Part shown: piece by piece, positions 1-64,000 of the stretch
Layout: each line of letters opens with the position of its first letter
How positions within the stretch are numbered: position 1 is the stretch's first letter
Source of the DNA: Albugo candida
Taxonomy: Eukaryota
DNA length: 64,000 nucleotides
Reading direction: 5' to 3'
NCBI GenBank assembly: GCA_040437565.1
Contig: JBDOQK010000001.1
Location: 1-64,000 of the forward strand
Translations under genes and position numbers: made by a program
Notes under the pieces: model-generated
The model's input: only the letters and a program-made list of their open reading frames with translations
Database searches by the model: none
Told to the model about the DNA's origin: nothing

Positions 1-135
1 CCCTAAAACACTAAACACTAAACACTAAACCCTAAACACTACACACTAAACACTACACACTAAACACTACACACTAAACACTACACACTAAACACTACAC
101 ACTAAACACTACACACTAAACACTAAAACCCTAAA
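1..135 (+). repeat. Telomeric/proximal telomere repeat tract (CCCTAAA with CACTAAA and CACTACA variants)
   Basis: Tandem 7-8-mers at the very start of the sequence: CCCTAAA(A) at 1, 30 and 129. Positions 37-120 are six copies of CACTACA-CACTAAA. TTTAGGG is the plant/oomycete telomere motif. Confidence 0.9.
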
Positions 136-1527
136 CTTTAAAGGATGACACATATGAAATCATCAAAAAAATGACGCACGAAGATTCGAGAAACTCGTGA
201 CATTTCATATTACATGAATTCATCTGCTGTAACATCCTCACAAACTGGTACGTCTCCTGCTGTAGGTTTAGAAGGTAAAAATGCACTGACATACTATCCT
301 AAATTATTTACGTACACAAATATAGAAAAGCAAGAACAATAATTAAAAAAGAGAAGCGCTTGAAGGGTTGGTTTAAAAAATTTAAGGGATAAAAATGATT
401 TGATACTGTGTATTATATCGTTATATATAACAAATAATACAAATTTAAAGACAGAATTTGAATAGGAAGCGCTTCCCTTGGTCGCATGGACATCTTGCGC
501 ACGCTAGTGCTGCGTGCTAGTGTACATTAGTGCGAAGATAAGGACCTAATGAAAAAAAAAGTCGTAAGGTAAAACAAATTCGATCAACGTGAAACTTACC
601 GATACAGGCTGTGACTCATAGCGCCCATTCATAGCAGGCTGATGCATGCTGCACCGGAGGGTTTTGGATGAGCTCCTGCATCTCTTTCCTCCATCCCAGG
701 TGCCACATGACCTGCACTGCAGCTCACAATATTGCCGTACAGGTAACATATAGAAGCTAGAACTCAAAGCAACATATACGAAATCATTGTACCTTTCGTG
801 AGAATATATACCTTGGCGTCGGACCTGACGGGAAGCATCCGAGAGCCCCGAATGAGTGCGTGAGTCTATTATCTATTATTGGATGAAGAGCCTGTTTCCC
901 TTAAACCACTTCGGTCGCGCAGTGCCTTCAAAGAGTGCAACTACAGCATGTATCATGATGGAAGCGAATCAAAGCCTGAAGAAACAGTGAATTCAGACAG
1001 GCATACGTTCGAGTCATTGGAGATTGGACAGAACGAATTTGCAGAAAGTGTCAAGGAGAAAGAACACGAAGAATATGCATCCAGTAAAAACTCTACTGCG
1101 AGCGAACTGCTCTGGCTCAGTGTATCGATGGAAAATTGCATCTACAGCCCGGATTACGATTACGACGAAGCGGAGGCGAGAGATAAAGCGGATTCAAAGC
1201 ACCATACGTTCGACGTTTCGGAATGCGTGGCGAAGGATTTTACAACCAATATAAAGTACATGGGGTTTTCTTCATGCAGTAATAATAATGGGCATAGTGA
1301 GTTATGACCCTGCTTTTTATTACAGTAATATTACTGATTATTTCTAGTTCTCTACTATTGTGCAAGAAAATTATAACCGACAGCCCCCCCCCCTATTTAT
1401 GCGGCCAAATTTCAAAATTTTTAATTTNNNNNNNNNNNNNNNNNNNNNNNNNNNNNNNNNNNNNNNNNNNNNNNNNNNNNNNNNNNNNNNNNNNNNNNNN
1501 NNNNNNNNNNNNNNNNNNNNNNNNNNN

Positions 1528-1730
1528 TGGACTGGACTAAAGGACGTGGTGCCAAAAGCATTGGATTCGGTCAGTTTGACCGAGATAAGGAACTACTATC
1601 AAAAATCTCAGCGGTACATGGATGTTTACCGCAAAGGTTAAGTGGTAAAGCTGCGGAATATGCAGTCAAAAAGTACTGTTCTCACCGACGCGTACCAAAT
1701 TCAATCCTGATGGACATGAACTGCCTCACG
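1528..1730 (+). mobile_element. C-terminal fragment of an IS630/Tc1-mariner-like DDE transposase (pseudogenised, truncated by a gap)
   Basis: Reads LKDVVPKALDSVSLTEIRNYYQKSQRYMDVYRKG*SGKAAEYAVKKYCSHRRVP. This resembles the 'ALDSV..IRR..RYMDAYRKGL.G..A.YAVKKY.SHRRIP' tail of eukaryotic DDE transposase-like proteins. One in-frame stop. Confidence 0.55.
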
Positions 1731-2671
1731 GCTCAATACTACGTAAATAAGACCATACTTTCGGAGATTGTTTCATCATTGATAACTTGTCATACATACT
1801 TAATAAGAGCGTTCGGGCCCAATAATATAAGTAATACAGGTTATTGATTTTCGGGCGGCCAAATATCGCTTGTCCCATTAAAAATTGCCGAAATTGGCCG
1901 AGTTTCAAGGCCTTACTAGCCCAACAAAAATAAAGTTACGAAGAATTGGCTTCCAATATCATACAGCGTAGTGTCTGTTCTTTAGTACAATGGAATTCTT
2001 TTTTCTACATTAAATCTTTTCTTTGAAGAGAAAGAATTCTTGTCTACCGATTAAACGTGCTGGTTATAAGTGTCTTGCGCTATACTACTAGCCATCGTAC
2101 CTCACCGAGACCAAAACTGATTAGCATTAGAATTAGGAACGATTATACCACTCCATCAATAAGTGTCGGCGAGGTAAAATTGTACTCCAGTAATAGAATG
2201 AAGTTAGTCCAATAAGGCAACATGATCAAGTTTGCCAAGAAAAATGATGTGTTTTCTATTAGGTGAACCTGCTTCGACTTAATTCAAACACTGCAACAAG
2301 TTTTGATGAAAGTGAGGGTTATGTGTAGGGAACGATACCATGAGCCTAAACGGGATGTTGAGTCAGACCGACAGTGTTTCACAGGGAGCAAAAGTATTCG
2401 GAGACTGTATGCGATGCAAGAAAAAACATTATTACAAGCAGAAAAAAGTGTCCTAGTTATTTTCCATCTCAAATCTCAACACTTTAACCGTCACTATGCC
2501 TCCTTGCCGTACTGAGTAGGACCTCACAGCCCACTTATTTTTCTTCTCTTATCCCGAGCAGACATTTCTTTGTCAATCCGCGTCTGTGATCCTTCGGATC
2601 TTCCAGCAGGTGAGGAATGCATTTGAAGAAAGGATACACACTTAGTGTAGTCCATATATGCGATTTCATCT

Positions 2672-4534
2672 TTAGTCATGTATGTTTTTGACTTCGATTC
2701 CCGAACCATTCTTCTGCCTCGGTGTCTCCGCAAAAAATGTCTGCCAAATCGTCAACTGATACAGGTTGTAATAGCTGGAAATCATCAAATTGAAACTCCG
2801 GCCTCGGCTCGAGCTGCGCGGAATCGGAACGCTCTTTGTCGCATTCAACAAACCCTTCAACTTCCCTTTTTCTCTTGTTATCCATATATGTGCCTGCTCA
2901 ACAGAGACCAATAGTACTTCTTCATGAACGACAAGGCATGTAACGCATGGGAAAAAATTGAGCTGCATGCCTTTGCCTATATCAAAATGGATCTCTGTCG
3001 TGAGTGCTCCAAAATCTGGCAGGGGTATTTCCTTCGAATCACTCGTCGAAGACGGTGAACGCTGCTGCGCTAACGTTGACATGTATTCTAAATCGATTTC
3101 TGGATCCGGTTTCATGTTGAGATCAAAGCTGAAAGCTTGCTTCAGACCTGTTCGTGCTTCTGAGGGCATCATCCTTCTTTCTTCGTAAGTACATATCTCT
3201 ACCGGTACGTTGCGCATAGTGAAGCAGCTGAATTGAGGACCAAAGCATTCGGCAACACTCATTTGCCTACTGCATGATGACTTTGTTGTCCGAGAAAGTT
3301 TCGTGGGCAGCTGTTTAATTCCCTTTACATTGCGAAGGTATTGAAACCATTCGGTTGGCATTGCAGAAAAGACCCAAATGCATATATTTGGCTGCTGAAT
3401 TGATGAAGATGTAGCTTTCTCTATTTGATATTCCACGCGCTTGGTGAGTGGTGAATGCTGGGTGGAAGAAAGAAAGTGTTCCTTTAAAAGTGCGGAACAT
3501 GTACTTTTTGTTTCAGAGGGTTGCATTTTTCCACATGTTTTTTTGCATTTGTGAAATGTGTCCTCACCAGACCCCACATTCTAGAATCTGTTATATAAGT
3601 GCGGCATTTCATATTCATCTCTAGCACTCGAGTCGTTGAATTTCAGACGTTCGAAATCTCTTCCCATGAACACAATTGCTGTTTTCTCTTGAGATGACAC
3701 ACACGATAAGCAAAGTTTCGAGGAATCACCTAATCTTTGAGTACGGAAGCAAGAGGTAGACATTTCTAGACTCTTCTCAGTTTGTTGCACTTGTTCTAAT
3801 AAAGTCGTTCCATCTGCATGGGAATTATGATGGCCGAATCGCAAGCTGTATTCTACGGTAGCTGGATATGATGGGAACGAAGTGGATGAAACTGGAGTCT
3901 GGTCTAGGTCCAAAATCGTTTTGACAAATGAGTCACACGAGTCCTTCGATAGTGCAAAATTTGAACCGGTACAAGCCTTTCCTACCCGATAAACGGTGGT
4001 GATTTGTTGTAGTCTTGGACGTACGCAGAAGGTACAAATGAAAGGTTTTAGGTAAGGATACATCGCACGATAGAAAATCCCACATTACTTCTGATCCGCT
4101 GATCTCATTCAGAGAACTCATACGCAACAGTGAGTGAGATGCTGCGTATTTTATCAAGCATAGATAATGTTCAATGTCCTTAACCGGATGGTTCTCTTCT
4201 GCTTCCCTTTTTTCTTCATCGGAAGGTATATAATCTTCAATTTCCACGGTTCCGCACTTAGCCACTCCAAAGCAAAGACTTCCACGTTGTAGTAGAAGGA
4301 GCTTGGTCCTTTTATAAGATATGTGATGGTTATTGTTACTTCTGAAATCGACTTTTTCATCAAGATCAAACGCTTCGCACCGGCGTATTTTAATAGACAG
4401 GTGTGACATGTTTGCAGACTTGTGCGTTTAGGACTGAATTTGGACTGTAACTTTCTGAAGCCGCACTCCGCGATGTGAGTTACCGTTGTAGCGACTATAA
4501 TCAGACAGAGTAAGCCACGCGTACTTCTCACCAT
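2672..4534 (-). pseudogene. Disrupted CCG/CHxC-class secreted effector paralog
   Basis: Signal peptide MVRSTRGLLCLIIVATTVTHIA, then CHTCLLKYAG (CxxCxxxxxG, 4408-4379). Continues across frameshifts and a stop through ORFs 3933-4409, 3581-4063 and 2672-3577. C-terminal CVTCLVVHEEVLL...AHIWIT aligns with CVTCLLQHTEVFF...GYVWMS of the intact gene. Confidence 0.75.
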
Positions 4535-7500
4535 TTAAATCTGATTGTAAACAATGTACGATAAGTATAGAGTAAGTGTTGCCATTGCTCAATATAAACC
4601 AATCAGCGCTATCGAGCCGTGTTCATCGTGTGATTTGATATCCCTCAACACTTTATTGGAAAAGCTGATGTATGTCTCGATCCCTTGCTGCATCTACGGT
4701 GAGAAGAAGATGTCTACAGCTCCGTTGGGGGAGATTGTCGTTAACAATTCTACCACAACCTCACGAACTCACGTGTTGCATCATCGAGACTCCTACCGGC
4801 TGATATCTGTTCCAACCTAGAATCAAAAATTGCGAGCAATTCAGGAAGCAAAACCAATTTCGCAACAAAATGTGGTGGCTTTCCAGGGACAATTTTGCTA
4901 TTGCTCTAAAGCAGATAAGTGAATATTTTGCTGACGATGCGATGGAATACTAATAAATCGATCCATATACAAAAGAATTCTCAAGTTTTCGACTATTTTG
5001 TTATAAACGGATCGCATATGGAAAGGCATACCAGTAAGAGGATATAATGTATTCTAGTAAGAATTGATTCGGCATACAACAGAAAGTGAATCATTGAATG
5101 CTTCTAATACCGCTTCCTTCATTCTCAAGCATGTCTTGAGTAGTTTTCAAATGGAATTGACGGCGTTGGAATCTACTCTGATTCTCCTTTGAGATTTTAG
5201 TGCAATCGGTATGCGCATATTTGATGTCTTTGGCTTTTAAATGTATATTTGAAGTAAGATGAACACTCTAGAGTCGTATCATGTATATTATAGAGCGAAG
5301 AAAAGTTGTAAATCTTTCATAAACGCGCAGAATAACTACAAGTAATGCACACATGGAGACACAAAGAAAATCCTGAGGCAAAATACTTTGATCATGGTGA
5401 AAGTAGCGTCAACCAAACTCCTTGAAAATCAACAGTCTCAATTTATAAAAGCTGATCAAGCTATAAGAAGAAACCGAAGTGGTAAATGCTGACGAGTTCT
5501 AAAATCTTATAATTCCAGCGGAAAGTCAGCTCCTAGAGAAAGATGAGTTACATCGGGTATGGCTACGGCGTAGTGGGTGATCTTAATGTCATCTGCATCA
5601 AAACATTCTCGTCATAAGCAGCGCTTTAACACATTTTCAGTCCCATCCAATGAACTCAGTGAAGTCGTAGTATTTCATGTTTACGGTGGTCGAGTTGATC
5701 ATGACAGCGATCTATAAAAGCCGACTACACAATCCCGAACAAGAAAACCTGTCCGTCTTAGCTCTAAAACATACTAACGAACACCTGAAAGCTTGTAGAA
5801 CTTTCGTTTGTTAGTAAGTGGTATCGCCTACACACGATGAATTCCGATAAAGCGAAGTGAATTTGGCTGGATGCCGTTATAAAGTTCCACTATGTTGCAC
5901 AAACATGCGACCACAAAAAATTTAGGTGTGTATAACTCGGTCGCCAAACTGCAAGAACTTTGTATTACTTGAATCAATTCTTTGACAGTTTGGTGCAAGA
6001 CAATCTGCAGTGTTTCAGTAAAGTCAATAATAGAGTACGCATCCGCCTCGTGCACTTAGCTCACTACCGTAAAGTAGTTGAGAGGAAAGCGTTACCCAGG
6101 CAATACAAAGATTTGTGAATTGATCTTATCGGTGAAGCAACTTTCACTTGTAATAAGCCCTCTGTTGAAATGCCATTGCAGCTGTTTGTAAACATTTCGG
6201 AGCACAATCCCAAGAAATGATGGTTATCAGTCGAGCAAGCGCATTATGACGCTTCACGACATATCTTGTACTTTTCAAACTTCTCTGATTCTCGTATATA
6301 TTCCAATGCGTGCTTGCTAGATGCCTTGCAGTGTTGCATTGCAGATGTGTTTTGTCTGTGGCAATAGTCAAATAGTGTATGGCAACACTCGCACCCGACA
6401 AGTTCTACACGCTACAACTTGTTGTAATGGAATGTAAGCAAGATGTATGGATAGAATATGTTGTTTCTATTACAAAAAGGTTTATTATCTTGAACACAGA
6501 GTGGAAACGACAACACTTTTTAAGTTTGATGGATGATATGTCAAAATCAACATCGTCAGGCAAGTTATTCTCCTACATGCGCTCGAAAAAACTGCAAAAT
6601 AAAACTGCCGTCTTCAAGCAACGACAGTGCAACTAAAAAAGAATGAGTCGTCTCAGGTTCCCCAATGCCGCTCCATTAAATGATGCGCAATGTTAAAGAT
6701 GTGGGTCGTGTGCTGTTTCATCCGGAACCGCAACTAACGTAAGGTATAGTAAAATGACAAAAGAAGAAGTTGAAAAAGATCGTACCATGGATCTGGCAGT
6801 CCATCGGACATGATATCGTCCCGTCCTTATCCAGTCTTCAAGAATATTAAAACTTACCGCCTGTACTTCGGCATCGCTGTTGCTGTTGACAGGTTCGAAA
6901 ATCTTTGGATCTTAACAAATGATATAGCCAAAATGGGGACCATATGGGAACTTCATAACACACATCATTTTGGACGTATTTGAGCCGAAGATCCTTCAGC
7001 ACCAAATCAAAGCTATATACAACGTAAGCAATCCGGTCCTTCTAAGATTCTGTGTCAGTGCCAGAATTTGAAATCAATGATGTTTCCAATTGTTTGGTAA
7101 TACACAGGTGAACGATCGAATAGTATCAGTCATCAAAAAGTAGTCTCCACAGCGAATTGAACAAGATCTATTCTGAAGTCCCTTCAACCATTGTCACATC
7201 GAGCTTTTCCTCTTTCGCACACTGCGCGATTAATATATCCGCGTTGCAAAAGACAACACGATCAGTGGCAATGCATCACACACTGTAGCGGAGAAACATC
7301 CGTACTACAAACATTCACGACGCAAAAGTCCAGAACAACCGTTTTGTATCATTTTCATTCAGCATAAGCATCAAGTTTCGACAGCATTTTATTTGGCTTT
7401 CTTTTTTTAGCAGGGATAGCCTTAACGCAAGTAGGCAGTTTCAAGCCTGGAATAGTTGATCTTGGCAGAGCTCAATGATGCTCACTCATCCGTTTTGTCT

Positions 7501-10081
7501 TGGCCACCTTCCTTGCATCAAGTCGTGTCATCGCCGACTAAATTTTCCGTCACCAGCAAAGCAGAAGTAACCAAACAAGCATTTGGGTGCCACCAGATGA
7601 TAAGTCGATTAACAGCATGTTTCGATATATCCTAAAACGGTATATTGAATACAGATTTAGGAAGAATGGGCACGAATATTACTTGCCCTTGGAGAAGCAA
7701 GCTGGTCTTGCAAGTTCTTCATGTTGCGGACACAGTGATATTCCGTTGCACGAGACATTTGGATCTTATATTTGACACATTGATTGGAGATGGAAAATAA
7801 AAAATAGCAGAAGATGTGTCTAGATGGTGAAACAGATTTACAAGTCACACTGACTGCGGTATTGTGGGTTCTGGACTGGCATCTCTATCAACGACCAAGT
7901 AGTACCTCGCACAGAAAAGTGGCCTGACAGAAAACTATATTTTTGCAGTATTTGACTATGGCGACCGTTGTCAAAAGTACAGAGGACACGTACAGAGGAC
8001 ACGCCGAAAACATCAATAAGCATGAGTATAACCCGTTTATGTAATGTGAACGTTGAAGGACATCTTCCAATGTGGAAAGTGTGACATTTGGACGGAAATT
8101 TCTTTTGCTAAACAAAAAAGAGACGCGAGCAGTGTAGTCTATTACGATATGGCATGCTTCGCATCTCAGAAAACCGATTGCTCATGTCGTGTGGGATGGA
8201 ACCTCATCATGGATTGGTGATATCCAATGCAGTCCTTCAAATCATGCGGTCGAACAGGAGCGTCCAAATGAAAAGCACCAATAAATTTCAAATCTGAGTG
8301 TGAGGGCTCCGACTGGAGCTTAAATATAAGATACAAATGATCACCTAATTGAAGGATCCCTGGATGAAAGAAAAGAAGTGACTGTTGCAACTTGTTCGAA
8401 TGAATCGAAAACCCGAGGGCGCACCCGATAAATCTTCAGCACTACCAAACGTGTGCGCAATGAAATCACAGGTACCAAAGTTTATCTTTTTGAAGTAGCA
8501 ATTGATCAAAGAATATCGACATTCGTATTATTCCGTCCGTATTTCTGTGACGCACATCAAAAGTTTTTCGTGTCTCTTGCGTATCATACTATCACCCCTT
8601 TTAGGAAAACTTGGAAAAGCACATCCAAGGTCCAATATTTACCTGGATTGGTCTTTGAAAGAAAACGCAACAAAGCCATATCGCTGACATAGCCAAAGCA
8701 CTCATATGAAGGAACGTTTCACCCCGGTCTTCGAGTACCTCTAAGGCCACAAGACCTTAATCAATTCATATTAGCAGGAAAATAACGATTCTCACTTTTC
8801 CGGGAGAGAAAGGTGCTCGTATCTATTGTGGTATGCCAAGGTTGCAAAAATCAGCTCCCCATACGACATAAGTTTAGCTCGATACTCGTCATCGGAGGAT
8901 TTCGAATGGAGCAATAGCCAGAAACCATATCTTTTGACGCCGTTATTGTACTGTAATCCAAAGATACGATAGTACGGTACAAATCCCCCTCCAACGTCGA
9001 TACTTACACGCATAGCATTGGACACAAAATGAATGGCTCTCAGGGAGGTATTTAAAAATCTGTTTGGTAGCTGTGAATAATCTATCATATGATTGACGTA
9101 TAATAATGCGGGTGAATTCCCACGAAACCGTATTCGCTGAACAATAATGTTGCCTCCACTCTAGATCTCCATGCCATGACTATATAAAAAAGGTTGCTGC
9201 TTTGTTGATCATGATCTGGGAGTCTACCAAATTATGTCGGCGATGGAAAAACTTAACATATTTTGGGGTGGATATAGTCTCCTACCCTATTATCCTAACT
9301 TTTATATCATCCTTTGAAATTGCGTCATTCGCGTATGATTATGTTGATTGCGTAGCGTCAAGTACATTAAGAGCGTATTCATGAGGTGCACATGTTAGAG
9401 TACCACTTTGATTTGTATGTTATAACCTTCAAATGGGCTGAATCGACGTCAATAAAGTGCTATCTTAATATCAGTTCACCTCATCCGATTTCATTAATTG
9501 TCTTAACGACTGTGCGAATTACTTCGATTGCCACATTACTTTTATGTAGACATGACAGTGTGCTGACCGTACCGTAGGCAACCAACGCCAGTTATGCAGC
9601 GTGGGAATCTCTCTCATATATTTCATAGTGATGACAAACTCTCAATAATGATTTATATTCAATTGGTGATACCAAACGAGTATGCTGAGACGGAATGTAT
9701 ACTGTATTTGAACCAGTGTAGGGGTGACACTTCTCACGAGCACAGGAGGATTACTCCATACATGATACTAATGATGCAATCGATTTGTATAAAGGGATGA
9801 GAAGATTAATTTCAGCGTATATATTGTCGAACGCACAATTTTTCAAAAATTGCATTATTCGCCAGGCGATTTCAGTCCAAGAATCCTGAATCTAATTTCA
9901 TACGGTAACCAATGACGAGTGACGATTATAGCAATAATTGAAACGAGTGGTTTACTCTGTTAGCATCGGTACCAGACCATTNNNNNNNNNNNNNNNNNNN
10001 NNNNNNNNNNNNNNNNNNNNNNNNNNNNNNNNNNNNNNNNNNNNNNNNNNNNNNNNNNNNNNNNNNNNNNNNNNNNNNNNN

Positions 10082-12538
10082 GTCCTCAGAACAGACGGAG
10101 GCGGGGAGTATGGATTGGTTTTGTAGGGACGTCGGCATAGCGCGGTAGGTAAGTGAATTAAGGAACTATGTCAGCAATGGAAGGGCAGGAAGAATGCACC
10201 GTACCATAATCAACATGGTGCGGAGCATGACTTTCCCTGTGGTTTACCGTTAAGCTTTTTGAAAGACGCAGCTGAATATTCTGCGTTCATTCTATACAGA
10301 AGCCTCAGTAAGGCAACGAAAGGCAGACAATCAACACTTCTAATGCCCACAACACCCTCGTACTTAGCGATATCGTGGTATTTGGATCGCCATGTACGGA
10401 ACACCGCGACGCGAGGAACGAATCGCTGGGCAAGAGAGGCAAGGGTGGGCTACTCATTGAATAAATTGATGAAATCAAGAGCTATTGAATCTATATTCCG
10501 AAGGAAAGGCTTCTTATTTTAACTCGGCATGTCCGGAACGTCGATGCACTCACGACTACACAAAAGAAGCAGCTCGAACACTCACTTCTCGAAGTTGAAG
10601 ACACACCCACTAAATTGATCACTCCAGTGAATGAGACGGTAACGAAAATGCGTGGCAACACACGAGGTCGAAAGAGTTCCTGGACGCGGATGCGTACGGT
10701 TCTCGTCGTACTCCACAAAAGGAGAAAAATGCGTTTCTTGGTGAACAGTGTAAGGGAGGCTGACCCAAAGAACAATGAACAGGGCATGCGCAGCGCTCAA
10801 ACGTACAGGGGATTATTGCTATGAAAAAAGTGCTTGATGCGCTGAACAAGATAGATGGTAGTGCCACCTAAGGGCACTTACGTTTTGCACACCAAATGGG
10901 TGTTTCAAACAAAGGAAGACGACGACGGCTCAATTGAACGTTCTAAAGCCAGGCTCGTAGCCTACGGGAACGAGCATCTATTCGGTGTTAATTACGGACT
11001 CACGTTTGCGGCGGCCATGTAGTTAAGCACTGTCAAGGTCATTCTTGGATTTGCACGTCGTTGGTAAGTACCAGCCAACCATGGGTTATCCTCACCGTCT
11101 ACGCAAAGGCAGATAAGGAGAAGAACATGAAGATTTATGTTTTTATCCCACAGGGAATGAATTTACCGGACGGCGCTACAAAAAGCTGTGGCATGGAAAG
11201 TGAAAAGGGACTGTCTGATATGAATAGATTAGGTTTCGCATGGCTGGGTGTTAGAGCACACGTCCACTAAGCAAGAAGAATTAAACTTTATTACGTCTAT
11301 TTCTATCCTATTTCCTCCAAAGTCGAACAGTGCCATATATTAGTACAAATTGAAATATTTGCTGACTTAAAATGATACTGGTAACCCCCACACACACAGT
11401 CATATATGTAGACAATCCGACTATGTCATCGTAATATTCAATATCAAGTTAAATGTGATGGGAAACGAGAACTTCATTTTTTAGCTGATATATTTGTCGG
11501 ATTTCNNNNNNNNNNNNNNNNNNNNNNNNNNNNNNNNNNNNNNNNNNNNNNNNNNNNNNNNNNNNNNNNNNNNNNNNNNNNNNNNNNNNNNNNNNNNNNN
11601 NNNNNGGTCCACAAGGTTTCTATAACGCGCATTGAACATGAAAATAATGATGGATACACGCTGGTTCAATCAGTTGCAATTGTAGAGCTATTGGATCAAC
11701 AAGGTCTCGATAAAGCTAATATCGCACACAGACAAATCGGTGATGAGTGCTACAAATTGGACTGGGAAGTAGTGCGGCTACTCGAGCAAAGTAAGAATGG
11801 CAACGTAACAACAGTGCGTAACTTCCCGTAGCTCGTGAGAAGCCTGCTGTGGAGTGCTCGCTGTCCGGCCAGTCATCAGCTTTGAGGTGCATAGGGCCAC
11901 GCGGCTTACGCACCAGCCATTCACAAGTGACGGGAAGCTTGCGAACCGAATTGCTCGCTAGCTCTAGCACACAAAGAAACTAAAGCTGCGATTATATCCC
12001 TAAAACCTTGTACAGCACGATCGTCTTGAGCTTCTGAAGCGACTCTCACTCCGCTGCATACAAGGGTGATAGGGAGTCTGTAAGCGGCGGCTTTGTCACT
12101 ATGGAAGGTGGTATCATTCAGTGGTTCTGTTACAAACAGACAGGCGTGTCTCTGTCGTCTAGGGAGTCACAGTTAACGTCTGCATCGCATCTCAGACGTG
12201 AACTTCTTGCGCTTAAGGAGTTAATGCGCAAAATTAGTCTTAAGGTAGAAGAGCTATGTGCATGATGATGGATGATCAAGCCGCGATTCGGTTGCTGGAC
12301 TCTGAAGGCAGCGTGGGAAGCTCTAAACACGTAGATATACAGGTGATGTTTATTTGTGATTACGCTATCAAGGGAATTGTAAAGTAGACGGTTGTAAGAG
12401 ACCCATGTCGGTCGTCCACTCTCTGATATGAATAGATTAGGTTTCGCATGGCTGGGTGTTAGAGCACACGTCCACTAGGCAAGAAGAGTTAAACTTTATT
12501 ACGTCTACTTCTATCCTATTTCCTCCAAAGTCGAACAG
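10082..12538 (+). mobile_element. Degenerate Ty1/Copia LTR retrotransposon (integrase, RT, RNase H, probable 3' LTR ~12392-12538), split by gaps
   Basis: Integrase VLRTDGGGEY. RT VLHTKWVFQTK..DGSIERSKARLVAYGNEHLFGVNYGLTFAAAM. RNase H DRESVSGGFV...WFCYKQTGVSLSSRES...MDDQAAI...SKHVDI. Many stops and frameshifts. A candidate LTR runs TGTAAG...GAACA. Confidence 0.85.
11214..11505 (+). repeat. 292-bp direct duplicate of 12422-12713
   Basis: Near-identical copies with about 8 small differences by eye. The first copy ends at an N gap. Confidence 0.9.
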
Positions 12539-13139
12539 TGCCATATATTAGTACAAATTGAAATATTTGCTGACTTAAATGATACTAGTAACCCCCACAC
12601 ACACAGTCATATATGTAGACAATCCGACCATGTCATCGTAATATTCAAATATCAAGTTAAATGTGATGGGAAACGAGAACTTCATTTTTTAGCTGATATA
12701 TTTGTCGGATTTCAAGTCTGCAATTAGATTTTCTGAGACCCATCGCAGATAAGTAGAGTTCAATTGTTCAGAACTAAATCAACAAAATATACTTGCCAGC
12801 CCTATCAGCTAATAAGTGGAATTTTTGATCACATTGTCAGTTATTGTGCATTAGCACACAAGCAGCATATCACTATCCTTATACGTTTTGAGTCTCGAAC
12901 ATATAAGTTTTTCAGCTGACTTTTTTCATGCTTCCCATACCCATGAATTTAGAATCGAAACCTGCGTTGAAAAAACTATAAAAAACGAAAGTATTGCGTG
13001 AAATTGTTTCTGGCTTTAAGCACTTTATTTTATGATACTTAAGCAAGTCACATAAAAAGTTATAACAATTGGCTCAAATAACACCACGTGTCCAAAAATC
13101 GACCACTTATTATTGCTCACATATCAGAGACAAAGAATA

Positions 13140-15329
13140 ATGCCGAGCACCAAGTTGTGCATTCTGATGCTTACGGTTCTGATGCTGATCAGAGGGATGT
13201 CGCACACTAACTATAAACAGCAATTATCAGGAATTTTTAACGTGACAAGTACGGCTCGAAGACAATTATCATCATGCCATCAGTGCCTTGTTACTTTTTT
13301 CGGGATAAGAAACATTTTTCTGCTAGAAGCTAGTAATGCCTACAGGCTCTACAATGTCAGCGGACGCCTTTATGGTCTTATCAGAGCATTCACTACTCAT
13401 TGCAATAGCGAGTATACATGTTTGATATCAACGACATTAACCAAGGAATACACTCGTAATGTTCAAAGTCGAAGCAATTCTGAGCAGTTGACCACGAAAG
13501 ATACATTACATGGACTCGATGAAGCTCTATATCATCTGGCAAAAAGGATGCTATTTGCAAAAGATGGGGTAAATTCTGCTGGGTGGACAACAGCTCCAAA
13601 ATATTGGAGATATGAGAATCCAGCATTGGTCCACAGACAATTACTGAAAATTCCCGTTTTTTTTTTCGGAGAATATCCAAGACGCAACAATAAACAAGAC
13701 GTCGATAGTGTGCCAGAACAGGAAAGACGAGCTCCTTCGATTTCGGTTCAAGCTCCACTAGTATCATCAGATGTCATAAACGGCAACATCCTGAGTACGC
13801 AAAAGGGTCAAAATGATGGGTCAACGCTCAAATGTATGATCATTCATACTTTTCTAGAAGAAGCTGTTTGTCGAGAGTGTTTGGCCATGCACAGTACTTC
13901 GTTAACCGTTCGGGTTTACCTCCTATATCACACCAGCATGATACACTCTGCCGAGCTGTGCGTTTTTCGTAGCATATACGAAGTGTCAAGAATTATTGAA
14001 AGCTGTAAATCATTCTTCTGCTCAGAAATCGTACATTGGGATACGAGCGATTGTGATAGAATGGACAACATTTTTCCAAAGCATTCCCAAATTTATATGG
14101 AGACAAATGAAAAACACAATAAGAGAAAACGAACTCATAAAACATCAGGCCTGGATGAGAACGTGAAAAATTTGAAAGAATTGGGGCATGTGTTAACTCA
14201 TATTGCTTATAAAAGAATGGCAAGGTATGCAGAAAGGCGGAATGGCTTGATGAATGTTTTCCAATCATCTTCTACATTAAAAATACTCCAGCAGGAGAGT
14301 CATGCCTGCATCATTCTCACTTCAACGCGTAATCACAATACTCGATGTATCGGTTGTATTTTGAAAAATGTAATAGGAGCTCGCCTGGTTATCATTTCGT
14401 CCTTCATTGATGCAATGATCCTAACTGATGCTTCTGCACAACTACCAGATTGTCGACACTTATGTAGCCACCGAGAAAGGCTGGAGACAGCTGAATGCCG
14501 GAAATATCTTGATGAACACACGATGAACATAGAAATGCACGAGAAACCATCGAAGCCGTGGTCCCTTCACGAGTATGGTCGCAATTGTCTTGTATCGTAT
14601 CACACATATAATTTGAAGCAGGCATGCGAATCCCTTATGCGGAATCTTTATACCATTGCTTCGAAAGAACCTAAGATACATACGATCACAGAAACCTCTT
14701 TTTTGGTATACACTTCAGAACTTGGTCCAATGAATATCGCCGTGGCGCTCTCAAAATATGGAGAGTTTACGATAGAGCACTCGAAGAGAAGCAGGACGTG
14801 TTCCAGGATTCAAAAGGTTCCTCTTGAGTTCTGTTTCGAGCACGAAGCATTTGATTGGACAGTTAGCAGACAATCAGCTCACCCAAGTGCCATCAACATG
14901 TTTACGACAAAGCTTATACCAGTGGGTATTTGGCCTCCTAAGAACTATATTAACTCACAGATTGAGAATCGCGAAGTATCTAAAACGAGCTGTTTGCTGC
15001 AACATCCTTTCGCGACCGACATTCAAATCTGGCCCAAATATAATAGCATCGCGTTAGTGGAGTACGAGTGTGTCAAAGCGAAACATCTGAATTGTGTAAC
15101 TTGCCTTCTCCAACACACAGAAGTCTTCTTTGCCTACAATGAGAAATCAGGAAAAAAAGGATATGTCTGGATGAGTCAGGCCCCGTCAGAAATTATCGGA
15201 CGCTGCGTTAATAATGGTATTTGTTCGAGTCTTACTTGTAACTATAATCGAGTTCAACTTAATCGACCTGATGGACTTAGATTATTGACACATGCAGACT
15301 TCAAAGTCAAGAGAAATAGATCTAGCTGA
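13140..15329 (+). CDS. CCG/CHxC-class secreted effector candidate, 729 aa, intronless, with repeated CxxC modules
   Basis: Only long open frame in the window. ATG at 13140 starts a hydrophobic signal peptide (MPSTKLCILMLTVLMLIRGMS). CHQCLVTFFG at residues 46-55 matches the CHxC/CxxCxxxxxG motif of Albugo effectors. Further CRECL, CIGCI and CVTCL motifs follow. Confidence 0.85.
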   Translation: MPSTKLCILMLTVLMLIRGMSHTNYKQQLSGIFNVTSTARRQLSSCHQCLVTFFGIRNIFLLEASNAYRLYNVSGRLYGLIRAFTTHCNSEYTCLISTTLTKEYTRNVQSRSNSEQLTTKDTLHGLDEALYHLAKRMLFAKDGVNSAGWTTAPKYWRYENPALVHRQLLKIPVFFFGEYPRRNNKQDVDSVPEQERRAPSISVQAPLVSSDVINGNILSTQKGQNDGSTLKCMIIHTFLEEAVCRECLAMHSTSLTVRVYLLYHTSMIHSAELCVFRSIYEVSRIIESCKSFFCSEIVHWDTSDCDRMDNIFPKHSQIYMETNEKHNKRKRTHKTSGLDENVKNLKELGHVLTHIAYKRMARYAERRNGLMNVFQSSSTLKILQQESHACIILTSTRNHNTRCIGCILKNVIGARLVIISSFIDAMILTDASAQLPDCRHLCSHRERLETAECRKYLDEHTMNIEMHEKPSKPWSLHEYGRNCLVSYHTYNLKQACESLMRNLYTIASKEPKIHTITETSFLVYTSELGPMNIAVALSKYGEFTIEHSKRSRTCSRIQKVPLEFCFEHEAFDWTVSRQSAHPSAINMFTTKLIPVGIWPPKNYINSQIENREVSKTSCLLQHPFATDIQIWPKYNSIALVEYECVKAKHLNCVTCLLQHTEVFFAYNEKSGKKGYVWMSQAPSEIIGRCVNNGICSSLTCNYNRVQLNRPDGLRLLTHADFKVKRNRSS

Positions 15330-16117
15330 TAGTGAACTGCTGATAATGAAAAATGTTATAGATTTGATTTTATACCGCTTGTTGAATCCTCTACATGTGC
15401 AAAAAACGCTTTCTAGTAATCAGAGTAAGAAATTCTGAGGGTTTTGCTTTGGAAGATGATACCCAGTAGAGCATGGAAGTATTTCTCGCTCAAGATGGTG
15501 TGAAGGGTTTCATCATGTCTTGAACGTGAAAGCATTGCTGCATATTTTTGCAGCCATAAGGTGTCGCACATCCGACCATAGCAATTATGGGATAAAATCA
15601 ACGTATCCTAGATTTTAATAAGGTAACGTCTAAAAGAATGCTTTAACTGATTAGACTTATGACGTAGCGCATGCTCACAACTTTTATATACAGCCATGTG
15701 GTTATAGTCTGATCAATGCATAAAAGAGCAATCTATTGAAGGTTTGGATGTATCAAGGGAGAATCAAGTTGCGTAAAAATTATAATGGACAGAAAGCTAT
15801 TCTATAAAATAATATAGACTGTTCCTGACATTCTGATCACCGAGCGGATATAGATTAGAATGATTTGAAGAAATTATCGAAACTCAAGGTCTATTAGTCG
15901 TATAACATATGAGGGTTTTATATATATCAGTACAGCATGACACGACTTGATATCAGCGATATGTTCAACAAAATTAGCGATGATATAAGATAGCCAAGCA
16001 TATCTGTGCCATACTGAGAAACCTATTCAAGAAATATGTAACAAATAAAGCAAATTCAAATGCATGAAATGCTTCCTAAGGTGCACAGAAAGCATTGAAT
16101 CAATCGATGTATCATCT

Positions 16118-16557
16118 ATTTGTGCTCCAACATTTAATTTTGTCTGTGACATATTCTCCCGAGTCACCTTTTGATGTACATTAATGGTACTTTTCCGATT
16201 ATGACTGCTAGACGAAATTTGAAATGGTAGGAAAGAATTCGTCACTAAGAAATATACAGTCTCCAGCATTCGGTATATCTCCCGACGNNNNNNNNNNNNN
16301 NNNNNNNNNNNNNNNNNNNNNNNNNNNNNNNNNNNNNNNNNNNNNNNNNNNNNNNNNNNNNNNNNNNNNNNNNNNNNNNNNNNNNNNATTTGTGCTCCAA
16401 CATTTAATTTTGTCTGTGACATATTCTCCCGAGTCACCTTTTGATGTACATTAATGGTACTTTTCCGATTATGACTGCTAGACGAAATTTGAAATGGTAG
16501 GAAAGAATTCGTCACTAAGAAATATACAGTCTCCAGCATTCGGTATATCTCCCGACG
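16118..16557. repeat. 170-bp exact duplication flanking an N gap (contig-overlap artefact)
   Basis: 16118-16287 is identical to 16388-16557 on either side of a 100-N gap. Confidence 0.85.
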
Positions 16558-19500
16558 GTTTCTTCTCTTCGAAAAATACCGAAGGCGTTTTCGGATTGGT
16601 ACATTTTCGACTGAATCTCTGCTTAGAATTATATATATTGAGATACAATTCATTTTTGGATTTGAAGCGTACAATTATAAAATATCTCCAATATGCTGAA
16701 GTGCTCACATGCATACGATTTTTCAATGCCAATCAAGCTTATTGATCATAAATGCTCCTTTATACATTGAATCTGCTTAATTGACATTTTAAAAGCTTCT
16801 GCTCCAAGCGTGTGTATATCGGAATGTACTAATCAATCGAATTGATTACTGATGTCTCCATGTCACTACCCTAAAGTCGAGTTACCGTCGTCATGGTTTC
16901 GAAAGCTTCATACATTTCCGTTGCCGGATGTTTTCTTCTCCCATGATCTATCGGCGTCAGAAACTTACATCAACCATAAACAGTACATCAAATATTTCGT
17001 GATATTGGCCAATACCTTCGACCTTCATACTAAGTGTTCGTATTGCGGAAAAGTGAGAAGCTTCCTGCTCCACCCTTTATAGTTACTAACCATTGCGGAT
17101 AAGTCAATGTTATTTGGCATAAACGATTATGACCAGCATGTTGTTGAGTACAATTTTTCTCTGTTCTGAAGCAGCATCACGTACTTACGCTGTCTCCTCC
17201 GCAAGCTTCTGCTTAGTGGTTTGCGTGATATCGGGTGACGAGAAATCAAGCCCCAATATTGTCTCGCGCAAACCTTGCTCTATGATGAAGCCTATCCGGA
17301 AGCACTGGCATTGCGAGTGAAATAGCCCAGCAGTGATATCTTGATTGCCTGGAGCATTCACTGAGATAAATACCTGTGCTCAGGAGGAGAAGTGTATGTT
17401 TTGCCTGACTACGTTGAATGTGAAAAAATGAGACTTCTTCTCTTGGTCGGACCTGACCGTCCACACCATCTTTGCTTCTTACGTGTGAGGCGGCTTTAAT
17501 CCAAGAGCCGCAAGATCTAATCCATACGGTAACCACCGACGAGAGACTAGTATAAAGCAAATATTGAAAAGAGTTCTTACATGTAAATATACCTGCATCA
17601 ACACATCTTCAAGCCTTAAACATTCACCACCGATAAAGATTGATGTCAAAGACATAATGTTACTTAGATCGTGCTACATGCCATTCAAAGTAAGCTGAAC
17701 GGTTTTTGTTGCTTATTTCTATGTACGACTTTTGTTACAAGTATTGAGCATTGCTGTGTTCTTTATTGGTAAGTACTAATAAAACTTCGGAATGAGACCA
17801 TTCCGTCTAAATTACATACTATCACCGACCTGACATAAGCAAGAAAGAATCGTTGTAGAAGCCAAGAAAAATATTCGAGATAAATTGAATGAGAATACCA
17901 ACAAGGAGAAGATGATGAGAAGAACCTTGTAAAGCTTATTGAGCCCACCTCATCATCCTGAAAAATACCTGATATCATTTTCTGGTTTAAAGCATCAGCT
18001 AAAGATCATCAAGACATCCAGTTTTAAAAATTCGATGGCAGAGTCTCGAAAACGCGCGGAGGTGATTCTAAATAACAGGTACCAAAATCATTCATTTGAA
18101 AAATTGAAAAAAGGCGAACGATAAGTTCAATTTGATATCGATGTCAGGAATGTCAGGAATGTCAGGAACATGAGCAAAAAAGCATCATCCTTCAGTAAGT
18201 ATCAGAACGTCCATAACTAATGACCAATACGTCCACGCAGCTGAAAAGCAAGATGTAAAAGTTTTTGTAGATGGCTTGTGATTATTTTCGTCGCTGTTGC
18301 GTGGACAACCTCATAAAAAAGCGATATAGTTAATGGCTGAGGACGTTGAACATTTTTTTAGAAATGGGAACACCCAGGATAGGCTATCTTTGTGCGGTGC
18401 AGTCAAATCATGTGCAAAGACCTTTACCTTCCAACTGAACAGGTCTCGATTTTCAATTGGCGTAAAAGAAAGGCGCTTTCAATTTGCAGAAGTGTCAACA
18501 GCAGGATATTGCTTGCGAATCGGGAATGAGACTTCGAAATTATATCCTGTATCCGCGTCATATGGATTCCTGTATGGGTACAATTTCCATTCTCTCACTT
18601 TTGAATATCACTTAGCGATGATAACCTTGTTGGTATCAGGATTACCGTTTCCTTAAACACAGTGCAGTCCGAGAAGAAGACATAATTAGTCATAAGCATA
18701 ATAGAACTAACTGAGCTTCTTGCAAGCTGACAGTCGGATGAACGGTTCGATGATTCCAGATACAATCTCGACAATAAATGTTCTTTTTGAGATTTTGGTT
18801 AAACCTTCTACATCATTCGTGTTGAAACAATTCGTTACCCCAATAAAGCCACGACACTTCCATGCTTTGCTCTTCTAGGGATGTGAAGAAATTACGACAG
18901 TCGGCTTTCTTTGAGCTCTCGAGTTACTATTTACTTTATGGTAAGGAGGGAAAAACATACTGCTCACCTGTTATACGTCAATCAATTTCTGGTTCTCATT
19001 CCAATCATCTTTATTGGCTTCAGCGTGTTGTTCAAGAGATGGCAAAAAAAAATCTGACGACACTGTTATATGTATTTGGTACTCCTGCGCTTACCCAGTA
19101 GCATAACTTCCAGCCAGCCAGAATCAATCATTCTCAAGACATCCTTTTAGCCCGGCTAAGTCAATCAGTTCTGTTTGTTAGATCTTCCAGACTCTTTTTG
19201 ATGATAGTAGCCCATAACGGTTCTGATCATGATTATTGCCACGATGTAATTTGCATGGTTTTGAAATTTGTGTGTGCATACTCTTCTTGTTGTTTTTTTT
19301 GTATTGTTTTGATAAAAATTCAGTAATTTGAGGTGGCTGGCTAAATCAATCTCGGCACTCAGATACGGGTCAGAAAACCTATAGTCTTTGAAGTAAGTGG
19401 TCGTCAACGCTTGTGCTATTATAATTTCCAAGAAAAAAAGTATTCTATGGTGGTGTCACATATATAGTCCGACAAGGTTCCTATACAAGCAAAAATACAG

Positions 19501-22479
19501 CCTCACCTTTGTACAAATAAAAAGCTACCTAAGACATCTATTTGACAAGCTGGTTTTCGTCGCTCATAAATAGATATTGAAACTTTCTGCGCTATAGCTA
19601 AAGATCTAAAGTAATAGAATAACATAAGTAATGAAAATGAATGGAGATGATGCGTTCGAAACTTGAATATACCAAATTCATTACCAGCTTGATTACCCAA
19701 CAGTTCGTACCGTTTCACCAATTGTAACATATTTCGGTAGGACGAATGGCTTGTAGAACAGAGTTCTACACTTCAGTTGTGTGGTAGAATTAGGATAATG
19801 TCACAGAAAAGAACAGCGATGCTTGAGAAAAATTTCGATTAATATTAAGGTATCTGTGATGATCAAGCTCTATGCGCCCTATTTGTGGTTAGATGCTGTA
19901 ATAGTAGTATTTCCATGGGTTGTAACACAATCGAGAAGACCTCAGCAGTTACGCACATATAATGAGGTGATAAACGAATTTGCAATAATGACCGATCATA
20001 CATATTTATACCAGAAGCAAAAGTGTAAGGTTTCTAATCCTGATAGTACATTGCCAGAATATAGATTTAAACCAGTTCCATTGAAATTTAGAAAACGTTT
20101 GGGTCGTTTTAATGCCCAATATGTAGTCGAGTTTGATATTGTGCGTTAGAAGCTCAAAAAATGCGTCAATTCTGGCAAGTCCTATGTTCGGAACTGGTTG
20201 ACCTGCTAGCTTCGCTGCTATGTTTTTTCAACTGTGGAAATCCATTTTACGTGCTCTTTTATGAGTAACCATGTGGTATACATTTTTTTTTCTTTGACGT
20301 CATCGAAACGTGTAGTAAAGTATAAAATATTTCTGCAGCAAATCACCAAAAAAACGTAAGAAAAGGTCGTAACTTATCCAGGGAAGTTGACCTTATAGCT
20401 CAAGTTATAAACATTGACATGAAGGTCTAGACATTGGAATGATTGCATTGTAGTATGTGATTTATATATGGAAAGCTGTACAGAGTCAGGTTTCCTGGCA
20501 GGCAATGTATCCTAACGCTGACAAGATACATCTATACGATACCCACCACCGCATAAGGAAAGCAAAATTTGTGAAGAATTTTGTTATTTTTGTTATCAGC
20601 AATACGGTAATGATAAACAAACGAAAAATGACATATGGAGATACGTCAACAAAACAGACCCCGAGCTTAGCACAACATAGTGCACAAGCAGCAACCTTTC
20701 AAATTTTTACTGAAGTTTTTTATGGTATCATAAAAATGCAATAAAAATCTGGTTTCAAGTTGTTAAATATATACCGTTCATAATGCTGTTCCTCGGACAA
20801 TCTGGTCCAAGGCGATGCGTGCATCCCTCATGTGCGTCGGCTGGTACAATTTTGTACCAACCCAGACCAAATCATCCGGGCAGCATTAGATCATCCCATC
20901 ACCATGCATGGGGTGCTTATTTCATGCATGGAGTCGAATNNNNNNNNNNNNNNNNNNNNNNNNNNNNNNNNNNNNNNNNNNNNNNNNNNNNNNNNNNNNN
21001 NNNNNNNNNNNNNNNNNNNNNNNNNNNNNNNNNNNNNNNCACGGTACTTTTGGACCATTTTTTCACAACTTTTACAACTTTCAACATTTATCCGTTACAC
21101 GGTGATACACTCTCGTACTGTAGTGGTGAACGCTACCGCTGCAAGACTAGCAACGAGGGACATATTATCATCTGTCACAGGTATTTCACGAAACGTTTTT
21201 TATATGTATATATGTTATTTACGATAGCCTAGGCAATTAGAGAAGTCAGTTAGTCTAATTCTAGTAATATAGACACCTTCAACTGAGGAGGTTACGTCAA
21301 TCTAGAGGAACTGTCTGGAGAGATTCTCTTGTCGATGGAGTGTTAGAGTCGAGACTGATGAAAATGGATAAATTCGAGACCTCGATATGGAAAAAGAAGC
21401 ACCACAGTAACGATAAACATGAACAATGTGGTCGTTCGTAGGTGGGGTGAGTATTGTCTATGAAGTATCAAGACGAGGTCTAATCAGTTAACTGGGCTGA
21501 GTGTAGACTGTCAGTAATGCATCTTCTATGTTGAAAGGAGGGTGAGTGTCAGGATACGAGCTGCTAAACGAGAAGGCAACTTCCATGACATTGAAGGAGC
21601 ACCAANNNNNNNNNNNNNNNNNNNNNNNNNNNNNNNNNNNNNNNNNNNNNNNNNNNNNNNNNNNNNNNNNNNNNNNNNNNNNNNNNNNNNNNNNNNNNNN
21701 NNNNNGGTTTGCGTCCTTTTATAGAGCTTATTGCTCGTTTAAGCCAATCTTAACATTGTAAAACCGCTTCTTAGATAAGTATAATCTCTCTAGCCAATCA
21801 GAACTCGTAATCATACTTTAAGGGTGCTGTATTTAAGGGTGAGGGCTGGTTAGCAAAAACTGCGGGCTGGTCAGCGGTTCCCTTAAAAAATGCGGCACTT
21901 CGTTGATCACATCACCACAGCAAAGAAGATATGAAGGAGTCATCCATGATTCACGGTCTGCTTCCACACACATAGCAGCCCGATACAGTGAACGTTTGAT
22001 GCTCGGACATCAAATGGTGCTTGAACAAGGGATGCACGAGATCAGGTATCAAATAAAAAAATACGTTCATCGCAACCACTGCAATGCTCTTGGCTGACTG
22101 TGCTTGCAACTAATCGCAACCAGGACATGTGCTTGTGTGACTACTTCACACTATTCTCTGATATTCATAGATCATGACATCGCTCGGTGAATCGAGTGTG
22201 ACATTCCCGTCACCTCTAGTTATGATGCACGCGTCTTTACCGACATTGATGCGGACTAAGCTCTGGAAAACCATAACAGGCTTAAATTTAAACGCTTTAT
22301 ATATCAGCGATTTGCAGACTTTGAAGCGCAGAGGATCTCCAGCCGATAAAAAATCTGGAAAGTATGAGTGATTTAGTTGTTATAGCAGGTCGCGTTCAAC
22401 GTTCGGATCGTTACGACTCTAAAAGTGTTTGCAGAACGCTCCTTAGCGTATGCCATTGACCACCGCACATATTGATATC

Positions 22480-23757
22480 TATTTTGACTTCAGGACCGGG
22501 GGTGAAGAACGAACGCCAGGTTAAGACGTAAGCTTCCCAGAGAGATTGATTCATCGGTCCTAAAGCGCCACGATTTGGGAGAGCAAGCTTGCAATGGATT
22601 GAGGGGTAGAAGAACGTTGCGGCTCATCGAGTTCGGTGCGGGTTGAAAAACGAGCGAGATTTGAGATCGATATCTGGGATGGAAATCGACTTGATCACAT
22701 TGTAGGGACTGCGCTCGACGTAATGGATGTCAGGCTGTAGTACGAAGGTAGAGCGTGTGTACTAGTGTGAAGAATCTCAAGGCGGAAACGAGTCTTACTA
22801 GCTAATCGAACAGTGAAGATTTTCATATCGCAGCGTGAAATTTCATAGGTATTGGCCGTAAAGAGCAATATCATAGGAACGCTAGAAAAAGATTAGAAGC
22901 ATGACAAAGTGTTCGTGTTAGATACTTTCAGATATTTTAATTTAATAGACTTGAAATTTTTTATCGACATCAAGAGTCTCGACTCGAGCGAAGCGCTTCT
23001 GATTCTTATCAATTATGTCATTGGGGTTGACAGTTGTTGTGAGATAAATTCGGTCAGATAAAAAATTGCGGATTCAATCGGATTGCTTTGAAGCTTTTTT
23101 CGCATTTTATGAGAATCTATCTCAACGTTCACTTCATTTTTTGGTGCAAGTAGTTCCGTGTTCTTGATGATAGAATTTTGTAAGTCAATATAAAATGTTT
23201 TTCCTTCCAGAACTTTAGTAAAGTAGTCAATGACTCTCGGAGAAAAATGATCGGTCTTGGTGTCTTTGGGATTAGAAGATTCGGGAATAAAGGATCTGAG
23301 ATTGGATTTTCGGGATCAACGGTTTTGGGACTGGAATTGAAAGTATTGTACAGTTCATTCCAGGCGGTGTGGGAATAAGAAACACAACCAGATAGGAAGG
23401 AAATCCATCATTGAGAAGGTGTGATGCCTTATCACTCAGAAGTACCTGTATAGAATGTGGTTCGACTTGCAAAAATTCAACTTTTTTCCAAAATTCCGAG
23501 GCCTCAGAATCCTTTTTAAAAAAAGATCTACTTGGTCCAAGATGAGGCGATCGTATGCCTACTTATATTTCATAATGGCCTCGAGTAGCTCGTTTGTATT
23601 CTCCACGCACTTGACTGCCTATGAATTGGGAACCGTACCTTGTTTTAGCTTCAGAGGTTTGATCATGAGTGGTAGTCGTCCGATCTTTTTTTCTTTTGTA
23701 TGCATTCTAGCCGCGCCGATGTCAAGTAAGACAACCAGATACAATAGTGTCATCATG
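22480..23757 (-). pseudogene. Decayed secreted-protein gene of unknown family
   Basis: MMTLLYLVVLLDIGAA signal-peptide-like start, followed by coding-like stretches (e.g. FSPRVIDYFTKVLEGKTFYIDLQNSII) broken by many stops. The 3' boundary is approximate. Confidence 0.35.
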
Positions 23758-26700
23758 TAACAAGTATGTGTGTGTGTTGCTGAGCGCAATTGATAAAATT
23801 CAAAAACGATCATTAGTTGGCAGCGCATGAGTCTATTATGAAACCACAAATAGGACTTTGCCGGAAGTACCACTTTGTGCTAAACTAAATGCAACATGAG
23901 CCAAGAAATAGGCTGCAACACTTTGCGTGGCCAGCGCATCAGATTGTCTCATGTCCTTTCTCATAAATCCGAATATCGCATCGATGATGGATTCATAATG
24001 ATATTATAGTAGTATTGTCCTAAGTTCCAATCGTCATGGCGACTAGCTCAAGTATTTTGAGGTCGCCAAGTGCAGAAGCATAATCACGATCAGACTACAA
24101 TGTTGCAATGATGTGTAGAATTCATTGCATGTCTGAAATACGCACTTCTATATATTTTATCATTTTTGCTTGTGTTTGCTTACCTGCTGATTTGTTATCG
24201 CTCCCTACCATTTGAATTCTTGCAAAATATAAATCAATCTTTGACTTAATTCATCTAACGAGTATTAAAACAAGCCTGAACCGTTAGTTTAGTCTGAAAG
24301 ATGTCACTTAGCTTTGCAGAAGAAATATGCAATTCCAGAAGACAAGTGAAGGAACAGTCATACTTGTTCCTCAAAGACCGAGTCTGTTTTGCATTTATTA
24401 TCGGTGTAAGGAGCGGTGTCGTGAATGCACGGATTGTCACACGATCTGTCTTCACTGAGACATTGCTTGCCCAGACTTGATTTTGGTAATGTTTGCAAAC
24501 TCAAATCAGCTTGATTACAAAAGCCCCGTTTGGAATACAACAAAACAGGAGCACATGTTTTCTCCCATAAGGCGTCGACTCTAAGCCAGATCATCAATTG
24601 CGATCATGCGTGCAGCCTACCGTTTTTAGCTCTGACTTGAGTCTGCAGCAAAAATCAGCAAAAGCCTCAAATCGGGCTGAGTGGCCCGTGTCATGGATCA
24701 TACGGTCACTTCGCGTTGATATGCCATCGAACCGACTCTGAATTGGTGTTAAGTGATCACAAAGCACATCGTGGTTGTGATCACTATCCGAGCATCCCGT
24801 GTTGGTTTTGTTTGTAAACTCGTTTTTAAACAATGTACCCATATGCACAACGTGAAGAGGTACCATATTACAACGCAAATCCCATTCGACCAAATTCATA
24901 TCTCGTGAAGATTGCCACTCTACAAAACTCGTTCTTGTTCACAATTCGACGAAGCGGGATAGGATAAAATCAAATAATCAAAATGGTGCAAAATTGACCT
25001 AGGATCTGTAACGAAGCAGCTAGGGACCACCAAGCCACGCTGTTAAGCGGAAACGATCGGAAGTGGACTTAATCGTCCGTGATTCGGATCCATATCTTGA
25101 AAATATGTGAAAGAGCCCCGCACTGAATCGTCACATACGTTGCCAACTGCGGATGATTTATTTAGCATCAATTTGCTGGGATTGGTAAACATGACACATT
25201 TTACCTAGAAAACCGGAACATTCCTGCACAGGTCTCGAATAATTATTGTGTGGATCGGGTTGAGATTCCTTGATAATCTGCTGCGAGAAAGTAAACAATC
25301 AATAAGGTAGAACGTCTGACATGTTGATAACCAGTGTTTTAGAAACATGCGTACATTTTCTCAGTTATCATCACGATTGCATGCAGTCGTTGCAATTCAC
25401 CACTGACTTGCCGTTTATTGCACCAGTTGGCTTGGTGATCGTACAAAAAACACTCGTCGGCTCGCTGCGCTGACTTGATACAGCGAAACGCGGCTTACCC
25501 TCTTTCTTCATAAATTCCGACCATATTGCGTATATTCGATATGGTCTCTGTCAGATTGATAATTCGTTGCGTTTATCGATTTAACGGTGTCGAAAATTGT
25601 ATCTTGGATAGAAGGTGTAAAAGGTTCAGTAAAGGCGGCAGGATCTAATATAAACGCGATCTATTCTCCAGTAAAGATGATCGATTGATCGCTGGAGGGG
25701 TCATGCCATAAGCTACTTCTTGTGGAAAAGCTTTCAGGCCTCCTTTTGAAAAACTTGGTGTGCCCGAAAATGGCGACTGCTCCATTACATCGATCCTCGC
25801 AAACCCTTTATTCGGTGCCTCAAGTGCTCTAATATTCTTGCACATGAGATAAACGGACATTATTGTACGTCTCATCCAAGCCATTCACGACTGTATAATC
25901 TAGAAAGTGCAGTACAGAATTGATCATCGTTTCTGGGTCCCTTCGTTTCAGTAGAATTCTATATTCAATAAAGATAGACGCAGCGAATTTCAAGTGCCGT
26001 GATGATTGCCAGCAAAGCAAAAGCAGAGTACGGGATTTTCTCAGCTCGTCATGTTATCAAGGTACGGAGACATCGTGAATACAGTACATTCAAGCAGGAG
26101 TCTATCATTCACATCGCGACCATTTTGAATATCACCTTCCGATTGATGCAACAAACAAGCTTTATGGCGAATGAAAAATCGTAAATCAGCGACTACACGG
26201 CGAGACAGCTGACTTGTGAGGGCTTTTCTTACGAGAATGCAAATGGTTGCCGAACGAAACGCAAAACTAAAAGTGAATGATGACTGCTCAGCGTCGAATT
26301 GCTCATACCCTTTTCGATTTAGTGCTTCAAATTCTCTTTTGCAATCAATGAAATCCGTCTAACATCGGATACCTAAAGAATTGATCAGAGAGTGAGGGTT
26401 GATTGAAACGTAGCTTCTTCAATTGCTTGCTAGACATCTCTTAAATAATGATGCATCTTAAAAGAAGATCTTTTTGCACAAAGATGGTGAAAAGGTTTGG
26501 GTAGTGGAGAGCTAGCGAGGATAAGATAATTTAGAGGCATCATAAATCTTGTTATTATACTTCTGTATTATAACAATGCTCCTAACAAGATCCAACTGAA
26601 GCAAGGACAAAAATACGTGATTTATTGTACTTGTTATAAGAACAGCAAGGATAGAGAGACAAGCTTTCATATTACTTATCATCAACAGCGCAATGTCGCG

Positions 26701-28059
26701 GTGGGAGGGTTAAAAGAGATTATAGAGTGATGAGATACGCATGTACTCTTACCGATCCCAGGTTACAAAGATCGCTGTCCATCTCATCAATGTGACTCTA
26801 TCCAACATCAGCGCTAAGGTGTAATTGAAGCAACAATTAGACTGTGGCCCTGACACAAACGAGTTCTTCATACAAGCCTTGCGAGTCTTTTTTTTCAAAT
26901 TGAAAGAAAAAGGCGGACGTTTCAGCCTACATAATAGGCACATCAATCAACGGATATGCATTAGTATTAAAGTGTTCAGCTTCGGTACGTTCAGCGAGAA
27001 GATTTAATAACACAGTCGTGTCTAGAAGGAGCCCTTTATTTCCTGTCTTATTTATACCATCTTATATTAGGACAAAGTTCAAAAGAATTGTTCAAAACTC
27101 AAGGTATAAATTTATCAAATGTGCTAGAGTTGCGCTTCCATCCCAAACGACCGATAAAAACTACAGCTTCAAATATACCCAATATAAGGAAGAAGAAAAG
27201 TACGTAGATGAAGCTGCTTGTGTGCAATCATTTTGTGAGAAACCCGCGATACAAAATCGACAATTGTGGGAACACGCAACAAAAGTACAAGCCCCAAGAA
27301 AATAATTTGATCCAAGCTTAGTGATAAAGAACCAACTGAGAATTGAAGCGTGATGAGAGAGCTATAAGTTACCTAAATTTATACCATTTAGGCCGCCATA
27401 TGTGATACCATCATACACGGGGAACCGCACCTGGATAGCGCCACCTCTAACAAAACCCAACGCCAAACAAGTAACTTGCCTGACACGTCAGACGCATTGC
27501 CTTCACGTGCGATGATGTTTACTATTTAGTAAAATGTCTAGTTCCAAGTCGTTTTATATAACCAGCGTTAACGTTTGGGTCATATACGTATGATCACATT
27601 GACTCAAGCAAGAAGTGCTTCCAGATGCACCTATCTTGATGCCCATAACGAGTCAGCGATTCCCGCGATATTTCCAAGCTCCAAGATCGCTTTTGCCCCT
27701 GAAGTACTGAGAGCGGAGACTTGAGGGCATTTTGAAAGCCGTGATACTAGAAGAGGTTCACGAGGTATGTTTATTTATAGACGCAGTAAACTGCACACCA
27801 GGGAGACATGAGGTGGAATGTTGACAGACTTTGTGTAAACGTTCTTCTTTTACTCGTTGACTTTAACCAGCCAGACCTACTTTCACCATCTTTCGCAGAA
27901 TATTTGGTCAATTGAATCACGTCAATATGGTTCGACGCCACAAAAAGCTAGGCTCTTCCCAATAATTAGGATCCATGTAGGTTCAAGGTGTATTCTCAAG
28001 GACTATGAGCCTGGTCTTTCAAAAACGTGACTCAATCCAGCTGCGATTGCAATAAACCG

Positions 28060-28480
28060 ATCGTATACATTACGCTTTGCTTGTACAATGTCTATGTGGT
28101 ACCTAATTTTCTATTCAATTCTGGCACATGGGGTTTTACAGATCGCGACATCAGTAACCTTGAGGCGTATCATCGCCACCATGTCCGCCGCATCCTCCGT
28201 ATTCAGTATTCCCAGCACATCAGAGGCACGGATCTCTACAAGCGGTACAACATAAAACCGCCCCGATCCACTTCAAAAAGTCTCGATGGAAGCTATTCTG
28301 GCACATTATCCGCCATCCCAGCCGACTGATTACTTAAACATGCTTCAATTGCCCTCTTATCGAAATCGTACATTCAACTGCCTCCCAGCCATTCCTCACG
28401 AGAACCTACGTCTTGCAGAACTTCTTATCGTCGTCTCCACAATACAAAAGGTCTATACGCCATTACAATTATCGCACAAG
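28060..28480 (+). mobile_element. RTE-like non-LTR retrotransposon RT C-terminal remnant
   Basis: LYNVYVVPNFLFNSGTWGFT...LEAYHRHHVRRILRIQY..I...LY, then SRWKLFWHIIR in another frame. This matches the typical 'LLY..ETW..LE.FH...LRRIL.I.W...RW..FGHI.R' RTE tail. Confidence 0.75.
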
Positions 28481-31400
28481 GCCGCACCAGATGGACATTT
28501 CTCACCCATTGGATCTACTCTATCCATTAATCAATTGACCGGAAATAAAGAAACAGTCAGGGGTAAGCGAATGCTAGGGTCCCATAATACGAACTCGACA
28601 GAGCCGTGGAAACGCTCTTAAGTGTAATACAAATACGTCCTTCTTGGTGCGAACCGTCATTTCCAGAAACAAAAAGATCGCTAAGTAGAGATTTTGATTC
28701 ACATCAATCCTTTCAAGAGAACGTAGATTCTAATCATTCCATTTCTCACCACATCTGATTTTTTATTGCTACGCGAGGCTAAAAAGATATCAATTATTGA
28801 TGTACTCTATAGAATATTTCTCAAATGAAGCCAAAATAGGGTGATATTTGCACTTACTCTAACGCTATGAATATTGGGGTATTTAAAGACATGCCGAAAC
28901 GAATCTGTCGTCGAGGTGAACGAATTTCCAACACTGGCTATCTTTACGCAAATGAAAAAACAATTTATAGAAAAGACGATAAGAATTCAAGCACTGTCGA
29001 AAGGTGTCATGGACGGTTCACGTTTCATGGATTTCCTAACGACAGTTTTCAGGATTTTATGCACTTTCCGTTAGAGCTGATTCCTGCGCAGTAGGTTTGT
29101 AACGACTTCAAACAGTAAACGAACCTGCCAAACAAGGGGGTTCATAATACAGAAGAGGAAGGAGGAAGAGGAAGATAAAAAGCATGCAAAATATCCGCGC
29201 TTCTACATTTGCCAATATTTCGTCAGGAATCCTCTTGTCTACACATTTGACATCTAACAGGGACTGCTGACAATAAAATGCTCAATTGCGTTGACTGATG
29301 CAAAAAGTTAAAGTGGTAGAGTGACCAATATCAGACGCGGTCATTCACTGGTTTGGCTCAAAACAATAGCTACGGGCACGAGAGCTGATAATGTAATTTG
29401 TTAGCTAATTGTTTGACTATCCAAATTCCCTGCAGTCCGCTTTGGAAATTATTTCCATTAAACTTCAAAGATAGCTAGTCGGAAGACATCCGGCCGATTC
29501 TTGGGGCTTCACACCATTCATCTTCCTTCTTAATGTTCCATTCTGACTGAACTTCCTGATGCAGATGATTTACTTAGTGCTAAAAATCACCTCCTACAAA
29601 GTCGCTAGATTTTTATCAAGAAAGTTTCTAGCTTCTAGCCATGTTTCGTGTACATTTCAATTATGACGCTGTTAATGATTAATACAACGTCTATTGAATT
29701 TTACTTAGTACAAACAGAGTGATAGCATACTGCAATGCGTCAAGATGAATAAGGCATTCCCACACACGCGTGGGATAAGTTATTTCAGGGAAACTTTACC
29801 TTCCTTCAATTGTACATTCGTATAATGGATCGCAAAAATTTGACATATCAGAGCTTTGCCTGCCCACCGAAGCAAAATCATCGCAATCATCTTATCATGA
29901 TGCATCCTTACTTCTTATGCCATCGACATAGCTGTATTGGAGCTGACTTATTGGTATTTGAATTGGCAACAACGTGGTACATTTATAGGACTCCGTTAAA
30001 CCATCTGAATAAATCATATCAAGAAAGAAAGATGGATAAAAGTAAGTTTGGATGAGTATGACAATGTTAGCACCAGTGTGTCTGCGAAAAATGGAGTCGT
30101 TCATTTACGAGAGTAGATACATCGAGCGCATTCAGCAACAAAGCTGCGATATCAATCAAGGGTGTGACTATTGCAACAGACAAAACACCGCTTATTGGCT
30201 AATTTGTGTAAAGTAGCATGATTGACTACTTTGTGTGACTCATCGATCGTTTTCACTATTTCTACACACGATTCACTAGTGCCACAGACAAAACGAATCT
30301 GATTGACTAGTTTGTGTAAACCAACATGATTCATCGAAAGGGTGACTATATTACGACTGCGTCTACCTAAGATACATAATATAAATTCTAATTCGATTTT
30401 ATTCTTGCAATTCGTAGGGTCCGAGCGGTGTCATGCTTCCCCACAAGCTCTGCATAAACGTTTTTTGGTTTTTTTCTTGGTTTCCACATACTCAAACCCA
30501 GGTAACTTGCGTCGCGTCGATCCATTTTTCTGGTGCGGCCTCTGTTTGGGGCACGCAATTACTGGCTCATGCAAAGATTTTGGAATTTGTTGCGAAAGTG
30601 TCTGAAGTTCGTCGATTGTCGTATGCTGGTGATGGTCTGGCAAAGCTCCAAAGCAGGTGGCCACTAAATTAAGCAATAACGGGAGACTTTTCGCTGGCTG
30701 CAACATAAAGGGACTTAGTTGGTGGGGCTTAGCCAAGTGCCAATGCGGATGGATGTCGCTCATTTGCAAGTTTTGCTTTTGTCGCAGGTACTGACGCAGG
30801 TATTGACGCAGGTATTGCTTCCAGGGAAGACCCCAGACGGTGCGAAACACTCCAGAGCATAAGTCTCCGTCGTTTCTTTGTGGCTGATGGACAACTTTTA
30901 ACTATTCGTGGATTTTATTCCGTGCAAAATGCGAAATTTTCAAATTAATATCCAGAAAGTCATTCCTGGAGGCCTTGGCTGTGCATAGTTGCAAATTCTC
31001 ATCTGTTGACGCTGTCGGGACACATCGTACTCTGCAAGTTTAATTTCAACAGCTAGCTATAATTTTTCACAATACGAAAGAAGGTGGTTCAAGCTAGTTG
31101 GCTTGTCTTGCTTGAGCATGCGGTGGGCATTTTCACCGCGCGAGGTTGCAGTATGACCGAAATGCGTTACACGGTCAGTTCAAGTAGCAACAAACATTTA
31201 TTTATATAAAATCCATGTTTCGACAATATACTTGATGATTGCACTGTCTGCACGCAATCTGAAACGTTGCCATAGTTCTTCGACGGAGCCTTCAGTTTCT
31301 GCGTACATGATTGCCCTCCAATCCTTCATGAACGCTATTCATTCTTCTTCTCTTGGAATAGATGCTTTGCATTTTTTTACTATGTTTTTCAATATGCCAT

Positions 31401-32020
31401 ACGCATAAGAGAATTTGGGATGCAGGAATGTGTTCTTGAATTCCTGGAAGTAGTGCCATCTCGCGATCAACGACAAAGGCTTTCGGGAGAAATCCGTCCC
31501 TAAAGATCCATCGAAAGAATTTTATTGCTGAAGAGTGTGAGGATTGACTCTCGTTCGTCATGAAAAAAATGCGACGGAAATTGTTTTATACATCGACGAG
31601 CACCCAACGAGATGCAACAACGGAAGCTTCAAAGCATTTTTCTTAAATGTGGCATCCACCAGAAAAATGTCATTGTGGCTCCGACCCATCTCGGTAGATG
31701 TTGGATGGGTAAAGTACAGGTGGGAATTTTTCCGTCATCAGTGTTCACTATTGTTTCAACATCAAATTGCAATATGCGAAATTTCTGTGAAAGGGCATCC
31801 ATCGATGTACAGCCATTCAATGTTCAATGAATTGCAGCTTGGGGGACGTTATCCAGTTTCGTTTTAGGCAAAACAAGTCCATGATCATTCCGCAAACATT
31901 CTTAAATGTTTCTCGTTGAAACCCCATCATCATACAATCCAACTATTGTCTATTCCATTTCTGTATCGAGTCTGAGGTGGATAGGATGAGCGCTTGTGGA
32001 GGTGGACGGCATATGATTAT

Positions 32021-32170
32021 TGTTGGCAGGTGAGCGAAGATGGTTGCTTTGGGAAATTTGCCAAAAATACTGAGGTTTTATGTTAATAAAAAATAAAATC
32101 GTAGCCAAAGGTAAGACTAAGTACCAAGTGCGACTAGAAACCTAAAGGACATTCTTACGTTCTTTCAACA
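32021..32170 (-). repeat. 3' LTR (150 bp) of the Copia element
   Basis: Direct repeat of 36399-36548 with TG...CA termini. Confidence 0.92.
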
Positions 32171-35100
32171 CTCCTTCTTTTCTGGTTGCACTTGAAATTT
32201 TGCCATCTTCAACTTGCATCGTTCGATCCCGTAACTGCCATAAGTCTCTTAGCTGAAGAAATCTTGGTGTCGGAAACGCCTTTGCCTGCAAGTCGGCCAT
32301 CATCTTCGATGTATGCACGTACCTAGGTGCGATAATCTGTTTGACCATGTAAGATCTGATGAATTTTAGTCGGACGTCGATATGTTTAGCCTTGATTGAA
32401 GTAGCTTCGCTGAGAAACTGACTGATAGCCGCCTTATTATCCATCCACAAGATCATTGCCTCCTTCACTTTGAAGTTCAACTCTTTGAATAACTCCCTTG
32501 CTCCAAGTATTTCCTGCGGTGCCTTCGATGCTGCTACGAACTCCGCTTCCATCGTCGATACTGCCACTGAATGCTGCTTCTTGCATGACCAGCTGATCGG
32601 CATTCCATTCAAAACGAATGCTGTACCAGATGTGCTCTTTCTCGTTTCATCATCCACCGCATAATCAGCATCTGAAAACGCTTATAGGATGCCTTCTCTG
32701 GGATTGGTGCATACTTCACCACCAAGATAGAGCTTTAGAAGTTTCGTACCCTTGAGATACTTCACCCCTCTGACACCTAACGCCCAATCGGCTTTTGTTG
32801 GTGCATGAGTACGTCTCATCAGCTTGTGTATAGCGAAACTGATGTCTGGACGGGTGCAACGTGCAAACCATAAAAGGCTTCCCGCCAAAGACAAAAACTT
32901 CTTGATCGTTAGCTTCTTGACTGAACGCATCTCCAAGAGGTCCGAATTCGATGTTGTGCTATCGCTGTAGCCATGAACGATAGGCGTGAGAACCGGATGC
33001 GCTTCATCCATTTCCATTTTCGTTATCAAATCACATATGGACGGTTCCTGATCCAAAGAGTAACCATCTTCTTCGCTGTACTGAACTCGCATTCCCAGGA
33101 ACTTGCTGACGGGTCCGAGATTATTGATTAAAAGACTTGAAAGACTGTCAAATCTCGACTCGATTGTCGAAAGACTTGTCCCCGTTATCAGTATATCATC
33201 GACATATACCCCCAAAACCGTAATTCCACTTGTGTCATGGTCGTAATATAAACATGCGTCTGTGAGACTTTGTTTAGAACCGGCATTGCTTAGCTTTTCG
33301 TGCAAAAGGTGACTCCATAGCCTTCATGCTTGCTTCAACCCATATAGAATCTTTTGTAATCGTAGTACCACTTGATCACGACTCGTAACACCGAGTTCAT
33401 CCATCTTGGAAACCGATATTTGCACTCCTTGAGGCACGTGCAAATACAAGTCCAAGTTCTTTTGTGCTGGTGCCTTCACGTACGCATTAGGTACGTCATC
33501 ATGCCTCGCTGGTATTTCCCAGATCCTTGCTAACGCTAGTATGAGCTTTGCTGTCCCTAAATCCATGACTGCTGCAAATGTCATGTCGTAGTTGACTCCG
33601 AATACTTGTTTTTGCCCGCAAGCAACCATTTTAGCCTTGAACCGTTCCAGATTCCCGTTTGCGCCCGTTTTTCGCTTGAATACCCACTTGGTATGTAAGG
33701 CTTTAATCTCTTTTGTTCTTGGTACAATGGTCCGTGTTCGGTTTTCCTCTAATGAGGCTAGTTCTGCGTCTGCAGCCTCCTTCCATTCGACATGATTTAC
33801 TGACTTCATTGCTTGGTTGTGCGTCTTCGGATCCGGCTCAATAAGCACTGAAACGATGTCTCGAGCTCAACCTTTGCCTCCTTGGTTTCTGGTAACCATC
33901 TTGTTTCTTGGATCCTTCTTGTTGAGATTCATTCGTGTGCTTGTAGCAGTTGTGATTGAATCCTTTTTAACGTTGGTATCCTCATGAGCTTTCACGTCTG
34001 CATCTGTCAAATCCTGTTGAGGTCCCTTGGAATTTCCATTTCCATTTTCTCGTTCCAACGCTGACTCCACATTTGAAATGTCTTGACTAATAATGACAGT
34101 CTTTGATTTGGGTAAATCCACTTAGTACGCTTTGGTTTCATCGCAATTTCCGATGACAATTTCTCGGTCACTTCGCTTTGGGAGAGACTTTTTTCCAATT
34201 CGAAGTCGAACCGAACAAGGTGAGCCGAATGTTACCACATCAACTAGACTTGTATCCTTCCCGGTCAACACTTTCAAAGGGGTTGTCTTCCTTCGTTCGC
34301 TCTGTTTGGGCTTCTATTAAGGATATACGTCGCATATTCGGCGGCATCTCCCTAAAGTTATAGAGCCATGGAGCTTCCAAATATCGTAGACCGCACTAGA
34401 TTCATGAGTGTTCTATGCATTAGTTTAGATTTCCCATTCGACGCTTGATTTTCGGCCTCACTGATTTGTCTTCGTACTCCCTCTCCTTTATTCTGCGCCA
34501 CCATCAGTTCGTAGAACATAAATCGTGTAATCAAATCGCTTCTCGAAGTAAATTAGGAAATCTTGGACCTTCATAGCTGCGTCACTCTTCGTCTTGGCCA
34601 AGAATACCCGACAATAGCTCGATTTGTAGTCGATCAAATTGAACAAGTATCGATTTCCACGTCGGTCTAGAGGCGTGATCGTACCCTTCAGATCACTGCA
34701 TATGACTCCACCAATTCGTTCGGTTGGTGAGTTTATACCGGTATCTTTTGGAGACTGTTTGTTCTTTGTTTGCTTGCTTTCCGGGCAAGTAACGCATTTC
34801 AATCGCCGATGGTCATCAATTTCGATCGCCGAATCCGGAAGCTTTGCTATACGCTCAATAGTGTCGTAATTTAGATGACCAAATCGTTGATGGAATTGTA
34901 GAACACTTCCCATCTGTTTGTTTGTTTTGTCCACGGAATCAATTGAGGGAGTATATCCATAACACTTGATACGCGTTCTCGACCTTCTGTCTCAATCACG
35001 AGAACGTTCTTAACCATATTTACTTCGAACACGATCGCACCATCAGAAGTACGTTGAAAAGCTCTCGATCCATCTGGTTGATACATCAACTTGCATCCTT

Positions 35101-36398
35101 TTGCCTCCAACTTTCCATACGAGACAATGTTCCAAGGGAGTTGTTCCGAATGTTGCACATCGTTCAAGAAAACATTCCTTGTTGACTGTTGCGATAATCT
35201 TCGCCGATCCTGTCCATCTCATCTTCATTTCCTTCCTTCCCATTTGGAAGTATGCATGATTCGTTGCATTCCTTTCGATGTTGTAAAATGCTTATATCGG
35301 TTACAAGATGCCTGCTGGATCCGCTGTCTAGAATCCATAATGTATTCGTTTGTTCCAGCGCAGTACTTTTGCATACAATCCCTAAACGATGTCTTCATTG
35401 CTGATGGAGCTCTGATTCCGGCAATCCTTTTTGATATGTCCACTTTTCCCGCAATTGTAGCAGTTCATTCGCCTCTTCGGCTTCGATTCTTTTATCGCAC
35501 CGATTCGGTCGCGAGCCCATTTCTTTGGCTCTCTTGGTGCATCACTGATGTCTGAATCCATAAGCTGGGCAAATTGACATAATTCCTCGGCTTGCCGTCT
35601 GGTTTCTTCTCTCATTGCATTGACACGGGCCATCAGAGCTTGTTTGAAATCAGGTTTTGCGTACTTGATTATCATCTGCTCCACCGACTACTTCACTGAC
35701 TGCCGAAAGAAATAAAAAATACTCACTCCAAGAACGTCCAGTCGGTTTTTTTGCCGTGAAAAGGCGTGTTGCCTGCGTCTTGGTGATGTTGGGCCGGAAT
35801 ATTCCGTTGGTCCGGTCCATCGCTTCTTCAACCCTTGAGCACTGAGTCATCCATTGAGGGACTTATGCTCGTAAGAAGTGAGCGCTTTTTTCGCTCAGAT
35901 GCCGTCCTCGGCAGTCCAGCTTCAACTCCTCACTCCAAATTCCGCCGGATGCTTTCTGGGCGTGCTATAGTTACCGCAAGAAACGAAAAAACCATTGGGT
36001 AAACGTCGCTCCAAGTCCCGAGTATGTTCTTTCCCGTCGAATGGCTGAATGGCGAGCTTCATATCCCTTGCTGCTGGGAATCTCACTCGATTTAGCCCGT
36101 CAGCGCATTATGTAGCATGGCATGGACAAACATCCTCCTCATCCCGCTTCCACGATGCTGCATCGGTTTCGCATCAAGGGATGACATTGAAAAAAACTGT
36201 CCTTGGTTGCTTGGTTCAGCAAATACGTTTCCCGTTCGCACGGGTGGTGGTGGCACGGGCGAGCTGACGCTTCGCTCGGTTTCGATCTTATCCAGTCGAT
36301 TTCCGAGCAGCATTATCATTCGGTCCATCTTTGACTCATCTGATCCGTGGGATTTTTCCATGTTCTTGGCTGAGGGAATCTTGGTTGGGATCGTAACC

Positions 36399-36548
36399 TG
36401 TTGGCACGTGAGCGAAGATGGTTGCGTTGGGAAAATTTGCCAAAAAACTGAGGTTTTATTTTTAGAAAAATCAAAATCCTAACCAATCGTAAGACTAAGT
36501 ACCAAGTGCGACTAGAAACCTGAAGGACATTCTTAAGTCCTTCCAACA
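36399..36548 (-). repeat. 5' LTR (150 bp) of the Copia element
   Basis: Direct repeat of 32021-32170, followed on the minus strand by the PBS-like GGTTACGATCCC. Confidence 0.92.
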
Positions 36549-37799
36549 ATTATGGTCCTCGTCAACCACAGGGAAAGTCCAGTGCAGTTCATCCTGCATG
36601 GCTTCCACGCGGAATGGACAATTAGCGAGTACTGCCGAAGTCTTTCGTGCTCTAGTATCTTCCGTTAGACCAAGCCGATTGCGTTAAGACCCTCCTCATT
36701 CCCATTTGTAATGGACTGAATAGTGCCCGTTACGCTGCTTGTAGGATTATTTTGTCACTATCCCATAGCCTTTGTGGCAGCGGATTCATTCAATGTCTTT
36801 TTATTGCTTTGCGAGAACTATATTCAACTCCAGCAAGTCCGGTTGGTGGCTGCAGCAATTTATTCTGAACAATGAAATCATACTCTTTCGTGTATTTTGC
36901 ATCCATTGTTTGCTTGAAAGCCGTCATAATTGCGCAACTCGTTGTATATTGCTGCGTGGTAGGGAAGGAAGCAAAGAAATACGAAATCGTGGAAACGTGT
37001 AAGGTATTATGTATCTATCTTACGGAGACGCAATACTATAGTCACCCTATCGATAAATTCACGGAGCCGTTGGTATTCACTCACCCTAAATCATTGGCTA
37101 AAATGTATCAGTAATCGGTACTCATCACTCACCCACACCACTCTCCATCACGCGCGGTGACGCCCTTTCAACTACACCTCGGCACAAACACACTATAAAT
37201 TAACGTCACCTTATTAACCCTGAACACTTTAGCACATACAGCACAAACTGCGCAATTTGGCTAAATAAAAAAGAGAATTAAAGCTTTCATTTCGCAAACT
37301 CAGATTCTAAATGGGACTAGAACTTGTGGAATTCAAGGAAATGGATTCCGTTATTCGGACATTAGATGAAAAACATTCAGCTACAGGACAAACAAAGTAC
37401 TAATGCATATCCTTCAGCTAATGCATGTTCAAACAGAGCATTTTTAGTTTCCTCCAATAAGGAGGGACAAGCAATCTCAGCCGGTGCAGTCAACGCGTTC
37501 ATTGTTTGAGATGAATCTATAATTCAATATCTCTGTGAGCATTCGTGATATAAGAGATTGGCTGACTGATCTAAAAAGCTGAGATTCTGATTGTTCTTCT
37601 TTTTGCGTGAAATTGAGTGGTACTGAGTTGCGTGGTAGTAGTTGTTACAAGTGAGTGAATATTGATTTCCGTCTAACATCAATTGTAGTGAATTTTAGCC
37701 AATGAAATAGAAGGGTGAGTGAATGCTAACGGCTCAGAGGTGTTTTGTCTATGACAATTGTGAAAACGTCAGTGGCAATAGGCACACGCATAAATAAAT

Positions 37800-38783
37800 G
37801 GAATTGCTGCGGACACACCCAATTTTTGCTACGGACACACCCCTAAAAAAATAAGTTAGAAACATACCCCCTACTTCGTACCGTCCATTGAGTAAATCAA
37901 GGAGTCTATCTCTCCTGTTACATCTCCGGTCTCCCAACTACTCCGTCCACCACTCCTGTTGCCATGTTCTCAGCTGCTAGCACCTTCAATCCCGAATTCA
38001 CTACCCAGCCCATTACCCCAGACCAATCCCAAGGCCAGATTGGAATGGTATTCTTTGATTAATCTACTTTCTTTCTCTGTTGTTATTCCAGAATACAACA
38101 AGCAATCCAGCTAATGAAAAAAATGTTGAGGAGAATATCAGGTACTTTGCTGCAGAGGTGAGTCTTTTCAATAAAAGGACTCTAGTTTTCAAAGTCGGTA
38201 ACTGAATCAAGGATAATGATTTCCTGCTGTGTTCTTTCATATCAAATGGACGATGTTGTTTAGCGGGAGAATTGAGACCTACGTGACGCTATACAACCGT
38301 GGCTTGACGAGAACATGTGGCTAAATAGTCCGAACATGGTGTCAGTTTTGCTTACATACACGCCTGGACCAACTGCACAAAGCAAGTGGATGGTAATTCC
38401 TGTGGCATTTTTACATCCTACTACGTTTCTGAACTGCGCAAGGGAGTGCTATTACTGGAGGTGCACCACCAGCTCATTTGTTTCGAGAAAAGATGCTGCG
38501 TAAACTTCTCGCTTGACAGAAAGCTTAGTTAGAATCAGCAAAGAGCGCAAATCAATAGAAGGCAATCGTGGCTGGATTTCTTTCTTCTCTGAAATGCCTG
38601 CCTACTAGGCTACTCTTACTCTTCTTGAAATAGGTTCACTTTTTCTTATGATGTTACTGCCACCAGCTAGAAGTGGACTTGAGAGCAGCGGACATTGCGG
38701 TACAGAAGTAGGGGGTATGTTTCTAATTTCTATTTTTAGGGGTGTATCCGTAGCAAAAATTGGGTGTGTCCGCAGCAATTTCC
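37800..38783 (+). mobile_element. Non-autonomous MULE-like TIR element (~1 kb) with Ulp1-like peptidase remnant
   Basis: About 85-bp inverted repeats at 37800-37883 and 38698-38783 (GGAATTGCTGCGGACACACCC...). Flanks TAAATAAAT and TTAATAAAA form an imperfect 9-bp TSD. Internal KQVDGNSCGIF motif. Confidence 0.8.
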
Positions 38784-41504
38784 TTAATAAAATGTCCTAA
38801 GATTTCATATGTATTCTCGCAAATGATTAAAGTGCATAGAGTTACAAGTAGGGCATCAACCCATGCCGGATTCTTCCGGGAAAGAACTCTGATTTGGGCG
38901 AACATTTGTGAAATAGGCGGAAAGTGGATCAAGTGGATCGCTGAGTTTGATAGAAATGAATTATAGCAGCATTGTTCAAAAAATTGACCTTCTCCGCGAT
39001 AAAACTGATCGGCAATACCGACCGTTTAAGACTTCCTTCTCACAAACGTACGCCTGTGTTGTATCGTCAGTTCATCGATACGTATCGCTTGCACTTGGTT
39101 TCTTTCCTGTAATATTCCCAATTGTACCAAAACGTTATTGAAGCAGTTCTTCCATTCGACCCAAAGTGTATCTGTTTGTTCTCCGAGTTGCAGTAAATAT
39201 ACTCATCAGACTATGAGAGAACCCGATCTCGATAATCGTATAATTGGCCCTGTAAAGCGACTAATTTTGCTTCAAATGCATCTCTTCTCCGATACGATTG
39301 ATTGTATTCACAGTGTTAACGACTTCAATGGATTGCTTCGGAAATGAATATCCATCACTTCTTGCGCGATATTTTGAGCTATTTATTGACGTCTGCTAAT
39401 TGAACTATGAAAGCGTTTATTCTTCTCTGTGTCGGATTTGCGATGCGTCTAACTGAAGCCTCAAAGCTGATGCTGTATCGGCCCGAGTATCCTGCTTCTG
39501 TCGTATAGCCTCCAGCGCTCGTTGTAGCTATGTTATGAGCGCTTCCTTCTCAGCAACGATTCTTTCGTAAGGTCTCGCATCTTCTGAACAACTTTTTCCG
39601 AACGTGATCCATAAAGCTGATCCTGTTTGCCCTCCTCGATCTCGTCATATGCTTCAACTAAAGCTATTTTCTCTCTTTTCACAGCTTCTAATTGTGACTA
39701 TAATCTCTCCTATTCATTGCTCCATAAATGCAGTTCACATCTTGGCGACACCATTTCAATTGTGTAGTCAGATTGTCAATTTAGGAGGCGGATGATACGC
39801 CTTGAGCATTCAATTGGCGCTCCAACGAGACGATTTCTGCCTCTCGATCCTCGAGAGCTGCCTGTAAACGCCCCATACCTGTGGTCTGTTCCCCTTCCTC
39901 CAAAATCGCTTCATAGATAGCCTCCAATTCAGAAGCTGGAATACTCATTCCATTCCGTGGATGTATGTTCTTTTCTTCATGATCGATCGTTAAAGTGGAA
40001 AAGAGATCGATATCAAGACTTCGCGTGCGTAATTGCTCATTTCCAATACCGTCAATTGATGCTTTTGTTCCTTCAATTGAGCTTCCAACTCCAATTTTTC
40101 CTTTGCGATATCTTTATAAGTTTTCATCAGAAAAGATACGCGCTTGAAGGAACTGATATAACGTGATTTTTTCAGTGTGGCGATATAAACGAATAGAGGC
40201 TTTCAATCTCAGCCTTCAACGCGCTGATAAGACATGATTGCTCATAGTCTCGATATTCCTTCCTTTTCTCTTGTTCGCTTGATTCTTGGAGATCGTTCAC
40301 TTTTGGGCTTAACTGCATAGTTTCCTTCACGGACGCATGCATCTGCTACGAACTTGACGTCATTTTACTGCACACAACGTCGCCTTTTTCTGCTGTAAAT
40401 GATGACGCATGATATGAAGCACGTAGAGCTCCATAACATGCACACACAACCGAATGATTAAGTCAATTGAACATCGTTCATCACTCTCTCGCCATTCCAT
40501 CCAAGGACTAGAGTTCGGGCAACCGCTTGTGATCGCTAATCTGTTTTCGAGGCAGGGAAAGACGATGTTAAGATTAGAATTGCAGGCAACTAATTCCTGC
40601 AGCCAGAAATGTATGTTTGCTATTCCACAACTCCACCGCACTGAGACAGAAAAGGCACTGATCTGTTCGGAGGATGTGGAATAGAAAAGCGGAAAGGAAG
40701 TACAGTAGTGGCTGTGGTACGGTCGGCTGCTTGGTAGGTTTCATGGTCTTCTATTCCTCGGTATTTCAGTCGCAAAGACAGCTTGTAAGGAGGACACGTT
40801 AAGTGTTTTACTTCCATCGGGAACGGTCATTAAAGGCGAAATTATTGCACGAGTTGCCATTCGATCTTAAATTCAACGCTGCAGTGAGATCACGACACTT
40901 AAATGCGAAATCAGATACGAATGCTCTCTGATTTTCTACATGGGTTGTCTTTGCAGCATTTCAGTGAAATCTAATTAAAGCACCGCAATAGCCGAATGAC
41001 TTGGAACTAGACAGCAATATCGTAATCTTTGGAATTTAATGCCACTGCGTTGGCTGCGTTTTTATTCGTCGTGTGAATCGGGATGGTATCCTTAGGAAGA
41101 GCAGTATGATCGTATTTGGAATGTACTGATTGCTACGAGAATTCTTTGCTATTTTAACGGAAAAGAACGAGTATTTGGACTTATATCATGCTTTATAGTC
41201 GCATGTACAAAGAAAGCGGCCTATCTCACATCTATAATGCTGTTCCTGACAGCTGACGATAGCATAAATAGCCTTACGAGAAAAAAACCTAGAGAATCTG
41301 TGAGTAATGATAGCTCCAAAGCATGGGAAAAAGTCATTTTATTATATGAACAATGTCAATAAGCGGACTCTGAGAGTACCTTTAAAGTAGTATAAGATCA
41401 TAATAAATCTTTGTGTAGCAGCAAATCTCGTCCATTGTCATTGAGACGCTTCATCACAATAATTAATGATTTTAATGTGCTGCTAATTCAACTTTAGTGA
41501 CTGT

Positions 41505-44500
41505 AGGTAGGCGACATGGAGTTTCTACAGGGGACAAATCTCCAAATTCTCTTCCTTGTCCGCCTTTACGTAGGCGTCTGGATTGTCCCCGTGCATCGCC
41601 GGCACATCCCATTTCCGTGCAAGAACCAGTACCACTTTTACGGTACTGAGATCCATAACGGCGGCAAAAGTAAGTCCATAATCGACCCAAAAAAGTTGTT
41701 CGTTTCTAAAGGGCACGATTCTGGGATTTTAACGCTCGATCTTTCCTCGTTCATCCGCATCGGTCTTTGTCTTAAAGACCCACTTCGTGTGTAGCACACG
41801 GCTACCGGTGGGAGGCACCTCCTCCGTCCATACGGTATTCTCCTCCAATGCCCGGAGCTCTTAGCTCATAGCCATGACCCATCTGTCCTTCTGACTGCTA
41901 CGCATAGCCTGTCTGTAGCTTTTGGGATCTTCTTCACGCACGACGTTTACTACGTCACACTCCTGCCTCTCACTATGTTCCACGTTGTACTGATGCTTCT
42001 GTTCCACACCATCCTTGCATGCCTTTGAACTGGTACGATGCTCATCTCGAGACCACGTACCCCTCCTTCTTTGTCTTGTCTCTTTCTTTTTTAATTTTGG
42101 GTAGCGGTTCGGTCCCTGTTCTTTTGCTGTCACCGTTTTTCGCTATGCCTCTTCTCTTTCATCAAAATGCACCCCGACGAAATTGCTCGTCTTGCTTACT
42201 CGTCAGCGTCTTCATGTTTCTAACATGCTGCTTGACGACGACAACATTGTCCTTGGGTATATATTATCGATACCTTTTCGTCTCATCGCTTCTTCCAATA
42301 ATTATCGTTGGTTTCCCACGCTCGCCAAGCGACTTGCTCTTTGCGTCACGGTGAACTGTACGTCCCGACCCAAACACCACAATATCACTAAGATTCGGTG
42401 TTCTGTTGGTAAGCATCTGCAGGGGTAACTTCCTCCCCGCATTAGACTTGCTCGGGCTTCTGTTCGGGATGTGAGACACGTATTCCGCCGCGTCTCCCCA
42501 GAAATAGAGGGGCAGGCGGCACGCATATGTCATACTCCGCACCATATTCATAATGGGGCGATGCATACGCTCTGCGTTCCCGTTACAGGCCTGATTTCGT
42601 GCTTCGCTAATCTGGCGAGCAATTTTAGTTTCCTTACAGAAAACGTCCAGAGTCCGATAATCTCCACCACCATCTGTTCTCAACACGTGGATTCTGCAGT
42701 TGAACTGACGCTCGAAAAAGTCCATGAAGTGCGTGAACTATTGTGCAGCGATGCCCTTCTTCCTCGCGAGATATATGCTGCAGTAATTCGTTCGGTGATA
42801 GACAGAATCTATCATGTACCGATTTCCTTGTCTGTCCTTAGGAGTCATCAGCGCCTTGAATCCGAGCAAATTACTCCGCCAACAACGTCGATCGGAGAAT
42901 CGTCACCTGTGTCCTTTCTTGACTGCGCATTCTTTGTCTCTTTTCCTTGAGCGCACGCGAGGCAATTTGTCCTTATCTGATCCGTGAGCAATATCCCCGA
43001 ATCTGGGTCTTGCGCTATCTGAATGATCGTGTCGTAATTGAGGTGAGCCGATCTGCGATGGAAATGCATGAGTGCCCCTTCTGGAAGTCACGTCCCAGCT
43101 GTTCCTCGTTCTGAGATAGTACCGACATGAGTACGGCCGTAGGTTACGGATTTGCACGTCCCCCTTCCGTGCGAACCACAAGTACATTTTTCGACATCTC
43201 TACGTCGAGCACAGGACTCCCTTCCTTGAGGCTTGCTATCACTGGTATGCGAACCCGTATCCGTTTGCGTCCAGCATCCGTAAGATATGACATTTCGCTA
43301 CAAGTTTTCGGCGCAGTACACGTCCTTCAAACGCACCTTTACCGGATTTCCCATCTCTGTACCCACAATGACGACGGTTCCACGCCACGTAATACGAAGA
43401 TCCACCATTTGCCGTAACACATTCACTCACGTGCTCCTCCGGGTCTTCAAGTAGGTTTACGTCATTCCCTAAGTGTTTACTGGACCCACTGTCAAGGATC
43501 CAGTTTCCTTCCTAAACAGTTGAAGCCTTGAATGTAAGAACGAAGTCCGTATCTTGTCTTGCTGTGCGTCCCTTTTCTTCCGGACAAGTTGCCTTGATGT
43601 GTCCCGTTTTCCGGCATTTGTAACACGTTCTCTCGTTCGGCCGCCCGTTCTTAACCATATTTACCAACTCTCGTCCCAGCTGCTTTCCTTGTGTCCCTAC
43701 CTCCGTAGATTGAGCGAAATGCGCTAATTCTTCGTCCTGGCGTAGCTTTTCTGTGCGCGTAAGGCTCAGACGCAAAAGCATTGAAATTCTCATGGCTCGC
43801 TCCGCGTAGCGCACAATGTTTTCAAGGAATAAGTTGTCCGCCCCACCGCATGCTTCACTCACAGCTACCAGGTATAGGTATTGCTCCGTCCAGCTTCTCT
43901 TGCTGTTCTTGGGTGCAACAAATATCTTCATGCTTTGAGCCGGTGTTATCTTGGTTGCAAAAGTATGGAGTAGTCTCTGCACTAAAGCTGGCCCCTCCCG
44001 GCGCCAACCGTCAACCTATCGATTGTAATACCTCTCAGTCATTCCTGCTAAGTAGTGTCCGAGTACGTCGTCCTTACCGTCCTCGCTCCACAGAAATTCA
44101 CTCGCACGTTCCTCGAACGAAATCTGCTGCAGAAATCATTGTCACAACGACAGGAACAAGTACCCAATCCCTGGTACAATTCTCTGCCGTCAAAAGGACG
44201 AATGCCCAGCTTCCTTTGACGCGCGTCTGGAACCCGCGTGAACCGCGCACCAAGTGTCGGTCCATGGTGTTGTTGCGGTGTCGGGTTGTATGCTGGCGGC
44301 TGCACGTAGTGTTGGGGCACCTCAGGATGTGGGGCCTGTGCCGTCTCGACGCTAGCCGCGGCTTGTCCATATCCGCGCTGCCTACTTCCAAAGTAGGTAA
44401 CCGGTGACACTTGTGGACACTTTCGGTGGCAGCGTTAAGTCCAACGCCTCCCTGCTCATGGCCCTACCTTGCCGACAGATAGAGCCGAATACACTTGACT

Positions 44501-44850
44501 CTCGGCCTTTCTGCTCATCTCGTACTGTCCCTCTTGCAACGCGTCCATACGATCCATGCGTACCGTGAGGTCTGTTAGAAGTTCAAGCAGTCTTTCCTGC
44601 GTATCCCTTGGCTCCGATTCATTCCCCCTGACTCCTTCTGCCTTGTCTTGTTGACCGCTGACGCTTTCGTTATCCGTCTTGCCGCTTTTGTCGGCATCAA
44701 CGGTGTAACCCGTTGGGCTCATAACCTCTTAGTTGGATGGGAATGACTTGGAGAAAAAAGCAGTAGTATATTAAAAGATAAGTTAACAGTCTGCCAACCT
44801 ATCTTTCTTGTCTACCTGAGTTACTGGTATGCGGCACACTCATCTCAATA
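41505..44850 (-). mobile_element. 3'-truncated degenerate Ty1/Copia element (5' LTR ~44727-44850, gag, protease, integrase, start of RT)
   Basis: PBS GGTTATGAGCCC at 44726-44715. Gag with CYKCRKTGHIKATC, protease WILDSG, integrase VLRTDGGGDY...NGNAERMHR, RT VLHTKWVFKTK and LFWVDYGLTFAAVMDLSTVKVVL. Ends abruptly near 41505. Confidence 0.9.
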
Positions 44851-45689
44851 GCGGACGATCGAAATCAGTATCTTGCTCTTGCAAGAGAGCCTTGGATTCT
44901 TACACTAGCCACATGATTGCGTCTATAAATGCGATCAGAATCACTTTACTTTGCTGTCTTTTCAATCTACGACTATTCGTTAGGTTGGTGTCTCGTTAAG
45001 AACGACTAGATCTTATTTCCCATGTACTTTCCGATATTCTTTAGGTATAGAGCTTCTGAACCGGACCAGATAAAAAAGAAAATCTTTGAATAAAGGCATA
45101 GCTTGTAGCTCTTCAACAATGATGATGTTTGACTAAACTTACTTTTTGCATGCTTTTTTGAAACTCTATCAGACTTCATTTTACGTTGCGTAAATTGAAA
45201 ACTACCGAGGGTGAACAATACTACATCGTGAGAAAACTACACCAACAACGAGCCACATCACTTGCTCGCTATTAGCGAAGAAGTAACTTCAACGCTCCTT
45301 GCTTGATGTTACGTAGTTTCCCCCACGATGCAAATTATTCGTGCAGTCTCGTATAGCAAGCTTTACGCAAATACGATAACATATATTTCGGTGAAAGAGA
45401 GCCACTCAAATACTACCAGTGAACTTGGACTGGAGCGAAAAAATCTCTAAAGTAAACGAATCATCACTTAATTAAGCCTTAATAAGCAAAGATAATGGAC
45501 TTGGAGTGGAAATGATCATATTGAAATTAAAAAGTGAGCTCAAGACATCTCCAAAGAAAGCTCCGCCAAATGCGATTGCAAGTACTTTCAGAGACGCTGT
45601 GTCTCCATCACACACAACTACTATGAATCGTAATACTCTTCAGCTTTTACTGTCAAAGTACATGGTACATAATCGAATACGCACAGCAA

Positions 45690-46450
45690 AACGTGGAAAT
45701 TGAGTGTTTTTGATATTAAGATAGGCAATTCATAAATGTATATCTCGAACAAGAGGGGAAATCAAAATATGTAATTGTACCGAGAGTTTTTATAGAAACC
45801 GCACGAACGTCGAAGATCAACTTCGTCGAGAGATTGAAAGTCAATCACGCTTCAGACGTGAAACCATCTTGCGCTTCTATGGCTACGTTTACGATGTAAA
45901 AAGGGTTCATTGGAGCATCGAGTAAGAAATGTTAGGAGAGTTGTACAGATATCTTGTGTGGGAAGGACACGCTATTCCAAGCGTCTACCAGCGCTTTACG
46001 TCCACGAGTTGGTTCGAATGCTGATGTATGTTCTCAGGAAGTATATATTCCATCGAGATATTGAGCGACAGAATCTCGGTTTGGGTATAATCACTAGCTC
46101 AAGATTGCTGTTTCGGATGGTCTGTTACTGCGCCGACGTTACGACGACCCACATGATGTGGTACACTAGATTATCTCCCTCCATAAATGATCGAAAACGA
46201 ATTCATGTGGAAAATACAGATGTATCGACACTTGAAGTGCCTATGTATGGATCAGGGCTGCAAATGGATCCAGTGGATCTAGATCCATTTGCAGCCCAAG
46301 CATCAATTGGAGATCCTCCATTCGAAGATGTAAAAACACAAGCGGATCACACCGGTTGATCTACACTTTCCGGATCATGTATCGTCCTCTGCAATCTGAA
46401 TTGGTGCAGAATAAATTGCAAAGAGATTTACAGTTTCGGTATCAACAATT
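45690..46450 (+). pseudogene. Aurora-family Ser/Thr kinase pseudogene
   Basis: In order across stops and frameshifts: WKLSVFDI, QFINVYLEQEGKSKYVI, VEDQLRREIESQSRFR..ILRFYGYVYD, GELY, IFHRDIERQNL, LKIA.FGWSV.AP..RR.T*CGTLDYLPP*MIE, GDPPFE. These are Aurora-diagnostic motifs. Confidence 0.9.
46255..46297. mobile_element. 43-bp hairpin insertion (mini-MITE or TE footprint) inside the Aurora pseudogene
   Basis: Perfect 16-bp inverted repeat GGGCTGCAAATGGATC / GATCCATTTGCAGCCC with an 11-nt spacer. Flanks ATGGATCA and AAGCATCA match at 6 of 8 positions. Confidence 0.6.
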
Positions 46451-46899
46451 TCTAGACCATCCATGGATTCAATTGCAGTGTGCTGAAAGTGCAGAATATA
46501 AGCCATAACGCATAATGCGTATCTGTCCGACGTGAGTCAAAGTGCGCGCCTTCAAGGACATCGAAACAGAGAAAAGAGGTGCGTCTACTTAATCTTACGA
46601 CAGAAAATTCGATTCTATAATTGATGTGAAACCTTCTCGTCTGTGAATTCTTACAAAGTGGTGCAGGCAATTCACTAGATTGAAGTTGATTCGAATAATT
46701 GGAGAACTAAGGATGATTATGTTGAAGATTTGTCTTTCATGACGCAATGGAGAGTAGAGTGACATGCTATAGCATTACAACTGATTTTATGGTAGGTTTA
46801 TGCGACCGCGACTGTGGTGATACTATGGGAAGAGATATTTGTGCTGCGTAGTGAAATACGAGTCGATATATGTTCGTGAAAATGTCTGCCCTAGATTAT

Positions 46900-47707
46900 T
46901 GTTCTACTTGTCGTACTGGTACATTGAACAATACTGCGCGTGCAAGAGAAGCAACAAAGGTGGAATGAACGTGCTGGAAATATCTGTCAGTTCTAAGCTT
47001 AAATCGGACCTGCAGGTATGTTTATTCAAGGGCGTGTTTGGTTGCGTGCGTAATTGAATTAAAACAAAAAAAGGACATGATTTCTCTGGCAAACTGCATT
47101 GTTTACAAATGTAGGACACATCAATTCTTAAAGCTACTTGTTCGATTCCCTGAGAAGACATTTTCATCCGTAAAGATGGATTGAATCTCGTCCGTTTGAA
47201 CACAGGATTTCGTGTTGTCGTCGTAGGAGATGTATAGTTTCTCAGCTTTAGATATACAATCCTCAAGAGAAGTAATCTCAGGTAAAACTTTCTCTCCATC
47301 AAAGGCCACATTCGTTAACAACTTCCCATTATTCATGCAAACCGGTGGTTTCAATCGTTTAGCGTCAGATTGCGAACACTGCCCTCAGTGTCACATTCTG
47401 GAGTTGTAAAACCATTTTTTTCAGAAGCTGGTTCGTAAATGGTGCTTGTGGTCCCCGTAATGAACTTTACTGCTTTGCCCACTTTAAGAATATCATCACT
47501 CAACCCTGGCTTGAGTTGGTTGTATGCATTAGAATCGAACAACTCCATCGAGAGGACGTTATCGCACGTGCAGATGTTGTTTGCGACAACATAATGTACT
47601 TTCAGATATCACGTTATCGATAATGGCACCAGGATAACGAGTGACTTTGTTCAACGTTCCCGTGATCGAAAGGATGAGAAATTGAATTGAAAGATTTGGC
47701 TCTTCAT
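46900..47707 (-). pseudogene. Decayed secreted protein, copy A
   Basis: ATG at 47707. Frameshifted signal peptide ..ILILSITGTLNKVTRY, then Cys-containing segments (ORFs 47351-47548 and 47121-47354). Paralogous to the copy starting at 58581. Confidence 0.5.
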
Positions 47708-48500
47708 TGCGGTCGTTGGTGGTCTTGAGAGAAAATAGGAGAATGAGACAACAATGTGTGGGCAGAGTGTTGGGTGGGTGAATAAGCAGACGTCGAGAAA
47801 AGTTCCAGCTGGTGGTTTAGAGCATCCAGTTTGTGGCTCACGAATGCATGATTACAAGAGACAAGTATGAAAGTACCCACGTGGTATGGAGCATGCTCGA
47901 CCAAATATTACTGAAAAATAGTTAAATCAAGTGAAAATATTCCAAGTGCTTTACATAAATTTATGATTCTTTTTCATAAAGAGAAAGCAGTAGTGCGAAG
48001 AAAGGTTAGGGTCAAAATATATGAAGCTTTGATCTTTTATAGGGTAGGAGCATACAACTGGGATGGTAATGCTTATGCATTGGGTTGATAGATATTACGC
48101 AATTGGGTTGATAATGTGCTCTCATTTGGGTTCATAATTTTTCCCACCGTACACAATCAGGCTTTTCCTCATAATGTACACCGAAATAGGATTTACTATT
48201 TGCCTTTTTGAGAGTGAGAATTCCTGTCGGATAGCAAATAAATATTACATATATGCTCATAGGTTCTTACTGATTTACGTGGCGTCTTTTGTCTTGTATC
48301 AAAAGGAAAAGTATAAGAAAAGCGGAATCTTTGACGCCCTTTGTGTTAGTAGCGAAGAGAGGATAACATCTCCGAGTGTATACCATCTACCAAATATCAG
48401 AGCCATGATATGAAAGCAGTCAAGCGTAAGAACATTTCAGTCTTCGAGGTAGGAGAAGGCTTTCGCTTATGTAATACCGTCAACATCAGCTAACGAAAAT
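47660..48500. repeat. Diverged ~800-bp segmental duplicate of 58530-59305 (upstream region plus signal-peptide start)
   Basis: Colinear shared blocks such as TTTGTGGCTCAC, TGCGAAGAAAGG, ACCGTACACAAT..GGCTTTTC, TATTACATATATGC.CATAG and TAGGAGAA.GCT.TC.CTTATGTAATA.CGTCA.CATCA. Confidence 0.85.
47732..47748 (-). promoter_or_regulatory. Oomycete INR+FPR core promoter motif
   Basis: TCTCATTCTCCTATTTT fits the CTCATTYBNNNWTTY consensus, about 25 nt upstream of the ATG at 47707. Confidence 0.6.
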
Positions 48501-51500
48501 AGGATGTGATGTTAAGTACGAATCTATATTTCTGCTTCATAGAAGTTGCGAATCCAAGAACTATGCCGAACGGGGAGGAACAGAAGTGCGTGCCAAACCC
48601 TTAAAAAAGAGTCGTAATTTTACCTTCTGGTAAGTTTGTTCTTAATGCTAAGAAGTTTATAGGACACTTGAGGTCCTAGACTCGGTTACTGGTCAAAGAA
48701 CGATGAAAAACGAGCCGATCAGATACAATTGTTCTCAACCCATCAAACGTAAATATTCAAACCCATTCATGATCAAGATTGATAAAAAAGTTCTAAACTT
48801 CTCGAATCATAACGATTACTCACACGCAAAGAGTGACCAATTCTATAAAAGTACTTTTGCATTGGAAATCACTTCCAAATATCCACGCATCATCTCGTGT
48901 ATAATTAGTCACTTACTTGTATACTACTTTCGCTCTTGATAGAAATACAATTTTCCATTGAACCAAACGGTCTAATCATAAACTCTTCTTTCAACCACTC
49001 AGCACCTTCCAATACTTTCTTGCAGAATGTTTGCTGTACCGCCTCCTTTTTTCTCTTCAGGAAAAAATGAAGTACTTCACGAGTATGCAACGACCCAATT
49101 TTGAGACTGAACGGGTAAAAAGTGCTTCTAACTTGGCTCAAACATTAGAAAAAGAGCCACTGCTGTTTTTTCTTGTTCAACATTTTTCCACGTCATCATT
49201 CTTGGCCTTAAGGGATACATGATCGTGTCTATAGACACGGGAAGTGCCAATATGACAAGAAAGACATATGGTCAAATTTGACGCAGAACGCATCTACTTC
49301 CTGCCAAATAGTGTTCCTCGGATTGCTGGAAACAGTTGATGTCCATGGTGAAAGCTTGTGGCCTTTTGGACATAGGAATCGTGGTGAGCCGTCCTTGGGA
49401 GGTATGGCACGTTGAGTCGTGAACAGATCGATATCGAGTTTATCAGCGTCAAACGCAACGCAAATGTGGACATTGAAGGTCGCATGGATGCGTGGAGTCT
49501 TCTTATATGCAGGAAGTGTACGGCTGCTGTCATGGAGGAGTTGTTGCTTGGATGAGGATTAAACCTTTCACGAGCGTTGATGTTGGGAGTGTCAAGTGAA
49601 TCGCTTCGTTTCACATTGTATCTACAAATTTGGATGAGAAGGAGAGTATAGATGTGGTAGGATTTATGAGTCACCTTCTTGGGAATGCGTTTAATTGCTA
49701 CTGAGGAATAGGACGCGTCATGAATACGCGGTCTCAGCATGTTAATAGAGTCAAAGTAACCGCAAGAGTGATATATCTCCGTTTCTTTATAAGAAGTGAT
49801 GCACGCTGGTTCGAATCCTGTCGGTGAGGAAGTGTCCGCGTTGAAACCCCTCGGTGGAGGCAAATATTACTCCACGTAACTATCAGCCTATCAATGAAGC
49901 TATGGACGTGTCAAGGCCGGTTGAAACTACAGCAGAGAATAATCGTGCAGGAGTTGGACAGATTAGTGATTTGAATGCACTAGATAATCATACAAACTGT
50001 AATATCGACCAGTGAATATAAATAAGTACTCTGGACTAGCATCCTTAACTGGTCTGGAGTAGTCACTTCTCAATTTGCCCGCTACACCGTACCTCGCAAA
50101 TGAATACAACAAACACCCAACTTCTTACACCATCAAAGATAATGGTTTCTATCGACATCTCAAGCTTACTTATCGTTACGACACCTGATTTTGGTAACAC
50201 GTCTCATCGTAGCTTGTCCGTTAATGACACGTTACCTGTAGATGGTGCACCTACATCCCCACCTATGCCGTCAGACCCTTCAGACTTTGGCGATGTAATT
50301 GCCAATCGAAGCCAATGTAAAGCTTTACACACCTCTCCCTCCCATTCCAATTCCTTATAATAAGCCCGTAGCAATTGAATTAGTTAACGGCATATCTACA
50401 TGCGAATTCGGTTGAGCAAGCAAAGAAACCGATAATCGGCCAAGTCTTGTCGATATCTTGACGGGAAAAGTAGACATCTCGAAAGGATACAGCTCAAAAG
50501 AAGGCCCATATATGTCGACGTGCCGAAACCGTTATCTGTGGATCTTGGAGCTACTGAAAAACGCTTTGAGGTGGGACGGACGAGTTGGGGAGGCTGTCGG
50601 CTAGTTTGAAAGCAGAGAAAGCTTTCTCAATTCCCGAGTCCAGTATGCACTCGTCCTTGAACGATTTTAGATCTGGTACGGACACCACCAGCCCAAACAT
50701 TATAGTACTTTGCTCCGGATCATGGAAATACGATTCTTAAAGGAGTATTTGACGAGGAAAAGATCGGCTATGATCGGCTATTTGGCAGAGTTACGGAGGG
50801 GTTCTTTCCGACATTTGGCGACATGCGAAGAAGTACCTCACTAGCTGGCACACGACACAATTAAAATGCTGGCCATTCATTATTCGTTCCAAGAATATCA
50901 TAATATTGGGTCTTTTTTCCTGTTCATATTTAGCCCTGGACCGGGACTACATTTCCATCGAGCATCGCATCAGCGCTGTATTCGTTAGAATGCACAAGAC
51001 TCTATGCTCATTTCATGAAGCAGCGGCTTTGAAGAGAAATGAGATGTCCACTTGAAAGGTATGTTTCCGCTTCAAATCCTGCTGCGTGCCGCTGGCTGTG
51101 TCAGGAAAAGTCTGCAAGCAGATAAGTTTCGAGAGGAGATATCATCTCTCTCTTGGAAAAGGAGCTTCACTCTTTGCCAAGCGAGTAAGAATCGGATAGC
51201 GCAGTCCGTACTGCTTACAGCTGTCGGGCTCAATTCTAGAATCACATCAGCAGCAACAGAAGAACAGTGTCATCGGCAGGCAGGCAACCAAAGTAACCAA
51301 AAGCGATGAAATAATCAGCACAAATGCCTTCCAAAAGTACAGAAAACACCGTTATGGACGACCAAGACTTTTCACTCAGTCGGACATTATTTCTGGGTAA
51401 AATCAGTGCTCTAATCGTTTTCCTAGTATCTGACACGACCTTCTCAGGGAGCAAAAGAAGTAGATACTCCTACAGCATGAACTACAAGAGGCTGCTTATC

Positions 51501-52489
51501 ACCACTATCCAAATTTAACGCTTGTTCGTTCAACTTACAACGGAATTGATAGGTCGACAGTTTTGAAGGCTTGATTAGTGAGGGGTTACCCCGAAAGCAG
51601 GAAGGCGTTGCTACCAGTAAGTAATCTGACGGCCATCAAAATTTCAGCGTAAACTACGCCCTAAAGCAATGCAATAGCCCTCTCCGAGCATGAAAGACGG
51701 TATCATGTCGTCTTTTTAATTGCAGTGGCGAATAAAGAAGTCATCAATTTATAGGAGGCAATTCATTTTCAGAAAAAAACGAACAGAAATAAAAAAAAAG
51801 ACCCTCCAAGACGAGTTGGGAAGGAGTGAACATCTTAACCGAACATGTGTTGACAGTACTAGCTTACATCAAACCGGACATGTTATAGGAGGCTTTTCAC
51901 ATTTCCAAAGCGGTAAAACACGTGGTTTTCACCTGCAATGGTGATAGCATCCTTAAATTGGCTTCTAAACACCCGATTGCGCTGCCCGGGGTGCTTAACC
52001 GTAGTTCGAGGACTAATGATCCTAAGTTAGCGGAACTAGTGATGTAGAAAAAACGAACCGTATTCGTGCAGCTTTCGAGCCCTTCGCGCACAAACTTTAT
52101 CAAACAATGATCCGAGCAAAATAGGTGAGAAATTCCTAGAAAACGGGAAGAAATGTTGAGGCAGTCGTGGACTGGTGGACTGGTGGACAGAATCCTCTAA
52201 ACTTGGTGACGTCCAACAAACGACGCAATCTCTCACTTCCTTTGAGCTGATGCGTCTGTGTACAGCTCCAACGCTGTTGAAGAATGACCTTTGGATCTAA
52301 TGCTTGATTGGTAGGCCGATCATTGTATCCTCGCATCATATCAGATTGCTTTACTGAGATAAGTTGCTTCGGCTATTGCGCTCTCCATAGAGAAGTATCT
52401 ACATGAGCGAGTATTATGACGCACAATGGGATAGGTCTCTCTTTGGCAACGTGGAAGCTCTCTGATTATCAAAGATCTTCCTTCCTGAG

Positions 52490-55400
52490 GATGCTCCAAA
52501 GTTGCAGCTTAGACATAGGTTCGTTGATACAAACGGAGTACAAAGTTTGGTAACCTTTTCTACAACACATCAAATCGAAATTCGACATTTGTTGCGGACA
52601 AGAAACTCATTTTCCCGAGATCAACACCTGGAGGCTTTTCAGCTGCACTCAACTTCCACCTATACACACCATATTTTTGTTACGTATTCGAATAGTCTTC
52701 ACTCTCTCCGTTAGGGAAAGGGTGAATGGTGCTATGACAATCCGTTTACCACGACTTCTCGTATCTGAAATTGCAAAAGCTTTTTCGAATGTCTCTGTAC
52801 AAGATCGATTTGGAATATACGTCTGGACTTACCTGGAGATCCAGTACATATACACAACATTGTTATGTTCCGGTGAATCAAAAGGAGTGAAAACCTTTTT
52901 TCGATCAATTTCAACGGAAGCTTTTGAAACAACGCAACCACACCGTTTGTGAAAATCTGAATACATAAAACCCTGCGTCCCAATTTGGATTGTTTTAGCG
53001 TTGTATATCGATACGGGCCAAGTCGACTCTCATGTTTGGAATGGGTTTCTCAACTGATTGTTCTGGATGCTTGGCGTCAACATGATTCCAGACGAACGTG
53101 TCTTTAGTGGCCCTCAAACAAGAAAAAATCGACTGAACTACATTTTTTTTGTCGGAACCTCTTTTCAAATCGGTTTACACGGATTCCAGTTATGCTTCAC
53201 TCCCTCATCCGGGTGATCATCCATTTCAACTACAAGGCCGTGGTTACTGAAAACTTCCTTTATCATGATCGACTATACAGTAATCAGAGAAGTCATTGAT
53301 GAAGAGGCGGGCCAAATTCTAGCAAATCTTCGCGCTTCTTCTGATCCCGCTAAGGAATGAAGACTCAAAAGAAGCATATGGAGAGTTTAATACATCAAGT
53401 GCAAAAGAAGATCTGTCATCAAGAGGAAGTCGAATTATGCGAGCTCAAGCCAATTTGGAAAATGCTGCTGCAGTTCCTCGATAATCGAACCAAGAAAAAG
53501 TATAAAAACATACGAGGAAACTCTACCTTCTTATCAAGAACTGTTGAACAGCTTCTTCAGATATGATCAAGACAACATGTTCTACAATAAAATAAAATAT
53601 ATGGAACAGTCATCTCGCCATGTTTTTCGATGAGTGGACTTGACATGTCATCGCGTACCTCAAGAAGAAATTTTAATTCCTTGTGAACAAGTATCAAAGA
53701 TCCCTATCCATAGTACTTTTCGTTTCTTAGATCACTGGAGTGGTATCATGGGAGATCAACAATGTTTAGCTGGAGTATTTTTACTTCCATGTGCGACAAG
53801 CAAGCAGCACTCCTACAGTCAATCCATAAAACATCTTCTAGCTGTGAAGCGTTTCTGTCACCTCTATTGAAAAAACAAGAAATTGAAGCCGCAATTGAAC
53901 ATGTGCGTGGATATTCATCACCTGAAATGGACGGATTACCGGCGGCATTATACCAACTCGCTCCACGTGTTGTTGGTGAAATTCTGCACATTGTTTTCGA
54001 ACATCAACTTCGTCGAGGCACTTCACTTCGCTCTCAGCGTATTTTTTTAGCAATCCCGATGCTTTACAAAACAGAATCTCGTGCTGATCCTGTCCCTATC
54101 GTCCCATTGCATTATTCGCATGGACGTGAAGGTGCTGTCGTAGATATTTGCGTGCCACATCAGAAAGTTCTTTTGAACTCGATCGACGAGGATAAAAAGA
54201 ATTTCTGCGTAGACGTTCCATCCTTCATCATATTCCATGCATGAGTGATCTTCAGCATCTGGTCACTCAACGTGATGAGGAAGCATATGCAACCTTTCTC
54301 GATTCTGAAAAAGCGTGCAGCTGAGTTGATTAAAAATGAATCGTGGTAATTCGCTCATCCAGCGGACAAATCTTCTGTAAGCCAACACAAATGTATCGCT
54401 ATTGTTGAATCGAACGTTTTCGTCGAAAATCATTTCGCCGTGGGGAGCAAACCAGGTTGACCCACTCACTCACCGCATGACGATTAAGAGTCAGAAGATT
54501 GTTATGGAGGGATAAACAACCCAAAATTGCATAATACCAACTGATACGGCAACAAGTGTCTTTTGTGCGAACGACTCGACACTATTGTTGGCTTCACTCA
54601 GTGAAGAGGAGGCGCAAATCGAGATCTTTCAGGAGTAGTGCGGTGTACCAGGTGCAAAACCCAACTTGTCTAAGTCCGCTTTGCTATTACTAAGTCGGCA
54701 CAAATGATTTCAATCGTTCGAAAAAGCAAAAGTACTCTCAGCACTCGATTCGTTGACCTACTTAGGAATTCCATTCACTCAATCACAATGTTATCGATAT
54801 GTCGGTTGGATTATAAAAGATTGTTCTATGGCGGATTCCGGAAGAGGTTTTGTCGAGTCAGAGCAGTTCGCGGAAGATTACTAGTGGTAGAAGCTATGGC
54901 TTTATCACGTTATGACATCTTACATCCCATTTTAACATTTTACAACACTTACTTTGACGCTGGCAGTCAATGATCGCCGTATTTGTTTGAATTCACTTTC
55001 ACCTGAACAAATCGGAACTCTTATACCTACCGCATTCAACAGGCGGACTAAAGGTTCCGATATGCGCAACAAAACGGAAGAAACAATGATTTTAGTTCAA
55101 CAACATGTATACTTGATTTCAGAACAGCTTTACCTAGCAAATGTACACATACCAAAATGGAGATCAACAATGCATTCTGCACAATTTGGGCCATGGCGAT
55201 CACTCCGCATCCTCAAGATGTCACCCGCTGGCATATGACTATGGTGCATTAGAATGTAGTTATTGGGATATGACTGATACAAATTTATCACAGCAAGATC
55301 GATTTTCCAGCATATTGGATGTTGCCTTATGATCCCCTATCAAACCTCAGGTCCATTTTGAGTAGAGGCAACGGTTAAGAAGTGTTTCTGCTCATCGTCG

Positions 55401-56510
55401 ATATCTGAGAATGGTACATGAACCTGTACGAACTTTTCAGAAAAGAATCACTCACGTTTCGAATACGGTCCTTACGTGACTTTTTTTGGGAAGACCGGTC
55501 TGGTTGGGCTCGGCTCTCGAATTCATTTTGCATTTTAGGACAATTGAAGTTGAGAAGTCGTCCGTTCAGTCTCAGTCAAATTTTTATGCCGGTTGTACGT
55601 TGAAGAAACACTAATTCTTCGACGAGCTCAACCTGTTTGCGTATTATTCTGCCCCAAAAAGAAACAAGAGCATTCGTATACGGTTCAATTTCGCATTCAG
55701 GTCTCGGACAAGAAGGTTTTCTTACGATGATACCTCGGAATCAACTTTATCGACTCGTTAATCGGTAACTCAAACCGGATAAACCACATCCAATGTGGCT
55801 TCTCGTATCAGAACGTGATCGAAGCAGGACGTCAACATGGGTGAAAATTCTTCAGGTTCTTGGAGCGTTTACGAATATGTGTACTATCAATGTATCATGA
55901 TATACAGTTCCGAATCCTAATTTGTATCTTTCCAGTTCTAGCGTGGTCCTGGTCTTAACAGGGCTCACATCGATAAATCATCCTGTACACTCAGAAGGAT
56001 TGTAGTAATGCAGAAAGCTACCAACATACGATTTTCACTGTAACAGCAAAAGTTCAATTATTCACTAGCTCTTTCCGTCTTGAATAATCTTCTTTCCAGT
56101 TCGACCACGATGATCACATATCGCGTATGCACGATTTCTGCACTTTGTTATGCGTGGAAATGTTTTCCACTGGTGCTGGAGGATCTTCGGTTTCCATTAC
56201 TCATGGTTGCAATTCACTTTATTCCGACGGATCGGAACCACAGACTTTTCGGCAAAGGCACTTCTACCCATACTGTTTCAGTGAATAATAGCAGACTGAA
56301 TGTCCATCTTCAATATTTCCAACAGCGTGCTATGGTGCGGAGTAGCTTGAGCAATTGAAAACGTATAAGCGTCTTATCAACATATTAATTCAGCGCAGAG
56401 ATATTTCTCAGTTGTCAACTGGGCCCGGTCTTTTTCACCTTTGACGACGATGAAGATTCTAAGTCGGTGATGAGTAGCGTTTCTACTCAGTACTATGTTT
56501 TTTTAATTCC
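52490..56510 (+). mobile_element. Degenerate L1/Tx1-like LINE ORF2 (APE endonuclease, RT, C-terminal Cys/His region); ORF1 possibly upstream from ~50300
   Basis: Endonuclease-like DTNGV, QETH, NRLNYIF and GDH. RT EIEAAI...SPEMDGLPAALYQ, YRPIAL, ANDSTLL, GAKPNLSKS and RAVRGRLLVV. Heavily frameshifted. Confidence 0.85.
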
Positions 56511-57599
56511 CCTGAACATCGGTGTGGATTTTCTATCCCGATCGTGCATGCCTTATTGTAGTTTGGGCATAAATGAAGCCCTTTTCGTCTAGTTTTCGTA
56601 ATATACACAAATTCAACGGAGCTGGGGTGGTTGCCTTGTCACTTGTTTACTACTTGCGCTGCTCGATTTTTTGTTCAATTATAACCTAGCCTTTTCACCA
56701 ATAGGCACCCACCAATACCTCGGCAATAGAAAGGAAAACCACAAGCTTGAGATAGAATTGGTATACGTAAGAGATAGGGAGTCAAAAAGTGTTATTACGT
56801 GTTATCTTTCCTCTTGCAGTCTGAATCTGGTGTGGATGCCAACCGCAGTCGGAATGAAGGTAGATGACACGTTGTCGCTTGTTTCGGTTTGTATTAGCAG
56901 TGTGGATTTCCACGTTCTGTGAGCTTTGTTGATGTCGTTTATCGCTGTCGAATGTAAATCGTTCCAAAGGCTCGGAAATCGTGCAAATGCGTCACAAACT
57001 CAAGTTCCAATCGCCTTACATACCTTAATGTTTGTCTGCTTCGAGTACGCGGAATAAGAAGGTGGCATTCAAGCCTTTTCCATTCATTCTATCATAGCTT
57101 CTATACCCTTTTCCTGTTGCTTCCGGGCAATTACTTGGCTTCTTTGTCTGGGACCCGTATCAAGTAGAGGTATACAAGCTCTCAAAAATTGATTGCAAGC
57201 TTTTCTTTTGCAGTGAAAAAGTCGAAATCAGGTTGCAGACGCACGATTGTAAGCGAACGTTCAGATATAATGAACTATGAATCTTCATCATTGACGTTCA
57301 TCACTCCAATATCGTATCCCAGTTTAGGATGAAACCCATTCAACGTCGATGGCTATATGCAATAGCTTCCTGTGAGAGAGATACACTCTACGACCGATAT
57401 CAGTGCCTTCAAGGATATCGAAACTGAGGAAAGATGTTCCTACATCTTTATGTAGGAAGTATGAATCTGTCGTTTCAAAATCGTTGTCGAACCGTTTTCG
57501 TTCTATGAAGCTTTAGAAAGTAGTGCAAGTGATTTAGTATTCTCGAATTGACTTGAATCAATCGACACCTCTAGCTGCCCCATCGTAATGGGTTGGTGT

Positions 57600-58581
57600 T
57601 CCATATAGCGATGCGAAGCAGAGGGGCATGATATAGTACAAGATCGCCTTTAACGGTAAGACGGGCTGTATGTGAGTGTGTGGGAAGCGATCCCATGTGA
57701 CAGTCGTCATGCATTGTGAGGAAAATTAATCCATATTTGTTTTCAGAGCTGTCTGTCGGAGCCGATTGTAATGGTTTACTTACTGGTGCCTTGACGAATT
57801 CTTCGCATCCAGGAAGTAACAAACGCAGAGTAAAAGTTTTGTGGAACTATCCGTCCTTCTCGAGTAGAAACGAAACGATAAGCACGTTTGGACAAGAAAG
57901 TAGATGGTTGCGTGTGTTTCAGGTAGAAAGAAAACGAGATGATGATTTTTCTGCAAATTGTTATATTTGCAAAAGTACGAAAACTCAATGAGAAAACTTA
58001 GTTTTCACGGTACCGGATGTGTACCGCGAATCCTCAATGATTGCAGCGATCTCGTTGAAATAGATTTATTTATTGTCTTCCTTACAGTAGTACCTTTCAG
58101 CAATATCCACAGATTTACAATCCACAGGAGTCGGATTGGGCATCTTCGCTGGAACCAATAAGGTATTCATCAGCTGTGGACCATACAAAAGGCACTGACG
58201 TTCAACGTTACCGTAAGGTAAACATTGTAGTTCAGCGCTACAACCCTGTAATTTTGCATTCGCCATCCCCAACTTCTCCATCATCTATGAACGTGCGGAA
58301 ACCGTTCCCTGGTGCAAACTGTAGATTATTGATGTCCACAGTGACGAAGAGACAGTAAATAGATCGATCTTACTCTGATTCGGTGATGACATACGCATTG
58401 GTGTCAAATATAGCGTAAGGGCATTTTCGCACATATAGAGGCTTAATGCCATTACTTTTCGTTCAGTGTCGTGGACTTCGACATTGAAGATCATTTGATT
58501 GGACTAACGAATGACTCTGGAGGACATGCTGCCGGTTAGGGACAGGATGAGAAATATGAATTAGAAGTATCGCCTCGTCAT
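57600..58581 (-). pseudogene. Decayed secreted protein, copy B
   Basis: ATG at 58581 reads MTRRYF*FIFLILSLTGSMSSRVIR*, homologous to the copy A signal peptide. Downstream Cys-containing fragments with stops. The 3' end is approximate. Confidence 0.5.
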
Positions 58582-58605
58582 TGTGGTTGTTGTTGTTGTT
58601 GAAAG

Positions 58606-58622
58606 AAGATTGGAGAATGAGA
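58606..58622 (-). promoter_or_regulatory. Oomycete INR(+FPR-like) core promoter motif
   Basis: TCTCATTCTCCAATCTT at the same offset from the ATG as in copy A, followed by a (CAA)n 5' UTR. Confidence 0.5.
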
Positions 58623-59327
58623 TAAGATTGGGTGAGCGTAGTGCGTGTGTGGCGAACACACATACGGTTTGGAAAGTTTCAGCTGCTGGTATTGAGCATT
58701 GGATTTGTGGCTCACAAATGTATGAAGTGCAAAAATAAGTGGGTACGTACCCAAATGGTTTGGCGCATGTTCGCACAATTATAGCTGGATGATACTTATT
58801 TAAGTGATTTATTTCAAATGCTCTGTAAACATCGTCCTTTTATTATCTGTAATAGCAACCAATATGGGATGGTAAAATGCGAAGAAAGGCGCGAATCTTT
58901 AGTCCTTATAGTGAAACGCACGTAATTGGGTTGGTAATGAGTACGCATATGAATTGGTACCCATTTGTACCGTACACAATATGGCTTTTCGTCTATTAGC
59001 GCACGGAAATTGAATGTGCTTTTTGCCTTTCTTTTGAGCCGAGAACCTCAAGTGACAAAGTTATATAGTATTACATATATGCGCATAGTATTATATTGAC
59101 TTACACGTTGCTCCCTTTTTCCTTTTGTCATAAAAGAAGGCAAAGGACGTGAGACGTCTTTCGTATTTGTAACGATGAGGGGATGACATTCCGAGTATAT
59201 TCCATGTACCAAGTACTAGAATGACGATAAGTAAGCGATGAAAGCGGAATCGAGTAGGAGAAAGCTCTCCTTATGTAATATCGTCAGCATCACAGAAGTA
59301 AAATGCGATTATGAATCATGGGAGGGT

Positions 59328-61560
59328 ATTGTTATATTTGCTCCCTTTTGAATTATATTTACTCCCTTTTAAGTCACGTGACTCACAATATTATACATGC
59401 AAACATTATCGCCTTTTCAAGTGTCACACCCAGTTTTTATGCGAGCATACGCATGATTTGATGGAGCTTACAGACAGGAATGATCACTGGAAATTGGAGC
59501 GATTGGGTAGACTTCTGCGTCTTTTGGAAAATTTAGTATTCGTAGAAAAAGGATGTGATCATTCTTGCTCTAGCAACTTAACTGATTGTCCGCTGTACGC
59601 CCCACAAGATCACTTACATCTGCCCAAGGGACTGTGCTTCTCCTATGAGATTCTGACGAGTTTGAGCGTATCAGCGGGGAGATAAAGAGATTGTGCATTA
59701 GATCGACACAATTTGCAAATGGATATCACAAAATTCTTTTCCTTGGATGAGATACTTTGTAGCTATTCCAACTAAACTTCATTTGTTTCGTGTTTTTTTC
59801 CTTCTCAAATAATCAGTTTTGCAATAGATTTCACATCACAATCTTACTGTTCGTTCTTTGTATGAAATGAAGCCGTGATTTTGCGTCGGCGCATTCTAAT
59901 TCAGCCTCAATTTGATATCAAAGAAGAGAACGAGAGAAGATCATAGTGATCGTCACAAGACCTATGAAGCACTACGTATCGTTCTCGAGTCCATCGGGCA
60001 TTTTTGAGACCGATCGTATTCAATTCTTCACAAGTTTACTTGAAATTTTTTTGATGCTACGGGAATTTCATGAACAATTTCTTCATCTCGGACTCCCCTT
60101 CCAACATCATGATGGATCCAAACTCACGAAGGATCGAATAAGGTTCGCCTACCTATAGAATTTTCATTGTTTTATCTCCGGTAAATGAAAATGACGAATT
60201 AAGCCATTCGCAAGCACGGCGTGTCATGCGTTGAGTTTCATTATGACGTCGATTTCTATCTTTTCCATACTTTTTTTCAGAAGCACCACATCGCACTGAA
60301 AGAAGAATGAGTGGCTTCATTATTCTTTTTTGATCATTGCTGAGAAGTCTCAGCAGTGATGACCGATATTTTCTCTTTTTTCCTGATGCAAATTCACCAT
60401 TCACTTTGACATTTTGTAGTAAGTGGAAGACACGATCAATAAATGCATTGCAGCTGACAACAATATCTGCATCGGCTGGATTGCGGACGTATTTTGCGTC
60501 AAATGTTGCTAGACAATGACCATCCAAGAAATACTTTGTTGCTGACATGAGGCTTCCACTTCTTCCAATTGCGCTGATTCCGGATGGACAAACTCGGCAT
60601 TGATGCCTTATCTCCACAATTTTGTCGCCACATGCGTCCGTACTAACGTCATTTCCGATGTCACTTTGGCCGAGTAGACAAGTACTAATGGACGGTTTCA
60701 AAGCAGTCATTCCAGGCCCAAGGTCTTGACCTCACTGGACAAGTTGCTGCATGTCATCAAACCAGCTATCAATATGAAACCCATCATTGAAATCCAACGA
60801 AACGGCCTGGAATACTAGACCAGAACAAAATCGATGAGGATAAGGATCGAGTCCCAAGTCGATGCGAATACATGCTAATCCAGCAACACAAGAAAAAGCT
60901 TCAATATCTTGCAATAATACGTGGATTTCAGCAAGAGCGTTTGGACGGAGATCTGAGGGATCTCCTGAGCTGGATAGAGCTTACTCAAGTCAAAATATAA
61001 AGTGATTTGTGTGCTTGCGTTCCCACCCTCATAGAATGATTCCATGGAAATAGAAAATATGTGACTGTAGAGTTGAGTTGCATATTTCAATACATAGTCC
61101 GAGTCGAAAATTGCACGTAAAGCTTCGGCTTCCTGTTCTCTCAGCTCTAGTGCAGGTTATATCGATTTAGGATTGGGTGATGCTTAGTTGATTTGCATAT
61201 CTATTGATGCGGCCAAGAAGCCCAGCTTTCAAAGGGGTCGATCAATCAGAATCGTACATTGCTTACATGTTTTTTTACTTTTTTCTTTCCCTACTGAGCG
61301 CACCCGATAAAAATAAGGAAGTAGTGAAGCAATAATAAAGCGCTTGGTCAAGAGCGAGTGGCTCTATGACTCGTTACAGTATCATGAATGTAAGGCTGTG
61401 TACCGGTACTTATGATTAAGCTCTAAATCAGAAGATTGGCAAATGTGTCGCTTGCGAAATTCTGAGCTGGTAGCTTTGTATTATAAATAAAACATAATAT
61501 TGTGGGTCACGTGACTTAAAAGGGAGTGAATATAACCAAAAAAGGAGTGAATAGAACAAT
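59328..61560. mobile_element. ~2.2-kb TIR-bounded element with no recognisable transposase
   Basis: 67-bp ungapped inverted repeats at 59328-59394 and 61494-61560, 58/67 identical by hand count. Each contains two TTATATTYRCTCCCTTTT-like subrepeats and a GTCACGTGAC palindrome. Confidence 0.8.
60153..61100 (-). pseudogene. Decayed gene with uracil-DNA glycosylase (family 1/viral UDG)-like motifs
   Basis: DIEAFS...IRIDLGLDPYP....SGLVF, then in the same frame past one stop G.SA...GS...FLDGH and VSCNAF. The Asp-to-His spacing is about 110 aa. Confidence 0.4.
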
Positions 61561-62774
61561 TTCGTTGCACTCATGACAGCAATTAGGACGGTATTTCCAG
61601 ATACAGCAAATATTCTCCGTGTTTAGCAAATATAGAAATGTTTGCTCACACACTCCAAACAACGATGTTTTGCAGCGTAATGGACAGAGTTTATGGGACT
61701 TGGAATGGTAAATCAGAAGCACCAACAGTGAAATGTTTTAGAGCAACTGGACAAACTTCAATGCACACCTTTCAACAATCATCAGCTATATAAAGAACAT
61801 GGAAGCATTTAAAAGAATAATTTATTTCATACTGGACTTCGCGTTTCCTGCATCTGAGGCACATATTCAGTTTCAGGGAAGAAGGGAATCAATCAACATT
61901 AAAACGATGGTTGTAGATCTCAACAATGGATTCGCAAAAGTCAACAGCAGGATCACAACGTATGTTGATCACCAAGCAAGGGAATTGCAGGTAAAGATAG
62001 GCTATGGAAGTATCCAAAAATGGCTGGACTTGGGTGAAGGATTTCATGATCAAGTAATCAATAAGAATTGAATATTCGTTTTGATATAATTGCACGATCA
62101 CGTGTGCACTGGATATGAGAACTTCACTTTAACGTGTTTCGCTAAATTTCAAGAACTATTATATTGCCTTGTCTCTGCCGACTTCTAGAAAAATAGTAGA
62201 AATTGTCCATAAACAGTGTCCATTCACAATGGCCATTGACCTACCTCGTCCTTGCCTGCAAAGGATCAATTAAGGCACAAACCTTTGATATAATCTCTGT
62301 AACCAACAGTATTGCTAAGGTTTATTGCACATTAGGTACGCCCCAGCAAGCTGATGGAACTTACTTTACAAAGGTTTTCGAGCACCAAATGAGCCTCATA
62401 TAAAGTGAACAAGAGGCAAACCATCGATCTCATTCATCAACAAGAAGGAGACCTCATTGCATGAATTTGTGAAACACGGCAAAGGTGTAGAAGGTGTGGT
62501 CGAATTAGGCACAACATCAGCACCTGTCCAAGATGGAGAAAACCAGGGGGTTTCCCATTAATTGGAGATGTTGTTAGGTATAAAGACAGCTGTAGAATTT
62601 CGTTTAATTTTTACAGAGTTTTGTGTCTACTATTTGTGTCGTAATAAAATTTTCGGGCTTTTGTTTGAGTCTACAAGAAACGTATTGGGATTAATAGACA
62701 CGAAAAAGAAACCCATATAGAATGCTCGTTCAACACTCCATTGGCTGCTTAATTGTCGATTTAGCAATTTATTC

Positions 62775-62877
62775 CTAAAATTGAACAAGAAATCATGTTT
62801 ACGATCAAGCAAAAGCAAACGGACCTTTCCGTGTTGCTTTTGCTTGATCGTAAACATGATTTCTTGTTCAATTTTAG
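62775..62877. repeat. 103-nt near-perfect hairpin ending at a gap
   Basis: 44-bp perfect inverted arms (62775-62818 and 62834-62877) plus an inner ACGGA/TCCGT stem and a 4-nt loop. Confidence 0.85.
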
Positions 62878-62977
62878 NNNNNNNNNNNNNNNNNNNNNNN
62901 NNNNNNNNNNNNNNNNNNNNNNNNNNNNNNNNNNNNNNNNNNNNNNNNNNNNNNNNNNNNNNNNNNNNNNNNNNNNN

Positions 62978-64000
62978 CTGAACTATTTCTCGCGGACGAT
63001 TCGACATTGATTTCGAAAGCAGTAATTGGGGTTTTGACGCAAACCGAACTCGTTCAAGTCAACATTTTTTATGATGAGTTTGGTGCATGGTTTCGACGAG
63101 CACAATATTAGACGATACTTTTACCTGACAGGTCGTCAAGGGCTTGCGCTTCAACTGCAAGACCTATTACATGTGAAATACAACCTCATCTGAACGGCTG
63201 TTTGGTAATAACATGGCAGATGGGATTAGGAGAGACGGTCACTACGTGGACTAGACGGACGTTATGTGAAACGTGATATAGGCAAGTTTGTAATGCTGTT
63301 GCACATGCATGTTGTAGTGTTGACAAAAAATGTTAATGCCAANNNNNNNNNNNNNNNNNNNNNNNNNNNNNNNNNNNNNNNNNNNNNNNNNNNNNNNNNN
63401 NNNNNNNNNNNNNNNNNNNNNNNNNNNNNNNNNNNNNNNNNNTTCGATGGATCTGTTGCAAAACCCAACTTGAGCAAATTATCTTTGCTCTCGTTGAATC
63501 GAACGATTTCGTGTCCACGTATACCCAATTTGACCATAATGGGTCCGGAGGATTCGGTCAAGTATTTGAGTATTCCGTTTGGCGAGACACCAAATGATTC
63601 GATGCTTTTTTCAACTCTCGAAATTTTTATGATGAGTTTGGTGCATGGTTTTGACGAGTACGAATTGTCCGTGGTCGACTACTGGTAGCGCGGACGATGA
63701 TTTAAGCACGTCTGTGGCATTACGCGATGCACGTGGACATACGAGCGGAGACTATTCAACAGTGGAAATAGATGTTAAATCTATTTGTGCTTGGTCGGAA
63801 ACACAAAAAGATTCGAAGCACGTCCACCTACTCAGCAAAGAATTTTTATATCTTTGTCGACAAGATGGTGAACTACTATTCGATGCGTCGACAATGATTC
63901 CCGCGAACTGGACTTCTACTTCGGCGGAATTTTTACAACTTATTCAACCTTCCTTTGGACCACAAAAGCCGATGGATCTACTCACCATCGTACCACATCG
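62978..64000 (+). mobile_element. L1/Tx1-like LINE RT fragments (same family as 52490-56510), split by a gap
   Basis: FLADDSTL and VAKPNLSKLSLLSLNR...VKYLSIPFG, matching ANDSTLL and GAKPNLSKS of the upstream copy. Confidence 0.8.

Follow-up and report, generated by a model that had tools for sequence, protein, structure and literature searches.

Near the right end of the window, the 64,000-nucleotide stretch of the Albugo candida genome analyzed here, lies an element that is very probably a non-autonomous Mutator-like transposon (Pack-MULE) whose cargo is a dead copy of the GCN2 locus of the host. Its terminal inverted repeats (TIRs) are common to other elements of the genome, its cargo matches the GCN2 donor at the DNA level and is broken, and shorter derivatives are dispersed over the assembly.

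The inverted repeats at 59328-59394 and 61494-61560 are 67 nt long, 87% complementary and 2099 nt apart, which agrees with the preliminary description of this DNA. In the 36.6-Mb assembly, a 26-nt TIR core occurs 74 times at no more than 2 mismatches and its reversed control does not occur, so the TIRs represent a repeat family and not a chance pairing. By comparison with family members, which start with GGGAATTG and end with CAATTCCC, the true ends of the element lie about 4 nt outside the repeats, at 59324 and 61564. The TIRs of the family consist of one to three related units each, and the left TIR in the window is a single unit. The element and its right flank are divided as follows.

59324..59408, plus strand: left TIR unit of the MULE family (repeat comparison, core search)
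59409..59909, minus strand: captured DNA downstream of GCN2, equivalent to C2 345315-345846 (DNA alignment)
59910..60775, minus strand: decayed GCN2 3' coding DNA, end of the HisRS-like domain and C-terminal domain (host second-frame aa 376-674)
60780..60938, minus strand: GCN2 HisRS-like piece, 94% DNA identity (host second-frame aa 276-328)
60948..61168, minus strand: initial two thirds of the RWD domain of GCN2, with a stop at 61159 ahead of it
61169..61490, minus strand: predicted first intron and first exon of GCN2 with ~200 nt of upstream DNA; ATG lost
61491..61564, minus strand: right TIR unit, tip slightly altered; no target-site duplication with the left flank
61565..62715, plus strand: flank outside the element, decayed transposase gene (3' half) from a different MULE family (DNA identity)

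The interior of the element is colinear with one host locus on contig C2, in the same order and orientation. Window positions 59414-60776 correspond to C2 345322-346747 (85% DNA identity), 60780-60938 to C2 346888-347046 (94%), 60942-61256 to C2 349915-350229 (87%), and 61398-61499 to C2 350330-350433 (80%). The host locus has two long frames with a short predicted intron between them. According to Pfam, the first frame (764 aa) contains an RWD and a protein kinase domain, and the second (674 aa) contains HisRS-like and anticodon-binding domains. The best solved-structure match of the second frame is GCN2 (E=3.9e-36; PDB 8t7t and 9f58), followed by histidyl-tRNA synthetases. The oomycete homologues of the C2 gene (P0004-P0012) carry the names GCN2 or eIF2-alpha kinase 4 (eIF2AK4); the closest, P0004 from Albugo laibachii, is 81-82% identical to the host protein over its length. 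With RWD, kinase, HisRS-like and C-terminal anticodon-binding-like domains, the C2 gene has the full GCN2 domain set. Judged by these alignments, the donor of the cargo is the host GCN2 gene (eIF2-alpha kinase), a single locus on C2.

The cargo is without ~2.87 kb of host DNA, including the whole kinase, and the RWD piece joins the HisRS-like piece across this gap; about half of the HisRS-like domain is missing as well. A Pfam scan of six frames of the element gives RWD (61156-60878, E=6e-8) as the sole match over the cut-off, and five interior frames of the window element have no Pfam match apart from it. Because the copy retains promoter-side DNA, the predicted first intron and ~500 nt from downstream of the gene, the capture took place at the DNA level; the same intron and flanking DNA rule out a retrocopy origin. 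We predict the first intron itself from GT..AG boundaries, a stop in frame and the N-terminal sequence of P0004. On the other side, the captured downstream DNA stops ~70 nt before the open frame of a neighboring E2F/DP-like gene.

We searched C2 336000-367000 for the TIR core and found none at up to 7 mismatches around the host gene, and the idea that host GCN2 is itself transposon-borne was dropped on this basis. A TIR-like piece of another repeat family begins ~15 nt past the upstream capture boundary. Directly beyond this boundary lies a repeat nest (C2:350448-352907), and the TIR-like piece of the second family in it also adjoins many copies of the GCN2-bearing MULE family.

Several other features were noticed around the host gene. 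Just downstream of GCN2, a 408-aa frame (L021:516-1742, minus strand) has a weak E2F/DP winged-helix match (E=4e-4, under the cut-off). A 608-aa open frame 5 kb upstream (L022:2316-4142, C2 ~354800-356600) combines an N-terminal Crinkler domain (E=2.6e-16) with a weak, kinase-like match at the C-terminus. At C2:358223-362253 there is a 1966-bp tandem duplicate of 99.7% identity with ~100 nt between its units, possibly an assembly artefact. Further away, 13 kb from the gene, locus L023 (C2:363518-364623) is a second, partial duplicate of the GCN2 5' end that has no TIRs. It is 91-95% identical, contains stops and an internal gap, and arose later than the transposon copy. Beside it, a 380-aa frame (L023:3188-4330, minus strand) has a transmembrane domain of the CNNM (cyclin M) type.

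Read in the host GCN2 frame, the window copy is split into seven segments by six frame changes and contains nine stops; the segment at 59910..60775 has 8 stops and 4 internal frame changes. With no ATG, a stop in front of the RWD domain and no kinase, the cargo, as far as its frames tell, makes no protein of use. Yeast work gives rise to the idea of a dominant-negative RWD peptide, which is ruled out here by the lost ATG and the stop ahead of the domain. With P0004 as the outgroup, 60 of 421 aligned positions are changed in the copy alone (8 of them to stops) and 14 in the host alone (p=6e-8); with two more distant outgroups, private changes in copy and host stand at 29:9 and 21:8. The pairwise comparison of copy and host gives dS 0.16, dN 0.09 and an omega of 0.57 (p=0.01 against equal rates, Fisher), a value that mixes the constrained host branch with the copy's own branch. 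Constraint on the host branch accounts for most of the departure of omega below 1, and the copy may have passed through a short functional phase. When dN is split by private changes, our own arithmetic gives an omega of roughly 0.7-0.9 for the copy, near neutral.

Among 22 paired elements of the family extracted, 11 contain GCN2 DNA. Four others (L045, L054, L056 and L061; 2.0-4.7 kb) have a common interior with broken transposase frames, and six elements of ~0.9 kb hold part of this interior. A frame of L054 matches the MULE transposase PF10551 (E=5e-23) plus an AFT-type domain, and the window TIRs are 78-88% identical to the ends of L054, L045, L056 and L057. No intact transposase with these TIRs was present among the loci fetched. 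One 724-bp element on C72 (L053:1040-1763) combines these TIRs with an interior of another kind, which is 76% identical to C36:12957-13529, near MULE remnants. Four frames there are without a Pfam match, so L053 is at most a candidate for a second host capture; a QNDGSQCG motif in one frame at the L053/L084 interior match is reminiscent of Ulp1 proteases.

The flanks of 19 elements (excluding L050, L067 and L068, whose ends are doubtful) agree best at an 8-bp register outside GGG...CCC, with a score of 0.65 vs 0.43 for shuffled pairs (z=5.5). In 6 of the 19, seven or eight of the 8 positions match, and the GCN2-bearing L006, L010, L014 and L044 match at 7 of 8 positions each. These target-site duplications (TSDs) are A/T-rich and imperfect, and their register is 8 bp, or 7 or 9 bp with shifted ends. 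GGG ends also suggest Sola, Harbinger, Merlin and hAT elements; these candidates were dropped because a MULE transposase lies between the same TIRs and registers of 3-4 bp score below that of 8 bp. For MULEs, PMC6446971 gives TSDs of 8-11 bp.

The preliminary description had proposed a DNA transposon of MULE/Pack type with no transposase inside. Both proposals hold: the TIRs are common to transposase-bearing MULEs, the family TSDs are of ~8 bp, and the interior aligns to GCN2 from end to end. At the level of the family, the element has the properties of a Pack-MULE, namely no transposase of its own, host gene DNA between TIRs and a TIR-free donor. A TSD of the window copy itself is the sole one missing, with 1 of 8 flank positions matching.

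The right flank suggests a reason for this. The DNA at 61565..62715 is 70-72% identical to copies on C124 and C39, of which the C124 copy matches the transposase query, and the 5' half of this transposase gene is absent from the window. Since the flanking MULE is truncated and lacks its other half, the TSD was likely lost in a later deletion or rearrangement. In other data sets, the element is found at the same site, with X5 contigs bridging both ends and one X6 contig the left end. In 3 of 4 runs, sequence is present where the window copy has a 7-nt gap, and no empty insertion site was found among the contigs of the 4 runs, though contigs cannot prove absence.

Elsewhere in the window, we notice a decayed MULE transposase of another family (30374-31731, minus strand) and retroelement-like remnants of reverse transcriptase/RNase H that look Copia-like by eye (11866-12253, plus strand; 32250-32891, minus strand). 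At 62775-62877, an inverted repeat of two perfect 44-nt arms around a 15-nt spacer is directly followed by an N run and may be an assembly artefact.

Cargo DNA occurs in at least 16 other places of the genome, a lower bound from 40 of 43 candidates scored. The window copy (2.2 kb) is the longest, and the others are shorter GCN2-bearing derivatives; two of these (L015 and L017) have internal duplications beside N runs, possibly artefacts of assembly. Seven of 11 loci tested begin exactly at C2 345315, the window copy begins at 345322 and three begin further in. The common start at one host base in 7 of 11 loci argues for one capture. A tree was built from the common 3' segment of the host, the window copy and 12 further copies. 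Eight of these copies share a deletion point and group as a clade with support of 100/99, and four copies with another deletion point group as a second clade (99/96). The branches of the host and the window copy measure 0.043 and 0.086, and the tree does not resolve the window copy as sister of the others. The copies are 85-90% identical to the host and on average 85% identical to each other. From these divergences, the spread of the GCN2 derivatives appears to be an old burst.

On the basis of these comparisons, we propose that a single capture placed a 5.1-kb stretch, C2 345315 to ~350435 (promoter, whole gene and downstream DNA), between two TIRs of the family. Template switching, gap repair, or the joint mobilization of two neighboring insertions could have served as the route. 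Fork stalling with template switching is the origin proposed for multi-copy Pack-TIRs in PMC8277862, and PMC8903248 presents joint mobilization of neighboring insertions as a capture route. The present data do not separate these routes; on inspection, any microhomology at the junctions is too weak for a claim. A transposase of the family would then have moved the captured locus in trans. Internal deletions would have produced the window copy (2.2 kb) and a pair of shorter sub-families (~0.9-1.1 kb), which would have amplified like MITEs, while the cargo would have decayed under little or no selection. Later, a rearrangement at the window site would have removed the TSD and brought the element up against one half of a different MULE.

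A copy of the kinase part between TIRs was found nowhere in the assembly; for this reason, the capture of the whole gene is something that we infer and do not see. It is conceivable, if rather unlikely, that two separate GCN2 pieces, the 5' end and the 3' half, were taken in one template-switching event and that the whole gene was never captured. The absence of the kinase part from every copy and the template switching proposed for multi-copy Pack-TIRs (PMC8277862) would suit such an event. However, the pieces lie in host order and orientation from the promoter through the downstream DNA, and three internal junctions in three lineages have the same outer left boundary. Since three different junctions share one left boundary, stepwise deletion fits, and the two shorter types could derive from an ancestor like the window copy.

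Promoter-side and 3'-end GCN2 DNA is kept at no fewer than 17 places, which raises the question of whether the copy or its derivatives regulate host GCN2 via small RNAs or antisense transcripts. In maize, captured fragments are described as siRNA sources acting on donor genes (PMC13317346). Nevertheless, an identity of 85-90% to the host would leave few perfect matches of 21-25 nt, and the copies are as diverged mutually (mean 85%) as from the host, which is expected without selection. We consider such regulation improbable. More doubtful still is the full scenario, in which the whole 5.1-kb GCN2 locus was captured and at least 17 derivatives would now yield small RNAs that tune host GCN2, the nutrient-stress sensor.

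There is very little chance that the window holds an ordinary segmental duplicate of GCN2, flanked fortuitously by two independent MITE-like TIR units. Plain duplication of GCN2 does occur, as seen from the TIR-free partial duplicate at C2 363518-364623, and a window copy without a TSD would be in keeping with it. Against this, the same TIR-to-GCN2 junctions are found at 16 or more other places, and four tested loci (L006, L010, L014 and L044) have 7/8 flank matches. Junctions common to many loci, together with TSDs, indicate that the unit moved as a transposon.

Practically nothing speaks for the remaining reading, that of the preliminary description, in which the element carries a divergent uracil-DNA glycosylase (UDG), since the cargo aligns to host GCN2. 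That reading drew on a by-eye resemblance of DLGLDPYPH to UDG motif A, and on a minus-strand frame with one stop in it. The peptides cited there and the TGA at 60732-60734 do occur in that frame, but they do not form one gene frame with a single stop. This frame is in the GCN2 register solely at 60938-60780, at 60494-60372 and from 60278 onward. It is off register at 60775-60497, where the TGA, GISAIGRSGSLMSATKYFLDGH and GISAIGRSGS lie. The supposed UDG motif DLGLDPYPHRFCSGLVF sits in 60780..60938, the piece of 94% DNA identity, and aligns with a HisRS-like stretch of GCN2 and HisRS. The supposed motif A and the later His motif are thus not in one gene frame, the former being HisRS-like and the latter in an off-frame stretch.

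The searches point the same way. The read-through protein has no Pfam match, and its solved-structure matches up to E=10 comprise one protein, PcrB (E=1.7), with UDG absent. A genome-wide search with the Pfam UDG profile (PF03167) gave 3 matches, none of them in the window, C1 or C2, and the read-through protein gave no alignment with the best of the host UDG matches (E=0.26). In contrast, it aligns with the C-terminal half of host GCN2 at E=3e-63. The upstream frame that had been linked to the putative UDG is the RWD domain (E=6e-8), the N-terminus of GCN2. At the level of sequence profiles, neither the protein nor an intact homologue matches UDG. The 192-aa frame has 2 matches among 1.84 billion representatives: P0002, a near-identical GCN2 half (E=1.5e-31), and P0003, an unrelated repeat protein (E=2e-4) that matches the off-frame part and was dropped as chance. 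A viral origin or a role against deamination had also been suggested, and we see no sign of either.

The capture of genes by transposons is already well known in plants, fungi and animals. As described in PMC8903248, PMC13317346 and PMC6446971, the Pack-MULEs of rice and maize resemble the Albugo element in being non-autonomous, in their MULE TIRs, in a TSD range of 8-11 bp, and in host gene DNA between the TIRs with mostly pseudogenized cargo. The Albugo element differs in its oomycete host, its single donor gene and the age of its family, which is without an intact transposase among the loci fetched. Its proposed founder would also have held a whole 5.1-kb locus, compared with the Pack-MULE median of 305 bp given in PMC8277862. 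The same source describes the Drosophila Pack-TIR Ssk-FB4, in which a nearly whole gene with upstream DNA was captured between repetitive TIRs and is present at several places. However, Ssk-FB4 is young, translated, under selection and of a different superfamily, whereas the Albugo cargo is dead and has shrunk to MITE-like derivatives. Histone H3 in a hAT element of Dothideomycete fungi, as reported in bioRxiv 10.1101/550798, is likewise a housekeeping gene amplified in a plant pathogen, with dead copies and an intact original. There the carrier is autonomous, with hundreds of copies that RIP has inactivated, while the Albugo carrier is a non-autonomous MULE whose cargo has decayed through deletions and point changes.

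Our literature search, which covered subscription journals thinly, found no oomycete Pack-MULE described, and the main text of two oomycete papers (PMC4040989 and PMC13585763) describes none. Extra frames (SET) in Phytophthora MULEs are already tabulated in PMC6446971.

The element is thus neither a new enzyme nor a viral relic, and it carries a warning for annotation, as broken GCN2 pieces read off-frame can resemble new genes. The family provides a clean series from gene capture to MITE-like derivatives. Our findings show host genes being duplicated by Mutator elements in an oomycete, and this route is often invoked to explain duplication in such pathogens.
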